Under the pieces are notes generated by a model. It did not search any database, had not been told where the DNA came from, and saw only the letters and a program-made list of their open reading frames with translations. A program made the position numbers and the translations under genes. A DNA stretch of 64,000 bases from Candidatus Bathyarchaeia archaeon (GTDB lineage Archaea; Thermoproteota; Bathyarchaeia; Bathyarchaeales; Bathycorpusculaceae), in assembly GCA_038883855.1 (NCBI GenBank), contig JAVZLH010000001.1:141563-205562 (forward strand). The letters are read 5' to 3'. Within the stretch, counting starts at the first letter, position 1, and each line of letters begins with the position of its first letter. This document shows, piece after piece, positions 1-64,000 of this stretch.

Positions 1-93
1 TGTTTATGACTTAACCTGTATGTTGTTGTGCGACACACAAAAGGCAAAAATCGTTTAGAGTGAGGCTAATCTTAGAGGTTAGAGGACAAGCTT

Positions 94-568
94 GTGCACC
101 AATTTAATGTAATGTGGGAAATCACCAGTTTGGTAGGAGTTAAACTGGATGTAAGGGCGAAGACTGAAGCAATCAATTTTGATGTCAAAGCTAAACTGGA
201 AGAAAGCGAGGAGCGCAAGAGCCAGATGGTTGTTGTAGGCTTCCGCCTTTTTCTGGCAACTAAACCAAGTATTGTTGAAGTTTGAAATTGAGGGCACCGC
301 AACTTTAGCGGGAAAGGGACATGGAAATAAACGAAATGCTGGAAATCGACCCAGAAACAAAAGTGCCCTATGTCTTTCAAAAATTTACTAACATGCCTTT
401 ACAGCAATTATTTGCTTTCAACAATTTTAGGCGCCCTCCACCACCCGTGATTTGTTATTCTCTAAAAGACAAGACGCGTCTGGAGAAGAGGTAAGCGTGG
501 AAACGGGTGAAACTGGAACTGTAGGCGTTGAGGTTGCAACGGAGGAAGTAAGTGTTTCTGAAAAATAG
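94..568 (+). pseudogene. Multiply frameshifted hypothetical gene (pseudogene or error-rich contig edge)
   Basis: Protein-like segments join across frames: ...INFDVKAKLEE...FLATKPSIV / FEIEGTATLAG / MEINEMLEIDPETKVPYVFQK / ...DLLFSKRQDASGEEVSVETGE...SEK, ending at TAG 566-568. The true start is uncertain. Confidence 0.5.
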
Positions 569-580
569 TTTTCAGTAACA

Positions 581-588
581 TTTAATAG
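581..588 (+). promoter_or_regulatory. Putative TATA box for the queT transcript
   Basis: TTTAATAG lies about 30-40 nt upstream of the GC-rich leader at 621. Confidence 0.4.
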
Positions 589-620
589 GAATAATTCTCT
601 TCCGTTTAGAAACTGTTAAT

Positions 621-675
621 GGCGGGTGAGTGGGCCTCCACCCGTTCCGCAATAAAACCCCGGAGTAGGAGGTGA
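621..675 (+). ncRNA. Candidate cis-regulatory leader (preQ-type riboswitch-like pseudoknot) upstream of queT
   Basis: Stem GGCGGGTG(621-628)/CACCCGTT(639-646); CCTCC(635-639) is complementary to the SD GGAGG(668-672); A-rich AATAAAA(651-657) followed by CCCC; minor stem TCCG(646-649)/CGGA(661-664). Confidence 0.45.
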
Positions 676-679
676 AAAG

Positions 680-1207
680 TTGAAATTTGACAGTAGAGAT
701 TTAGCGTTGACAGCAGTTTTTGCCGCACTTTACGCTGCGCTGGTCATTCTTCTGGCGCCAATAAGTTTCGGGGTCTATCAAGTTAGGGTTGCTGACGCTT
801 TACTTCCCTTATCAATGATATTTGGAGTTCCCATCGCCATTGGGTCAAGCTTAGGTTGTTTGGTTGCGAATGTTTACGGCGGTTTAGGCGCCATCGACAT
901 TGTGGGCGGAGCGATTGCAAACTTTCTGGCATGTGTCTCAGCGTGGTATGTTGGCAGAAGTGGGTTTGCAAGTAGGCTTCTGGGAAGTTTTGTTGAAACA
1001 CTGGTTATAACTGTAATTGTTGGTGGTTATTTGTCGTTAATATTTGATGTCCCCGTTGAGCTTGGATTGTTCGGCATTTTCGTCGGCTCTATCATTTCGA
1101 TAAACATTTTAGGCTTTGCCCTTGAAGAAGTTTTACAACGAAGCGGCGTATGGAAAAGGCACGCTGGAAAAGTTGCAACAAACATTGATGCGCATGGTAC
1201 TACATGA
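680..1207 (+). CDS. queT: QueT family transporter (ECF S-component, 7-deazaguanine precursor uptake)
   Basis: Signature AALYAALVILLAPISFGVYQVRVADAL; hydrophobic 175 aa; SD GGAGGTGA at 668-675; TTG start. Confidence 0.85.
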   Translation: MKFDSRDLALTAVFAALYAALVILLAPISFGVYQVRVADALLPLSMIFGVPIAIGSSLGCLVANVYGGLGAIDIVGGAIANFLACVSAWYVGRSGFASRLLGSFVETLVITVIVGGYLSLIFDVPVELGLFGIFVGSIISINILGFALEEVLQRSGVWKRHAGKVATNIDAHGTT

Positions 1208-3881
1208 AGCGTTCCAGTTTTGTTAATCCTATTATTTCGTCGAAGTCTAAACCTAAAGCATCTAAAACCTGGTCGAATGTTGAGTGGAGATAGGCTATGT
1301 ACTTGTCAACATCTATCTCGTTTTTTGTTGCCAACTCCACCGGTTTAACATGGGGTTCGTTGACGACTTTCACGAAGCTTATTAAGTCGCCTGCTTTAGG
1401 CTCTACGCCTCCTTCTTTTAGAATTCTTGCTGCTTTAACATGTTGAGGTGTTGTTTTTGTGTAACGTTCTGGCTCTTCGCCTAAGACCACGTTGAAGGCG
1501 AGTTCGTTTAGGCTTTCCCACTCGCGTCTTTTCAATCGCATGTAACAGTCGCGGATGTTTCGGATAATATCCTTTTTTGCGTCTTCGAAGTCTGCTGGAG
1601 TTTTCACGGCGGCTAAGCGTTCTTTCATTTTGTCGAAAGCCTTCTTGATAAACAGCGGTATGTGCCTCTTTTTGCCTGTCAACCCTTTCACGTCAACGCT
1701 TCCGTCCTCTAAAACTCCTAAATAATTCTTTTTTCTTGAGCTAAAAACTGCATATCGGTAAACCTTGTCCACATCCAAGCTCATTTTCAGTTCGCGTTCA
1801 GTCCACTCTCCCAACTCGCGGATTTGCTCTTTTGAAGGGTTCTTTAGGAAAACGCTGTCCGTGTCACCATAAAGCACTTTTATGCCCAACTCCTCCGCCC
1901 TATTAATTATTTGGGTTATTGCGTGTCTTCCAATGGCTGCTGTTGCCTCCGCAACTGGCGGGCAATATAAGTCGAAGGTTTCAGCCCCGAAGACTCCGTA
2001 GCTGGCGTTTAAAATTACCTTGAGGGCTCCTTGAATGATGTTGTACCAGCTTCTCAACTCTGCCGTCAAAGCCTTGTCTTTAGATTTCGGCTTGTACCAT
2101 TGTACTCGCAAATCTCTAAGTGAACCTATCAGAAGACTTTCTAAACCCCGCTTTTTTGTGCAGACCCAATGGGGTGTTCCTGGAACAAGGTTTGTGTGGC
2201 ATTCTGGATGCGGACACAAAATGGACTGGTAGCCTAGGTTCCAAACTTTTATTATTGATGGGTATAGGCTTGGGAAATCCATTATGGCAACGTTGAAGTG
2301 GACGCCTGGGACTGGTTCAACAACTATGGCGCCCTTGTACTTTTTGCCTTTAATTATGGCTTTTGTGGCTGTCTTGCCTTTTAAGGCCAGTATGTCTTCG
2401 GCGTTTGGGATGAGCATGTTTCTTCTGCGGTGTTCTCGGTGCATGAAATTTCTTATCCAGCGGGAAACTCCTTGGCGACTAACGTCTTCCATTGGCATGC
2501 TGCTGATTCTGGCTAAAACAAGGATAAGCTTCATCACCAGCTCATCTTCGAAGCTTGTAAGCGTGAATGTGATTTCAGCGTCTCTAAAACAGTATTGGGC
2601 AAGCTCAGTGTAGGTTAACTCTCCTATGCCCTTTTCTAGAGGTATCTTCTCCATTCCGACAAGGGCTTTGCCCACATCGTCGAGCGTAACATCTCGATAG
2701 CGGTTGTTGAAGGCGTAAATTTGGATTGAGCGGTTAAAGAAGAACTTGTAAAGGTCTATGTGGACACCATATTTTAGAAGACATACACGCCTACCTACAT
2801 CTATTGGGACGTCGTCCCTTCTGAAACCGAAATTCTGCGCTCGATGAGCCAGATAACGCAGGTCAAAATCGTCGCCATTAAAAGTTACTACGAAGGGATA
2901 ACTCCACAGAACATCAAAAATGGCTTTTATAAGCTTCTCTTCCGAATCAAAATACACAAGCTCCACACCAGCTGGTAAACGCTCAGCGCCTTCGCGGACC
3001 CCTTCCCGCCTTAAAAGTAAAACCTTCTTTTGTCCATCCGAACCATAAATTGAAGCGCAAACAACAGGGTAAGCAGCTTCTCGGGGGTCCGGCATTCTTG
3101 TTGGAACTGGCGTGTGCACCTCTATGTCGATGGCGGCACGGTGAAACTTTGGAGCTGGATACTCCAGAAGCCTAGCCCACTGCTCAATATGTTCAAGCTC
3201 CTCTGGATGAGCGTCTCTAAATATTCCCTTTATTTTCTGGATGTTCTCCTCTACTTCTTCCAATCGTTTTGGAACCAGTTTGCCGTCTCTAACCTCATAT
3301 ATCATTCCCGGCCAAAGTTCACGGTCATAAATGTAGGACTGGTAATACTTTATCTTGGACTCCCAAACTTTAATTGCCTCTGCTGGTATTGGGGTATCTG
3401 AAACTTTTGGGAAGTCCTCTGGGATTATGTCCCTTATGCATCCTGTTGGGCGTCCACCAATGGCTAACGGGTCTTTCGCCACTATTTTCGTTACTTTAAC
3501 CATTTTATCTTGTAGCGGGTCAAACCTCTCTTCGAGTTCGAAATGGTCAAACCCTGGATGTTTTGTTAGGCGGTCTATTTTCTCAAGCTCGTATGGTGAG
3601 AGGTTTGTTAGGCAGTAGGGTTTATGTCCAGAATTGTCATACCAAAAATAGATTTTCCCTGATGTTGGCTCGTAAAGTTTGATTAGGGCTTTTCCAGCTT
3701 TTCCGTCGTATGTGGCTGAAACAAAATATGAGGGCGGCAAGTTTTCAGGAGCCAACGGGGGAAAAGTACGCTGTCTTTTTTCTTTTTTTATGGCTTCTGT
3801 GAAGGGCAAGGCTTCCGTTTTGGCCTCTTCTTTGGGCTCTGCTCTTGGAAGCGAAAATTCGTCGAGACTTCTCTGCGCCAT
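1200..3881 (-). CDS. polB1: Family B DNA polymerase, PolB1 type
   Basis: Exonuclease motifs DIEV, FNGDDFD, YCFRD; polymerase motifs DFPSLYPS, KVILNASYG, YGDTDS; no intein. Confidence 0.95.
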   Translation of the reverse strand: MAQRSLDEFSLPRAEPKEEAKTEALPFTEAIKKEKRQRTFPPLAPENLPPSYFVSATYDGKAGKALIKLYEPTSGKIYFWYDNSGHKPYCLTNLSPYELEKIDRLTKHPGFDHFELEERFDPLQDKMVKVTKIVAKDPLAIGGRPTGCIRDIIPEDFPKVSDTPIPAEAIKVWESKIKYYQSYIYDRELWPGMIYEVRDGKLVPKRLEEVEENIQKIKGIFRDAHPEELEHIEQWARLLEYPAPKFHRAAIDIEVHTPVPTRMPDPREAAYPVVCASIYGSDGQKKVLLLRREGVREGAERLPAGVELVYFDSEEKLIKAIFDVLWSYPFVVTFNGDDFDLRYLAHRAQNFGFRRDDVPIDVGRRVCLLKYGVHIDLYKFFFNRSIQIYAFNNRYRDVTLDDVGKALVGMEKIPLEKGIGELTYTELAQYCFRDAEITFTLTSFEDELVMKLILVLARISSMPMEDVSRQGVSRWIRNFMHREHRRRNMLIPNAEDILALKGKTATKAIIKGKKYKGAIVVEPVPGVHFNVAIMDFPSLYPSIIKVWNLGYQSILCPHPECHTNLVPGTPHWVCTKKRGLESLLIGSLRDLRVQWYKPKSKDKALTAELRSWYNIIQGALKVILNASYGVFGAETFDLYCPPVAEATAAIGRHAITQIINRAEELGIKVLYGDTDSVFLKNPSKEQIRELGEWTERELKMSLDVDKVYRYAVFSSRKKNYLGVLEDGSVDVKGLTGKKRHIPLFIKKAFDKMKERLAAVKTPADFEDAKKDIIRNIRDCYMRLKRREWESLNELAFNVVLGEEPERYTKTTPQHVKAARILKEGGVEPKAGDLISFVKVVNEPHVKPVELATKNEIDVDKYIAYLHSTFDQVLDALGLDFDEIIGLTKLERFM

Positions 3882-3962
3882 AGTCGCCTTAACCTAACTT
3901 TTTGTTAATGGATAGGATAGACTAAAATCTTACTAAACCTAGATTCTACGGCTGGGAAGAAG

Positions 3963-5315
3963 TTGCTTAAGGAAGCTTGGATGCTTGCAATTGAAACCCT
4001 AAGCTGGATGGAAACGCAAAAATTAAGCGAACGTCTAGCCTTGGCAAAAACTGTTAAGCAACTAGGCATAAGCGACGTTGACGCCATAAGATTTGCTCAC
4101 GGACTTGTTTGCGAAACCGTTAGGCGCCGCAACCTAATCGACAAGTTCATTAACAACGTTTTGAAGCCAAGGGCAATAAGCGAGTTAACCCAAGGCGTCC
4201 AAGCCTTTCTAAGGCTTTACGTTTATCAGACGCGAATAGCCAAAAACTGGTCGAAAATCGACATTGAAGAAGCCCAAAACATAGCCAAACTAGCCCGTGC
4301 AATTTTAGGATGGAAAACTCTCCAAAAAGTTGAACATGTGCTAGGCTTATTACTTACAGAGAATCCAGCGGCAATATTGAAGGATGTTAGCGACGAAGAA
4401 AGAATTGGACTTTTAACCTTCCACCCAACATGGTTTGTTAAGTACTGCACTAAACTTTTTGGCAGAAAAGAAGCTATAGCCTTGCTGGAAGCAAACGCAG
4501 AGCCGCCGCCAACATACATAAGAATAAACACGCTTAAGGCAACTGAAAACCAGATTCTCGAAAAACTCTCGCAAGAAGGAATACACGTTGAGAAAGTTGA
4601 GGGTTTAAAGTACGCCTACAAAGTTTTAGGCGCAAAAAAGCCTTTAACCAGAACAGCAAGCTTCCAAGAAGGCTTATTCTATATTCAAGACAAGGCAAGC
4701 TGTTTTGCCGCTGAAGCTGCAAATCCAAAACCAGGAGCAACTGTGCTAGACGTTTGTGCGGCACCTGGAGCAAAGACGACTTTTCTAGCGCAGTTAATGG
4801 AGAATCGCGGCTTAATTTATTCCATTGACTATTCACGGCGTAGGATGGATGTTTGGCAAAGCGAAGTCTCCCGTATGGGTGTAAAAATAGCCTTGCCTAT
4901 TATAGCAGATGCGTGCAATCCGCTGCCAATAGTTCCTGAAGTGGACATGGTTGTGTTGGACCCGCCATGCACAAGCACTGGCGCCTTTGGAAAGCTTCCT
5001 TCAGCCAAGTGGAGGCTTACGCAGCGTTTCGTTGAGAAGATGTCTGAAATACAGTGGCAGATGATAAACAACTGTGCTGAAAAGGTTAAGTCTGGAGGCG
5101 TGTTGGTCTATTCGACGTGCAGCATAACAGTTGAGGAAAACGAAATGCTTGTTGAAAAGTTTCTTAAGTGGCATCCAGAATTTTCGCTAATGGAAATAAC
5201 GCCTAACATTGGTTTGCCGGGTTTAAGGGGCATGGAAAAGTGCCAGAGGCTTTACCCGCACATACATGAATGTAACGGCTTTTTCATTGCAAAACTGTTA
5301 AAGAACAGAATCTAA
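3963..5315 (+). CDS. RsmB/NOL1/NOP2 RNA m5C methyltransferase with N-terminal NusB-like domain
   Basis: IQDKAS, DVCAAPGAKT, LDPPCTSTG and YSTCS motifs. Confidence 0.92.
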   Translation: MLKEAWMLAIETLSWMETQKLSERLALAKTVKQLGISDVDAIRFAHGLVCETVRRRNLIDKFINNVLKPRAISELTQGVQAFLRLYVYQTRIAKNWSKIDIEEAQNIAKLARAILGWKTLQKVEHVLGLLLTENPAAILKDVSDEERIGLLTFHPTWFVKYCTKLFGRKEAIALLEANAEPPPTYIRINTLKATENQILEKLSQEGIHVEKVEGLKYAYKVLGAKKPLTRTASFQEGLFYIQDKASCFAAEAANPKPGATVLDVCAAPGAKTTFLAQLMENRGLIYSIDYSRRRMDVWQSEVSRMGVKIALPIIADACNPLPIVPEVDMVVLDPPCTSTGAFGKLPSAKWRLTQRFVEKMSEIQWQMINNCAEKVKSGGVLVYSTCSITVEENEMLVEKFLKWHPEFSLMEITPNIGLPGLRGMEKCQRLYPHIHECNGFFIAKLLKNRI

Positions 5316-6211
5316 CGTTTTCTTGTTTTCCCTAGTTTGCAGAGTAGTTCAAAAATTATTTTTGCTGCTTGAATAGCTGAAACGCCTTGGTCATAGTTTG
5401 GTGCAACTTCAACCACGTCAAAGCCTACCACACGGCTATCGCAAAGGGCGCATAGAATATCAAGCAACGTGTGTGTTTCGATCCCTTCCGGTTCTGGGTT
5501 TTGCACTGCTGGCGCATAAGCGGGGTCTAAAACATCCATGTCTACGGATAAATAGAGGCTTTCTATTCCAGCCAGTTCCTTATTCAACAACTTTACAATT
5601 TGCATGCTACCTTTTTTTCTGATTTGCTGTGCTGTGAAAAACTGTATGCCCGCCTCTTCTGCATATTTGAGTTCTTCTTTGCAGACTGCTCTTGTGCCCA
5701 CTTCAATTATTTTTGCTGGCTTTGCCTCTTCGTTTATTCTGCGCATAAACGTTGTGTGAGAAAGTTTGAGTCCCATAAACTCGTCTCGAAGGTCAAGGTG
5801 CGCATCAAAACTCACAACAGCTGTTTTATTGGCTTTTCTGCCTAAGCCTTTAACTGCTCCCAAAGTTATTGTGTGTTCGCCGCCCATGACGACTGGCGTT
5901 TTTTCAGCTTCCAGAATTTCTTTAACAACAAGCCCGAGTCTTTTCATGGTTTCAGCAGTATCCATATATACGTGTAAATCGCCTAAATCGTGCAGTTGCA
6001 AATTTTCCACGTCAAAGCCAGCGCGGAAACTGTAGGTTTCAATGTTTAGTGATGCCTCCCTTATGGCGTTTGGACCAAACCGCGCTCCAGTTCTATAGGT
6101 GCTTGTGGCATCAAATGGAACGCCTAAAATTATGTAATCTGCTTTTTCGAAGGGTTTTTGGAAACCGCTGAAAACATTGGATTGTGAAACGAAAATTTCG
6201 CGGTAACCCAT
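5312..6211 (-). CDS. speB: Agmatinase
   Basis: GGEHTIT, FDAHLDL and SVDMDVLDP ureohydrolase metal motifs. Confidence 0.92.
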   Translation of the reverse strand: MGYREIFVSQSNVFSGFQKPFEKADYIILGVPFDATSTYRTGARFGPNAIREASLNIETYSFRAGFDVENLQLHDLGDLHVYMDTAETMKRLGLVVKEILEAEKTPVVMGGEHTITLGAVKGLGRKANKTAVVSFDAHLDLRDEFMGLKLSHTTFMRRINEEAKPAKIIEVGTRAVCKEELKYAEEAGIQFFTAQQIRKKGSMQIVKLLNKELAGIESLYLSVDMDVLDPAYAPAVQNPEPEGIETHTLLDILCALCDSRVVGFDVVEVAPNYDQGVSAIQAAKIIFELLCKLGKTRKR

Positions 6212-6271
6212 TTCTATTATTCTTCCTACACTTTGTTCCTAGAGGTATGCTCCGAGCTCTTTTTAAAATTT

Positions 6272-6773
6272 CTACTTCCGAAAGGCAAAACACAGCCTTG
6301 CCAAATAAGCGATGATGCCTAAAAGGAAGGATAAGCTGCAAAGTCCGTAGATAACAGTGTATTGGTAAGGAACCAGAATGTTAATGAAGGGATTTCCTTG
6401 CAGCGGATAAAAGGGCGCCATTTCCCCATAAAGAAACGAGTCTAAAAACACATGCGAATAAACTCCTACAAAAGACGTTAAAAATATCCTCTTAAAAGAA
6501 GTCTTCTGCGGAATTCTGAAAAACGCCATCTTTGCCAAACAATTCCCTAAGCGGATAAACAACTGCTGTGACAAAAAATGCCAGAATTGACGCGCTTAAA
6601 TATGAGTGGAAAAAACCGTGAAGCGGATAACCAGAAACGCCAAAAAACACCACATAGAGCGGCTCCACGTCTGGAATGACGCTTGCTATTAGAAGTGCTG
6701 GCAAATCAAAAAATGTGAATAAGGCTAGACCTAACAACAACGCTGGACCAAAATGGAATGGAGTAAAGGGCAT
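6272..6773 (-). pseudogene. Membrane metal-dependent hydrolase (DUF4184/YbcI-like), frameshifted near 6530
   Basis: MPFTPFH...VIPDVEP...LHGFFHS in one frame and SHVFLDS...PFYP in another. Confidence 0.75.
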
Positions 6774-6877
6774 AACCAAACCTTCTCTGCATAAATGTTG
6801 TTCCACTATTGACCAGTGACGGTATAATATTTATTAATTTATTGCTGTTAATGCATTTGTTAAAAAGGGTGCAAAAC

Positions 6878-7231
6878 ATGGCGCTAAAATCTAAGCTTAA
6901 AATTGAAGGCAAGGGCATCGCAGCGTCCTTCATCTTTTACGCTGTTGCTGGAATAATTTTCTTCATTGTTTTACCTTTAGCCTTTTTCCCACCCCACATT
7001 GGCATAATCGGAATCCTAAGTCTGCTCACAGCCTACGGCTTGCTAAAGAAAAGAGTTTGGGCAGTTTGGCTTGTTGTCATGTTATTCTTTATCAACACAA
7101 CTTTTTCGTTGGTTACACTTTACTACTTTTTTCTGGGAGATATGCTCATTGAGGTGGGCGCGGCTGCATACTTAATTCTCACATGGATTTTCACAGCATA
7201 CATCGTTGCAAAAAGGGAGACAATAAAGTAG
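6878..7231 (+). CDS. Hypothetical membrane protein (about 4 TM)
   Basis: Hydrophobic ORF; GGGTG SD before the ATG at 6878. Confidence 0.7.
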   Translation: MALKSKLKIEGKGIAASFIFYAVAGIIFFIVLPLAFFPPHIGIIGILSLLTAYGLLKKRVWAVWLVVMLFFINTTFSLVTLYYFFLGDMLIEVGAAAYLILTWIFTAYIVAKRETIK

Positions 7232-7241
7232 AAACTTCTCT

Positions 7242-8108
7242 TTAAGCAGCTTTCATTTCTCTTTTAAGGATATCGCGCATTTTCACTGCGTCCACATCAA
7301 GAACCGGGCTTTCGCTTATGATGACCGGGTTCAATTTGAACTCAGCTATAACTTTTGCTAGCATTTCAAAATCTGGGCCGTATTCGGCTTCCTCCATTGT
7401 GTGGTGTTGTTTCTCGCCTTTATCCGTGAATTCCACCTTCGTGAAGTGGCAATGCATATTTTTAACGGTTTCAGTTCCCAAGCGCTTTTCAATTTCCGCA
7501 ACAACTTCACGAAAATCCTCAACAGTCTTGAAACGCCCCTTGCCCCTTGCGTGCAAGTGCGCCCAGTCAATGACCGGACTCGTTCGCTCAACTTCCTCGC
7601 AGAGGCCCAAAACTTCGTCTAAACTCCCAAATTGGGAAGGCTTGCCCATAGTTTCTGGGCCTAGTCTTACATTCTTAATTCCAAGCGTGCTCATGGCTTC
7701 AACAACTTCTTTTAAGGCCTCAATACATTTTTTAAAAACATCTTTTGGCGCGTTTTTACCGTAAAACCCTGAGTGGAAAACCACTATGTATGATTTCAGC
7801 CAGTCGGCCGCGGTTGCGCCTGCAATTAAGCGTTGTTTACTTGCTTCAACAACTTGTTTGTTCCCGCAAAAGTTTATGAAGTAGGAGCCATGGAGGCTTA
7901 GCAAGACATCAAATTTTTCTGCTTCTCGCCCGAGTTTTTCAGCCTCTTCCCTCTTTATCTGCGGTTTTACGCCCCATCGAACCGCTTGATATTCAAAGGC
8001 GTCAAGTCCCTCTTCCATAAGAAGTCTAGGGACGTCCGTTAAACCAGCTTTTCTAGCTCTAAAGGATGGAGGGACTCCGGCGGGACCGAATCTTGTACGG
8101 TTAGTCAT
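7242..8108 (-). CDS. nfo: Endonuclease IV (AP endonuclease, TIM barrel)
   Basis: SLHGSYFIN, PETMGKPSQFG, DWAHLHAR, HCHF and ISESP motifs. Confidence 0.88.
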   Translation of the reverse strand: MTNRTRFGPAGVPPSFRARKAGLTDVPRLLMEEGLDAFEYQAVRWGVKPQIKREEAEKLGREAEKFDVLLSLHGSYFINFCGNKQVVEASKQRLIAGATAADWLKSYIVVFHSGFYGKNAPKDVFKKCIEALKEVVEAMSTLGIKNVRLGPETMGKPSQFGSLDEVLGLCEEVERTSPVIDWAHLHARGKGRFKTVEDFREVVAEIEKRLGTETVKNMHCHFTKVEFTDKGEKQHHTMEEAEYGPDFEMLAKVIAEFKLNPVIISESPVLDVDAVKMRDILKREMKAA

Positions 8109-8120
8109 TAATTTCCCTTT

Positions 8121-8954
8121 CTACCTTCTCTTAACTGTTCTGTGTTTGAAAGCTTTCCGCTTGTAGCCGCCGTAAAATAGAGTAGCTAAAGCCGAAATCC
8201 AAGCTGCAAGGTTCTGGAAAACCAGATACTTTCCAGCACCATCTAACAGAGTTAATGGTCCAATCAAAGAGCCCACGGCGACCACAAAATCCCTAAATCC
8301 GGGCGCCACGGCAATTAGCGCGTTATTTATAGCTGAAAAAAACGCGCCTATAGGGGTGAAAAACTGTGCTGTGCCTTTGATGAAGTTGAGTAGTGAGGCG
8401 TTGCTTTGGTAGGTGCCAGCTATTGTGTGATAAATTAGATTAGGATAAGCCAAGAGGGAAATTATGATTATGAGAGTTCCAAAAGTCAGCAGCAATGTTA
8501 AAGTGCTTTTTATTGCGGTTCTAGCGAAATGTATTTTTTGCCAAATGTAGGCTATTCCCTTAAATTTTAAAAGTCTCCTTTTCGCTCCATCAAAAAACCT
8601 CTTTAGAAGTCCCGTTTTCTGTTCTCCTTTTGTAGATGCCTTGGTCTTGGTTTTTAATGTTTCAGCGGGTTTTATCGTGAAGTAGCTTGTTAAACATATC
8701 CAGCTGAAAATGAGCGATAGGATGACGGCTGCGGGAACTAGATGGAATATTGGGCTAATCGTTAAAACGAAATTCCAATCCGTGCCCGGAAATATGAAAC
8801 TCCATTGTAACAGTCCTTTGTCTTCTACCCCTAAGCTAATGGCATAAAGAGCAACCAGATACTCGGTTAAAATAGCTATCAAAATGAAAAGAATTATCGC
8901 AGCTGCTCCCTTTAGTGTGGTCCAACGAATGACCAGACGTTTTTGAGTTACCAT
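8121..8954 (-). CDS. Hypothetical membrane protein
   Basis: 277-aa ORF with several TM segments; no recognised motif. Confidence 0.7.
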   Translation of the reverse strand: MVTQKRLVIRWTTLKGAAAIILFILIAILTEYLVALYAISLGVEDKGLLQWSFIFPGTDWNFVLTISPIFHLVPAAVILSLIFSWICLTSYFTIKPAETLKTKTKASTKGEQKTGLLKRFFDGAKRRLLKFKGIAYIWQKIHFARTAIKSTLTLLLTFGTLIIIISLLAYPNLIYHTIAGTYQSNASLLNFIKGTAQFFTPIGAFFSAINNALIAVAPGFRDFVVAVGSLIGPLTLLDGAGKYLVFQNLAAWISALATLFYGGYKRKAFKHRTVKRR

Positions 8955-9164
8955 CCCCGGTTCTCACCAGCGAATACATTAACCTCAATTACACTCTAAT
9001 ATGCGATTTTCTAACTAAAAAAGATGACTATGAAACACTGGGTATATATTTTCACTCATAATTAGTTAGCCTCAACCTCTTTATTTAACGAATTAATTCA
9101 AAGCAGAGAGAGAACAAAACTGTGAATACTACTCAAGGGTGGAATGCATCTGTTGGCTTCATCC

Positions 9165-9323
9165 TTAGGAAAATGGGAACTCGTTTCCGCATTTTGGGCA
9201 TTTAACCATGGAGCATTGTACGGAAGAGGGGCAGCCGGAGCAGGCAAATGCCCTGCCATATGTTATGTCAAAAGTGAAACCACATTTCGGGCATTTCACC
9301 AAATGCTTGGAATGCGTGTTCAG
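9165..9323 (-). CDS. Unannotated 52-aa Cys-rich zinc-finger microprotein
   Basis: Own translation: (L)NTHSKHLVKCPKCGFTFDITYGRAFACSGCPSSVQCSMVKCPKCGNEFPFS*. SD AGGAG (9337-9333) lies 9 nt before a CTG; alternative TTG start at 9302. Confidence 0.8.
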   Translation of the reverse strand: MNTHSKHLVKCPKCGFTFDITYGRAFACSGCPSSVQCSMVKCPKCGNEFPFS

Positions 9324-9429
9324 CGTTTTTCGCTCCTTTTAAGTAAATCATGGTGGGAAATTTTAAAAATGTTTCTCATAACTCTAAAGTTGATTTACAC
9401 AAGATTTATTAAATTATTGAGAGGCAAAT

Positions 9430-10437
9430 TTGAAGTTTGAGACTGGGAAAGGGATGCAGAGAAAAAACAAAGCAGAGCGGTCAGAGCTTTACAGGGACCG
9501 TGACGTACAAGTTTTGCTAGGCAAATTTTTAAGCGGAGAAATCAGCAAGCTTGAGCCCGTTTACGACTCACAGGTTGGTTACCGTTACCCAGCGGTTGAG
9601 GAGATAATTGGTGATGTTTCAAAGGTTATGCCTTTTTTGAACAAGCTTTATGAGGCTGGAATCTTAGAGCGAAAGCTTTACGATAAGGTTATTTATTGCC
9701 CAAAATGTGGTTCCGCAAACATTTCTGTTCGTTATTGCTGCCCCTACTGTAAGTCTTTTGATATCCAAAAAAGTTCCCTCATAGAGCATGTCAAATGTGG
9801 GTATATGGATGTGCAAGAGAGCTTCTTGAAAGGGACTGAGATGGTTTGTCCAAAATGTGGTGAGGAGCTTAAAACAGCTGATGTTGATTATAGGAAGGCT
9901 GGAATATGGTGCACTTGTAAGGTTTGCGGGAAAAGTTTTGACATTCCAGTCTCCGTGCACTTCTGTAGAAATTGCCATGAAAACTTCACTTTTGAAGACG
10001 CAAAAATACAGGATGTTTATGTTTACAGTCTCAATGAAGAAGTAAAGGGAGAGGCTCCGCTCATCTGGGTTTTGGTGACACAAATTCAGGAAATGCTAGT
10101 GGAGGATGGCTTTCATGTTGAAAGTCCAGCTTTTATTAAGGGCAAATCAGGTGCAAACCATAGGTTTGACATTGCGGCGTATAAGGACACTGCTGAAAAA
10201 TTGATGGTTATCGATTTTGCATCTTCCGTTGAAAGTGAGATTTCAGAGCAGCCGGTTATCGCTCTTTTCGCCAAAATATTTGATGTTTCTCCTGAAAAGG
10301 CTTACCTGATTGCGGTTCCGAGGATTAATGAGAATGGTAGGAAGATGGCTGAGTTATATAATATTCAGATTATTGAGGCTAGGAATCAGAAGGAAGTTGT
10401 AAAGGCTCTAAGAGAGAAACTGAAAAATAACCATTAA
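9430..10437 (+). CDS. TackOD1 (Thaumarchaeal output domain 1)-like multi-zinc-ribbon protein with C-terminal restriction-endonuclease-like domain
   Basis: GYRYP, then CPKC, CPYC, EHVKCG, CPKC, CKVC and CRNC motifs; C-terminal GKSGANHRFDI. Confidence 0.75.
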   Translation: MKFETGKGMQRKNKAERSELYRDRDVQVLLGKFLSGEISKLEPVYDSQVGYRYPAVEEIIGDVSKVMPFLNKLYEAGILERKLYDKVIYCPKCGSANISVRYCCPYCKSFDIQKSSLIEHVKCGYMDVQESFLKGTEMVCPKCGEELKTADVDYRKAGIWCTCKVCGKSFDIPVSVHFCRNCHENFTFEDAKIQDVYVYSLNEEVKGEAPLIWVLVTQIQEMLVEDGFHVESPAFIKGKSGANHRFDIAAYKDTAEKLMVIDFASSVESEISEQPVIALFAKIFDVSPEKAYLIAVPRINENGRKMAELYNIQIIEARNQKEVVKALREKLKNNH

Positions 10438-13154
10438 TCTATTATGAAAACCGCCATGTTGCCTCTTTCCGTGACTATTTTAACTGTGAATTTATCTTCT
10501 GGCAGTTTTACGCCTGCGAGGACGTATGTTGTTTCTTCTCCCGAGTTTATGAAAAGGTTGGCATTGTAACGTTCATGGTTTGTTTGGCTTATTACCCATA
10601 TGGCTATGATATGCGTTGTTGAGGGGCTGGGGTTTTTAATGTTGATGCTTACTCCGTCGATCGTTGCTTTTAGGGCGAAAAAGTCTACTTCTATGGTTGT
10701 TTGGTTCATGCTTGTTCCGTCATCTGTAAATTGTAAGCGAACTGTACCGTTGCCGCTGACGTAGTCTGCCAAGTTTTCAGTTATGCTGGTTGCGTAATAA
10801 TTCCACTCGTTTGGCATGGGTTGGATTCCGCCGGTGTTGTTAAAGCCTGCGTCGCTGAAGCTTGCAGTTGCCCAATTATATGCTTTTATAAACCATTTTT
10901 CTGAGCCTTCGGTGGCATTGTATCTGAGGAGTATTTCTATGCTTTGTATTTGGTTTAGCGGGTAGCTAAACAAGTCTATCACAAAGTCGTTGTTTACGTT
11001 AAGCCTATAAGTACCTAACACTGTTGCCTCATACTGTATCCAGTCAACTTTAAACTCGAACGGCGTATCCGTAGTTTTTATACATTTAATTTTCAACTTC
11101 CACTCTCCAGCGGCATCTCTGAAGCGTGTTGGACTGGTGGTGACGGTCTGGTTTTCTATAGTATCCGTTATACCAATGGTATCCGCCATGTAACCGTCGC
11201 CACTCGTTGAGTAAGCGCCTATTTCATAATTGTAAAGTTGCAACGTTACGTTAACGTCTGTTGTGGTACAACTGAGGTCAACAGTCCATGTTAAACTGTC
11301 CCACGACACTGTATTAGATGCGCCCGTAAACTCAGCTTCAGCCGTGAACTCTGTTGGGGATCCAAAATTCATGAACTCGATTTCAAAACATTCATATGTG
11401 GTTGTTGCTGTGTTTGATGAAAACATAGTTGAGCCTATCACCGTAAGTGTTGCCCCATCCCAGTGTATTGCGCCTAAGTCAAGAGCGGTTGTTTCTAAAA
11501 CTGCCCCCAAAATTTTGGCATCCCCACTTATGTTGCGGGTGTTCGTTCGCAACTGAACCCACAAGTGAGCATATGCACCCATTGACACATAAGTCGTCCA
11601 GTTTGTTCCCCAACCGGTGGATATGGAGTATGTGTTATAGTGTATTCTTCCAACGGTTGTTCCCCAAACTATTAAGCCTTTGTTTCCTGTTGGTTCCCAA
11701 GCGAAGTCGACGCATCTTGTGGTGGCTGAATCAACTGCATCATCAACTTCATTAACTATGTGAACTCTTGTTGGTGGGTCTGCGGACATGTTGAAAGCCC
11801 AAGCGTTTAAATCTCCGAGGTCGTTAACTCCAGCATACATGACAAAATCGTTTTGTGAGTTTCCCGCGGGGTCGCGTTTTAAGACACTAAAGCAGGCATC
11901 GTTTCCTCCGTCTGGGTCTGGGTCAAAGGATACTCCAGCAGTCCAGTCATCGTCGCCTTGAATGTAGTATTTCCAAGCCATGCTGTTGGGTCCGTCTCCT
12001 GAAACAACCAATATTTTCTTGTAGTACGTGGAGTATTCAATTGCGATTGTTTCTCTTCCAACAGTTGTATATGAAGTGGATATTGTAGTCATTTTCTCCC
12101 ATGAACTGCCATTCCATATTCCCGCAAATGTATCAGCATTTGTGTCATCTTGAAATGCTAAAGCAATCTGATTAGACGCTGGTTGTGGGTTGCTTGCTAA
12201 ACAAACAAATGATATGGTTGGATTTACTGAGGCAACTCCGGCAAAATCTATGTAATATTCGTCGCTCCACGCCGTGCCGTTCCAAATTTTATACCCTAAA
12301 TCTTTTGTGGCCTCTGCAACAACAACATCATATACTAGTAATGCTCTGCCGCTTGCCGTTTCATAAGCTATGTCGTAGGGGCGTTGCGCACCAGTTGGCG
12401 CCGTTGTCCAAACTTGAGCGATATTGTTTGTGGCAATCCATTCTATACCGTTCCAAACGTAAGCGTCAAGGTAACCATCGTCAGAACAAGTTACAACGAT
12501 CCTCTCAAAACTTCTCTCTTCCACGGGGCAAGAAGCAACTCTAACAGTTCTAACGGGACTGCCAGCGTCTGGCATCTCAACTTGCGAACTCCAACCTGCC
12601 GCTTCTCCATTCCACGTCCTCAGTTTAGGCGTATTCAGAGAGGCTGTGCTGTCGCGGTAAACTATGAAGGCGTCGGTTTTTGCTGTTGTTGATGATGCTG
12701 AAACATAGGAACGGAAACGCATGTAAACATTGTCTTCGTTTTGTAAATCGGTTATTGAGCCTGAAACAAGCGTTGTATACCCAAAAAGAGCGTAAGTCGA
12801 GGGATTATATCTATAAGAAATTCCTCCAGTGCCTCCTGTAGTAAACTCTTCTCTGAAAGCTTCGTAAAAATCGTCAATATAGTGGGTGTCCGTGTAAGTG
12901 CCGCTTACCCTAGTTCCAACTTCGATTGTAAACTCTTTTTGAGCTGTGAACCACGGCGAACCAGCTATACGAGTGGCGTTGGTAATCTGCACTGTTTCTT
13001 GCATCCTTTCCAAATCCAACTGGTTCATTTGAAAACTCCAGAGAACGACATTGCCAACAATCATCACTATCAAAATTAAACTTAACATGATGACTATCAC
13101 ATTGCTTATGCCGCGTTTATCGCGTTTAAGGCGCCTTATAATAGCCTCCAGCAT
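10434..13154 (-). CDS. Large pilin-like adhesin with class III signal peptide (about 906 aa)
   Basis: RDKRG/ISNVIVIMLSLILIVMIVG prepilin N-terminus; C-terminal VKIVTERGN resembles the small pilin end; repeated WNG motifs internally. Likely start is the ATG at 13154. Confidence 0.85.
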   Translation of the reverse strand: MLEAIIRRLKRDKRGISNVIVIMLSLILIVMIVGNVVLWSFQMNQLDLERMQETVQITNATRIAGSPWFTAQKEFTIEVGTRVSGTYTDTHYIDDFYEAFREEFTTGGTGGISYRYNPSTYALFGYTTLVSGSITDLQNEDNVYMRFRSYVSASSTTAKTDAFIVYRDSTASLNTPKLRTWNGEAAGWSSQVEMPDAGSPVRTVRVASCPVEERSFERIVVTCSDDGYLDAYVWNGIEWIATNNIAQVWTTAPTGAQRPYDIAYETASGRALLVYDVVVAEATKDLGYKIWNGTAWSDEYYIDFAGVASVNPTISFVCLASNPQPASNQIALAFQDDTNADTFAGIWNGSSWEKMTTISTSYTTVGRETIAIEYSTYYKKILVVSGDGPNSMAWKYYIQGDDDWTAGVSFDPDPDGGNDACFSVLKRDPAGNSQNDFVMYAGVNDLGDLNAWAFNMSADPPTRVHIVNEVDDAVDSATTRCVDFAWEPTGNKGLIVWGTTVGRIHYNTYSISTGWGTNWTTYVSMGAYAHLWVQLRTNTRNISGDAKILGAVLETTALDLGAIHWDGATLTVIGSTMFSSNTATTTYECFEIEFMNFGSPTEFTAEAEFTGASNTVSWDSLTWTVDLSCTTTDVNVTLQLYNYEIGAYSTSGDGYMADTIGITDTIENQTVTTSPTRFRDAAGEWKLKIKCIKTTDTPFEFKVDWIQYEATVLGTYRLNVNNDFVIDLFSYPLNQIQSIEILLRYNATEGSEKWFIKAYNWATASFSDAGFNNTGGIQPMPNEWNYYATSITENLADYVSGNGTVRLQFTDDGTSMNQTTIEVDFFALKATIDGVSINIKNPSPSTTHIIAIWVISQTNHERYNANLFINSGEETTYVLAGVKLPEDKFTVKIVTERGNMAVFIID

Positions 13155-13551
13155 GATTCCCCCTGTTCGTAACGACATCAACATGGTAGACTTCACCTGA
13201 AACCCAAGAACATGAAACATTTAGCCATCCATGCTCCTCCATTTCCAAGTGGAAGGGCGAACTGAAGAGTTGAGGAGTGCCGTTAACGTAAACCCTTGAA
13301 ACGTCAATGGCGCCCTTACCAATGTTGCGGAGATAAACCATTATGACGTTAGTGGAGTTAAACCAGACATCCTCTACCAAAAGGCGCTCGCTCATGTTTT
13401 CCCGAAGATTTGTTGTGACACCATATGTAGAAGTTGTGGCGATTGCCATGGCTGCTACAGCCACGACCATAAGCAAAAGATTGCTTAGAACTGGCGTTAT
13501 AGCACGCTTATCGCAGAAAAATTTTCTAAACTTATCCTTCACCTTTTCCAC
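13126..13551 (-). CDS. Archaeal type IV pilin
   Basis: DKRA/ITPVLSNLLLMVVAVAAM class III signal peptide; C-terminal VDVVTNRGN. Confidence 0.88.
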   Translation of the reverse strand: MEKVKDKFRKFFCDKRAITPVLSNLLLMVVAVAAMAIATTSTYGVTTNLRENMSERLLVEDVWFNSTNVIMVYLRNIGKGAIDVSRVYVNGTPQLFSSPFHLEMEEHGWLNVSCSWVSGEVYHVDVVTNRGNHAGGYYKAP

Positions 13552-13552
13552 C

Positions 13553-14380
13553 TCACAAGAAAAGTTTTAGTGCCACATAACCGCACACCATCATTATAAG
13601 ACTATGTTTTAACCCAGCGCTCATTGTTCCATCGCCCATTTTCCCCGCCACCAGCCCGCTAAAAAATGCTTGGATTGCTGTCATGTGGAAAAATAACCGT
13701 TGCATCTCTTCCGCCGTCATCACGGCCGCGCCAAGCGTCGGCAGCCCCTCTATCGTCGCAAAAAAAGACTTGAAAAGAAGCATTATTGTGAACAAGAAAA
13801 CGAAAAAAGCTACGTAAATTATTGCGATGTAAGGTCTTGTCCGTGTTCGGCGTTCCTTTTCTAACAAAAGAGTCGTCTCTATAAACTTGCCCATTGGGTC
13901 AAAGACTCTTTCAACATGTCCTCCTGAACGCCCAGCCTCAATAATCATGGGAACCGTTCTCTGCATCAAAACCGTGTTAACTCGCCTCCCCAAAGCTAAA
14001 AGGGCATCATCAAAACTCATTCCCCAAGAAATCTGCGCGGTCATTTTCCTCAACTCTACCGTAAGCGGTCCATAATCCCTTTTTGCAGCTTCCTCTAAAG
14101 CTTGAGGCAACGTCATGCCCGTTTGTTGAGCTTGAACAATGCTTCTGAAAAGATCTGGTAAACGCTCATCAACAGCTTTCCTCCATCTATATTCAATGTA
14201 GGTTAATATGGAGGTGGGTGCAATGGCGATTATTGCCGCAAAAAAGACGAGTTCATCAAAAATTTTGCTACCCCAAAACATGAAGTATGCGAATAGAATC
14301 ATGAAAACAGCTAACAAAACAGAGATTGCAAGCGCAAATTTTTTAGTTTTCTTCTCTATTTTCGGCATTTCCGCTACCAT
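13553..14380 (-). CDS. Type II/IV secretion F-family (TadC/FlaJ-like) platform protein
   Basis: LPDLFRSI...GMTLPQAL and GRSGG motifs; multiple TM segments. Confidence 0.9.
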   Translation of the reverse strand: MVAEMPKIEKKTKKFALAISVLLAVFMILFAYFMFWGSKIFDELVFFAAIIAIAPTSILTYIEYRWRKAVDERLPDLFRSIVQAQQTGMTLPQALEEAAKRDYGPLTVELRKMTAQISWGMSFDDALLALGRRVNTVLMQRTVPMIIEAGRSGGHVERVFDPMGKFIETTLLLEKERRTRTRPYIAIIYVAFFVFLFTIMLLFKSFFATIEGLPTLGAAVMTAEEMQRLFFHMTAIQAFFSGLVAGKMGDGTMSAGLKHSLIMMVCGYVALKLFL

Positions 14381-15357
14381 CGTGGTGATATAGCATCCAA
14401 TATTACCAGAAATATTATGGCACCAACAGGGATTCCGATGTAAGTAAGTAAGTTCAGCATAAGCTCAGAGCTTAAACCCTTAAGGAATTCTCCTCCAAGC
14501 ATGGATATAACTGCCAACATTATCACCAAGAGAAGCGGGCCAGTCAATAGAATAGATATGTAAAACTCCGACAGAATAGATAGGGTGTCGGAGAACTTCT
14601 TAAGACTTATTCTTTTCAGTTTCATAAATTGTTTAGATTTTTCACGTAAATATACGGCTAAATTACCGCCAGAATGTATTGTTGAAATAAAACCTTCAAG
14701 TGTTTCTCGAAATACTTCCGATGAGGAACGTTTTGATACTTCTTCAAGAGCTGAAATCACGTCTAAACCGAAAAGATTTATTTTTCTAACAACCTCCCTG
14801 GCTTCATAAGAAATCGCCAATGGCACACTCATGTTTGAAAGCGTATAGAAAATTTTTTCCGGTGAAACCCCAGAGCTGGCGAGAATGGCCATATAACCTG
14901 TTGTAAACGGCAACTCATCTTCCAACTCTCTCTTGAGCTTGTCCGCACGATAGATTGGGTAAAAGTAAAATCCCATGATTGTGAATGCGAAAGCAAACAA
15001 TCCTCCACCGCAACCATAAAGAAGCGCTGGCAAAACTTGCGTGTGAAAGGCAAGAATCCATAGGGATGAAACAAGAACACCAGTTGCAATGGTGATCAGC
15101 ATCGCGGAAAAAACAGTTAAACTGACATAAGCCTTGAAATTAACTTTTATCCCAGACTTATGCAGATTTTGGTCCAAATCTCTAAAAAGGGGCAAAACTC
15201 GATCTATTCTACCGCCTAAAAGTCGAAATGCCAAAGAATGTGGTTTATTAAGCTCTATACTAGGCTTTTTCTTAGTTGCTTCCATTTTTCCCTTAAACAA
15301 TGCTTTGACGCGGATAACAAGTTTCTTGACTTTTTCCAGAACTTTGTTTTCACTCAT
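14374..15357 (-). CDS. Type II/IV secretion F-family (TadC/FlaJ-like) platform protein
   Basis: ELPFTTGYMAILASSG and TIHSGGNL motifs. Confidence 0.9.
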   Translation of the reverse strand: MSENKVLEKVKKLVIRVKALFKGKMEATKKKPSIELNKPHSLAFRLLGGRIDRVLPLFRDLDQNLHKSGIKVNFKAYVSLTVFSAMLITIATGVLVSSLWILAFHTQVLPALLYGCGGGLFAFAFTIMGFYFYPIYRADKLKRELEDELPFTTGYMAILASSGVSPEKIFYTLSNMSVPLAISYEAREVVRKINLFGLDVISALEEVSKRSSSEVFRETLEGFISTIHSGGNLAVYLREKSKQFMKLKRISLKKFSDTLSILSEFYISILLTGPLLLVIMLAVISMLGGEFLKGLSSELMLNLLTYIGIPVGAIIFLVILDAISPRW

Positions 15358-16925
15358 TTTAATCCCATTATAGCCTTTTGGAATATACGGCTTGGGTTAG
15401 AGTAGTATTCGCGAATTATGTTGGCGACATCCATGTAGCGGCGTATTCCAGTGTGCACCATCCATTCCAAAACTGTTTTTCTTCTCTTCAGCTCACGGGT
15501 AACATCATCTTCTGTTATGCCCATTTTTTTTATGTGAGCCTCTATAAACGGGCTTTTTCCAACAGGGATAAGTCTATCTTCTTTTGGATTCCATCGGAAA
15601 ATTTCTTCTGTCAATATTTCTCTCGTTTTCTGGTCTATACCCGCAATTTCAGTAGTTGTGAGGGTTCGTCTCACCGGTTTTCCTTCCACTTCTGTTCTTG
15701 CTACAACCATTATCACGTCGGTCATAGCTATTAGTGACCGTGGAATATTCATGGGTTCAGATTCCAACCTATTTATGACGGCTTCAACCGATTCTGCATG
15801 TATTGTGCTCATTCCAAGGTGACCTGTTGCCATGGCTTGAAAAAGTGTGTATGCTTCTTCGCCTCTAACCTCGCCGACAATTATGTAGTCTGGTCTTTGT
15901 CTGACGGCCGCTTTTAATAAGTCGAAAAGGGTTATTGTCCCGCTCTTTTTGTCTTCATGTCCAAAGCCTAGTCTTGCAACTGATGGTATCCAGTTTTCGT
16001 GTGGAAGGTTAAGTTCTTGTGTGTCTTCTACGCTCACTATTTTCATTTCTGGCTTTATAAACATGGATAAACAGTTTAGCATCGTGGTTTTTCCCGCGGC
16101 CACGCCTCCTGCAACCAGCAGTGAGGCTCTGTTCTCTATGATATACCATAGGTATGCAGCCATTTCGGATGAAACTGTTTTGAAAGCTATCAAGTCTGAT
16201 ATTGTTAATGGGTCGACTCTGAAGCGTCTAATGGTGAATGTTGAGCCTCTACGTGTGACTTCATTTCCATAGGTTAATTGTACGCGACTGCCATCTGGAA
16301 GAGAAGCGTCCAAAATTGGCGAGGCTATAGAAATATTTTTTCCAGCAAGATATGCTAAGCGTATTATGAACGAGTTTAGTTCAGCTTCGTCCTTGAAAAC
16401 TATATTTGTTGGCAAGGACTCGTAGAGCCTATGCCAAACATATAAGGGTATGTTTACGCCATCCGCCGATATATCTTCGATTAGGTGATCCTTCATTAAC
16501 GGGTCTATTTTCCCATAGCCTATGAAGTCTCTGATGATGTAGTAAGTGAGTTTGTCAACGGCCTCTGGCGGAACTTTTATTCGATATTTCCTAATTATTT
16601 CCTTAGTTTTTTCTTTGAGGTAGTTTTCGGCTTTTTCTCTGGTTTCGATATCCTTTAAGTTTACATCTACTTCTTCCATTAAGAGCGTCTTTATTTCTTT
16701 GAGGAGGTTTTCCTCTTCTTTTTTCAGCGTGGGCTCTATGACTTCGTAGACTATCTTTTGGGTTTCTGGGTTTTTTACTATGGCGGCGTAGACGTATGGT
16801 TCTTGTATTGGGTAGATTTCCCGGAATACTGTTGGTTTCTTTCCTTCTTCCTTTATTATTATGTCTACTCCTGACTCTTGCTTTTCCAAAGGGGTTAGCC
16901 TCCTGGTTTTCGTTGGATTTTTCAT
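15354..16925 (-). CDS. Type II/IV secretion ATPase (VirB11/TadA/FlaI family)
   Basis: Walker A GGVAAGKTT, EDTQEL, RQRPDYIIVGEVRG and TGH...TIHA His box. Confidence 0.95.
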   Translation of the reverse strand: MKNPTKTRRLTPLEKQESGVDIIIKEEGKKPTVFREIYPIQEPYVYAAIVKNPETQKIVYEVIEPTLKKEEENLLKEIKTLLMEEVDVNLKDIETREKAENYLKEKTKEIIRKYRIKVPPEAVDKLTYYIIRDFIGYGKIDPLMKDHLIEDISADGVNIPLYVWHRLYESLPTNIVFKDEAELNSFIIRLAYLAGKNISIASPILDASLPDGSRVQLTYGNEVTRRGSTFTIRRFRVDPLTISDLIAFKTVSSEMAAYLWYIIENRASLLVAGGVAAGKTTMLNCLSMFIKPEMKIVSVEDTQELNLPHENWIPSVARLGFGHEDKKSGTITLFDLLKAAVRQRPDYIIVGEVRGEEAYTLFQAMATGHLGMSTIHAESVEAVINRLESEPMNIPRSLIAMTDVIMVVARTEVEGKPVRRTLTTTEIAGIDQKTREILTEEIFRWNPKEDRLIPVGKSPFIEAHIKKMGITEDDVTRELKRRKTVLEWMVHTGIRRYMDVANIIREYYSNPSRIFQKAIMGLK

Positions 16926-17108
16926 GCATGATATAATGTGTAGCGAGTCTTAATAAGTTATATGCACGCCTAATCTTTAGGAAATCTCTTGAACCCCAAA
17001 ACATAAAAAATGCTAAGCGCATTCAAAACCTAAATTTGATAACTTCAAAAGCGTAGCTATTATTGGCATTACCATGAGAATAGTGAACCGACGGGTACTC
17101 TTAACAGT

Positions 17109-17186
17109 TTACTTGTATCTTGCCCTTCTCTTTTGCCTCTTCTTTTTCTGCCGTCGCATCCTTTTCTTTTTCCATTTAGCGCGAAT
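17109..17186 (-). CDS. rpl41e: Ribosomal protein eL41 (eS32), 25 aa, not in the ORF track
   Basis: (I/M)RAKWKKKRMRRQKKKRQKRRARYK*; SD GGGGTG (17200-17195) 8 nt before an ATT. Confidence 0.9.
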   Translation of the reverse strand: MRAKWKKKRMRRQKKKRQKRRARYK

Positions 17187-17207
17187 ATCCCGCACACCCC
17201 ATAATTT

Positions 17208-17807
17208 TCATTCTATTGTGGCATGTCTACGTCGTAAATCCTCCTCTGTTCGCCCCATTCGATGCATCAACTCCACAACCAAACTATCTAGAAAAACCAT
17301 GCAGTTGTTCTCAAAAACACTTCCAAGAGGAGTTAGGGGCTCGCGTTCGCCAATAATTTGCCTTGCTAGGTAATCTTCTTCTTTCGGCCACCCGGTTTTT
17401 GTTCTTCCTTTAATCGTAACTATATGGTCAGCCATTTGACCTAGTGGAGATTCTGGAAAGGATGTTATAGCAATTACTGTTGCTCCAATTTCCTTAGCGG
17501 CTGCGCCCGCGGTTAGAACCATCTTTGTGGCACCTGTTCCTGAAATTGCTATAAGTAAGTCTCCTTTTTCCGCTGCTGGCGTGATGGTTTCACCTAGAAA
17601 GTAGACGTTGAAGCCAAGGTTCATTAGTCGTAACGCAAAGGCTCTTGCAACAAACCCGCTTCTTCCCATGCCTACAATGAAGATTTTTTTATTTTTTGCT
17701 TCAAGTAGAAGTTTAATTAGTTGCTCAACCTCTTTCTCGTTTAACTCTTCAATACTTTTTTTGATTCCGGTGATGATTTCTTCTGCCGCCGCCTTCAGCC
17801 ATTCCAA
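17208..17807 (-). CDS. hxlB: 6-phospho-3-hexuloisomerase (SIS domain)
   Basis: GMGRSG, GETITP, ISGTG, PLGSVFE and C-terminal RHATIE. Confidence 0.92.
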   Translation of the reverse strand: MEWLKAAAEEIITGIKKSIEELNEKEVEQLIKLLLEAKNKKIFIVGMGRSGFVARAFALRLMNLGFNVYFLGETITPAAEKGDLLIAISGTGATKMVLTAGAAAKEIGATVIAITSFPESPLGQMADHIVTIKGRTKTGWPKEEDYLARQIIGEREPLTPLGSVFENNCMVFLDSLVVELMHRMGRTEEDLRRRHATIE

Positions 17808-17876
17808 TTACTTCAAACTCCGAGAACCCATTACATTTTTCCCAGCATTAAAAGTCTTGCGGTTTCAAAGTGCCTT

Positions 17877-18659
17877 TTATTCCAAAAAGCTAAAGAGGGC
17901 TGGAATGCTGACACAAGTTAAGCGAACGTAAATTGCCAGTGTCAAAATTCCAACAGTAATAGCCAATAAAACAAAGTCGCCCTTATGCATTTTCAAGGTG
18001 TAAAGGTTTGTACGTTTTTTGGTGGCACCCCAAGCGCGTGATTCCATAGCTTCTGCCAATTCGAGGCTTCTGCGGATTGCGCTTACGATTAACGGCACAA
18101 GTATAGGAATATAGTTCTTTATTCTCTTAAGAAAGTTTCCGCGTTCCAACTCCAGTCCTCTTGCCTTTTGGGCGTCCATTATTGTTTGAGCTTCTTCAGC
18201 TAAAACTGGGACAAACCTGACGGCGGTTGTGAAGGCAAAAGAAAATTCGTAGGGCACTCGGGCTTGTTCTAGAGCTAAGCCTAGGTTGTCCGGTGATGTT
18301 GTTAGGAAAAATATGGAAAAGGACTCGATGAGCACTATGAAACGCAACGTCATGGCAGCGGCATTTTCCAAACTCTCCGCTAATCCCTTCGCTCCAAAGT
18401 ATGCAAACAAGAAGTTTGTTAAGAAAATTATTAGGGCCAAGAAAGTTGCACCTCGTAACGAGCGGAGCCACTCCCGTTGAACACCCGCCAATAATACAAA
18501 GGGAATCTGCATAACAAACAGCACTAGTAAAGGCAACAGTTCACCAAAAATTATGGCAACAACAAATATCACGCACACATATATGAATTTTATTCGCGGG
18601 TCTAAGTTGTGGATTGGTGAATGAACTTTGCGGAATTTGAGTCCGTCAAACACGCTCAT
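17877..18659 (-). CDS. ecfT: ECF transporter transmembrane component T
   Basis: LDPRIK, AQKARG and AMESRA motifs. Confidence 0.92.
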   Translation of the reverse strand: MSVFDGLKFRKVHSPIHNLDPRIKFIYVCVIFVVAIIFGELLPLLVLFVMQIPFVLLAGVQREWLRSLRGATFLALIIFLTNFLFAYFGAKGLAESLENAAAMTLRFIVLIESFSIFFLTTSPDNLGLALEQARVPYEFSFAFTTAVRFVPVLAEEAQTIMDAQKARGLELERGNFLKRIKNYIPILVPLIVSAIRRSLELAEAMESRAWGATKKRTNLYTLKMHKGDFVLLAITVGILTLAIYVRLTCVSIPALFSFLE

Positions 18660-19483
18660 TTAAACACCTTCTTCCCAAAATGGTTTAGCAAGATTTCTTG
18701 TGCTTCATAAACGTCAATAACTTCTTGGGGCAAATTCAAATCTCGAAGTTGAATGAATATTTGAGTTATTTGGGGCGGAACGATAGATGCATTGTATAGT
18801 ATTTCGGTGTTTGTTAGAATCTTCTTCGCCTCTCCGTCGGCAACTATCATCCCATCTCGCATCAGTACAACTCTTGGGTTGCACTCTGCTACAAACTCAA
18901 CATCATGTGTGACAATTATTGTCGTTTTCCCCCGGGTTTTCAGCTGCATAATAAATTGTCTTAACTTCTCCTTTTGCTGGTAATCTTGCCCTATTGTCGG
19001 CTCATCCAATATCAGTATCTTTGGATCCCACGCCAAAACGGAGGCTAAAGCGACGCGTTTTCTTTCTCCGCCGCTAAGCATGAAGGGCGAAGTCTTTCTA
19101 TACTGCGTCAAATCTAAGAGGTTTAGCGCCCACGTTATCCTTCTCTCTATCACATCTTCTTTGAATCCAAAGTTTTTTAAGGCGAAGGCTATTTCATCCT
19201 CCACTGTTTCGCTAAATAACTGGTGGTCTGGGTTTTGGAAGACAAAGCCCACGTTTCTGGCTAGGGTTGCCACACTTACTTTTGTTGTTTCAACACCGTC
19301 AACAAAGACTCTGCCTTTCGTTGGCTTAAGAAGCCCGTTAAAATGTTTAACAAGCGTTGTTTTCCCTGCGCCGTTTTGTCCCATTATGGCAACAAATTCT
19401 CCATCATAGATTTTTAAGGACACTCCCTTTAATGCTTCTACGCCGTTTGGATATGTGAAATAGACATTTTCAACCTCAATCAT
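18656..19483 (-). CDS. ecfA: ECF transporter ATPase
   Basis: GQNGAGKTT, FQNPDHQLF, LSGGE and LDEPT. Confidence 0.92.
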   Translation of the reverse strand: MIEVENVYFTYPNGVEALKGVSLKIYDGEFVAIMGQNGAGKTTLVKHFNGLLKPTKGRVFVDGVETTKVSVATLARNVGFVFQNPDHQLFSETVEDEIAFALKNFGFKEDVIERRITWALNLLDLTQYRKTSPFMLSGGERKRVALASVLAWDPKILILDEPTIGQDYQQKEKLRQFIMQLKTRGKTTIIVTHDVEFVAECNPRVVLMRDGMIVADGEAKKILTNTEILYNASIVPPQITQIFIQLRDLNLPQEVIDVYEAQEILLNHFGKKVFK

Positions 19484-20330
19484 CAGATTTGAAAGCCTCC
19501 CGTATTAGCGCCGCCATTTCTTCGGAAGACAAGGGAATTTTATTGCCTAATCTTACCCCCTCTTTCCTTAACATTTGATAAAGAAGCGTTGCTTTTGGAA
19601 TTCCAACACCAATCAGTCTGGTTTCCTCTGAGCTTAAAATTTGACGTGGTTCACCATCTATGGCTACCTTGCCGTTGTCCATTACGATTATGTGATCCGC
19701 GTATTTGGCAGTTAAATCCAGCCTATGCTCAACAAGCACAACGGTTATCCCTAATTTCCTGTTGAGTTCATAAATCACGTCGAATATTTTCTTGGCAGTT
19801 AATGGGTCGAGAAAAGATGTCGGTTCGTCAAGAACCATCACCTCTGGCTGCATAGCTAAAACTGAAGCAATTGCAACACGTTGTTGCTGTCCACCTGAAA
19901 GTTCGTATGGAGCTCTTTCCCTCAAATCATATATGCCCGTCAATTCCGTCGCCCAATCCACTCTCTTGCGAATCTCTTCTCTGGGAAATCCTAGGTTTTC
20001 AAGCCCGAAAGCCACATCCTTCTCGACGGACAGGGCGAAAAGCTGGTTTTCAGGGTTTTGGAAAACAAGGCCCACATGCTTTGCCAGTTCGTAGATTGGG
20101 TGTTTGGTGACGTCAAGTCCAGCGACTGTTATTTGACCTTTTAACTCGCCTTGGTAAAAGTGGGGAATCAACCCATTTAGGCATCGGCAGAGAGTTGTTT
20201 TTCCACATCCGCTTGGTCCAGTGATTAGGGTGAATTCGCCTTTCTCTATTTTTATGGAGACATCTACTATTGATGGTTTTGTTGCGTTTGGATAGGTGTA
20301 TGTTAGGTTTTTTGCTTCAATTACGGCCAT
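19476..20330 (-). CDS. ecfA: ECF transporter ATPase
   Basis: GPSGCGKTT, FQNPENQL, LSGGQ and LDEPT. Confidence 0.92.
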   Translation of the reverse strand: MAVIEAKNLTYTYPNATKPSIVDVSIKIEKGEFTLITGPSGCGKTTLCRCLNGLIPHFYQGELKGQITVAGLDVTKHPIYELAKHVGLVFQNPENQLFALSVEKDVAFGLENLGFPREEIRKRVDWATELTGIYDLRERAPYELSGGQQQRVAIASVLAMQPEVMVLDEPTSFLDPLTAKKIFDVIYELNRKLGITVVLVEHRLDLTAKYADHIIVMDNGKVAIDGEPRQILSSEETRLIGVGIPKATLLYQMLRKEGVRLGNKIPLSSEEMAALIREAFKSDD

Positions 20331-20389
20331 GCTTATGATGCCTGCCCAGTTTTAAGCGGAGGTAATCTCTCTCATTTAAGAGTAGCTAC

Positions 20390-21385
20390 TTAATTGCGGC
20401 TAGAAAGCTTTTCTTTAAAAAGCCTTAAACAACGTTTAAGCCCAGCTTCAACGTCGCCAACACCATTAACTCCAGCGGCTGTTGAATGTCCACCGCCCAT
20501 ACCGCGTAGATATTCGCCTAAAGGTTTGGCTATATCTTTGCCCAAATGTATTCCAGTTGTCTCATGAAATTCTCGTGTGCAACGTAGGCTAATCTCTATG
20601 TTTTCGTTTTTTTGCCCAGCTACTACTGCAACGTGAGCGCCTAAATCCACTATGGCTCTAGCCGCCGAAGCTTGAAAGGCGCTAACATGAGAAAAGGCAA
20701 GTATCCATTCTCCAATCTTGAAAATTTTTGCTCTTCTACAGGCCTTTAACCTTGCCACCCGCTCAGAAAAGTCCATGGGTAACGAAAGCAGATATAAGGC
20801 TTCTTGCGCGTTTACTCCGACATCGATGAGTTCTGCAACGGCTTTCAGCGTGGATGAGTTGGCTAAAACAAAATGGCGCGTGTCAAAGGCTATGCCCAAA
20901 AACAACGCTTTCGCCTCTTTTTCTGCAGGCTTTACGCCAGCTTGTTTAAAGAAGTTGTAAATAATTTCGCAGGTCGAGGATGACTCTTCGTTTGTTATGC
21001 AGATTTTTGCCATTTTTTCCGTTTCAGGATGGGCTGCGTGGTGGTCTATAACAATTATCGGAGCCTTTGCGGTTTTCACTTTTTCAGCAAGATTATTCAA
21101 CTGTTGAACAGTGTTTGTGTCAAGCAAAACTATGGCGTTCGCATTCTCCACATTTGGCTGAGTTTTCAACTCCATTGGCAAATGTTTCAAAAGGTGTTTT
21201 GACAAGCGACTTACTCCCTGTGCCGCTCCAATTTCAACCTCCATTTTCGGTCTTAAACTTTTAAGCAAGTTCGCAAAGGCATATGCTGAACAGATGGCGT
21301 CTGGATCTGCGTTGTGGTGGCATAGCAAAACAACTAGTTTGGCATCTAATCCTTCAAGAAGTTTGGTTACTTCTGCGAATGACAT
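20390..21385 (-). CDS. DHH family phosphoesterase
   Basis: HHNADPDA, IDHH and GGGHSTAAG motifs. Confidence 0.9.
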   Translation of the reverse strand: MSFAEVTKLLEGLDAKLVVLLCHHNADPDAICSAYAFANLLKSLRPKMEVEIGAAQGVSRLSKHLLKHLPMELKTQPNVENANAIVLLDTNTVQQLNNLAEKVKTAKAPIIVIDHHAAHPETEKMAKICITNEESSSTCEIIYNFFKQAGVKPAEKEAKALFLGIAFDTRHFVLANSSTLKAVAELIDVGVNAQEALYLLSLPMDFSERVARLKACRRAKIFKIGEWILAFSHVSAFQASAARAIVDLGAHVAVVAGQKNENIEISLRCTREFHETTGIHLGKDIAKPLGEYLRGMGGGHSTAAGVNGVGDVEAGLKRCLRLFKEKLSSRN

Positions 21386-21678
21386 GGTAGATTCCTCAAA
21401 TATTTTTCGGCAGATGCGAAGGCTTCCTTTACTGCTTCGTTAACGAGTTTTTGCACGTCAAAGTCTTTCATTAAGGGTGATAAAGTAACATCTACATCGA
21501 TGGTTAACGTCATGGGCTTTGTGCCTTCAGCCTCAACGCTTATGTTCAGCGCTTCTATCCTCTTTAAGGAAACTTTCGACGTTACGTATTTCCGTGCAGC
21601 TTCCTCTGCAATTAAACACAATTCCTCAATTTGCTCGCTTGTCAACTCTGGTAGGCGCAGTTCCTCCACATTTTTCAC
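21367..21678 (-). CDS. DUF3194-like protein
   Basis: Small acidic protein in the usual position between prefoldin beta and the DHH gene. Confidence 0.65.
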   Translation of the reverse strand: MKNVEELRLPELTSEQIEELCLIAEEAARKYVTSKVSLKRIEALNISVEAEGTKPMTLTIDVDVTLSPLMKDFDVQKLVNEAVKEAFASAEKYLRNLPCHSQK

Positions 21679-21695
21679 CTAAGCAGATTTGGCAG

Positions 21696-22061
21696 TTAAG
21701 GCGCGGATAATGGGCGTAAGTCTTCTTGCAGTTTGGCTTGTAACTCCTTCAATTGAGTTCGCAGTCTCTCTTCCTGTTTTCCTAAAACTGTTGCCCTAGT
21801 GCTTAGAAGTTCCTTCCGCTCGCTTAACTCCGCGGTTATTTTCGCCTTTTCAGTTTTCACCAAAAGCGTGCCAATAGCCTTGTAAATTACCGCGTCATCT
21901 CCTATTTTTTGCAGCTCGTTTAAGGCTTGCTCACTTTCCGTCAACTCAATTTCCACTTGTTGCTTTTGAGCCAGAACTGACTGAAGAGTCTGTTGAAGCT
22001 GCTGAAGCCTTAGTAGACGTTCTTGAACTTGAGGTGGAAGTTTCGAAAGTTCCTCACTCAC
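21696..22061 (-). CDS. pfdB: Prefoldin beta subunit
   Basis: LPPQVQ, coiled coils and IYKAIGTLLV hairpin. Confidence 0.93.
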   Translation of the reverse strand: MSEELSKLPPQVQERLLRLQQLQQTLQSVLAQKQQVEIELTESEQALNELQKIGDDAVIYKAIGTLLVKTEKAKITAELSERKELLSTRATVLGKQEERLRTQLKELQAKLQEDLRPLSAP

Positions 22062-22171
22062 TTACATACACTCCTGTTCTGCACAGCAATAGGCATAGCA
22101 GTTAATTAAGGGTTTTCTCAAAAACGTCGAAAACAAAAGGATTAATAAGCTTGCCACTAGATAAAGCATGA

Positions 22172-22423
22172 TCATTGCAGTTCCAGAACCTCGATAACGT
22201 TCATAATTGAGTTCATCCACCTTAAATAAGCATTTAACGTAGCACGTAGAGCCACGGTGTCTTCTGCTTCCACCGTCAAAACCAGAAAGTTCTCTCTTTT
22301 TTTCATACTTGTCTTTGAACGGGCGGTGGCTGGCTTTTTAACCTCAGGCTCCAAAGCCTTAGCGAATATTTCTAGATGCTTTCTTGAGGGAAGCTTTAAC
22401 TTGACAACAGCCTTCGCCTTCAA
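22172..22423 (-). CDS. pcc1: KEOPS complex subunit Pcc1
   Basis: ALEPE...LRATLNAYLRW motif. Confidence 0.9.
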   Translation of the reverse strand: MKAKAVVKLKLPSRKHLEIFAKALEPEVKKPATARSKTSMKKRENFLVLTVEAEDTVALRATLNAYLRWMNSIMNVIEVLELQ

Positions 22424-22429
22424 TGGATT

Positions 22430-22999
22430 CTAACTCCAAATTGCATAGGATACTATGATTTGTGGGCCAATCTCTACCAATTCTGGCAGAAGTATAAAAG
22501 TGATGACTATTTCTTTTTGCGGATTAATTTTAATTTGCATTGCTGCATCATATTTTCTATTAATTGCTTCTTTTAACGAGAAAACTGGTACTGCAAAAAA
22601 ATCAGATAAAGCTTTTTCAAGTTTCTTAGCGATAGAATTTTCTTGTGGTGAGGCTGCAACTACTATTGACTTTATCCTCCTCCCCCTCATTATTTCTCCT
22701 GCCAATTTTCTTCGAAATTTTGCGTGTCGCACGTAAATGGTTGGTGGAACTTTTTCCAATCCCTCCGGTTTTACATTGAAAAACTGCAGTTTTCCAAGTC
22801 CGAATTTCCATCTTTCAATAATAATCGCTTTTTCAGCGCCCAACTCTACGGATTTTTCCGCTATTCCTTCTAGGCTTAGTTTGCCCCGGTTTATACGTAT
22901 AGCGAAGGGTATATTGTAGCTTATCTCTCTGCAGAGAGTCCTCATGGTTTTAGTCGGTCTTCTCGATGTTGTTAAAAGAATACGCTGTTTATCAGCCAA
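22430..22999 (-). CDS. Brix-domain (Imp4-like) ribosome biogenesis protein
   Basis: ILLTTSRRPT, INRGKLSL and EIGP motifs. Confidence 0.88.
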   Translation of the reverse strand: MADKQRILLTTSRRPTKTMRTLCREISYNIPFAIRINRGKLSLEGIAEKSVELGAEKAIIIERWKFGLGKLQFFNVKPEGLEKVPPTIYVRHAKFRRKLAGEIMRGRRIKSIVVAASPQENSIAKKLEKALSDFFAVPVFSLKEAINRKYDAAMQIKINPQKEIVITFILLPELVEIGPQIIVSYAIWS

Positions 23000-23022
23000 T
23001 CTAAAATCACTTGGGTTGGAAA

Positions 23023-23319
23023 CTATTCTTCTTCCTCAACAGCCTTCACTGCCTCTTCAACTGGCGCACCCTTAGCCACTCGCTTTGCAACCACTCCAAG
23101 CTTCGTACTCGGCGTATAAGCTCCGCCTGCAAACGTGAAGCCACATTTTCTACATTTCCAAACTCCCACGCTAACCCTCTTAACTTGTGGAAAACCACAC
23201 TGGGGGCATGTATGCGGCTTCTTCATCTCCGTAACCACTTTTATGTAACGTTTCCTAACGGTTGCGCCGTAACGGGGTCCAAGCCCGCGGGTTGGTCCAA
23301 CCTTTTTTGTTCTTCCCAA
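23023..23319 (-). CDS. rpl37ae: 50S ribosomal protein eL43 (L37ae)
   Basis: GPRYGATVR, CPQC...CRKC and FAGGAYTP. Confidence 0.95.
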   Translation of the reverse strand: MGRTKKVGPTRGLGPRYGATVRKRYIKVVTEMKKPHTCPQCGFPQVKRVSVGVWKCRKCGFTFAGGAYTPSTKLGVVAKRVAKGAPVEEAVKAVEEEE

Positions 23320-23326
23320 AGCAAAC

Positions 23327-24118
23327 TCACCATCCTAATTTTTTGCGGATTTCGTTAGCCTTTTCCCTACCTATCATAACAGCCTCAAGCACTTGTTTCT
23401 GTGTGAAGTATCCGCTTCCGCCTTTCTGCACGGCGCATATGTTGCCGTCATCGTCAAAGGCTATGCTGAGCCTTGCATCCATCACTTGCTCCTCATCCAG
23501 CCACGGATCTACAACGAGCTCTTCATTTATTTTGGCAAAGGTAATCGTCACCGGATGTCTTCTGATTGGAATTTGAGTGTAACCCGGTTTTATTTTAATT
23601 TCATCTTTTTCAACTTCATATTTTGGCATTTTTGTATTCAGTAAAGCTGCCATGGCTGCAAGGGCTGATGCATCTATTAGATTTCCGTCGTGGTTCAACA
23701 CATAGACATCCACGAAGATTACAAAGACTTTCTTTCCGGGCTCAATGCATAACTTCCCAACATCAATGGCCTTTGATTCCCTGATTCCACGGTCAACAAT
23801 TCTGGCAAGTTCTATAGAGTTTTCGTCTGGGGGTCCAGGTTCAAAAGTTGGAGAAGCCAATGGTACTAGTTCTGCGTTGACTGTCAGGACACCTTCGTCT
23901 GGTGTGTCTGAGAATGGTTCGCCAATTTCGATTTTTGTTCCAACCATGACTTCTGTTTTTCCAAGGCAGACCCTTGCTGAACCTTCTGCACGCTCGATTA
24001 TCCCTTGTTCAACTTTTATTTCGCGATAGTCTGTTAAGCCTCTCCCGTCTAAGCGTTTTCCTTTTGCAATTAACTGGGCTATCTGCCTCTGTTTCACGCG
24101 GGTAATCACTGTTGACAT
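23327..24118 (-). CDS. rrp42: Exosome subunit Rrp42
   Basis: RLDGR, FEPGPPDE and DGNLIDA. Confidence 0.95.
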   Translation of the reverse strand: MSTVITRVKQRQIAQLIAKGKRLDGRGLTDYREIKVEQGIIERAEGSARVCLGKTEVMVGTKIEIGEPFSDTPDEGVLTVNAELVPLASPTFEPGPPDENSIELARIVDRGIRESKAIDVGKLCIEPGKKVFVIFVDVYVLNHDGNLIDASALAAMAALLNTKMPKYEVEKDEIKIKPGYTQIPIRRHPVTITFAKINEELVVDPWLDEEQVMDARLSIAFDDDGNICAVQKGGSGYFTQKQVLEAVMIGREKANEIRKKLGW

Positions 24119-24852
24119 TACTCTTCAACCTCCTTAACTGATACGTACTTAGCCCTTAAGGCTTCCTTCTGCATAATGTAGATTTTTTTGCATCCTTCGA
24201 TGGCTAGATTTACAGCTTTTTCAAACTCTTCTGGCGTCAGTATTCCATCCATCTGTAATAGTGTTATAACGTTTAGGTTTGGCATTAAAGCCACAGGCAC
24301 ATCCGCCGTTCCAATTTTATCCTCTTCATCCATCAGATCCAACACTATTGTGTCATCAACTTTTCCAGCTGCGCATGCCACAACTAAATCTCGCATTGGA
24401 ACACCTGCGTCGGCCAGTGCTAAGGATGCGGCGGTTATGCTTGCGCACCTTGTTCCTCCGTCAGCTTGCAGAACCTCTATGAAAACATCTATTGCCGTGC
24501 GCGGGTAATATTCCAAGAAAATTGATGGTTCGATAGCTTCTCTGATAACCTTTGAAAGCTCTATTTCTCTCCTCGAGGGTGCTGGCGATTTGCGTTCTTG
24601 AACGGAGAATGGCGCCATGTGATAGCGACATCTTAGAACTGTCCTATCTGGAAGCGCCATGTGTTTAGGGTGTAGCTCCCTTGGACCGTATACTGCGGCT
24701 AAAATCTTGTTTTTTCCCTGTTCAATATATGCTGAACCATCAGCGTTTGATAAAGCGCCAACTTCAATTTTTATAGGTCTTAGCTCATCTGGTTTTCTGC
24801 CATCTAACCTTAAACCCTTTTTATCAATTAACTTTTCAATTTTTTGGCTCAT
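24118..24852 (-). CDS. rrp41: Exosome subunit Rrp41
   Basis: [18 protein letters not shown] and QADGGTR. Confidence 0.95.
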
Positions 24853-25555
24853 TTCTCATTCCCTCCCTTTTTGCTTTTTCTTCCCTTAACATTTGGACTA
24901 TGCGGTCTGTTAAGCCGCTTGTATGAGATTCTTCCTCAATCTTGCGAATTGCCATAATCGCTAACTGTTCATCTTCAAGATTCTTTCCAGTAACCAATAT
25001 AATTCCATTAAGTCCCAAAATTATTTGGCATCCGGTCTCCTGTTTTATCATGGATATCATGGAGCCCTTTCTGCCTATAACTCTGGGAATCTTTGTCGGA
25101 GTTACCTTGACTATTTCTCCGCGGGTTATTTTCCCCAGTCCAGGCTCTCCAACAGTCAATTGAGGGTCGTGTGTCCTGTCATAGGCAACTATTTTCGCCA
25201 CTATCAAATCTCCCACATCAAGAACCTGCGACAACTCATCCTTTTGCGGTCTGAAGGGTCTTCCTAAAACATCTGAAGCCCTTAAAAGGGCTGAATACGG
25301 CGAATTTATGTCCACAACCCAACCGTTAAAGCCTACTTCCACAACTGTTCCTATAACAGTGTCTCCGACTCTTGGGATGTAAAAAGCCCTTAAGGCAACC
25401 ACGTTGACTTTTTTGTCTTCATAATCAACTAGCCCAATCCGTGAGGCATATATCTTGTTGTCTTCCTTGTAAGTGTTCTCTCCCGCTATGTAATCGCCTT
25501 CGGCAATTAAATCTCCAGGGGTTACAAGCTGTCTTCTTTCAAAAAATGTCGGCAA
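24836..25555 (-). CDS. rrp4: Exosome RNA-binding subunit Rrp4
   Basis: VTPGD, S1 domain and KH motif [10 protein letters not shown]; likely TTG start at 25555. Confidence 0.93.
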
Positions 25556-25579
25556 ATTTATCACACACCATAACAATTA

Positions 25580-26269
25580 TTATGCGATTATCTTTGCTTC
25601 ACCGCTTCCTTTGGTTACTTCCCCAAGTTTTTCAAGGAATGGTCCATATAAACCTGCGGGCATTTCAAGAACTCCATACCATGAACCGTCCGCACGCCAC
25701 TCTTCCCGTTTAATTGTCCCAAAAGCCTTTATTGTGCCGTAGGCTCTCGCTGAATACTCGGCTGGTATACGAACTCCTACAGATACTTGTTCTATTTTTA
25801 AGGGCAGAATTGAACGTAACAGTTTGATTATTTCTCTTGCCTGCTCCTCCACTGGCTTAAATGGGTCTATTGGATAGTGTATCTGTTCCATGGCATTTTC
25901 TATTCTCAGCGGCGGATGTGGAAGGTTTGTTTTGGGATCAACCGCCTGCCGCGATATGAAGTCTATTATCTGTTTTCTTTTATCCTCAATCATTTTTCTT
26001 CGCTGCTCTGTTGTTAACTGAATTGTGCCTTTTTTGAGTATTATCTCCGCTATTTTAAGTGGGTCTGTTGTTCCAAAGGCTTTTTGCAAGTTTCCTTCCG
26101 CGACTTTTGTGCCTTTGTTTGCGTCTGAAAAAATTGTTTCGGTTACCAAAACTTCCGTTATTGATGAAATTTTTCCCATGCGGTAGTCTAGTGCCTTTTG
26201 AGGCTTTACGAGAACTTCGAAATGCTCATTATCCTTTATCATGCGTGCAACTGTGTATTTTTCACTCAT
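25580..26269 (-). CDS. Ribosome maturation factor SBDS/Sdo1
   Basis: HFEVLV, AFGTTD and PHPPLRIENAM. Confidence 0.95.
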   Translation of the reverse strand: MSEKYTVARMIKDNEHFEVLVKPQKALDYRMGKISSITEVLVTETIFSDANKGTKVAEGNLQKAFGTTDPLKIAEIILKKGTIQLTTEQRRKMIEDKRKQIIDFISRQAVDPKTNLPHPPLRIENAMEQIHYPIDPFKPVEEQAREIIKLLRSILPLKIEQVSVGVRIPAEYSARAYGTIKAFGTIKREEWRADGSWYGVLEMPAGLYGPFLEKLGEVTKGSGEAKIIA

Positions 26270-26276
26270 CAGCCTT

Positions 26277-27005
26277 TCACTTGCCAGAACCTAACGCTTT
26301 TACATAGCCCTCAATTTTTTCATCGCTTAACATTTCCATTTTCTTTGTTGCTGATGGGATGACTGCAATCTTTATTCTGATGGGCAGTTGCCTTGCCTCT
26401 AAAGCCTTTATCAAGCATTTTACAGCAAGTTTTATGGCTTCTTCAAGTTTCATGTCTTCGCGGTACTCGTCCTTCAAAACTGAGAGTACGGTTTCTCTTC
26501 CAGCGCCCACGGCTGTTGCTTTATACCCTCTATAAGTTCCGCTTGGGTGAGTGTAAAAAACCCTGTTTCCAGTCTTGTCAACTCCGCCAAAAATTATTGA
26601 AACTCCGAAGGGTCTCACGCCCGCATGCTGAGTGTAAAGCTGTTTGATATCGCATGTTCTTTTTGTTACAACTTCCACGTCTATTGGTTCGTCATATGTT
26701 AATCTGTTGCTTTGAGCGTAAATCCGCGCTTGGTCTATCAAAATTCTTGCGTCGGAGCTTAAACCAACTATCGCCGCTCCAATATGCTCGTCAATCTTGA
26801 AAATTTTCCAGGAGTATTCTGCCTCCTCTAGAGGCTCAATATTTTCCTCAGCTCCCAAAACAACTCCTTCAGAGCAACGCATCCCCAAGATTGTTGCTCC
26901 ACGGTTAACAAGCTCCATTGCGTATTCTACTTGGAAGAGTCGCCCATCTGGCGAGAAAACGGTTATAGCTCGGTCATATGCTCCTGGCGCTGCAAATACA
27001 GACAT
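26277..27005 (-). CDS. psmA: Proteasome alpha subunit
   Basis: YDRAITVFSPDGRLFQVEYA. Confidence 0.97.
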   Translation of the reverse strand: MSVFAAPGAYDRAITVFSPDGRLFQVEYAMELVNRGATILGMRCSEGVVLGAEENIEPLEEAEYSWKIFKIDEHIGAAIVGLSSDARILIDQARIYAQSNRLTYDEPIDVEVVTKRTCDIKQLYTQHAGVRPFGVSIIFGGVDKTGNRVFYTHPSGTYRGYKATAVGAGRETVLSVLKDEYREDMKLEEAIKLAVKCLIKALEARQLPIRIKIAVIPSATKKMEMLSDEKIEGYVKALGSGK

Positions 27006-27236
27006 TAACTACCAACCTCCACTATGCCTTATCCACTTGCAGACTTTCATATGACAACTAAACTAAAAACCTTTTCCTTAAATCTCACTTTTAGTTTAGT
27101 CTTCTACTTTCGTTTTCGGAAGATTTTGTCTTCGTTGTTGTATTCACCATTGACATCTTCAAAGCTCCAAAGCTATGTCGATGCGTCCACAAGAGCTAAA
27201 AGGATAATAGTAGATGATTTACGAAGAGGAAATTTG

Positions 27237-27931
27237 ATGAAGTATGAAATAAAATACAAGCCGTCTTATTCTATGCTTGTGGTAAACCTGGAGCCAAACG
27301 AGAGTTTAGTTGCTGAGTCGGGTGCAATGACATACATGGACCCGAATATTGAAGTTCACACGAGAAAAAGGGAAACAAGTCTCTTAGGCACCTTAGGTCT
27401 AGCGATTTTTGGACGCCAATCCTTTTGGGTAAACGAATACACTGCGAGAAACGGCGCTGGAGAAGTTGCATTCGTTTCTGCACCAATAGGTGACATTGAA
27501 AAACTGGAAATCAAGCCAAATCACGGCTATGTCATACAGAAAGCCGCTTACGTAGCCTCCACAGATAACGTGGATTTAGACGTTAAATGGGAAGGTTTCA
27601 CAAGAGGCTTGTTCGGACAAGGCTTGTTCATGATAAAGGTCACAGGCGACGGAATGCTGTTCATAAACACTTTGGAGCCATAGACAAACACATCTTACAG
27701 CCTGGTCAATCAATAATTGTTGACAACTTTCACCTGGTGGCTTTCAGTAGCACATACAACTACAAAGTCACAAAATTCGGCGGATTAAAAGAAACAATTC
27801 TCGGCGGAGAAGGCTTGGTGGTGAATATCGAGGGTCCGGGGGAAGTTTACATTCAGACGAAAAATCTGGGAGAGTTTGTCGAGTGGCTTTGGACTTTGAT
27901 TGAGCCTCGAGTGAGAGCGAGGGCACGCTAA
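27237..27931 (+). pseudogene. AIM24/TIGR00266 family protein, split by a 1-nt deletion in the T-run at 27671-27673 (likely sequencing error)
   Basis: AESGAM and GQGLF in the first frame; FGAI...IVDNFHLVAF...GGEGLV...GPGEVYIQT in the second. Confidence 0.85.
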
Positions 27932-27950
27932 AATAAGGTATGCATGAAGG

Positions 27951-28366
27951 TTGAATCTGAATAGAGAATTCATAAATGCCATATTTGCTGAGATTAGAAA
28001 ATTTCGCTTGTGCAGTCCAAGACGGATGATTTTCTGGCTGAACTCGAAGCATATGATATTGAAGAGCGCTATCCAAGAAGCTTTGAATTATACGAGGAAT
28101 ACAGCCATAGACCTATCGCGGATACGATTAGAGTAAGCAGAGAAAACTTTGGAAAAGCCACATCTACTGCCAAAAGACAATTACTTGATGAGGTTGAAAG
28201 ATAGGTCAAAAGCTTTTGTAGTTGGTTGGAAGAAACCAAAAATCTTGGCGCTACGATAGCTTATTACATTGCAGTTAGTCTCAAAGGCTTGCTTTTCGGA
28301 ATTCCAGCAGGCGTGCAAATAGCACAGTTGTTTTGCGCCATACTGGATAAACAAGTTAAAGAGTAA
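27951..28366 (+). pseudogene. Disrupted hypothetical gene (frameshift near 28005, in-frame TAG at 28202)
   Basis: MNLNREFINAIFAEIRK / VQSKTDDF...DEVER*VKSFCSWLEE...LDKQVKE*; the frame stays open after the TAG. Confidence 0.55.
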
Positions 28367-28573
28367 CACATGCCAATTTCTGTTAGGAAAAGTTTTGTAG
28401 TGCGAAAACCGAGAAAAATGATCTTTTGGGCTTTTCTGTGATTTTGGCTTTTAATTTTATTTATGGTTTAAAGTTAGTTGGAATTATGATGGATTGTTTA
28501 GACTGGTTGTATGGAATTTTTTTGCGTAAGATATTTTAATTATGCTATCGTAATAAATAAGATACTGTAGGGA

Positions 28574-30391
28574 GTGAAAGAAATGTCCAAAACTAGACTT
28601 CAACATCTAACCACAATAACCATCATCCTCGCTTCAATCATGCTCGGGTTCTACAAAACTCCACTTTCAAGCGCGTTTGCACCCACCGAAAACGCCAATC
28701 CAAGGATACTTTATTGGCCTGCTCCCCAAATATGGCAAACAGAAGATGGGCATACGGTGTGGAGTTCCGGAGGCATCGACGCAACAAGCATCTCATGGTC
28801 TCCTTCTGGAAAACTGCTATTGATAGCTGGTGACCGTTTTGCAGTGATTAATACAAGCACTTTCTCGCCGATTTACGAGTTTTGGAATCAGTGGGGCTAT
28901 ATTGATAATTTTGTTATTTCACCAGACGACTCCAAAATATTCTATGTTAACACAAGTGGTGCAGTTGCTCCTTTCTCCTTAATATATTCAATGAGCTTGA
29001 ATGGCTCCAATCCAACCCTTATAACCTACGTTAATAGCAGCTCCTCATGCGTCCCCACTTTCGTTGACTTGTCAAGCGATGGCACAACATTAATCTGCAC
29101 AGAATTCGCAGAGAACTATTCTTCGTATCCCTACACCCATTTAAGTCGCATCTGGAAAGTCAACCTAGAAACAAACGAGAGATCACTGTTTCTGGAGCTT
29201 GAGGGACCAGACAACCAGATTTTCAGCGTTAGATTTTCGCCATCAAACGACAAAATAGCCTTCACGACATATGATGGCGTTTGGACCATTAACTCTGACG
29301 GAACCAACCTAACTAAGATAGCTGATATTTCAGAAAATAGCGTTGCAATGTATCTAAATTGGGTGTCGAATGGAACAATGCTAACATATACGGAAGTTAA
29401 TTACACAGAAAGGTATACTTATAATCCGTATATAAACGACCAAAGCTGGGTTAACAGTAGCGTAATAGCAGTAAATGTTGATGGAAGCAACAAGCGCACG
29501 ATTTTTTGTGGAGCCAAATGTTGGACATGGTCACCTCTCAACGACTCTATAGCCGCCTTTATTAAACCGCTGAGCAGGGACGTTCCATACCTTATAGACT
29601 TAAGCCTTCCAATATCCTCCAACCCAGACAGCGACGGAGACGGCATACCTGACCGTGAAGAAATCTTCTGTGGATACTTTAACCCGCTGGACCCTACAGA
29701 CCTCTACAAAGACTATGATAATGATGGCTTGTCCAACTTGGAAGAGTACGAGTTTAACATAAACCGGACTGGTTCTGGAGCCTATCCATTGTATCCTCTG
29801 GGTCCAGATTGCGATAACGATGGGCTTAGCGACGGCGTTGAAATCAAAGTCTTTAAAACTGATCCGACAAGGGCTGATACTGACGGTGATGGCATAAGCG
29901 ATGGTCTTGAGGCTGCAGCAACAGGATTAAATGCGTTCATTTCTGTTTTGCCTGAAGGGTGGATTCGCATGCAGCTTCAATGGTCAAACAAGACAATGTA
30001 CGTTTCAACAAACTCCTCCGTGCTTGGTGTGGTTTTCAACTCTACGGACATGGCTTTAAGCATCTCTGTAGGCGGTCCAGACGGCACCGCGGGCATAGCC
30101 AACATAACCATACCCATAGAAATGATAAATTCTCTTTCTGCAGTTAGCGTTACATTGGACAATCAGCCCATAGACTTCCAAATAAACCAAGTCGGCAGCA
30201 ACGCCCAAATCTACGTAGAATACCACCACAGTTTCCACGAGTTAACAGCGCATCTGCAAGGCGGCGGTGGCGGTGGCATCGGCGGCGTGGACTTGACGGT
30301 TTTCATGAGTTACTGGTGGGTAATATTGTCAGTCGCTATCGTAGCGGTTGCATCTGTGATAGCGGCAATGATTGTGAGACGTGGACGATAA
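28574..30391 (+). CDS. Cell-surface protein: TolB/WD40-like propeller, DxDxDG Ca-binding (TSP3-like) repeats, C-terminal TM anchor
   Basis: Signal peptide; WSPSG/ISPDD/FSPSN repeats; DSDGDG, DYDNDG, DCDNDG, DTDGDG; Gly linker, TM and RRGR tail. Confidence 0.85.
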   Translation: MKEMSKTRLQHLTTITIILASIMLGFYKTPLSSAFAPTENANPRILYWPAPQIWQTEDGHTVWSSGGIDATSISWSPSGKLLLIAGDRFAVINTSTFSPIYEFWNQWGYIDNFVISPDDSKIFYVNTSGAVAPFSLIYSMSLNGSNPTLITYVNSSSSCVPTFVDLSSDGTTLICTEFAENYSSYPYTHLSRIWKVNLETNERSLFLELEGPDNQIFSVRFSPSNDKIAFTTYDGVWTINSDGTNLTKIADISENSVAMYLNWVSNGTMLTYTEVNYTERYTYNPYINDQSWVNSSVIAVNVDGSNKRTIFCGAKCWTWSPLNDSIAAFIKPLSRDVPYLIDLSLPISSNPDSDGDGIPDREEIFCGYFNPLDPTDLYKDYDNDGLSNLEEYEFNINRTGSGAYPLYPLGPDCDNDGLSDGVEIKVFKTDPTRADTDGDGISDGLEAAATGLNAFISVLPEGWIRMQLQWSNKTMYVSTNSSVLGVVFNSTDMALSISVGGPDGTAGIANITIPIEMINSLSAVSVTLDNQPIDFQINQVGSNAQIYVEYHHSFHELTAHLQGGGGGGIGGVDLTVFMSYWWVILSVAIVAVASVIAAMIVRRGR

Positions 30392-31067
30392 GAGGGAAGC
30401 AAAATTGCGGAAAGCTGTAGCGTTTACGACAACCATACTATTTTTACTCTGCATAACATTCGTTTATGCTGAGGTGCAAGTGGGCATCAAAGTTGGCGAC
30501 TGGGTAAGATGTGACTACGTTTCCGGTGGCACTTTGCCAAGCGATGCGCCCCAGTGGGTTAAAGCAGAATGCTTATCAGTTACAGGAACAACTGCAACAT
30601 TACGTGTAACAACCCACTTCAGCAGTGGAACGGAACAAATTGAAATTATGACGTTGGATGTCACCAGCGGCACGGGAAACGCGACTTTTCAAGCACTTAT
30701 ACCAGCAAACTCGAAGACTGGAAACACCATTCAAGTTATAGGAGGAGGTAGTGTGACGATTGCTGGCGAGAAGACCGAAACCTATGCGGGAACAAGCAGA
30801 ACAGTTGTCTACGCAAGCTTAACGCGGGGGGATGTGCAGTTCAGCTATTGCTGGGATAAAGAGACAGGAGTTCTCGTGGAAATAACTTTAACCCAAGGCT
30901 CCACATCAGCCACTTATAGAGCAACTAGCACAAACATTTGGCAAGCGTCATCGTCAAACCCTTTGCCAATGCCAAGTCTACCAGTAGAAATGCTTTCCAT
31001 TAGCATCTCAGTAATAGTGGCAATAGCTATAGTGGCGACAGCGATAATCTACACTAGGCACAAATGA
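30381..31067 (+). CDS. Secreted/surface protein with C-terminal TM anchor
   Basis: Signal peptide, GIKVGDWV...WDKETGVLVE domain and terminal TM. Confidence 0.8.
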   Translation: MDDKREAKLRKAVAFTTTILFLLCITFVYAEVQVGIKVGDWVRCDYVSGGTLPSDAPQWVKAECLSVTGTTATLRVTTHFSSGTEQIEIMTLDVTSGTGNATFQALIPANSKTGNTIQVIGGGSVTIAGEKTETYAGTSRTVVYASLTRGDVQFSYCWDKETGVLVEITLTQGSTSATYRATSTNIWQASSSNPLPMPSLPVEMLSISISVIVAIAIVATAIIYTRHK

Positions 31068-31084
31068 AGTTAACAGATTAAAAG

Positions 31085-31122
31085 GGGTTCACTGAACCCT
31101 AATTTTCGCTTTCCCACTTTTT
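31085..31122 (+). terminator. Inverted repeat plus T-rich tract after the surface-protein genes
   Basis: GGGTTCA-C-TGAACCC (31085-31099) followed by T-rich sequence. Confidence 0.35.
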
Positions 31123-31216
31123 GAATTATCCGCCGTAAGAGAAGTCAAGTTATTTCGAAACGACAGAAATTTTCTCCACTTTTATGGTTTACTCTCTAAA
31201 TACGGTGGTTTAGTTT

Positions 31217-31636
31217 TCAGCCTTCCCAGTCTAGAAGTCTTTTTTCTCCTTCAATTTTTTTGATGTCTGTTATGTCTTGGGTTACTTCAAGGGTTCCTAA
31301 ATATTTCCCGTTTTTGTCTCTCACCGCAAAGTATCTGATGTGTATTAGGCGATTGCCTATTTGAATCCAGAATTCTGCCACATCCTTCTCGCCTTTCTTA
31401 AATGCTTCGAGGATTCTGTTAACTACGTGGACGCTCTTCTGCGGGTGGCATAACTGCACTTTTCTTCCAATAACCGCCTTTGTTCTCACGAAAATTCTTT
31501 TTTCAGCCTTGTTAAAGTATTTGACAGTGTCATTTGCGTCCACGAACGTTATGTCTACTGGAAGAGTATCCAGTAAGGCTTCAATTTCCTCTTTTGAAAG
31601 AGTCCCGTTTTCAAACTGCAACGTTCCTTCGGGCAT
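31217..31636 (-). CDS. Stand-alone PAS domain protein (PAS_10, DUF438-associated type)
   Basis: LPVDITFVD...RIFVR...IGRKVQLCHP...YLGTLEVTQDIT. Confidence 0.85.
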   Translation of the reverse strand: MPEGTLQFENGTLSKEEIEALLDTLPVDITFVDANDTVKYFNKAEKRIFVRTKAVIGRKVQLCHPQKSVHVVNRILEAFKKGEKDVAEFWIQIGNRLIHIRYFAVRDKNGKYLGTLEVTQDITDIKKIEGEKRLLDWEG

Positions 31637-31649
31637 AGTTACAACTTCC

Positions 31650-32840
31650 TCATAATTTTTCTTCTTTAATCTTCTTGGCTAAAACTTTACCTAACTCAAT
31701 TATCTGCGTTATATCCTTATCCGTGGGTGGACCATTTATTTCCAACGCTCCAACAACTTCAATCTTCGTCTGCCCAAGCACTTCCTGAACATGTTTTACG
31801 GCACCTCCGCCCCAACCATAAGAGCTTAAGACTACCACAAATTTCAGCGGCGGCTTCAAAGCCTTAACCAGATAGGTTGCGTATACGGCTAGTGGATGTG
31901 CACCGCCTAACGCTGTTGGTGCGCCCAAAACGATGGCTTTAGAATCCACTAAGTCTTTTGCTATGTCGCCAACATCGGCTGAAACAAGATTGTAAAGTGC
32001 CACTTCAATGCCTTCTGAAGCTAGGGTTTCCACCATTGGCTGTATCATCTTCTCTGTGCTGTTCCACATCGTCACATAAACTATTGTTGCCTTACTCTTT
32101 GTCTCCCCATTTGCCCACTTACGGTAGGCTGTGAGGATGCGCTCTGGATTTCTGTGAATTGGGCCGTGGCTGGGCGCTATTAGACTGATTTTTAAGTCTT
32201 TTATTTTTTCTAGGGCTTTTTGCGCCATAACCCTGAAAGGCATCATTATTTCACCCCAGTAGCGTTGGGCGTGAACAAGCAAATCATCAACCTCATCATC
32301 ATACAGTGCTTTCGCCAAATGTGACCCGAAAAAGTCGCATGGAAACAGTATGGCGTCTTCTCTTAAATAAGTGAACATTGTTTCTGGCCAATGGAGCATT
32401 GGGGCTTCGATAAACTGGAGAGTTTTGTCTCCTAGACTTATGGTTTCTTGATCTTTAACAGCTATTATCCGTTCCTCTGGCACTTTGTAAAATGTTTGAG
32501 CCATCCGTGCGCCTTTGCTTGTAGCTACAAGCTTTGCTTTTTTATTCATAGCCATTACGTACGGTATTGCTCCAGCGTGGTCTGGCTCCGCGTGGTTCAT
32601 CACCACATAATCAATTTCACCTGGGTCAACAAGCTTACGTATTTTCTCCTCTAACTCTTTTTCAAAGCCTGGGTTAACAGTGTCAATTAACATCTTTTTG
32701 TCTTTGCCAATTATTAGGTAAGCGTTGTAGCTTGTTCCCTTCGGTAACGTTATTAATGCATCGAAAATTCTTCGGTTCCAGTCTCTGACACCTACCCAGT
32801 AAACGTTTTCAGATATTTTTTCAATGTTCCTCCAACTCAT
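31650..32840 (-). CDS. fprA: Flavodiiron protein FprA (type A flavoprotein)
   Basis: GTSYNAY, NHAEPDH, LHWPE, CDFFGSH, PSHG and a flavodoxin domain. Confidence 0.93.
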   Translation of the reverse strand: MSWRNIEKISENVYWVGVRDWNRRIFDALITLPKGTSYNAYLIIGKDKKMLIDTVNPGFEKELEEKIRKLVDPGEIDYVVMNHAEPDHAGAIPYVMAMNKKAKLVATSKGARMAQTFYKVPEERIIAVKDQETISLGDKTLQFIEAPMLHWPETMFTYLREDAILFPCDFFGSHLAKALYDDEVDDLLVHAQRYWGEIMMPFRVMAQKALEKIKDLKISLIAPSHGPIHRNPERILTAYRKWANGETKSKATIVYVTMWNSTEKMIQPMVETLASEGIEVALYNLVSADVGDIAKDLVDSKAIVLGAPTALGGAHPLAVYATYLVKALKPPLKFVVVLSSYGWGGGAVKHVQEVLGQTKIEVVGALEINGPPTDKDITQIIELGKVLAKKIKEEKL

Positions 32841-32858
32841 GGTTATGCCTCGATTTGA

Positions 32859-32888
32859 TATTACTATTGTAATAAAGCATATTTATGC
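32859..32888. promoter_or_regulatory. Palindromic operator candidates between divergent fprA and HTH regulator
   Basis: TATTAC-N4-GTAATA (32859-32874) and GCATA-N2-TATGC (32877-32888). Confidence 0.45.
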
Positions 32889-32923
32889 CTTTCTACACAA
32901 TACATTCCCTCGGAGAACAAAAA

Positions 32924-33322
32924 ATGTCACTACCATGCGAAATAGCAGTAAAATGCTTGCTCCCTGCGGTCAGAGCCCTCCTAGCCAAGGAACTCACCGC
33001 CAAACACAACCTGAAACAGTCAGAAGCGGCAAAACGGCTGGGAGTAAGTCAACCAGCCATAAGCCTATACCAAAGAAAAATCCGCGGAAAAGCCATAAAC
33101 CTAGAAAAGGACCCGGATATTGTTGAACAAATAGAAAACCTAGCAAACGCCCTAGCCGAGGAAAATCTAGCCTACAAAGACTTTATCCAAACGTTCTGCG
33201 AAATCTGCAGAAAAATAAGAGCTAAAGGGCTCTTATGCAAGATGCACAAAACCATGGACCCGTCTATCGACACGGAAAAATGTGGATTATGTTTGGCCAC
33301 AAGTTCAATAAAATGCGCCTAG
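32924..33322 (+). CDS. HTH transcriptional regulator (COG2522-like) with Cys/His-rich C-terminus
   Basis: LPCE...QSEAAKRLGVSQPAISLY; CEIC...CKMH...CGLC. Confidence 0.82.
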   Translation: MSLPCEIAVKCLLPAVRALLAKELTAKHNLKQSEAAKRLGVSQPAISLYQRKIRGKAINLEKDPDIVEQIENLANALAEENLAYKDFIQTFCEICRKIRAKGLLCKMHKTMDPSIDTEKCGLCLATSSIKCA

Positions 33323-33367
33323 TAACGTCTTTATTAATGCTGAACCTTAACCATTAATATAAAGCTG

Positions 33368-33877
33368 GTGGCTGTTAAAATGGGGTATTCAGCCGTCTGG
33401 AAAGTTCTCGAAGAAATGATTACAGACTTGCGAAAAAAGGGGCTGACAGTTCCAGCGGAAGTTGTAAATGATTTAAAATCTGCGAAAACGCTAATTAAAA
33501 TCTTGAAGGCTGACCCAACGCACGGGGAAACGGTTCAAAAAATCGAAGAGTATCTTGGAAACGTTGAGTCTTACCTGATCTCTGAAGGAACGAAGAATTT
33601 TGGAGACAAATACACTAGTGAGTGGCTTAAGCGGCTTGATGAAGCTGGAAAAGCACCCTTCGCTGAAGAAGAGGAAGAGGTAAGGTTTGTTCCTGGGCTT
33701 CCGCGGGAGCAAAAGTGGGTTCGCGTTAAGCCTTCAGCCGAGTTACCGATTGAAAAGCTGAAATCTATAGCTGAAGAGTCAAATCTCTCATACAATGTTC
33801 AAAGTGATGGTTACCTGCTTGTTTACGGCGAAGAAAATCGCATAAAAGAATTTGTTAAGAAAGTAGCTATAAAATAG
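33368..33877 (+). CDS. DUF2096-like protein
   Basis: WKVLEEMITDLRKKG N-terminus; conserved archaeal hypothetical. Confidence 0.7.
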   Translation: MAVKMGYSAVWKVLEEMITDLRKKGLTVPAEVVNDLKSAKTLIKILKADPTHGETVQKIEEYLGNVESYLISEGTKNFGDKYTSEWLKRLDEAGKAPFAEEEEEVRFVPGLPREQKWVRVKPSAELPIEKLKSIAEESNLSYNVQSDGYLLVYGEENRIKEFVKKVAIK

Positions 33878-34018
33878 GAGATTAAGGCTCAAAATAGCGT
33901 CGAAAGTTTACATAACCGTTAAAATCTTCCTCTAGACAATAATTTATTAAAAATTGGAGGAGACAATGTAAGTTAATATAGTTGCAGCGTTCCAGAAAAG
34001 GGTGAGGGCGCAAACTGA

Positions 34019-37000
34019 ATGCCCTACATTAAAAAAATTGAGATTAAAGGCTTCAAATCCTTCGGTCCGCAAACCGTTAAAGTAGTCTTGGATAAGGGCT
34101 TCACAGCTATTACTGGACCAAACGGAAGCGGGAAAACAAACATTGTCGACGCTGTTTTGTTCGCTCTTGGCGAGTTAAGCACGAGAAGGCTTCGTGCTGA
34201 AAACGCTGCTAAACTCATTTTTCACGGTTCTGAGAAGGCTGGTTTAGAGAAGGCGAAGATGGCTAAGGTCGTAATTCAGTTTGACAACTCGGATGGCAGG
34301 ATGCCTGTTGACACAAACACAGTAACAGTCTCGCGAGAGGTTTACAGAAACGGTCAAAGCATTTATAGGCTTAATGGTAGACGAATTTCTAGAGCATATA
34401 TTTTGGAAATTCTGTCTATGGCAGGTATAAGCAGCACAAGCCAAAACATTATCCCGCAAGGCACGATAACCCGCCTGACCGACATAACCCCTCCAGAACG
34501 TAGGAAAATAATTGAAGACTTAATTGGAATAGCCCAGTATGACGCTGAAAAAGCTGAGGCTGAAGAAAAGCTTCGGATGGCAGACATATCCATCCGCACG
34601 GCTATGGGCAGAATAGACGAGGTTCAGAAGAGACTAGATGATTTAGAGAGGGAGCGCAATGAGCTCTTGAGGTTCAATTTTATACACAATGAAATAAAAA
34701 AGTTTGAATCTGTCAAAATTTCGCATGAAATGGCGCAGATACAGAAAAAGTTGGAGGAAAACTCCTCACAAGCAGACAAAATTAAAATCAGAGTTGAAAA
34801 ATTAAGGCAATTGCGTGAGGGATATCGGTCAAAGAGAAGGGAGATCGAAGGAGAATGGCGGAAGCTAAGCTCCGAAATAGTTGAAGAGGGTGGCTCCCAA
34901 GTTTTAAAGGTTCAAATTAGAATCGGCGAGCTGAAATCAAAACTTACAGAGTTGACAACGAAAATAAGTTCTGGTAAAGCAAGCCTCGAGAGCTTAAAAC
35001 GTGTTAGAGAAAACAACTTACAACAATACCAGTCTATAAGAAAAGAAATTAGCGAAAACCACCTAAAAATAAGAAAACTGAAAAAAGAGTTTGAGAGTAT
35101 TCTAAACCAGATAAACCAAAAACAGTCCGAGCATGATGCTCTTGCACGAGAAACAGCTTTACTCTGGGAAAATATTGGAGAAAACAGCAAGAAAATCCGT
35201 GAGATGGAACTTCAACTTGAAAACAACTATAGACGGCTCACAATATTAAGGTCTGAACAGGCAAAAAGCCAAACAGCCATTAAACTTCGTGAAAGAAGAC
35301 TTAAAGACTTAACTGATAGGAAAGAAAGATTCGCTTCAACGCTTTTAGAGCTGGAAAAGTCCTTTGCAGAACTGGAAAAAGTGCAGAAGGAGCAGAAAGC
35401 CCAGCTTAAAAATCTTGAGAGGCTCATCGATAGGAGAATAGCCCAGAAAGAAGCCATCGAAAAAGAAATAGACCAAGCAGGTAAAATAGCTGATTCCGCT
35501 CGAGAAGCAGTCATCGAATTTGAAACACAAAGAGAACTCGCGGAAACCGTGGCTTCAGAAGAAAAAGCTCTTAAAAGCATAGAAGAACTAGGCGAGTTAG
35601 GTGTAATTCCAGGAGTTTACGGAAGACTACGCAACCTAATCAAAATGGATAAGGCTTATGAAAGGGCTATGGAAGTGGCTGCAGCCGGATGGCTCGACGC
35701 CATAGTGGTCAAAGATTTTGACGCTGCCTTCACATGTGTAGAGACTTTACGAAGGATGAAGCTTGGAAGAATAAAGATAATACCGCTTCAAGGAACACCC
35801 CCAACCAAACCAATAAAAATTCCATCCATAGAAGGCGTCAACGGAGCAGCTTCCGCCTTCGTCAAATGTGAGAAATCCTATGAGCCAGCTGTTCAATTCG
35901 TGTTCGGCGACACAGTAATAGTTTCAGACGACAAAACTGCCTTTACACTATCAAATGAAGGTTACCGTGCAGTTACAGTGAACGGAGACTTGTACGAGCC
36001 GGGCGGAGCCTTCGAAAGCGGCTATTACAGGGCTCCAATAGATTTCTCCGCAATCATACCAAGCGAGGCAGCCATCAAAAGCCTTGACGAGGCCGTGAGA
36101 GCCCTCCAGCAGCACCTTGCCCAGAGAGATATGGACTTGGCAACTTTTGAGGAGGAAATAGACAGAACTCGCGTGGAAATTACCCGTCTCTCAGAAGCCA
36201 TAACCACGTTGGACAGGGAAATAGCAAGGGTTAAGAGGAGTATTAAGAGGACCAAAGCCAACTTAAGGCGAGTAGACCATTTTATACAGCGTTATCAAAG
36301 TGAAATAGAAAATGAGAAAGCGCAGATGTGGCTTCGAAGAGCAGAAGGCAGTTCAATCCAAAAGGAGATACAAAAACTCCGAAGCGAACTTATCAGCTTA
36401 AGGCGAAAGACAGATCCAGGGCACATTCAAGAACTGGAGGCAAAAAGGGAGAAGCTTGCAGAAGAGATAATCACTTTGAGACAGAAACTTGGCGCTGTCC
36501 AAACAGAGATTTCGACGCTTCAATCCCAGTTTGACAACGTTTTAAGAGTTGGATACAAGAATGCGAAGATTCAACTTTCAAAGGTTGAACAACAGCTAAA
36601 ACAGGTGGAGAAGGAAGTTGAGGACGCGCTCAAAGAAAGAGAATCGCTGAAACAAGAAATTTCTGAACTGGAAAAAAGCCGCATCGAACTTTCAAAAACA
36701 GTCTTTTCCGCAAGAGAAGAAGCGAAGAAATTTACAAGCCAAATAGACGAAATAGACAAGGAACTCCGCAAACTTGACGCAGAATACGAGCAAGCCGACC
36801 GCCTGTTCAATCAACTTCAACTCAGCATACAGACGTCACTTTTGCAACTTGAACAGTGCCGAAGTAGACTCAGGCAGCTTGGCTACGAACAACCCCTAGA
36901 AGTAACGCAGAAACAGGTTGAGGAGGCTGAAACCTCCATTAAAATGATGCAGTTTGAACTCGAAAGAATTGGTGCAGTGAACCAGCTTGCCCTTTCCCAT

Positions 37001-37573
37001 TATGCAGAGCAAATTTCACGGTATAAGGAACTTTCCATGCGGCTAAACGAGCTTGAAAGAGAAAAACAAGCCATAGTTAACTTTATGGAGGAAATTGAAC
37101 GCAAAAAACGCAAAGTATTCACAGAAGCCTTCGAAAAAATCAACCAAAACCTTGGAAAATACTTTTCAAAACTTACAGGAGGTGGAAACGCGACAATGAA
37201 ACTCGAAAACCCAGATGAACCCTTCCAAGGCGGAATTGAAATGATTGTCCAGTTTCCAAACAAGCCTTCTATAGTTGTAAGCGGAGCCAGTGGAGGAGAA
37301 CGTTCGGTTGCTGCTGTAGCCTTCATATTCGCCATCAAGGACTTCAGCCCAGCATCCTTCTATATTCTGGACGAGATAGACGCTCATCTTGATGCTTTTC
37401 ACGTTTCAAAACTCGCCGACTTACTGCTTGAAGAATCGGAGAAAAACCAGTTCATAGTAATAACCCTAAAGCCAGAGATGGTGAACAAGGCGCAGAAGGT
37501 TTATGGAGTTTATGAGCGGAACGGCGTCTCCAACATAATTTCAGCAAAGTTCTTGGAGGTGCCTTCGAGCTGA
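34019..37573 (+). CDS. smc: Chromosome segregation protein SMC
   Basis: GFKSF, GPNGSGKTN, hinge GVYGRL, SGGE and LDEIDAHLD. Confidence 0.97.
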   Translation: MPYIKKIEIKGFKSFGPQTVKVVLDKGFTAITGPNGSGKTNIVDAVLFALGELSTRRLRAENAAKLIFHGSEKAGLEKAKMAKVVIQFDNSDGRMPVDTNTVTVSREVYRNGQSIYRLNGRRISRAYILEILSMAGISSTSQNIIPQGTITRLTDITPPERRKIIEDLIGIAQYDAEKAEAEEKLRMADISIRTAMGRIDEVQKRLDDLERERNELLRFNFIHNEIKKFESVKISHEMAQIQKKLEENSSQADKIKIRVEKLRQLREGYRSKRREIEGEWRKLSSEIVEEGGSQVLKVQIRIGELKSKLTELTTKISSGKASLESLKRVRENNLQQYQSIRKEISENHLKIRKLKKEFESILNQINQKQSEHDALARETALLWENIGENSKKIREMELQLENNYRRLTILRSEQAKSQTAIKLRERRLKDLTDRKERFASTLLELEKSFAELEKVQKEQKAQLKNLERLIDRRIAQKEAIEKEIDQAGKIADSAREAVIEFETQRELAETVASEEKALKSIEELGELGVIPGVYGRLRNLIKMDKAYERAMEVAAAGWLDAIVVKDFDAAFTCVETLRRMKLGRIKIIPLQGTPPTKPIKIPSIEGVNGAASAFVKCEKSYEPAVQFVFGDTVIVSDDKTAFTLSNEGYRAVTVNGDLYEPGGAFESGYYRAPIDFSAIIPSEAAIKSLDEAVRALQQHLAQRDMDLATFEEEIDRTRVEITRLSEAITTLDREIARVKRSIKRTKANLRRVDHFIQRYQSEIENEKAQMWLRRAEGSSIQKEIQKLRSELISLRRKTDPGHIQELEAKREKLAEEIITLRQKLGAVQTEISTLQSQFDNVLRVGYKNAKIQLSKVEQQLKQVEKEVEDALKERESLKQEISELEKSRIELSKTVFSAREEAKKFTSQIDEIDKELRKLDAEYEQADRLFNQLQLSIQTSLLQLEQCRSRLRQLGYEQPLEVTQKQVEEAETSIKMMQFELERIGAVNQLALSHYAEQISRYKELSMRLNELEREKQAIVNFMEEIERKKRKVFTEAFEKINQNLGKYFSKLTGGGNATMKLENPDEPFQGGIEMIVQFPNKPSIVVSGASGGERSVAAVAFIFAIKDFSPASFYILDEIDAHLDAFHVSKLADLLLEESEKNQFIVITLKPEMVNKAQKVYGVYERNGVSNIISAKFLEVPSS

Positions 37574-38277
37574 CAGCTTCCTCAACAATCACCAAAAAAC
37601 CTTTTTACTTTCGTCCACCGTGGAACATTCTCTTTGATTTTCACAGGCTTGAGAGGCTTACTCCATGGAACATTAACATAGCTTATCTGCTGGCATCCTT
37701 TCTAGAAGAGATGGAGCGCATTGGGCAAATTGATTTCAGAGCTTCTGGCATAGCTTTAGACTCCTCAGCCCTCATATACTTGATGAAGTCAAAGCTTCTG
37801 CTCAAACTTGAGGAACCTCCACCGCCACCGAAACCTCCTAAAGAATTTCTGCCGCCGCCTCTTTTTCTTCCGCTCCGACATGAATTGACATCAACAACTA
37901 TAAGGCAACTACTGGAAGTCCTAGACGACGTTTTAAAGGGAGAAAAGCTGTTGCGTCTCGAAAAGGCTGTTTCAGAGCCCGTACTGCCTGCTCCCTCAGA
38001 GGTTCTTCCGCAATTCGAATTGTATTTGATGGAAATTGAGCTGCAGATGGAGAAGCTTTACAACTCTCTTGTGGAGAGAGTGAAGGGTGCTGGAATAATA
38101 GAGTTTTCATCGTTGATAAAGGGGATGGAGCGGCTGGAAGCCATCCGCACTTTCATTCTCCTATTATTTTTGGCGCAAGATTTGAAAGTGAATTTGTGGC
38201 AAGATGAAAAAACAGAAGAAATATACATAACAGTCGGGGATTTTAGCGTTGCAAGAAGTGGAAAAGCAGAAACCTAA
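37570..38277 (+). CDS. scpA: Kleisin ScpA, extended 47 codons upstream to a CTG start
   Basis: In-frame extension LTASS...PWNINIAYLL contains the ScpA PWxIxI motif; SD GGAGGTG at 37555-37561. Confidence 0.85.
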   Translation: MTASSTITKKPFYFRPPWNILFDFHRLERLTPWNINIAYLLASFLEEMERIGQIDFRASGIALDSSALIYLMKSKLLLKLEEPPPPPKPPKEFLPPPLFLPLRHELTSTTIRQLLEVLDDVLKGEKLLRLEKAVSEPVLPAPSEVLPQFELYLMEIELQMEKLYNSLVERVKGAGIIEFSSLIKGMERLEAIRTFILLLFLAQDLKVNLWQDEKTEEIYITVGDFSVARSGKAET

Positions 38278-38824
38278 CCCTGACGAGAGGCTCCAGCACG
38301 ATTTGATTCTGTTGGAAGCCGCCCTATACGTTGCAGGTCGTCCACTAAACATAAACGAATTATGCTCTATTTTAAAGACGCGCTCTAAAAACAAGGTTAA
38401 GAAGCTTGTAAAAACACTTATGCAAGAATACGCAAGCAGAAAAACGGCTCTCGAAATTTTAGAGTTGAAAGACGAGAGATATGTTTTGCAGTTAAAAGCC
38501 GAGTTTACACCTCATGTTCGAAAGCTTGTGAATAGACCGTTGCTTTCCATAGGTCCGCTTAAAACATTGTCTTACATAGCCTATAGGCAGCCGGTGTCCC
38601 AAAAGCGGGTTATTGAAGTGCGGGGTCACCACGCTTATGGGCATATTAAACTATTAAAGGAGATGGGGCTTATTGCTAGCGAAAGAGGCGGACGTTCAAC
38701 AATTCTTCGAACAACCGAATACTTCGCAGACTACTTCGGTTTAAGCCACGACATAGCCGCAATGAAAAAAGAGTTAAAAAATGTGTTCAAAGACTTTGCG
38801 AAGAAGGAAAACTTTCAATCCTAA
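38249..38824 (+). CDS. scpB: SMC-Scp complex subunit ScpB
   Basis: LEAALYVAGRPL, LSYIAYRQPV and TTEYFADYFGL. Confidence 0.93.
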   Translation: MQEVEKQKPNPDERLQHDLILLEAALYVAGRPLNINELCSILKTRSKNKVKKLVKTLMQEYASRKTALEILELKDERYVLQLKAEFTPHVRKLVNRPLLSIGPLKTLSYIAYRQPVSQKRVIEVRGHHAYGHIKLLKEMGLIASERGGRSTILRTTEYFADYFGLSHDIAAMKKELKNVFKDFAKKENFQS

Positions 38825-38897
38825 AATGGAGATAGATTTATATGCCAAATAACTGTGATAGTGAACACTAACATAACATGTTGAAAGTGAAATAGAA

Positions 38898-39296
38898 ATG
38901 TCGGTTTGGCACGGAGACCTACATAAGAAAAAGCCTTCAGGAGGCAGAAGAAGACCCTACAGAGGAAAAAGAAAATTTGAAGAAGGCTCATTCCCGGTTG
39001 AAACAATATTGGGCGAGACAAAAAGGAAAGTGGAAAAAACTAGAGGCGGAAACATAAAAATCAAAGTTTTAAGCGACAAATACGCATGTGTAACAGATCC
39101 AAAAAGCGGAGAAACAGTCAAAACCGAAATCCTAAGAGTTGTTAAAAACCCAGCCAACATTGACTATGACCGCAGAGGTGTAATAACCAAAGGCGCAGAA
39201 ATAGAAACCCCCTTAGGGTTGGCTAGAGTTAGATCCCGCCCGGGACAAAACGGAGTCATAAACGCAGTTTTGATAAGCAAGGAAGAAAAAGCTTAG
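38898..39296 (+). CDS. rps8e: 30S ribosomal protein eS8
   Basis: KKPSGG...RGGNIK...SRPGQNG. Confidence 0.95.
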   Translation: MSVWHGDLHKKKPSGGRRRPYRGKRKFEEGSFPVETILGETKRKVEKTRGGNIKIKVLSDKYACVTDPKSGETVKTEILRVVKNPANIDYDRRGVITKGAEIETPLGLARVRSRPGQNGVINAVLISKEEKA

Positions 39297-39299
39297 GCT

Positions 39300-39602
39300 T
39301 CATTTATTTGACGGTTGCTGGCTTCGGATTTTTTGAAGAGTTTTCGCAATCTTTTTGATGGTTTTGTCTTTGGACTCGCTTTTCTCTACGAGAAGCATTC
39401 CAGTTTTCAGCCAAGGTGTCTTCGGGTAGCTGACATCCAAAACAACTTCATATTCCAAACCAAGCTTCTCAACAGCATCCCTGATCTCCGTGATCTTTGG
39501 AGATGGCACAGCCAAACTTTTTGGAATTCGCCGCCCCTCGCCTCTAGTTTTTGTCGAATCAAAGTAGGCTGGCCATATAATTATTTTCTCTTGTTTGCGC
39601 GT
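39300..39602 (-). CDS. srp19: Signal recognition particle protein SRP19 (ACG start)
   Basis: Upstream extension (T/M)RKQEKIIIWPAYFDSTKTRGEGRRIPK carries the SRP19 motif; an in-frame TAA lies six codons upstream. Confidence 0.9.
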   Translation of the reverse strand, partial: TRKQEKIIIWPAYFDSTKTRGEGRRIPKSLAVPSPKITEIRDAVEKLGLEYEVVLDVSYPKTPWLKTGMLLVEKSESKDKTIKKIAKTLQKIRSQQPSNK

Positions 39603-39621
39603 GTTCTCACAACCTCTTTAA

Positions 39622-41376
39622 TTATTTATGAGCGTAATAAGCCGTTAATTTCTTGTTAACTCTATCAATTCTGACGAAGCCAAATCTCTCAAACTGTATT
39701 ATGGTGTTTGGCTTTAGCCTGTTACAGGCGCTTTCAGCTATTCCTTCGGCTGTTGTGGCGTCTGGCATCATAACTTGGCATGGCATATCTTCCCCAACTG
39801 GTATCCAATGGATTAGCTTCGCCTTAGCTTTCTTCGCTTCCTCGTAGGCTTCACTAACAAATTGTGCTTCAGCGGAATATGAGCTTACATTTACTACTTT
39901 TACGTTAAAAAGCTCCATGAGACGCACTAACTCTTCGCCTTTCGCGTCGGCAGCATCTCTCCTCGTAATCCAGAGCTTAATAGAGCTGTCTTCTTTGGGC
40001 TTTATGGTGTATTCTCTGAAACCCCTCTCTGGATGTTCCGGATGCAAATTCAGCCTTACCTTAAAAGGCTTTGGAACACCCTTAACAGTCAACTCTATTG
40101 GATCTTGCACAAAAAAGTATCTGTTAACTGCTGGGTCGAGGATTTTGCGGTTGTAAGCGTACAGGTTCTCCCAACTTAAAACAACATCTGAAGTTTTGGG
40201 TCCAACTTCAATTATCAATTTTTTAATAGCTTCAGGAGTTATTCCCCGTCTTCTCAAGGCAGCAAAGGTTGCGAGGCGAGGATCATCCCAATCCTTGTAG
40301 AGGCCTTCTCTAATCCCTTGAACAATTTTTGACTTGCTTAAGGCTGCGCCTGTAATTTTTAATCTCCCGTAATGTATGGCTTCTGGATACTTCCAACCAA
40401 AATATTTGTACATATACTCTTGTCTAATCATGTTTGTGAGGTGCTCTTTTCCCCTTATTATGTGGGTTATGCCCATGAGGTGGTCGTCTATGCCGCAAGC
40501 GAAATTATATAGGGGCCATACATGGTATTTGCTTCCAACTCGTGGATGCGGATATTTGTCGCTGTCTATTACTCTTAGGGCTGGCCAGTCTCTAACCGCT
40601 GGGTTCGGATGGTTCAAATCAGTTTTTACCCGAAGTACCGCTTCACCTTCTTTATAGTCGCCTTTAAGCATGTGTTGCCATTTTGCAAGTTGTTCTTCTG
40701 GTGGCAAATTGCGGCATTCACAAGGTTGATTAGCTAGGATTTTCTTTCTGAAGGCTTCTGGTCTGCATGTGCATACGTAGGCGTTTCCGTCTTTCAACAG
40801 TTTTTCCGCATGCTCATAATATATGTGGATTCTGTCGCTTTGAATGTATTCCTCATCTGGCTTGCATCCAAGCCACGCTAAGTCCTCTCTAATACGGTCG
40901 TAAAACTCTAAAACAGGTCTCTTCAATTTTGGGTCCGTGTCTTCGAAGCGTAGGATGAACTTGCCCTTATACATGCGTGCGTACTCGTGGCATAATATTA
41001 TGGCTCTTGCTGAGCCCAGATGCAGAACGCAGTCTGGGTTGGGCGAGAAACGCGTTACAACTTTGTCATACTTTTCAACGTTTGGAAGAGGCGGAAGACG
41101 CTTTTCCTCTTCGGTTTTCTCCTCTTTTGTTAGTGTTTCAGGCCACTTTTCCTCGATGATTTTCCTCTGTTCGTTTAGCGTTAACTTGTTGACTTCCTCA
41201 ACTATTTTATTGATGAGAACTGACAGTTCCTTAACCTTTGTTTTAAGCTCTGGTTTTTCCGCTAAAATTTTTCCGATAACCGGGCCTGCTTGGGCTTTGC
41301 CATCATGCTTAACAGCGTTTAGTAAAGCGTTTTTTCGAATAATTTCTTTGAGTTCAACGTCTTCTTCGAGTGGCAA
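39622..41376 (-). CDS. gltX: Glutamyl-tRNA synthetase
   Basis: TRFSPNP, HLGS, RFEDTDP, LSKS and QFERFGF. Confidence 0.96.
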   Translation of the reverse strand: MPLEEDVELKEIIRKNALLNAVKHDGKAQAGPVIGKILAEKPELKTKVKELSVLINKIVEEVNKLTLNEQRKIIEEKWPETLTKEEKTEEEKRLPPLPNVEKYDKVVTRFSPNPDCVLHLGSARAIILCHEYARMYKGKFILRFEDTDPKLKRPVLEFYDRIREDLAWLGCKPDEEYIQSDRIHIYYEHAEKLLKDGNAYVCTCRPEAFRKKILANQPCECRNLPPEEQLAKWQHMLKGDYKEGEAVLRVKTDLNHPNPAVRDWPALRVIDSDKYPHPRVGSKYHVWPLYNFACGIDDHLMGITHIIRGKEHLTNMIRQEYMYKYFGWKYPEAIHYGRLKITGAALSKSKIVQGIREGLYKDWDDPRLATFAALRRRGITPEAIKKLIIEVGPKTSDVVLSWENLYAYNRKILDPAVNRYFFVQDPIELTVKGVPKPFKVRLNLHPEHPERGFREYTIKPKEDSSIKLWITRRDAADAKGEELVRLMELFNVKVVNVSSYSAEAQFVSEAYEEAKKAKAKLIHWIPVGEDMPCQVMMPDATTAEGIAESACNRLKPNTIIQFERFGFVRIDRVNKKLTAYYAHK

Positions 41377-41398
41377 GTGCTTACACTCTTAAGGGTGT

Positions 41399-42469
41399 TT
41401 AAATTTTCCTTTTAATCAAGAACTCTGCGAAGGCTTTTAGTTTTTCCTTTGCTTCGGAGGCTGGCAAAATTTTTTCCACTTCCCTCCAGCTTTCCTCTAC
41501 AATTTTTGTTGCGAAATGCTTCGCGTATTCGATGGAACCGTATTTCTCCATTAGTGCTATGGCTTCTTCCCGCAGTTTTTGGTCTGAAGTATGCATGTTA
41601 AGTATTTCTATAAGCCTTCTCTTGTCCTTGGAATTTGCGACTTTCAGCGTGTGAATAACTATTAGGGTTCTTTTTCCTTCAGTTATGTCTTTTCCGCGTC
41701 CGCCCTTTTTTTCTGCAAACTCTTCTCCTGTCAAGTCAAGGATGTCGTCTTGCATTTGAAAGGCTACTCCTATACTTTCGGCGAAATGACCAATTTTCTC
41801 TACTTGTTCTGTTGCGGCGTCAGCTAAAACAGCAGCCATTTTAGCAGCCATTCTAGCCAAGGTTCCAGTTTTGTAAGCGCACATCTGCAAATACTCTTCC
41901 TCGTTTATCTCGTTCGCGTTTGCTAGGCCTTTATGCCAAGCTATGTCCATTGCTTGTCCAAGGCTCAAGTTAATCATTTCTTGCACGTAAACCTCGTAGA
42001 TTTTGCAAAGTTTTTGTGGCGAAACTTTATCCTTGTTTTTTATTAGCGGCAGAAGCGGTAGATAGTACATAGCGTTTCCAGCGTTTATGGCTATGTCTAA
42101 ACCGTAGATTTTGTATGAGCAGGGCTTTCCTCTGCGGTAGTCTGAAGAGTCTTCTATGTCGTCTATGATTAGTGTCCCGTTGTGGATTACTTCTGGAATT
42201 ATGGCGAAGTCTAGGAAGTCCTCTGGGTTTTTGCCGAACGCCTCGCAGACCAGAAGAAATAGGGATGGGCGCCACCTTTTCCCACCTCTGTCGAGGAACT
42301 CCCAGATGGGCTCTGCTACGGCTTTGTTTAATGTTTCTAGGTTGTAGGCGTATCTCGGCGGGTTAAGTTTGAAAAGAATGGCTTCTTTGGAAATTTTTCT
42401 GGGAATGTATTTTTCGATGGTTTTGTCGATTAAGGTGGCTTTTTCCTCAAGAAGTTTTTCAATATCCAA
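41399..42469 (-). CDS. Polyprenyl (geranylgeranyl) diphosphate synthase
   Basis: GGKRWRP, DDIED..RRG, KTG and FQMQDDILD. Confidence 0.93.
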   Translation of the reverse strand: MDIEKLLEEKATLIDKTIEKYIPRKISKEAILFKLNPPRYAYNLETLNKAVAEPIWEFLDRGGKRWRPSLFLLVCEAFGKNPEDFLDFAIIPEVIHNGTLIIDDIEDSSDYRRGKPCSYKIYGLDIAINAGNAMYYLPLLPLIKNKDKVSPQKLCKIYEVYVQEMINLSLGQAMDIAWHKGLANANEINEEEYLQMCAYKTGTLARMAAKMAAVLADAATEQVEKIGHFAESIGVAFQMQDDILDLTGEEFAEKKGGRGKDITEGKRTLIVIHTLKVANSKDKRRLIEILNMHTSDQKLREEAIALMEKYGSIEYAKHFATKIVEESWREVEKILPASEAKEKLKAFAEFLIKRKI

Positions 42470-42472
42470 AGC

Positions 42473-43579
42473 CTAGCATCTCCCTCTTTTGGCGTAATCT
42501 TCTATGTTAAAGCCTCTAGTCCGCAGCCATTCCGCTGTTTTGCCAGTTATCACAACTGGTGCTTTCTGTAAATCTTTAACGGTTTTTGCGCCTACAAGAA
42601 ACATAGTGTTTCTCAATTCCTCAATTAAAAATGAAAGTATGTTTTCAGTTTCTTCGGCTCCTCCTTTAACTGCCGCTTTCAATATAGGGTGGGAAAGGCT
42701 TGTTAAGCTTGCACCTAAGGCTATAGCTTTCGCCATGTCCATGCCGCTGCGCACTCCACCAGACGCGATCACGGGTATTTTTACTGTTTGAGAAACTTCA
42801 ACGACGCTTATGGCTGTGGGGATGCCCCAATCCCAAAAAGCTTCGCCGAGTATGCTTTGAAACTTGTTTTCTTTCTCTTTTGCTCTATGGTATTCTACGG
42901 CAGCGAAGCTTGTGCCTCCGCTTCCGCTCACATCTATCGCCTTAACTCCAGCATCTTCAAGCTTTTTCGCCTCTTCAGCAGCTATTCCAGCACCCGTTTC
43001 TTTCGCAATTATTGGAACATCCAACTTTTCGGCTAGTTCGCTGATTTTTTCCAGCACTCCTTTAAAGTTTGTTTGTCCTTCTGGTTGTACGGCTTCCTGT
43101 AGCGGGTTTAAATGCACTGCCAAAGCATCTGCGTCAATCATCTTTATTGCTCTTTCGATTTCCTTTTTTTCATAGCTTCTTGCGAGCTGTACGCCTCCAA
43201 TGTTTGCGATTAGGAAGGCTGTGGGCGCCTTTTTTCTTGCTATCGCAAATGTTTCATCAAGCCTCTTGTCTTCTATCGCCGCGCGTTGGCTTCCAACTCC
43301 CATTCCAAGTCCAAGTTTTTCAACAGCCTCGGCTATTGCGGCATTTATTTTTGTCGCCTCTTTTGTTCCTCCTGTTATTGCTCCCACTATGAGGGGTGCA
43401 GAAAACTTGTGACCTAGAACGGTTGTTGATAGGTTTATTTCTTGTTTGTCGATTTCCGGCAGAGCTTTGTGGATTAGATAAACTTCCTCAAACCCTGTTG
43501 TAGCCTTTTTTGCTTGAACATCGTGGTTTAGGGAAATGCGAATATGCTCTTCCTTACGTCTTTCTGTTTCTTTAGCCAA
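42473..43579 (-). CDS. fni: Type 2 isopentenyl-diphosphate isomerase
   Basis: RKEEH, GVGSQR, HLNPLQE, KETGAG and GGTSF. Confidence 0.95.
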   Translation of the reverse strand: MAKETERRKEEHIRISLNHDVQAKKATTGFEEVYLIHKALPEIDKQEINLSTTVLGHKFSAPLIVGAITGGTKEATKINAAIAEAVEKLGLGMGVGSQRAAIEDKRLDETFAIARKKAPTAFLIANIGGVQLARSYEKKEIERAIKMIDADALAVHLNPLQEAVQPEGQTNFKGVLEKISELAEKLDVPIIAKETGAGIAAEEAKKLEDAGVKAIDVSGSGGTSFAAVEYHRAKEKENKFQSILGEAFWDWGIPTAISVVEVSQTVKIPVIASGGVRSGMDMAKAIALGASLTSLSHPILKAAVKGGAEETENILSFLIEELRNTMFLVGAKTVKDLQKAPVVITGKTAEWLRTRGFNIEDYAKRGRC

Positions 43580-43581
43580 AA

Positions 43582-44397
43582 TTACTCCTTCTCTATAAGT
43601 GTGCCTTCAACTTCTTCTTTTTTAAGAGCCTTATAAATGTAGTTTGGCTTAGAAGCATTGACGATTAACACAGGTATTCCGTTTTCTATTGCTGGTATAA
43701 GCTCGGCTATTTTACTAAACATTCCGCCAGTAACGTCACAAGCGGTTGACTTACCTATTTTGTTTTGGAGCCTCTTAAGCTCTTCTAACGTTAGGTGGTT
43801 GAACATTTTAGCGTTTTTTCTAACCTTTGGGTCATCATCATACAATCCGTCTACGTCAACACCGATTATAATACGCTCTGCATTAAGCCTCGTAGCAATG
43901 GTTGAAATTTGCTGGTCGCCGGAAAGAATTGTGAAGCCCAACTTTGTGTCCAAGACTGCATCGCCATAGAGAACTGGAAGAAAGCCCATGTCTAACAGCA
44001 TCCTTAACGGTGTGTCCTCAAAACATTTTATTCTTCCACCTTCTGTCAACATGCATGATGAGGGCGTTATGCTCACCGCTGGAATTCCCTGCCAAACCAA
44101 AGCGTCCATAAATAAACCGTTAAGAACAGTCATTATGTGGTGTGTTTCAGCGAAACCAATCCGCTGTGCTTCCTCTTTGAAACCGTCCTTTATGGCGTAT
44201 TTTTGGGCTACTGGATGACCGAAGCTTCCGCCGCCATGCACTATTATCAAGTTTTGAACATCTGCCTTCTTTATTTCTATGGCTATCCTGTTCATCACTT
44301 CTGTTCTTGCCTTCATCTCTTCGTTTTTGTCCGTTATCACGGAGCCGCCGACTTTCAAAATTGTTGGTTTAAGCGGTTTCAATTCTAACACCTTCAT
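43582..44397 (-). CDS. ipk: Isopentenyl phosphate kinase
   Basis: LKVGGSVIT, HGGGSFGH and DVTGGM. Confidence 0.93.
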   Translation of the reverse strand: MKVLELKPLKPTILKVGGSVITDKNEEMKARTEVMNRIAIEIKKADVQNLIIVHGGGSFGHPVAQKYAIKDGFKEEAQRIGFAETHHIMTVLNGLFMDALVWQGIPAVSITPSSCMLTEGGRIKCFEDTPLRMLLDMGFLPVLYGDAVLDTKLGFTILSGDQQISTIATRLNAERIIIGVDVDGLYDDDPKVRKNAKMFNHLTLEELKRLQNKIGKSTACDVTGGMFSKIAELIPAIENGIPVLIVNASKPNYIYKALKKEEVEGTLIEKE

Positions 44398-45355
44398 CCG
44401 TTTTTCTAGCTATAAATGGTCTTCCTCCAGCCCTTTGAATGGCTTCCACAACCTTTTCAATCTCCTCGCTTCTTGTTAATGCAATCATACATCCGCCGCC
44501 TCCAGCCCCTGTTAATTTCGCGCCTAAAGCCCCAGCCTTTCGCGCTGCGCTTATAAGCCATTCTAATGAATCGTCTGAAACACCTAACCCATAAAGCAAC
44601 GCGTGATTGATGTTCATCAATTCCCCAAGTGTTTCCAAGTCGTTGTCTTTTAATGCATCAACAGCCCTAAGAACAAGTTCTCTCGCAGCGTGCATCATAG
44701 GCTCTATAACGTGGGGATACTTGTTCTTGATATCCCGTACTTTTTCAACTTGAGTGCGTGTAGACCTTTCCACGCCAGTATAGCCTATAACCAATGGGAT
44801 GTCAGCCTCAACTTCAAGGGGTTTAAAACCAGTATCCATCTGAAACAAAAGTGTTCCTCCAAAGGTTGAAATTGCTGGGTCTATTCCCGAGGGGGAGCCA
44901 TGCACTATTTTTTCAGATTGAAAAGTTATGCGGAAAACTTCCTCTTTCGACAGTTCTACGCCTAAAAAGGCGCTGACAGCCTTGGTGACCGCGGCTACCA
45001 CAGCGGCGGAAGATCCTAAACCAGCGGCAACGGGAACTGTTGAGTTAATTTCAATGTTTAAGCCAACTTTTTCTCCACGTTTTTCCATGACTTTTTCTAC
45101 TGCCAGCTTGATTGGTTCAAACTTCATTATGGCTTCTCTGAAGTCGCCATGTTCAACTTTGAAGTTGCCGTTATCAAAGTATCCAGACAAGTTAAGGTTT
45201 GTTGAGTGTAGGTAAAGCTTTTTGTCACTGCGGCTTTCAACTTTTGCATAGGCTCTTCTATCTATGGCGGTTACTATGGCTGGTTCGCCGTATACAACAA
45301 AGTGTTCTCCGAAAAGTATCACTTTCGCCGGGGCTGAGGCAACGACACCCATCAT
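44369..45355 (-). CDS. mvk: Mevalonate kinase
   Basis: PAKVILFGEHFVVYG, GLGSSAA, SGID and KLTGAGGGG. Confidence 0.95.
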   Translation of the reverse strand: MMGVVASAPAKVILFGEHFVVYGEPAIVTAIDRRAYAKVESRSDKKLYLHSTNLNLSGYFDNGNFKVEHGDFREAIMKFEPIKLAVEKVMEKRGEKVGLNIEINSTVPVAAGLGSSAAVVAAVTKAVSAFLGVELSKEEVFRITFQSEKIVHGSPSGIDPAISTFGGTLLFQMDTGFKPLEVEADIPLVIGYTGVERSTRTQVEKVRDIKNKYPHVIEPMMHAARELVLRAVDALKDNDLETLGELMNINHALLYGLGVSDDSLEWLISAARKAGALGAKLTGAGGGGCMIALTRSEEIEKVVEAIQRAGGRPFIARKTDEGVRIETA

Positions 45356-45361
45356 CCACCA

Positions 45362-46213
45362 CTATTTTTTGAAGCAGACGGCAGCATACCCAACAACACT
45401 TGAGTAGTCGCCAATTATATCTCCACTTGTCTTATAACATAACACTTTTGCCTCTTTAGCCCCCAAAAGTTTTGAAGCAACAATCAAAGCGGCTATCGGA
45501 CCGTAGCCGCAAGCAGTAATGTGATGCGTTTCAATTGTTGAGTAGAATTTGTCTTCATTCATTTCTTCAACTGCTTCCAGAGCGGCTCTATCTTTCCTCT
45601 CCGCACTTTTCTGCGGCTCATAATGCGTCATGTCGGAAGACGCTATAACCACCGCGTTTTTACCAGCCAAAACCTTAGCCACAGCCTTACCAACTTCCTT
45701 AGCTGAAGACAAATCCTGCATCAAAAAACAGATCGGCACTATTTTGATTTCTGAGCCATAAAGGTACTGGAGAAAGGGAAGCTGAACCTCAATTGAGTGT
45801 TCAAAACGGTGAGCGGAGTCATCAACATCAACAATACGTGATTCACGAACAATCTGGTTGGCTGTTTCACCGTCAACTTCCACATCGCCCAAAGGAGTAC
45901 GCCAAAAACCCTCATTCATAACAGCCAAAGCACTGCCATAACCAGTGTGGTTTGGACCAAAAATGACAGCGACATCTGGCTTGCCGTCACAAGCAAGCGA
46001 GTAATAGGCGTGGGCTGCCACTGGACCAGAAAACATGTAACCAGCATGGGGACAAACTAAACCAGTAACCCTTTTCAAACCAGTTTTAACAACAGCTGGA
46101 ATTTTTCCGGGACCAAACTCGTGGAGAAAACAATTTTCAACCTGTCTTTTCAGCGACTCGGCGTTTCCCTCGTAGAATGCTCCAGCTTGTGTGGGACGCC
46201 GAACCTTCGCCAT
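45362..46213 (-). CDS. MEMO1 family protein (AmmeMemoRadiSam system B)
   Basis: AGAFY, PHAGY, GPNH, EHSIEVQLP, SSDMTHY and CGYGP. Confidence 0.92.
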   Translation of the reverse strand: MAKVRRPTQAGAFYEGNAESLKRQVENCFLHEFGPGKIPAVVKTGLKRVTGLVCPHAGYMFSGPVAAHAYYSLACDGKPDVAVIFGPNHTGYGSALAVMNEGFWRTPLGDVEVDGETANQIVRESRIVDVDDSAHRFEHSIEVQLPFLQYLYGSEIKIVPICFLMQDLSSAKEVGKAVAKVLAGKNAVVIASSDMTHYEPQKSAERKDRAALEAVEEMNEDKFYSTIETHHITACGYGPIAALIVASKLLGAKEAKVLCYKTSGDIIGDYSSVVGYAAVCFKK

Positions 46214-46217
46214 TTTG

Positions 46218-46910
46218 TTAGGTTTCCTCCTCCTTTGAGATTTTAGCTTCAAAATCCTCTATGGTTAAGGGTAAATCCTTGTCTGGAGGCAGTTCGCCCC
46301 TTTCTCTCAAAATCTGTCTTGCCAACAACCAGTAAATCACAGCTAAGGCGCGTCTGCCCTTATTGTTTGTTGGAATAACTAGGTCTACCCCTGAAAACTC
46401 GTTGTCCGTGCTGCATAATGCAACAACCGGTATGCCGGCTGCCGAAGCCTCCTTAACAGCTTGGAAATCCGCCCTCGGATCAGAAACTATCAAAACTTCG
46501 GGTTCAATGCGGTTTGGATAAAGCGTGTTTGTCAAAAGTCCTGGTATAAATCGTCCAATTATCGGAGTTGCCCCTGTTACTTCGCAGAATTTCTTAACCG
46601 GCTCTTGAGCGTACAGTCTGGCGGCGGCTGCGGCAATTTTTGCTGGTTCGAATCTGGCTAGAAACTTTGCAGCCACCCTTATACGTTCATCAGTTTTTTT
46701 CACGTCTAAAACGAATAGGCCGTCTGGTCTAACACGGTAAATGAAGTTTTCCATGTCTCCGGTTTTCATGCGTGTTCCAATGTGTATGCCCGCAGATAAT
46801 AAGGCGTCTCGCTGCATCAGCAACTCTTCTTCTGCAATCCCTTCGGTTTCTTCCTCGGAGCTACTTTCGCTTTTCGTCTCTTTCTTTTCTTTATCCTCAG
46901 CCATTTTCAT
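46218..46910 (-). CDS. rps2: 30S ribosomal protein uS2
   Basis: GIHIGT, GRFIPG and IPTNNKG. Confidence 0.96.
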
Positions 46911-48169
46911 CTCCCCAGAATCTTTTTAAGATCAGCCATTTTAGCCCTATCTTCAAGAAACTCTTCTATCCTTATCAACTCGTTTATCTTCGCAATCCTC
47001 GCCCCTTCAACAATTCCCGTTTTTATTATCGGGCATCTGAAGGCTACAGCCAAATGGGCTATGTGCCAGTCGCATGTGTCGCCTGAACGGTGGGACATTG
47101 TTGGCACGTACCCATTCCTTTTAGCCAAATCCACTGTTTCCAAAGCGTCTGTGATTGTGCCCACCTGGTTTACTTTTATTATGATGGCGTTGGCTGCACC
47201 TTTTTCTATTCCGCGGCTTAATCTCTCGCTGTTTGTTGCAAACAGGTCGTCGCCGCAAATCAAACATCCCTTAACCTTCTTTGTTAGTTCCGCAAAGCTT
47301 GCGAAGTCTTCTTCCTGGAAGGGGTCTTCAACATACAATAAATTATATTTTTTTATAAGCTCCAAAATGTACTCCAACTGCTCTCCTGAATCGCGTTTTT
47401 TCCCCTCTCTTGCGTAGTCATAAACTTTTCCCCTTTTATTCCATAGCGAGGATGCAGCAACATCGATACCAATACCGCATTTGAATCCAAGCTCATTGCC
47501 AACTTCTTCGCATGCCTTAGTTAAAACATCAAGTGCCTCTAAGTCTGTTATGTTGGCAACCCATGCTCCTTCGTCGCTTTTTCCACCGCTAAACAGTTCA
47601 TTCTTCTCTTTTAACATGATACCAGCTTTTCTATGAATTTTGGCGTTGGCAATAGCTGCCTCTAAGAAGTTTTCAGCTTCGTAGGGAAGGGCTAGAAATT
47701 CTTGGAAGTCTGGTGTTTTCCCCCTAGTGTGTTTTCCACCGCTTATTACATTTCCAAGAGGATATGGGAGTTCGTTGGCGATGTACCCTCCTAAGTATTG
47801 AAAGAGAAGAATGCCGTAAGAGTTTGCGGCTGCCTCCGCGGTGGCTAGGGAAATGGCGAACGCCGTGTTTCCACCTATAACTCTAAAGTCCTTTGAACCA
47901 TCTATTTCGTGTAGCATCCGGTCAATTTCATATTGGGAATCGGCGTTCAAACCTATTAATTCAGGAGCTATTAACTCTTCAACTTTTTCTACGGCCTTGT
48001 CCACACTTCCATCCGGATAGTAGACAACTTCAGCTCTGCCGCGGCTTTCTCCAGCTGGTGCGGACGCTCTTCCAAACCCGGATGTTGTTGTTACGTCAAC
48101 CTCGATTGTTTCTTGCCCTCGGCTAAGGAAAACTTTTCTGGCAATTATATCTTCAATGATTGTTGACAT
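46907..48169 (-). CDS. eno: Enolase
   Basis: QEF, DEG, DVAAS, EDPF, GDDL, IKVNQ and SHRSG. Confidence 0.94.
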
Positions 48170-48195
48170 GCTTTCACTTCTCTACTATGTTATCC

Positions 48196-48423
48196 CTAGT
48201 ATGTTTTAACCTCTTTTCGTTTTTCAGCCTCTTCATAAAAGCGGAGAACCTCGTCGATAATTTCCACATGTGATAGTAACATGCGCCTACAACAGTATCG
48301 TTTAAACCCTAGGCTGTCTAAAACCTCGCTTGCGCTTTCTCCTGCTTTAGTCCTTCTGGCAAACTCTTCCCATTTATCTCCAATCAATTTACCACACGTG
48401 AAACATCTTACGGGTATAATCAT
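48196..48423 (-). CDS. rpoN: RNA polymerase subunit N (Rpo10)
   Basis: [11 protein letters not shown]...RYCCRRM. Confidence 0.97.
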
Positions 48424-48441
48424 CCATCCACCTCCCTCTTT

Positions 48442-48855
48442 TCATCTATAGCTTTTCTGGTCTCTGGCCCGCGCGCCGGGTCCGCCAAACTTCTTTGGTT
48501 CCTTCCGTCTTGGATCTCCAGCGAGTAACGTTCTGTCATATTCCGTAAATATCCTTTTTAGCTGTGGACTTTTTTTGTTCCACTCCCACAGTCCCCTTGC
48601 AATTGCCATTCTTGCGGCTTCCGCTTGGCCCATGTAGCCTCCTCCATAAACTTTTACATCTATATCCAATTGTTTCCAAATTTCGTCTCCAGCCTGTATG
48701 AGGGGTTCCAAAATTTTCTCACGTGCAACTTCCGGCTCAAAAATTTCTATGGGAACTTTATTTATGCATACTCTTCCGACTCCAGGCTTAATTAGGGCGC
48801 GTGCTATCGCCGTCTTCCTTTTTCCGCTTACCGCTAAAACTTTTTTAGTTGTCAT
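48442..48855 (-). CDS. rps9: 30S ribosomal protein uS9
   Basis: [15 protein letters not shown] and QKSYR. Confidence 0.96.
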
Positions 48856-48857
48856 AT

Positions 48858-49310
48858 TTATCCTCCAGAGCTCCATCCGATTTCCTTTGCAAGTTCCTCA
48901 ATCGTGAAGTAAGAACATGATAACTTTTTGGCTTGGGCGTCCATTATGGTTTCCATTTTTTTATCCTTAAGTTCTTCAGGTATTCCGATAAACACTTTAA
49001 GTCTTTTAAATGCTTGTTTTCCTTTTGGTTGTTTGTAGGGAAGCATGCCTCTAACAGTTCTCCTAACTATCCTGTCTGGTCTTTTATGATGAAACGGTCC
49101 TTTTTTCGAGGATCCAACTTCAAGAAATTCTTTAGCTTCCACAAATTTACTTTTTTTCTTCCCCGAAAGCACAACCTTTTCCGCATTCACGATTATGATT
49201 TCTTCTCCGTTTAACAAGCGTTTAGCAATCGTGCTTGCCATTCTGCCGAGGATTAAGCCCTCAGCATTTATTATTGTGGCTTGTTTGCTTGTTGACTCCA
49301 TTTGCTTCAC
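48858..49310 (-). CDS. rpl13: 50S ribosomal protein uL13
   Basis: ILGRMAS and RTVRGMLP. Confidence 0.96.
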
Positions 49311-49678
49311 CCGATTATCTTTACGTTTGAACCCTTAGGGTTTTTCTTGACAAGCTCAAAAACGGATAAACACTTGCCCTTTACAGCCTTTATTTTTTCT
49401 TTTGCTGTTTCCGAAAAAGCGAAAGCTGCCACAGTAATTGAATGGTCTATTTTGCCTGCGCCCAGAACTTTGCCCGGAACCACCACAGTTTCATTTTCTT
49501 GCGTATACCTATTTAAGTGACTTAAGTTCACAGCTATGCCTTTTCTTCTAGGCTTAGAAAGTTTTTCTGCAATTTCACGCCAGATGTTAGCCTCTTTTTC
49601 TTTACTTTGCTTTTTTAGTAAACGGATAAGCTTTGTAAGCTCTGGATTTGTTTTTTCAGTATTCTTCACCATTTTCAC
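49307..49678 (-). CDS. rpl18e: 50S ribosomal protein eL18
   Basis: TNP...VNLSHL...VPGKVLG...NPKG. Confidence 0.95.
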   Translation of the reverse strand: MKMVKNTEKTNPELTKLIRLLKKQSKEKEANIWREIAEKLSKPRRKGIAVNLSHLNRYTQENETVVVPGKVLGAGKIDHSITVAAFAFSETAKEKIKAVKGKCLSVFELVKKNPKGSNVKIIG

Positions 49679-50480
49679 CCTTCACATAATTTTCTAATTC
49701 CATCAGTTGCTTGTCCAGTATTTTGACGGCTTCTGTGATTATTCTCTCTGGTGGCAACGCACCTGTGGATTCTAAATTAAATATGAAGGTATTTTCTTCC
49801 CAACCAACGCTTATGGCTGGAGGTTTCTGCGGGCACGCGTCAACGCAATCTTTACATAGAGTGCAAGCCATCAAATCACGGACTTCGATGCTTTTTTCTT
49901 TCTTAACCAGAACTCTCCTTGGGCAGATTTCGACGCATTTCCCACAAGCATCGCATTTTTCGCTGGCGACTTCTATTTTTGGGAAATATTTATATGCGCA
50001 CATCGAGACCGGCTGCCATTTTGCATGGTTTTTGCCTTTTCCCAGCCTTGCGTATGCTTCAAACTTTAGTCTTTGTCCCTTTGCAAGTTTTACGATTGGA
50101 ATTTTATCGCTCACCGGCACTATGTTGGGATTTTCTGAGATTAAGTCTCCAGAATAAACAGTTTTAGTGCCTTCCCTTGCCTCTACATCCAGTGTAAGTG
50201 TAACCCGACATAGGTTACATCCAAACTCGCTTTTACAAGGGCACTCCTCCGGCGGGTTATAGCCCTCCAGATCTGTTTTCAGCGGAATTAAGCCAAGCCT
50301 GTGGGCTATAATTTCATCTTGAAGTATGGAGGAATTGTCAATTATCATAACATCGTCTATTGCCATTACGTGGACTTCAGAAATTATCGCTCTTCTCAAA
50401 GCGTTTATGAATGGGACATCAACTCCTTGAATGAGTAGACGAATATTTTTGTCATCTTTCTCAAGCACTTTAATTTCCAC
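49656..50480 (-). CDS. rpoD: RNA polymerase subunit D (Rpo3) with ferredoxin-like domain
   Basis: NALRR, AHRLGLIP and HAKWQP; two CxxCxxCxxxCP motifs; likely GTG start at 50480. Confidence 0.95.
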   Translation of the reverse strand: MEIKVLEKDDKNIRLLIQGVDVPFINALRRAIISEVHVMAIDDVMIIDNSSILQDEIIAHRLGLIPLKTDLEGYNPPEECPCKSEFGCNLCRVTLTLDVEAREGTKTVYSGDLISENPNIVPVSDKIPIVKLAKGQRLKFEAYARLGKGKNHAKWQPVSMCAYKYFPKIEVASEKCDACGKCVEICPRRVLVKKEKSIEVRDLMACTLCKDCVDACPQKPPAISVGWEENTFIFNLESTGALPPERIITEAVKILDKQLMELENYVKGENGEEY

Positions 50481-50583
50481 TACTCTGGACACTCCGTTGC
50501 CACTCACATGGTAATGAGTATGTCGTTGAATAGAACACTAGTGCATTATTTCAATTTTTCTATTAAAATGGGAAAATATGTCG

Positions 50584-50982
50584 CTAGACTCTTCTACCCC
50601 TTCTGCCGCCGGGTCTTCTAGTGCCATCATGCGGTATTGGTGTAACCTCTTCTATGCGTTCTATGCGGAACCCTGCTCTCGCCAATGCCCTTATAGCTGC
50701 CTGCGCTCCAGGTCCCGGCGTTCTGGGTCCAGAGCCTCCAGGGGCTCTAACTTTGATATGTATCGCTGTTATTCCTTTGTCTTTAGCTATTTCTGCTGCT
50801 GCCGTGGCTGCTTGCATTGCTGCGTAAGGCGAAGACTCAAGCCTGTCGGCTTTAACGAACATTCCCCCGGATGTTCTGGCGATCGTTTCCGCTCCTGAAA
50901 TGTCTGTTATATGAACTATTGTGTTGTTGTATGAACTGTAAATGTGGACTACAGCCCATTTGTCGGTTTTTTTGCCGCTCAT
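50584..50982 (-). CDS. rps11: 30S ribosomal protein uS11
   Basis: SSYNNT, SPYAAM and TPIPHDG. Confidence 0.97.
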
Positions 50983-51551
50983 TGTTCTCCTTCAACCATC
51001 TTCTTTCCTTGTTTTGCGCTAAATGTCGCTCTAACCTCTACGGTTTGGCGTAGAGGGTGATTGGGACTTGCAAAAGCGCTTTGGGGAGCGTATGCTATTT
51101 GGTTTTCTTCACTCTTTGATACGAGGTAACTTGGCACTGTGACTTTCCGTTTTCCTATGGCTATATGTCCATGGGTTATGAGTTGACGAGCTTGATGCAT
51201 TGTTTTAGCTAAGCCTTTGCGTAAAACTATTGTTTGAAGTCGCCTTTCGAGGATATCTTCGATAGTTAAGTCCAAAACATCGTCCAAAACAGCAGTTTCA
51301 TGAAGGATTCCTAGCTTTTTCAATTTGGAAAGCAGTTCCATCTCCATTTTTCCCCGTTCATTCTGAGACTTTCCAATCAGTGAACGGGCTATACCCCTGA
51401 ATTTCGACAACATTGTCTCGTGGCGCCACAGTTCACGCTTGTTTCTTAAGCCATACTGGCCTAGAAATCTAAGCTCTTCCTGCAGAACGTCTGTTCGCCA
51501 TGGAAAACGCGGAGTTTCATATTTCTTCCTTTGCTTTTTAGGGTCTCCCAT
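50979..51551 (-). CDS. rps4: 30S ribosomal protein uS4
   Basis: [14 protein letters not shown] and LERRLQT. Confidence 0.97.
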
Positions 51552-51553
51552 TG

Positions 51554-52021
51554 CTACCCAGCCTCTGGCTTAGCGATTGCCTTCTTTTTGACTCCGAGGG
51601 CTTTTCCAGCTCTCCCAGTTGTTTTGGTCCTTTGCCCCCGCACCTTCAAACCGTAAGCGTGACGATATCCACGCCATGATTTTATCTCCTTCATCTGTTC
51701 TATGTCCATTTTTGTTCTTAAAACAAGGTCTGCGCCAATTAAATGTATGTCCTTTCCAGTTTCAAGGTCTTTCTTTCTGTTAAAAAGCCAACCGGGAAGT
51801 CCATACTTGGAAGGTTCTTTAATAATTTCTTCTATCTTCTCAACTTCCGCTTCCGTTAAAAACCCCGCTCTAATATCTGGGTCTATTCCCGCCTTTTTCA
51901 ATATGGCGTTTGCAAGGTTGAAACTTATTCCCTTAATTTTCGTTAATGCGTAAGAAGCCTTTAGAGTGCCGTCTACATCTGTGTCTATTATTCGAAGTAT
52001 GTGTCGAAACTCCCTTGACAT
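51554..52021 (-). CDS. rps13: 30S ribosomal protein uS13
   Basis: WRGYRHAYGLKVRGQRTKTTGR. Confidence 0.97.
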   Translation of the reverse strand: MSREFRHILRIIDTDVDGTLKASYALTKIKGISFNLANAILKKAGIDPDIRAGFLTEAEVEKIEEIIKEPSKYGLPGWLFNRKKDLETGKDIHLIGADLVLRTKMDIEQMKEIKSWRGYRHAYGLKVRGQRTKTTGRAGKALGVKKKAIAKPEAG

Positions 52022-52171
52022 TTGTTGCCATCCGTTTCTGTGTTAAACTAACTACGAAATTAACCGTACTTTATTTAAACCTTACTAACAAGAATTAAGC
52101 GGCTAATTTGCTGATTTCGAGAAACAGATAAAATACCATCAGCTATATAGAGTTTTGAAGGAGCGCTTAGC

Positions 52172-52513
52172 ATGAGCGGTACTCTACTTGAGGATATGGT
52201 GGCTCAAGCTTTTAGAAATAGAGGCTACATTGTTTTCACCCGCAGAAACCATTGTGATGTTTTAGCTGTAAAATCTGACATGTCTTTAGCTTATTTAGTT
52301 GAATGTAAGGATTATGTTTTGTCTCATAAACAGCAAATCCTAGCCGTGAGGGAGCTTAACCGCAATTACACTCATGCCCTAGAACTTCTAATACAGAAGC
52401 ATCTGTGCCCAGACAAGATTTTGAAGGTTTTAGTTGCCAAGGGCTTCGCCTATCAAGCTAGAGGAATACTGCAATACACACCTGAAAAGTTCATCCAACA
52501 CGTTTCTTCTTAG
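52172..52513 (+). CDS. Small PD-(D/E)xK restriction-endonuclease-fold protein
   Basis: LEDMVAQAFRNRGY...DVLA...LVECK. Confidence 0.7.
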   Translation: MSGTLLEDMVAQAFRNRGYIVFTRRNHCDVLAVKSDMSLAYLVECKDYVLSHKQQILAVRELNRNYTHALELLIQKHLCPDKILKVLVAKGFAYQARGILQYTPEKFIQHVSS

Positions 52514-52519
52514 ACATTT

Positions 52520-53839
52520 TTATGGTGTAAGCCTAAACTTGTCTCTTGGGTAAAGCGTAACTTCCCTTATGTTCTTCTTCCCCGTCAACATCATCGTAAG
52601 CCTCTCTAAGCCAATAGCCCAGCCCGCGTGGGGAGGCATTCCATAATCGAACGCTTGAAGATGATACTTGAAAGATTCGGGATTCAGCCCCTTTTCTTTC
52701 AGCCGTTCTATGAGAAGTTCTTTTGAGGCAATTCTGGTTCCGCCTGAAACAAGTTCTATCCAGCGCCACATCAGGTCGAAACCTTCGCATAGTTCTGGAT
52801 TGTCTTCTTTCGGTTTGATGTAGAAGGCTTTTGTTTTTCTGGGCCAGTCTGTTATGAAGTAAAAGTATGGGTGAAGCTTACCAAGGGTTCTCAAAAGCGG
52901 CGTCGGTATGTCTTCTCCCCAAGGGACATCGACTCCCTTTTTCTTTAATTCGCTGAGAACCTCTTCGTAAGTTAATCGCTTAAATGGGACTTCCGGGACT
53001 TCTACCTTATACTTTAGCGTGGAGAGTTCTTTTTGGCATTTTTCGTTAACGGTTTTGCAGACATGTTGAATGAGTTTTTCTAGCAACCGCATAACGTCTT
53101 CAGCATTGGCGAAAGCCTGTTCAATATCTATGGACACGAACTCGCTTAAGTGGCGTCGTGTATGAGATTCTTCAGCCCTAAAAAATGGTCCAACTTCAAA
53201 AACGCGTTCCAAACTCATTACGAGCTGTTCCTTATATAATTGTGGACTCTGAGCCAAGAATGCTTTCCTGTCAAAGTAATTAACAGAAAAGAGGGCGGCT
53301 CCACCTTCGGTTGCAGATGCAATTATGCGCGGAGTATGTACTTCTATGAAGCCCCTTTCGAATAAAAAATCTCTTATAGCGTCTACAGCTACATGTTGAA
53401 TTTTGAAAATTGCTATGTTCTCTTCTTGGCAGAGGTCCAGAGCTCTAGCGTCAAGTCTAGTTTTAAGGCTTGCACGTGTTTTTCCAGTTATGTCAATGGG
53501 CAACTGTGAAGCTGCTGTGCTGAAAATCTTAATTTCATTTGGTATTATTTCGACGCCTCTAGGCGTCATTTTAGTCTTTTTTACGATGCCTTTGACTCCT
53601 ACGCTATACCTTTTCTGCAACTGCTCTGACTTTGCTAATACTTCTTTGCTTGAATTTTTTCGTGAGACTGTGATCTGGATTGTTCCTTCTCTATCCTGCA
53701 ATATTATAAAGTGTATTCCGCCTAAATCTCTGACTTCTTGGATCCAGCCGAAAAGTGTAACTTCTTCTCCGTCCATTTCTGGTTTAACATCGGCAGAGTA
53801 ATGGGTTCTTTGCCAATCGCCAATGGCGTCTATTTTCAT
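52520..53839 (-). CDS. aspS: Aspartyl-tRNA synthetase, archaeal type
   Basis: OB-fold, ATEGGA, QSPQLYK, FRAEES and PPHAGWAIGLER. Confidence 0.95.
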   Translation of the reverse strand: MKIDAIGDWQRTHYSADVKPEMDGEEVTLFGWIQEVRDLGGIHFIILQDREGTIQITVSRKNSSKEVLAKSEQLQKRYSVGVKGIVKKTKMTPRGVEIIPNEIKIFSTAASQLPIDITGKTRASLKTRLDARALDLCQEENIAIFKIQHVAVDAIRDFLFERGFIEVHTPRIIASATEGGAALFSVNYFDRKAFLAQSPQLYKEQLVMSLERVFEVGPFFRAEESHTRRHLSEFVSIDIEQAFANAEDVMRLLEKLIQHVCKTVNEKCQKELSTLKYKVEVPEVPFKRLTYEEVLSELKKKGVDVPWGEDIPTPLLRTLGKLHPYFYFITDWPRKTKAFYIKPKEDNPELCEGFDLMWRWIELVSGGTRIASKELLIERLKEKGLNPESFKYHLQAFDYGMPPHAGWAIGLERLTMMLTGKKNIREVTLYPRDKFRLTP

Positions 53840-53860
53840 AGAAATTTCACCGTCCTCTGC

Positions 53861-54388
53861 TTAATCTGTGAATTCCACCCGAAGGGTTATGTTGCGAACT
53901 TTACTGGCAATTTCTTTTAAAGCCTTTATATTAAATGGCATCTGTCTCCCATGTTTCTTCTTTAAGATGACTCTTGTTTCAGTAGTTCCATCAGGCAGCC
54001 AAATGGTGTTAATTGTCACTATGCTTAGGGGAGCAAACAAATCCTCTAAAAACTTTCTGTCATCTGCTCCATACTCTAGAACACGGATGCTTTTACCTGT
54101 TTCTTCGTTTAAAGCTTTAATAATTTTTCCGCCATAACTTAAAAGCCGTGGGACATCTCCAGGACCAACAATCACCGCCAGAGTCTTGTCAACGTCAATA
54201 GCCTTATGAAAAAAGACATTCTGGAGAGAAGGAAATTTTTCCTCCAAAGATAAGAGCAAACGGGCAATTTTAATGTCTAACTCACTAATTTCTCCAGATT
54301 TAAGTTTAGCTGAACACTTTGGGCATAGCACACCACTTTTCAAACAGAAGTTACATAGGGTAGTTTTCACCTTGTAAGCGCCCTCCAC
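53861..54388 (-). CDS. NusA-like KH-domain protein with N-terminal Zn finger
   Basis: CNFCLKSGVLCPKC, KH-like GGKIIK and NTIWLPDG. Confidence 0.75.
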   Translation of the reverse strand: MEGAYKVKTTLCNFCLKSGVLCPKCSAKLKSGEISELDIKIARLLLSLEEKFPSLQNVFFHKAIDVDKTLAVIVGPGDVPRLLSYGGKIIKALNEETGKSIRVLEYGADDRKFLEDLFAPLSIVTINTIWLPDGTTETRVILKKKHGRQMPFNIKALKEIASKVRNITLRVEFTD

Positions 54389-54438
54389 AAATAAAGGAGG
54401 GGCGGCGGAGCACTGAAATTTTACGCGGAACTATCTCT

Positions 54439-54717
54439 CTAGCGTTCGAGTGTTATTTCAATTGTGCTGACGTTTGTGGGCGTGCCACCCTCTTCTCTGG
54501 GTGCCATCTGCTCCGTTCCAATGCCGACTTTCTTGATTTTTACATCTGGAAGGAATCGGCGTCTAACGACTTCAACGACGTCTACCGCTCTACTTATTGA
54601 TCTTCCCCTCGCCTTAACGTTCACTTCTTTTGCTCCGCCGTGAAAGAGGGTTATGCAAGCCAGTACATAGTTCATTACTGGCTTATTTCCGATAAGCACT
54701 GAATTGCTATCTGACAT
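54439..54717 (-). CDS. albA: DNA/RNA-binding protein Alba
   Basis: [23 protein letters not shown] and VSTIEI. Confidence 0.97.
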
Positions 54718-54847
54718 TTTGTACCGCCTCACTCCTAGTTTTTGCACTCTTAATGGCTTAAGAACCTTTTTTATTCACAAATAAATACATTACGGTTTTA
54801 ACTATAGAGTTAAGACTTGCTTACGAAAATTGGATTTGAAAATACTG

Positions 54848-54941
54848 TATAAACGTTTACTGAATGGCTTAAAAATTCATATAATTGTAAACGATAGCCT
54901 ACAAAATAGTAAAGGATGAAATACCTTGTAAACGCTTACAA
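54848..54941. promoter_or_regulatory. Three spaced TAAACG-core motifs in the alba-sucC intergenic region
   Basis: TAAACGTTTA (54850-54859), TTGTAAACGATAG (54885-54897) and TTGTAAACGCTTACAA (54926-54941). Confidence 0.4.
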
Positions 54942-55363
54942 TACGCAAATGCAACTTTAAAAACCCTTTACGAAAAAGTCAGATTTTCAAACATACCCTC
55001 TCAGCGTGAAACAGGAGCTGACGAAGCAGTTCGTTTGCGAAAAATTAGAAGCATGGTTACGTGTGCACTGAGCGTGGTTTGATAGATATAAGGGAGAAGG
55101 AGTTAAACGCTCTTTGGATATTCTAAGCTCGGTCTTCATATTTTTCAAAGTATCTTCTTTAAAGAGGAATTGCGCTCATGAGCAGCAAATAAAAGAACTC
55201 GCAATGCTTGGAGCCTTTAGAGTAGCAAGGACGTAAGCGCTTTCTTAATTGTTGAAGGGAAAAACTTGGCGAAACTCTAAAGAGGCTTTCCTCTGTCATA
55301 GGCGTGAAAGACACGAAATCTTATGTTACGGTGGAAAACATAAACTAAAAGGGGCGGAAAATA

Positions 55364-56508
55364 TTGAAGCTTTTTGAGTACGAAGCCAAAAAATACTCGC
55401 AGAATATGGAATACCAACACCACAGGGAGAGCTAGCAACAAACGCCAAACAAGCCCGCGAAATAGCATCCAAATTAAAGCCTCCATTCGCCGTTAAAGCA
55501 CAAGTGCTTGTAGCGGGAAGAGGGAAGGCTGGTGGAATAGTTTTCGCCAACTCTGCTGAAGAGGCAGAGAAAGTTGCTGGGAAGCTTATAGGCATACAGA
55601 TTAAGGGTATGCCTGTAAAAAGTGTTTGGATTGAAGAGAAACTGAATATAAAAAGGGAAATTTACTTCGGCATAACAGTGGATAGGTTCCAACAAAGTTA
55701 TGTGGCAGTTGCCTCGGCTTTTGGTGGTGTGGCTATAGAAGAAGTAGCCCAAAAGAAACCAGAAAGCATAGTCAAAATCTTTGTGAGCCCGCAACAGGGT
55801 CTTAAACCATACAAGGCTAGGCAAATTGCGAAAAAAATTGGTTATGCTGGCGACCAACTTGTTGCATTGGGAAGAATTTTTGAGAGGCTTTACTTAGTAT
55901 GTATGGATTATGACGCAGAATTGATTGAAGCGAACCCGCTTGTAGAAACGTTTGATGAAAAGTTTGTCGCGGCGGACGCCAGAATAATAATGGATGATAA
56001 TGCGTTGTTTAGGCATCCAGAATTTAAAAAGAGGCTTTTCAAAGAGGAAAGCGAACTTAGCCCACAAGAATTGGAGGCTTTGAAGAACGGTTTGGCATAC
56101 GTCAAGTTGGATGGGAATATAGGCGTTATAGGAAACGGTGCGGGACTAGTGATGGCGACATTAGATACGATTCGTTACTTCGGCGGAAAACCAGCAAACT
56201 TCTTGGATGTTGGCGGCGGCACTCCATCCGACAAAATAGCTGCAGCACTTAGAATTGTGCTTTCAGATCCAGACGTCGAGGCGCTTTTCATAAACATTTT
56301 GGGCGGAATAACCAGATGCGACGAAGTTACTCGAGGAATTTTGGAAGCGAAAAAGGCTGTTAGAGCGACGAAGCCCATGGTTATTAGGCTTGTTGGCACA
56401 AATGAGGAAGAGGGAAAGCGAATACTAGCAGAAGCTGGAATCCAAGTTCTAGAGAGCATGGAAGAAGCTACAAAGCGTGTTGTTGAAATCCAAAGGCAAA
56501 AGAGGTGA
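55364..56508 (+). CDS. sucC: Succinyl-CoA synthetase beta subunit; apparent 1-nt deletion in the A6 run at 55388-55393
   Basis: TTG-KLFEYEAK, then a shifted frame ILAEYGIPTP...VKAQV..GRGKAGG; GNGAGL and NFLDVGGG. Confidence 0.92.
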
Positions 56509-57383
56509 AACCTTTGGGAATAATAGTCAACAAGAAAACATGCGCCATTGTTCAAGGCATAACTGGAACACAAGGAAGCTTCCACACAAAACTCAGGTTA
56601 GATTATGGAACAAAAATTGTGGTCGGCGTAACTCCGGGAAAAGGCGGGACTCAAATTCACGGGATTCCAGTTTATGATACTGTGGAAGAGGCTCAAGAAA
56701 AACATTCAGCTGACGCATCCATAATTTTCGTTCCAGCCCCTTTCGCGGCAGATGCAGCTTTAGAAGCCTTAGACAACAAAATAAAGACTGTCGTGATAAT
56801 TACTGAACATATTCCGGTAAAAGACGCCATAACCGTAATGGAGTATGCAAAACAAACCAAAGCCACAATAATCGGACCAAATACTCCTGGGATAATAACT
56901 CCAGGAGAGTGTAAGCTTGGAATAATGCCCGCCCAAATTTTTAGGCGCGGCAGCGTGGGTTTTGTTTCCAGAAGTGGGACGCTTACCTATGAGATAGCAG
57001 CTGGCTTAACTCGGAAAAATTTGGGACAATCCACATGCCTAGGGCTGGGAGGAGACCCGATAACAGGGTTGAACTTCATAGACGCGCTGAAAATGTTTGA
57101 AAAAGACAGTCATACCAGAGCTGTTGTTCTGGTAGGCGAGATCGGCGGCAACTTAGAGGAACTAGCAGTATATCGCAAAACAAAATTATCCAAAACAGTT
57201 GTGGCTTTCGTTGCTGGGCGTTCCGCTCCACCTGGAAAGCGTATGGGACATGCAGGTGCAATAGTGACCGGCAGTGTTGGAACAGCTGAAAGCAAGATTG
57301 AGGCTTTCAAAAACGCTGGAGTTGAGGTGGCTGAAAAACCTGGTGAAGTAGCGGAATTGCTGGCTAAACTTCTCCATGCCTGA
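56505..57383 (+). CDS. sucD: Succinyl-CoA synthetase alpha subunit
   Basis: QGITG, IGPNTPG, SRSGTLTYE and RMGHAGA (phospho-His). Confidence 0.93.
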   Translation: MKPLGIIVNKKTCAIVQGITGTQGSFHTKLRLDYGTKIVVGVTPGKGGTQIHGIPVYDTVEEAQEKHSADASIIFVPAPFAADAALEALDNKIKTVVIITEHIPVKDAITVMEYAKQTKATIIGPNTPGIITPGECKLGIMPAQIFRRGSVGFVSRSGTLTYEIAAGLTRKNLGQSTCLGLGGDPITGLNFIDALKMFEKDSHTRAVVLVGEIGGNLEELAVYRKTKLSKTVVAFVAGRSAPPGKRMGHAGAIVTGSVGTAESKIEAFKNAGVEVAEKPGEVAELLAKLLHA

Positions 57384-57448
57384 AAAGGCAAAAAATATAT
57401 TTAGCTGTTTTCTCTGTTGTAAGCCGCTACAGAGAGGTTTGCCCTAAA

Positions 57449-57610
57449 ATGCCAATAATGGATCCTTTCAAGAAAACAATAGCCCAAAAGCATAGGCTCT
57501 ACATGAAGATATGCCGCGAGTGTGGGGCAAGGAATGCTGCGACTGCTGTAAAATGCAGAAACTGCAGAAGCAAAAACTTACGTTGGAAGAAAAGAGAACT
57601 TGTGAAGTAG
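57449..57610 (+). CDS. rpl40e: 50S ribosomal protein eL40 (not in the ORF track)
   Basis: MPIMDPFKKTIAQKHRLYMKICRECGARNAATAVKCRNCRSKNLRWKKRELVK*. Confidence 0.93.
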   Translation: MPIMDPFKKTIAQKHRLYMKICRECGARNAATAVKCRNCRSKNLRWKKRELVK

Positions 57611-57620
57611 CTTTCTTACC

Positions 57621-58235
57621 CTAAAGTATTTTCGCTAAAGTTTCAATGTTGAAAAATGTGTTCGCGCATCCATTTTTTATTAAAGGAACAGCTTGCCCAG
57701 TCAACCCAAAGGCTTCTAGCATCTGTTCAGCCACCCTTAATTCTTCGCCGCAAGCAACTCCAACGACTCCATCATACCTTTTTTCTTTCAAAATTTTTGA
57801 TATGCAAGAACTCCCTGGCAGAATGTAAACATCATAACCTTTCTTCTCAGAAAATGAGAAAGCCCTGTTAATTAGGCAGTCTGGTGAGCAATGCGCGCAA
57901 ATGTAGGATGGTGTATTAGGGTTAAAAGTTGCTTTACAACGGTTATCCATGTACTTTCTTGCGCAGTGTGGAAGAAAAAGCGCTCGCCTTTTTGTTTGCA
58001 CAAATTTATCTCTCTCCAAAATATTCCTTACTTGCATGTCGATGAAATCTTGAAGGAGAAGAACGGCGTCTGACAGATTAAGACCTGTTGCCTCTTGAAT
58101 CTTGAACTTTTCTATCATTCTTTGCACAGCCATACCGACCTTCTTATGCATATCCTTCTGATGGCTAACTCTAGCGATTTCTGTGAAGAATAAACGTGGA
58201 ACTTTTGAAAGGTCGAAGGTAAACTTGTATGGCAT
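57621..58235 (-). CDS. DUF116 domain protein
   Basis: FLPHC...C..C..C, ILPGSS and GVAC motifs. Confidence 0.82.
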   Translation of the reverse strand: MPYKFTFDLSKVPRLFFTEIARVSHQKDMHKKVGMAVQRMIEKFKIQEATGLNLSDAVLLLQDFIDMQVRNILERDKFVQTKRRALFLPHCARKYMDNRCKATFNPNTPSYICAHCSPDCLINRAFSFSEKKGYDVYILPGSSCISKILKEKRYDGVVGVACGEELRVAEQMLEAFGLTGQAVPLIKNGCANTFFNIETLAKIL

Positions 58236-58332
58236 AACCTTTTATAGTGTATGGGTGAACCTTTAAAATTATCGTTGCCGCATGTCGTGAAGCATTTTAA
58301 TACGCATTAAATCTGGATAAAAAGGGAATGTT

Positions 58333-58575
58333 ATGGGATTACTATCCATGTTCAAGAGGAAAAAGAAAGAAGAAGGGAAAAAGGAAAGATGAGGATTTCA
58401 TTAAGGCGAAGTGGTGGTTTAGAGTTGCTGAGGCTTAAGCGATTTATGAAGGTGACGTGAAAAAGTCGTGAAGTACTTGGGTGGATGCTAAAAATTTAGC
58501 CTAACGAAAAATATTGATACTAATAATCCAGAAGGAGCAGTGGCTAACGCTCAGAAATACTGTCGGGAATTTTAA
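58333..58575 (+). pseudogene. Probable decayed gene remnant
   Basis: MGLLSMFKRKKKEEG, then broken frames DFIKAKWWFRVAEA*AIYEGDVKK / NNPEGAVANAQKY. Confidence 0.35.
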
Positions 58576-58633
58576 AGCACGGTTTTGAGCTATCTTGTTT
58601 TACACTTACGGCTTTAGACTTGATTCCGGCGTA

Positions 58634-59071
58634 TTATTTTTCCATTTCTTCCGTGTAGCCCAAAAGTTCTCTTAGAGATTTTACCTCTTCTCGTAGCATG
58701 CTAACTTCACTTTCGAGGGCGTTAACTCTAGATTCAGCAGCTTTCTTTAACTTTTCAATTTCAATCATTAAGTTTGCGCGTTCAGTCTCCAAAGTTTTTA
58801 TTTTTTCGCGTAAATTCTTCAAAGTTTGCATGAGCCCTCCCTTTATCTCTTTTATTTTCTCAACCATGTTTTTAATACTTGCTATCTCTTCTATTTTAGT
58901 TTTGGTATCCAACACTGTTTTGAACTTGGCATTACAATTTTGACAAGCAAACAACCCCATCGTAAGTTTAGATTCCTCCTCTCCCTTCGAAGGTTTTCTA
59001 GTTATAGACCATGTTTTGATGGGAGTTGTCACCTCAGTCCCGCATTTTGGACAATTAACCAACCTGCGCAC
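58634..59071 (-). CDS. Cren7-like zinc-ribbon domain fused to a long coiled coil
   Basis: CPKCG..PIKTW...MGLFACQNCNAKFK followed by about 85 aa of heptad repeats. Confidence 0.65.
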   Translation of the reverse strand: MRRLVNCPKCGTEVTTPIKTWSITRKPSKGEEESKLTMGLFACQNCNAKFKTVLDTKTKIEEIASIKNMVEKIKEIKGGLMQTLKNLREKIKTLETERANLMIEIEKLKKAAESRVNALESEVSMLREEVKSLRELLGYTEEMEK

Positions 59072-59151
59072 TCCCCCCCCTCATTAGTACTATTACGCTT
59101 ACGTTAAAATGCCTTTTGTGGTTGCTATTGCCTTTGGGGCAGGTTATCAAA

Positions 59152-59334
59152 ATGAAAACTGAGCTGGAAGACAAAATTAAAGCTTTGGAAAAGGAAAGGG
59201 CGCTCTTAGGAGAGATTAAGCAACTTAAAGAAATAGTTGAACTAAGCGGGAAAGCAAAGAACTACAAATCTAAGGATAAAAATTTACAAGAGTTTTCAGA
59301 AGAGCCGGAGAAACAACAATACTACACGGGATAA
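59152..59334 (+). CDS. Small coiled-coil protein similar to the coiled coil of the divergent neighbour
   Basis: LEDKIKALEKERA-LLGEIKQLK versus LREKIKTLETERANLMIEIEKLK. Confidence 0.5.
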   Translation: MKTELEDKIKALEKERALLGEIKQLKEIVELSGKAKNYKSKDKNLQEFSEEPEKQQYYTG

Positions 59335-59403
59335 AATGCCAAATGAAAATGGCTGTCTCTAAAGCTGTTTAGACTTGATGAGTCTAAGGAAAAAGGTGGA
59401 AGT

Positions 59404-60378
59404 TTAAATGGTTATCTGGAACATTAGACGTTCAACGAGCTCTTTATAACGGTTTCTAATTGTAACCTCAGTAACCTGAGCTATTTCAGCTATTTCCCTC
59501 TGCGTTTTTCTCTCCCCCGTCAAAACAGACGCTATGTAACTTGCTGCAGCCGCTATGCCGGTTGGACCACGGCCAGAGGTGAGTTTGAGTTCTTTCGCAG
59601 CTGTCAGTATTTTATGGGCTATTTCCTCAACTTTTCCTTGCATTGTCAGCTGATTTGAAAATTTAGTTACGTACTGGTTTGGTTTAAGTGGTGGTATGGA
59701 ATAATTTAGCTCTTTTATTAAGAAACGATAGCTGCGTCCGATCTCTTTTTTGCTGACGTTCGATGCTTGGGCTATTTCCTCTAATGTTCTGGCTACTCCG
59801 CATTGCCTACAAGCTAGGTAAATTGCCGCTGATGTCACGCCTTGGATAGATCTTCCGCGGATGAGGCGCTCTTTTACGGCTTTCCTATATATGATTGAGG
59901 CCGTTTCAAGGATGTTTTTTGGAAGGCTTAAGTTGTTGGCTATTTTAGTGATTTCGGAAAGTGCAAATGCTAAGTTGCGTTCCGTAGCGTCTGAAACCCT
60001 TATGCGACGCTGCCATTTTCTAAGGCGATAAACTTGTGCTTTTTGTCCCGGTGATAGGCTTTTTCCATAGATATCTCTGTCATGCCAATCAATCATTGTC
60101 GATAAGCCTTTATCATGGATTGTAAAAGTTAAGGGTGCGCCAACTCTTGTCCGCTTAGACCTTTGTTCATCGTCGAAGGCCCTCCATTCCGGTCCCCTAT
60201 CAGCTATTTTTGCTGCTATGACGAAACCGCAGTCCATACAGACCATTTCGGCGCATTCATAATCACGCATTATTCGTGTGCTACCGCATTCGGGGCAACG
60301 CTGAATCTTCACAGTTTCAGCTTGGTGAGGCGGTATTACAGAATCTGAAGCGTCATGCCCTTTTTCATCTACACTCAT
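59404..60378 (-). CDS. tfb: Transcription initiation factor IIB (TFB)
   Basis: CPECG..CMDCG, GPEWRAF, RLRKWQ and [11 protein letters not shown]. Confidence 0.97.
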
Positions 60379-60396
60379 TTAAATCTTCCCCACTTC

Positions 60397-60630
60397 TCAT
60401 CTCTGATGAGGGGACACGTAAAGAACTTTATTCGCTAACTTTTTGATTTCGCGAATTGCGGGTTTCACAGCTGCATAAGGCGAGGATACTGGGCCGAGTA
60501 TGTCAAAAACTTTTCCAACAGTTTTCAAATTCTCGTCAACAACGTTCTCGCCGATTTTCGGGAGATTTTCAATTCTCACTATGATGTTTCTACTTGGAGT
60601 GATGTGTAGGACTCGGCCTAATCTCTGCAA
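60397..60630 (-). CDS. gar1: H/ACA RNP protein Gar1
   Basis: LGRVLH...VGKVFDILGPVSSPY; adjacent to tfb. Confidence 0.9.
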   Translation of the reverse strand: MQRLGRVLHITPSRNIIVRIENLPKIGENVVDENLKTVGKVFDILGPVSSPYAAVKPAIREIKKLANKVLYVSPHQR

Positions 60631-60792
60631 ACTTCTATGTTCCCCTCACTAAAAGTAAGAATGGTTCAACGAATGATTTTATTTAAACCTTTCTACATTA
60701 TTTTTGGGAGTAACGCTTTTACAGTTCATTTTTAGTCGAAACATTCATAAATAAGGAGTGTTGATAAAACATGCACTTGAAGGGTGAGGCAC

Positions 60793-61173
60793 ATGTCCAA
60801 ACCATTTTACGTAAAGTTTGAGGTTCCAAAGGAGATCGCAGATGCTGCCTATGAAGCCCTACAAATTGCCGCCAAAACGGGAACAGTTAGAAAAGGCACA
60901 AATGAAACAACTAAGGCTGTTGAAAGGGCTCAAGCCAAACTTGTTGTTATAGCTGAAGATGTTGACCCACCTGAGGTTGTTGCGCATTTGCCGCTTCTTT
61001 GTGAGGAAAGAAAAATTCCATACGTGTTTGTTCCAAGCAAAGAAAATCTGGGTAAGGCTGTTGGTATTGACGTTTCAGCCGCCTCCGCTTGCATAGTCAA
61101 CGAAGGTGAAGCCGCTGGTTTAGTTAAGGAAATAGTTGCAAGAGTTGAGAAGATGAAAAGAGGAGCTAAGTGA
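60793..61173 (+). CDS. rpl7ae: 50S ribosomal protein eL8 (L7Ae)
   Basis: [12 protein letters not shown] and IAEDVDPPE. Confidence 0.97.
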
Positions 61174-61400
61174 TGAGCAAGGAAGAAAAGACTGCTGAAG
61201 AAGAACTCACACCAGCTGAAGTAATTCAAATCATTGGGCGAACTGGGGTGACTGGGGAAATTACACAAGTTAGGGTGCGCATTCTAGAGGGAAGAGACAA
61301 AGGGCGCATTATAACTCGTAATGTTAAGGGTCCAGTACGTGTTCAAGATATTTTGATGCTGCGGGAAACTGAGAGGGAAGCAAAGAAGATCACAACATAG
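61170..61400 (+). CDS. rps28e: 30S ribosomal protein eS28
   Basis: GRTGVTG...RNVKGPVR...ETEREA. Confidence 0.96.
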
Positions 61401-61430
61401 CCATACTAAAATGTTTGAAGGTGGTCGCAA

Positions 61431-61628
61431 TTGCCCAAACCAAGAAAATGTTCATTTTGCGGAAGCGACTTTCCAGCGGGAACGGGCATGATGTATGTTA
61501 GGAATGATGGGACAATTTTATGGTTCTGCTCAAGCAAATGCAGAAAAAGCTCCTTAAACTTACGGAGAGATGCGCGGAAGCTTAAGTGGACAAAGTATTT
61601 TGGTAAAGAGGAAAAGGGCAAAGCCTAA
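61431..61628 (+). CDS. rpl24e: 50S ribosomal protein eL24
   Basis: CSFCG...GTG...FCSSKC...KWT. Confidence 0.96.
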
Positions 61629-63163
61629 CGTCTTCCCATTCCAACAATTTTTTCCCATAAAAGCTTGTTATGAATACAACCTATGTCTGGCGCATTAACG
61701 TTTCCATTGAAATAACTGTAGGCTCTTGCTCGGCATCCTCCACAAATATATTTGTCTGGGCAGCTTCCGCAACCAATGCGTTTTCCATCAACCAAGTAAT
61801 CTTGCAATATTTCTCTCACTCGGAGCCTCCACAAAAGTGGGTGGTTATCCCATATTTCTTCAAAATTATCCTTGAGTATGTTGCCTAGAACCGTATCCCT
61901 ATTCGTTGGGAAGAAAACGCAAGGTTTTATGTCTCCGTTAGGCTCTAGGCAGCAGTATAGTCTTCCAGCTCCGCATCCGCCCAGAAAATTGGCTACGCTT
62001 TCTATTCCCTGTTTTGCCGCGTAGTGAGCTTCAACCATGAATTTTTCGCCATATTTTTTCGAAAGTTCCTTTGTTACGCTTGCATATTGGGGGCTTGTAC
62101 TGAAAAACCTGTCAACTTTGATATTTGATTTTCCAGATTTCAACTGCTCCTCTTTGGCTTGCAAGTACAATCCAACAATCTCTTTCCCTATTGTTTCAAG
62201 CACATGAAGTCTTTCTTCGGGAGTTAAATCAAGCTCAACATATTCCTTTGCTCTACCAGTTGGAATATAATTAAAATGCATGAACCTCACGCCTAAGCTT
62301 TTTGAGAGGTCTATAAGCTTGTTGAGTTCAGATAGGTTATCTCTATGTAGAGTTGTTGCGATGCACGTGTCTATGCCTTCCTCTACGCAGTTCCTAACGC
62401 CTTCCATCGCTCTTTCAAAGGCACCTGGTATTCCCCTAAACTCGTCGTGTAACGTGGGTGATGCGCCGTCGACGCTTATTTCCACATAATCGATTCCCAC
62501 ATCTTTAAGTTTCTTTGCGTCGTCTTTTGTGATAAGTGTGCCGTTGGAGGCTATGCTGACATAGCCTATTCGCTTTTTCGCGTAAGTTGCAACTTCAAAG
62601 AAGTCTCTTCTTATGAGGGGTTCGCCACCGCTGAAGGATAGGGCTGGCAAGCCTATGCCTGCAATTTTCGAGAGTTTATCCAAAACCTGTTTTGCCTCTT
62701 CTGTTGAGAGTTCGGTTCGTTTTCCGCCTCCAGCGTCTTCGTAACAGTGCTTACACCTTAAATTACATTGGTATGTGAAGTTCCAAACAATTTCGAATGG
62801 CCCAGATGGTGTGAAGGGCACCCGCACACCGTATTTTTCTATCCCTTTCATCATTAAGCCGAAGCCTCTAAGCCACGCCTCACCATATCGTTCATTCAAA
62901 AATTGGTTGCGCATGAAATTCTTGTCTACATGTAAAAGGCGGCTCCCTATCTCATAAAACGGTTTTGCTATTTTGTTGCTTATGTGCAAGCATGTTGGAC
63001 AAAGATTAACATTTTCTCCTAAAAAGTCTTTTAAGGAGTTTAGGAGGAGGTCACCGTCTTTCGGGCATTCTTTATCAAAACGGCTAATCAAGTATCTAAG
63101 AACAGGGTTAACAGTAACGGAGAAAAGCGCGTTTTCAACCGTATCGACATTCATTTCGGTCAC
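61625..63163 (-). CDS. Radical SAM/SPASM domain protein (PqqE/NirJ-like)
   Basis: [22 protein letters not shown]...PC and CGSC...CGGCRARA. Confidence 0.9.
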
Positions 63164-63315
63164 TTAATCTTTATGACAAACGTAAATAATTTATTATTTT
63201 CTTTTTCGCCACGAGCAGTTTAAACATGTGAATATGTATCATAGCTGCGATATATATCGATTTCAGAAAGAACGATTTTATTAAGATATACTATATTTGT
63301 CCAGAAGGTGTAATC

Positions 63316-63540
63316 ATGGGAGCAAGAAAAAAGGAAAAAACCATTCGAATCAACCTATTAGAAATATCAGCTGTTGAAAGATCTAAAACCATTGAAAAGG
63401 CAAAAGAAAGTTTACGACAGAAAATCGCAGAAGCAAAACTGTTGAATTCATTTCTTGAACTGGAGAATATAACCATCAACGGCGAAACAATAAACTATGG
63501 TGACTGTAAACTAACCGGACTTTCATTAACTGATATGTAA
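63316..63540 (+). CDS. Hypothetical small protein in an AT-rich region
   Basis: 74-aa ORF with AGGTG SD. Confidence 0.5.
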   Translation: MGARKKEKTIRINLLEISAVERSKTIEKAKESLRQKIAEAKLLNSFLELENITINGETINYGDCKLTGLSLTDM

Positions 63541-63627
63541 AACTATAAACAGTTTCTTTGCCAAAGATTTTCTTTTTAATTTTTTTATCATTTACTCCTC
63601 TCGCCTTTCTCGTTCTCGATTTTTTAT

Positions 63628-63999
63628 TCATATTTGTGGGGGATTGGGGCTTTTTAAAGGGTTTTTTGGCGAGGAAACAACGAAATTGAGCTTTTCTGGT
63701 TTGCGTGGTTCACGGGTTTGTCGAGGCGTCAAGCGTTGAGGCAAAAAGAGAAAGGAGTTGAGAGAGGGAAATTGTGGGTTTGGTGGAGAGGTGTTTGGTG
63801 TGTTGAGAAATGAGGCGATGGAGCTTGCGTATTCGTCTATGAATGTTTCAAACTGCATACGTTTTCCGTGCTTACGGTTTCTTTGCATGGGTATGTAAGC
63901 CTCGAATAACTGTTTGTTAAGGCTCTTTATCAATTGCCATGTTGTTTCGTGTTTTAGGAAATATCGTGGATATTGGTTTGAAATGTAAACTCTTTGGAA
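63628..63999 (-). CDS. C-terminal part of a probable Cas1-family endonuclease (truncated by the window edge)
   Basis: Frame is open to the edge: FQRVYISNQYPRYFLKHETTWQLIKSLNKQLFEAYIP...KHGKRMQFETFIDEYASSIASFL, resembling a Cas1 C-terminal helical region. Catalytic residues would lie outside the window. Confidence 0.45.
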   Translation of the reverse strand, partial: FQRVYISNQYPRYFLKHETTWQLIKSLNKQLFEAYIPMQRNRKHGKRMQFETFIDEYASSIASFLNTPNTSPPNPQFPSLNSFLFLPQRLTPRQTREPRKPEKLNFVVSSPKNPLKSPNPPQI

Positions 64000-64000
64000 A

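What the first reader, a model, noticed from the sequence alone, without database searches (positions are those of the whole stretch)
611..682. Candidate archaeal preQ0/preQ1 riboswitch in the queT leader
Seen: a GC-rich element of about 55 nt sits between a TATA-like box (581-588) and the queT start. It has an 8-bp stem (621-628/639-646). CCTCC (635-639), at the loop/stem junction, is the exact complement of the SD GGAGG (668-672). A second small stem (646-649/661-664) encloses an A-rich AATAAAA tract, and loop GGG (632-634) could pair with the following CCC. Established: bacterial preQ1-II riboswitches lie upstream of queT (COG4708) and form a pseudoknot whose loop anti-SD sequesters the SD; preQ1-I uses a stem-loop plus an A-rich tail; archaea build archaeosine from preQ0. 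Inference: a translational OFF switch sensing preQ0 or preQ1. To my knowledge preQ riboswitches are not described in archaea, and the primary sequence does not match the known class consensus, so it could be a new class or variant.
Basis: partly seen in the sequence, partly recalled or inferred. Interest (0 to 1): 0.8.

Follow-up and report, generated by a model that had tools for sequence, protein, structure and literature searches.

The report
Archaeal queT-leader pseudoknot, likely preQ0 riboswitch
The short RNA leader in front of this archaeon's queT transporter gene is a strongly conserved folded element that can hide the ribosome-binding site, and it is most likely a previously undescribed archaeal riboswitch for the tRNA-modification precursor preQ0.

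Summary
The element is real and is not chance. A leader of about 60 nt (window 620-674) is nearly identical in front of QueT genes whose proteins are only 32-45% identical. It was found in 91 of 151 sampled genomes of the window's class, in 15 genomes of other classes of the phylum, and in 23 of 151 genomes of a second archaeal phylum.

Covariation supports a bipartite hairpin, P1 620-625/647-652 and P2 626-633/638-645. Many compensatory variants support pairing of the apical anti-SD (635-639) with the SD (668-672).

An A-rich linker and an invariant CCCGG follow the hairpin; their partners are unknown.

Of 127 distinct copies, 120 precede queT, 2 precede queE, 1 precedes an unknown ORF followed by queC, and 4 are cut by contig ends.

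No Rfam 15 family matches, including preQ1-I, -II and -III, and my literature searches found no description.

The window's genome (85% complete) has arcTGT, but no QueC or QueD was found, so it probably salvages preQ0.

Best reading: a new class of translational OFF riboswitch that senses preQ0. Ligand binding is untested.

The parts
581..588 (+). TATA-like box TTTAATAG. The inferred transcript start is about 609-613, so the fold sits at the 5' end of the mRNA.
   Evidence: Read. A TATA-like heptamer (at least 6 of 7 letters) was found in 105 of 124 family loci. In 74 of the 124 it starts 29-35 nt upstream of P1. The window's own box starts 40 nt upstream. The start-site position is inferred from the usual archaeal TATA-to-start spacing, which I recall; it was not measured.
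620..625 (+). P1 5' strand (UGGCGG). It pairs with 647-652. In the window, 621 G opposite 651 A is a mismatch.
   Evidence: The column of 621/651 reads GC 73, AU 13, GU 6, UA 5, CG 1, other 1. The column of 620/652 reads UA 31, AU 20, UG 4, GU 3, GC 2, CG 1, other 38. The four inner pairs are invariant in 100 of 100. One search shows the same covariation in the second set.
626..633 (+). P2 5' strand (GUGAGUGG). It pairs with 638-645, with an A629/C642 mismatch. U646 is unpaired or pairs with G626.
   Evidence: the column of 631/640 reads UA 82, GC 6, AU 3, CG 3. Compensatory cases read: A-U in L076, A-U in L069 and L071, C-G in L082, L077 and L115. Model R2, built with P1+P2, scores diverged copies 8-12 bits above R1.
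634..637 (+). Apical loop GCCU of P2.
635..639 (+). Anti-SD CCUCC. It is half in the loop and half in the top of P2, and it pairs with 668-672.
   Evidence: Matched variants are listed in the report. Register table. Own-versus-cross duplex test.
638..645 (+). P2 3' strand (CCACCCGU).
647..652 (+). P1 3' strand (CCGCAA).
653..657 (+). A-rich linker (UAAAA). In the family it is 5-14 nt long and ends in AAA.
   Evidence: Alignments.
658..663 (+). CCCCGG. The CCCGG core is nearly invariant and its partner is unknown.
   Evidence: The mutual-information scan found no covarying partner.
668..674 (+). Shine-Dalgarno GGAGGUG, 5 nt before the start codon. Positions 668-672 pair with 635-639.
   Evidence: Duplex energy -11.2 kcal/mol.
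680..1207 (+). queT coding sequence (175 aa, TTG start).

Best explanation
Window 620-674 is the aptamer and expression platform of a cis-acting riboswitch at the 5' end of the queT mRNA.

The RNA folds into a long two-part hairpin, P1 and P2. The apical loop and upper 3' strand of P2 carry an anti-SD. After P1 come an A-rich linker, an invariant CCCGG, and then the SD.

Proposed mechanism:
- When the free 7-deazaguanine base preQ0, the archaeosine precursor, is plentiful, it binds the invariant core. That core is the P1/P2 junction letters GCGGGU and GUUCCGC, the AAA and the CCCGG.
- Binding docks the 3' tail onto the hairpin.
- Docking favours the anti-SD:SD pseudoknot, so the ribosome cannot load and queT translation falls. 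In other genomes the same element controls queE or queC.
- When preQ0 is scarce, the anti-SD is partly held in the top of P2, the SD is free, and the importer is made.

Shown here: conservation, the P1/P2 and anti-SD:SD pairings, and the gene association.
Inferred: the ligand, its binding site, the OFF direction, and the transcript start.
For: 1. Conservation far above that of the protein. 28 of 30 QueT loci from relatives carry the motif by pattern, and one more (L011) by model. The QueT proteins fall to 32-45% identity while the leader stays nearly identical.

2. Spread.
- 91 of 151 genomes of the class.
- 27 of 151 in the phylum sample. 15 of these lie outside the class: families f44 9/15, f56 3/3, f60 2/2 and one more.
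- 23 of 151 in the phylum of a MAG titled Promethearchaeota.
- A single copy in the window's own genome, at 80.5 bits; the next best match scores 14 bits.

3. RNA-level structure.
- P1+P2 is 94.4% paired, with 59 cells changed on both sides and covariation score 0.152 against 0.070 in shuffles; 0 of 500 shuffles reach it. Slid controls are 41-59% paired.
- The second set is 92.4% paired with 29 such cells; 0 of 500 shuffles reach it.
- G.U pairs are kept, which fits RNA on this strand only.

4. Anti-SD:SD covariation.
- Matched pairs include CCUCC/GGAGG, CCUCCC/GGGAGG, CCUCCU/AGGAGG, CUCCC/GGGAG, CUUCC/GGAAG, CCCUCU/AGAGGG, UCCGAC/GUCGGA, CCUCGCA/UGCGAGG, CCCA/UGGG and CACCUC/GAGGUG.
- Register table over the 110 of 122 copies that parsed: CC goes with GG in 42 and with GGG in 3. 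CCC goes with GGG(G) in 46 and with GG in 4. CCU goes with AGG in 7.
- A copy's own loop-SD duplex averages -12.59 kcal/mol against -11.13 for crossed partners. 0 of 10000 permutations reach this.

5. Gene association.
- 127 distinct copies: 120 before queT, 2 before queE, 1 before an unknown ORF followed by queC, and 4 cut by contig ends.
- One genome has three copies, before queE-queC, before queE plus a GTP-cyclohydrolase-I-like ORF, and before queT-queC.
- 27 of 31 matches in the second set precede QueT.

6. Physiology. The window's genome has arcTGT at 283.6 bits. No PTPS/QueD was found, and QueC gave only weak N-terminal matches. The organism therefore probably imports preQ0.

7. Precedent. 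Bacterial preQ1-II and preQ1-III riboswitches lie before queT and hide the SD (PMC11625349 sections 6 and 7).
Against: - No binding or switching data exist.
- No RNA-seq start site was obtained.
- The window alone does not fold better than shuffles (z = -1.66).
- The invariant core gives no covariation, so the pocket and the partner of CCCGG are unknown.
- Related sequences inflate the shuffle statistics.
- Alignments A5 and A6 were fitted to the model's structure, which leans the counts towards it.
- The window's own copy has a G.A mismatch in P1 (621/651).
- In copies such as L146, L124, L012 and L116 the top of P2 does not pair. 'Anti-SD held by P2' is therefore not universal.
- The genome is only 85% complete, so the missing queC and queD are not proven absent.
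- QueE and two of four QueC calls score below NCBIfam cut-offs, although all their top hits are QueE or QueC models.
Confidence: 0.72

Rival explanations
1. The conserved fold is the binding site of a protein that represses translation of 7-deazaguanine genes. Candidates are a pathway enzyme such as arcTGT or ArcS, or a dedicated RNA-binding regulator. It is not a small-molecule sensor.
For: The computational evidence shows a cis-regulatory structured leader but does not identify the effector. arcTGT, an RNA-binding enzyme, is present in the window's genome. Invariant helix letters could equally be protein contacts.
Against: No candidate regulator gene was seen to travel with the element. The downstream genes are queT, queE and queC only. 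The element works across two phyla with very different gene sets. A small size, a pseudoknot and an SD inside the fold are typical of the known preQ1 riboswitches.
Confidence: 0.12
2. It is a riboswitch, but the ligand is not preQ0. It could be preQ1, 7-carboxy-7-deazaguanine, the archaeosine base, or guanine or another purine.
For: Gene context alone (queT, queE, queC) cannot separate pathway intermediates. Bacterial QueT is linked to preQ1 riboswitches (passages).
Against: As recalled background and in PMC5372724 passages, archaea make archaeosine from preQ0, which arcTGT inserts into tRNA. Free preQ1 is not an archaeal intermediate. The window's genome has TGT but no detected preQ0 synthesis genes, so the imported base should be preQ0. 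No purine-salvage genes were seen downstream of any copy.
Confidence: 0.1
3. It is a ligand-independent structure, that is, a constitutive translational attenuator or an RNA thermometer that merely tunes queT expression through SD pairing.
For: The anti-SD:SD duplex is stable on its own at -11.2 kcal/mol. Two coded metagenome runs labelled hot springs hold related leaders.
Against: A simple SD-masking hairpin does not need about 25 invariant unpaired or non-covarying letters, nor an invariant CCCGG. The element is restricted to one metabolic pathway, whereas thermometers are not pathway-specific.
Confidence: 0.05
4. One reading: an 8-bp stem 621-628/639-646, a small stem 646-649/661-664, and loop GGG pairing with CCC.
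For: RNAfold of 605-700 picks the 8-bp stem. It is pairable in 95.4% of cells. The GG:CC pairs are pairable in 90-93% of sequences, with a weak association at the third pair: 72 of 99 pairable against about 64 expected.
Against: There are zero compensatory changes in the 8-bp register, and all 500 shuffles reach the observed value. Diverged copies (L076, L074, L069, L071) break it but keep P1+P2. P1 outer pairs covary through all four Watson-Crick types. The 8-bp stem may still be a transient alternative, and the GG:CC contact is not excluded.
Confidence: 0.08

Closest known systems
preQ1-III riboswitch (Rfam RF02680; Faecalibacterium and gut metagenomes)
   Same: It lies in the queT 5' leader. 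An anti-SD presented by a stem-loop pairs with the SD in the 3' tail to lower translation (PMC11625349 section 7). This is the same kind of expression platform as 635-639 with 668-672 here.
   Different: Per it is about 100 nt long, with five pairing regions, an HLout pseudoknot and a pocket far from the SD, and it is bacterial. Here the element is about 60 nt with two stacked helices and one pseudoknot, and it is archaeal. The RF02680 model does not match.
preQ1-II riboswitch (Rfam RF01054; Streptococcaceae and Lactobacillales)
   Same: It lies upstream of queT (COG4708). It gives translational control by burying the whole SD in a pseudoknot helix.
   Different: Per it has four helices P1-P4 in an HLout pseudoknot, the SD forms the pocket floor, and it is confined to Bacillota. 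No such architecture and no model match were found here.
preQ1-I riboswitch (Rfam RF00522)
   Same: A short G-C-rich P1 is followed directly by an A-rich strand, and then by letters that could pair back into the P1 loop, giving an H-type topology. In bacteria it also controls queC, queD, queE and queF.
   Different: Per it is about 34 nt, and its specificity C is preceded by U or A just before the P1 3' strand. Here UU precedes the P1 3' strand in 99-100 of 100 copies, the P1 loop holds a whole extra hairpin with the anti-SD, and there is no model match.
Riboswitch classes already recorded in archaea (TPP, fluoride)
   Same: They are cis-acting leader RNAs in archaea (PMC5473149 passages).
   Different: Those classes are shared with bacteria. 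In what I sampled, this motif was found only in archaeal records. All 31 bacterial pattern matches failed the model.

Membership tests
preQ1-I (RF00522) | Match to the Rfam covariance model | tested here: not met
   No hit at E<=10 in window 500-800. No hit at E<=1 in 14 diverse family loci.
preQ1-I (RF00522) | P1 3' strand preceded by UC or AC, with the C pairing to the ligand (PMC11625349 section 4) | tested here: not met
   The two letters before the P1 3' strand are UU in 99-100 of 100 sequences. The first letter of the strand is an invariant C, so a shifted reading cannot be excluded.
preQ1-I (RF00522) | H-type pseudoknot with an A-rich L3 after P1 | tested here: inconclusive
   An A-rich tract after P1 is present. 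The pairing of the following CCC with loop GG is not shown by covariation.
preQ1-II (RF01054) | Match to the Rfam covariance model | tested here: not met
preQ1-II (RF01054) | Four helices P1-P4 in an HLout pseudoknot, with the SD in P3 | tested here: not met
   Only P1, P2 and one loop-to-tail helix are supported. SD sequestration as such is met.
preQ1-III (RF02680) | Match to the Rfam covariance model; about 100 nt with five pairing regions | tested here: not met
   No match. The element is 59-78 nt.
preQ1-III (RF02680) | Anti-SD in a stem-loop pairs with the SD of the 3' tail | tested here: met
   Compensatory variants and the register table. This is a likeness in how it works, not membership.
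Riboswitch (general) | Conserved structured leader with covariation, tied to genes of one pathway | tested here: met
Riboswitch (general) | Direct, selective ligand binding that changes expression | not testable with these tools
   Needs probing, ITC and reporter experiments.

The most novel reading that the evidence does not exclude
This is the first riboswitch class specific to archaea, and a fourth and structurally new solution for sensing 7-deazaguanines. It is tuned to preQ0, the archaeosine precursor, rather than preQ1. It is shared by Bathyarchaeia, by records titled Methanomethylicota and Nitrososphaerota, and by a phylum that holds a MAG titled Promethearchaeota. It acts by SD sequestration in a pseudoknot. 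Its switching may use a strand exchange. In that exchange the top of P2 (GG/CC) opens, the GG pairs with the invariant C-run, and the CC joins the anti-SD:SD helix.
Probability: 0.6. Interest if true: 0.88.

Novelty: new variant of a known kind. Interest (0 to 1): 0.8.

Why it matters
- Known riboswitches in archaea are few and are shared with bacteria: TPP and fluoride (PMC5473149 passages). A widespread archaeal class would show that archaea evolved their own metabolite-sensing RNAs.
- It would give a fourth fold for 7-deazaguanine recognition to compare with preQ1-I, -II and -III.
- It would show SD-dependent riboswitch control in lineages close to the eukaryotic stem.
- It would mark preQ0 salvage as a regulated, probably community-dependent trait of uncultured sediment and hot-spring archaea.
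- It would offer a compact ligand-controlled part for archaeal genetics.
- The motif is also a ready annotation marker for 7-deazaguanine transport and synthesis genes, including unknown ones such as the 277-aa ORF in L150.

Tried and rejected
- Rfam 15 scans of the window, of 14 diverse members and of the g52 variant found nothing relevant. The only hits were spurious: mir-3167, GlsR5, a tRNA and mascRNA.
Comparative data reject it as the conserved fold.
- Small stem 646-649/661-664 and GGG:CCC: no, or only weak, support.
- The mutual-information scan for a partner of CCCGG found none beyond P1, P2 and the loop/SD register.
- RNA evidence: no RNA holder was listed. Laying three coded runs gave contigs only. 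There was no cover in the one run on record as RNA. Contigs of many organisms pile up on 606-673 in two runs that are probably DNA. This gives no information on transcript start or expression.
31 of the 80 listed loci, all with bacterial titles, failed the model and are taken as chance.
- Two weak matches in the second phylum, L238 and L240, have no QueT downstream. I take them as false.
- Rows left out of counts:
  - L064, L067 and L078.
  - L064, L067, L078 and L066.
  - L065 did not parse.
  - Nine near-duplicate or aberrant loci were dropped to fit 100 sources.
- Literature. Searches found no description of this motif.
  - PMC11625349: outline and sections 4, 6 and 7 read.
  - PMC5372724, PMC5473149 and PMC12445698: passages only.
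  - Gupta and Swati 2019, 'Riboswitches in Archaea': seen only as a reference entry, not read.
  - McCown 2014 (PMC4145258): not held.
  - Supplements were not consulted and could hold motif lists that I did not see.

Full report
**What is in the window.** The ORF 680-1207 (+, TTG start) is a QueT transporter (Pfam PF06177, E 8e-27). Upstream lie TTTAATAG (581-588) and then a G+C-rich stretch, 620-674, that ends in GGAGGUG five bases before the start codon. CCUCC (635-639) is the exact complement of GGAGG (668-672). Folding 605-700 alone is not remarkable: z = -1.66, and 9 of 200 shuffles fold as well. The case therefore rests on comparison with other genomes.

**Conservation.** I searched 61 related genomes with the QueT protein and 54 had a match.
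- Of the 30 best loci, 28 carry the leader motif by pattern.
- L011 carries a diverged copy (32.5 bits).
- L008 has a differently built leader.
- The leader stays almost letter-perfect where the QueT proteins are only 32-45% identical.
- In L017 and L018 it sits about 1.2 kb upstream of the queT I had searched with, which directly follows an ORF whose C-terminal cysteine motif looks like QueC (my reading, from recall, not profile-checked). A second QueT match lies between the element and that queT.

**Spread.** A covariance model (R1) gave the following.
- One copy in the window's own genome, at 80.5 bits; the next best match scores 14.3 bits.
- 91 of 151 sampled genomes of the same class.
- 27 of 151 in a phylum-wide sample. 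15 of these lie outside the class: f44 9/15, f56 3/3, f60 2/2 and one more.

- 49 pass the model, and all 49 have archaeal titles: 40 Bathyarchaeia/Bathyarchaeota, 4 Nitrososphaerota or Nitrososphaeria, 2 Methanomethylicota, 2 unnamed 'archaeon' and 1 Promethearchaeota.
- The 31 loci with bacterial titles all fail the model.

I then centred a search on the genome of the Promethearchaeota-titled record. 23 of 151 genomes of its phylum match, including a diverged subtype (L233-L247).

**Secondary structure.** It shows no change on both sides of any pair, and all 500 shuffles reach the observed value. A different register is supported.
- P1 is 620-625 with 647-652.
- P2 is 626-633 with 638-645. 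A629/C642 is a mismatch, and U646 is bulged or pairs with G626.
- On the same alignment this fold is 94.4% paired, with 59 cells changed on both sides and covariation score 0.152 against 0.070 in shuffles; 0 of 500 shuffles reach it. Slid controls are 41-59% paired.
- The pair in the column of 621/651 runs through GC 73, AU 13, GU 6, UA 5 and CG 1.
- The pair in the column of 631/640 reads UA 82, GC 6, AU 3 and CG 3.
- The mutual-information scan ranks these same two pairs at the top.
- A model carrying P1+P2 (R2) scores diverged copies 8-12 bits higher than R1. For example, L076 rises from 43.3 to 53.7 and L074 from 41.2 to 53.6.
- In the second set the fold is 92.4% paired with 29 compensatory cells; 0 of 500 shuffles reach it.
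P1 is in the MFE of 111 of 122 family hairpins.

Caveats: A5 and A6 are fitted to the model, related sequences inflate the shuffle tests, and the four inner P1 pairs never vary.

**Anti-SD:SD pseudoknot.** The loop and upper 3' strand of P2 change together with the SD region. Matched pairs read are:
- CCUCC/GGAGG
- CCUCCC/GGGAGG
- CCUCCU/AGGAGG
- CUCCC/GGGAG(A)
- CUUCC/GGAAG
- CCCUCU/AGAGGG
- UCCGAC/GUCGGA, where the partner is not SD-like
- CCUCGCA/UGCGAGG
- CCUAGCACC/GGUGCUUGG
- CCCA/UGGG, in the 59-nt L230
- CACCUC/GAGGUG
- CCACC/GGUGG

A register table covers the 110 of 122 copies that parsed.
- Two pyrimidines after the U go with GG in 42 copies and with GGG in 3.
- Three C go with GGG(G) in 46 and with GG in 4.
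- CCU goes with AGG in 7.

An alignment-free test on 112 distinct loop/SD combinations gives an own duplex of -12.59 kcal/mol against -11.13 with partners swapped. 93 of 112 are better than their cross mean, and 0 of 10000 permutations reach the observed value. The extra G of GGGAGG cannot be explained by complementarity to the 16S rRNA tail alone (the rRNA 3'-end sequence is recalled). The pairing is therefore with the loop.

**What stays unexplained.** These letters are invariant or nearly so: GCGGGU (622-627), GUUCCGC (644-650), the AAA that ends the linker, and CCCGG (659-663).
- No covarying partner was found for them.
- GG of the P2 5' strand with the C-run is pairable in 90-93% of sequences. 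The third pair shows only a weak association: 72 of 99 pairable against about 64 expected.
- L230 lacks that G-run altogether.

I read the invariance as the mark of a tertiary core or of letters with two alternative partners. That is inference.

**Promoter.** A TATA-like heptamer was found in 105 of 124 loci. In 74 of the 124 it starts 29-35 nt before P1. In the window it starts 40 nt before. With the usual archaeal spacing, which I recall, the transcript would begin a few bases before P1. No RNA data could test this.

**Gene context.** Of the 127 distinct copies in the first sets:
- 114 have a QueT-like ORF directly downstream, by my ORF finder and a profile built from the hits.
- Reading three frames adds L014, L046, L092, L158, L163 (split over frames) and L140 (cut), giving 120.
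- L127 and L115 precede QueE-like radical-SAM genes. Their top five NCBIfam hits are all QueE models, but they score below the cut-offs.
- L127's next gene is QueC-like.
- L150 precedes a 277-aa ORF of no family, followed by QueC at 205 bits.
- Four copies are cut by contig ends.

One genome has three copies. They lie before queE-queC, before queE plus an ORF with GTP-cyclohydrolase-I-like motifs (my reading, not profile-checked), and before queT-queC. In the second set, 27 of 31 matches precede QueT, one precedes queE, one is cut, and two are probable false hits. Pfam confirms QueT for L233, L225, L227, L228, L223, L243 and L092.

**Physiology of the window's organism.** The genome is 85% complete. 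It has a TGT at 283.6 bits. No PTPS/QueD was found. QueC gave only weak N-terminal matches of 24.5 and 21.2 bits covering 37-61 of 210 positions. This fits an organism that must import preQ0 for archaeosine. Absence is not proven.

**Mechanism.** I take the element to be a translational OFF riboswitch. Abundant preQ0 binds the invariant core, docks the A-rich/CCCGG tail on P1-P2, and so favours the anti-SD:SD helix, which is -11.2 kcal/mol in the window. When preQ0 is scarce, the SD is free. In most copies the top of P2 holds two or three anti-SD letters. This would set up a competition, but a few copies lack it (L146, L124, L012, L116). The ligand and the direction are inferred from the regulated genes and from the bacterial precedent.

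**Comparison with known families.**
- No Rfam 15 model matches.
- It works like preQ1-III in that a stem-loop anti-SD pairs with a tail SD, and like preQ1-II in that it lies before queT and buries the whole SD.
- It shares with preQ1-I a short P1 followed by an A-rich strand.
- It fails the defining features of each class that I could test (see Membership tests).
- Seven literature searches found no description. One relevant review of archaeal riboswitches was not readable, and supplements were closed.

**Verdict.** This is a real, widespread and apparently undescribed archaeal cis-regulatory RNA. It is most likely a new class of preQ0 riboswitch. Ligand binding awaits experiment.

Noticed in passing
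L008 (=L248:1515-1615), L249-L252: A second, differently built queT leader of about 100 nt occurs in 5 of 15 sampled genomes of one genus (g52). It has a hairpin with the same stem letters as P1 (AGGCGGG/UCCGCCU). It also has a CCC...GGG helix around an inner hairpin, and a local hairpin that pairs GCCUCCGC with the SD. The 5-sequence alignment has 3 pairs with compensatory changes. There is no Rfam hit.
   Followed up: partly
L150:5727-6557 (-): Here the element precedes a 277-aa ORF with no Pfam or NCBIfam family, followed by queC (205 bits). The ORF could be an unknown 7-deazaguanine transporter.
   Followed up: partly
L127/L218, L222, L223 (one genome, G328): One genome holds three copies of the element. 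They lie before queE-queC, before queE plus a GTP-cyclohydrolase-I-like ORF, and before queT-queC. The third copy has CACGG instead of CCCGG and A instead of the first U before the P1 3' strand.
   Followed up: partly
L063, L064, L067 (family f17, genus g90): A low-scoring subtype has CCCCA in place of CCCGG, a doubled CCGC, and anti-SD/SD pairs such as UCCCCCC/GGGGGGA. All three copies lie before QueT.
   Followed up: partly
window 555-572: A 7-bp inverted repeat, CTGAAAA (555-561) and TTTTCAG (566-572), lies just upstream of the TATA-like box. Its 3' half and the following AACATTTAATAG recur in several relatives. It caused a spurious mir-3167 match.
   Followed up: no
window 606-673: In two coded metagenome runs labelled hot springs, contigs of many organisms pile up on the leader. 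Summed depth is 215-260 there, against 7-57 on the flanks. The leader is thus shared by many members of one community. This says nothing about transcription.
   Followed up: no
L163:6596-6662 and downstream: The QueT downstream of this copy is split over three reading frames. It is either a broken gene or an assembly error.
   Followed up: no
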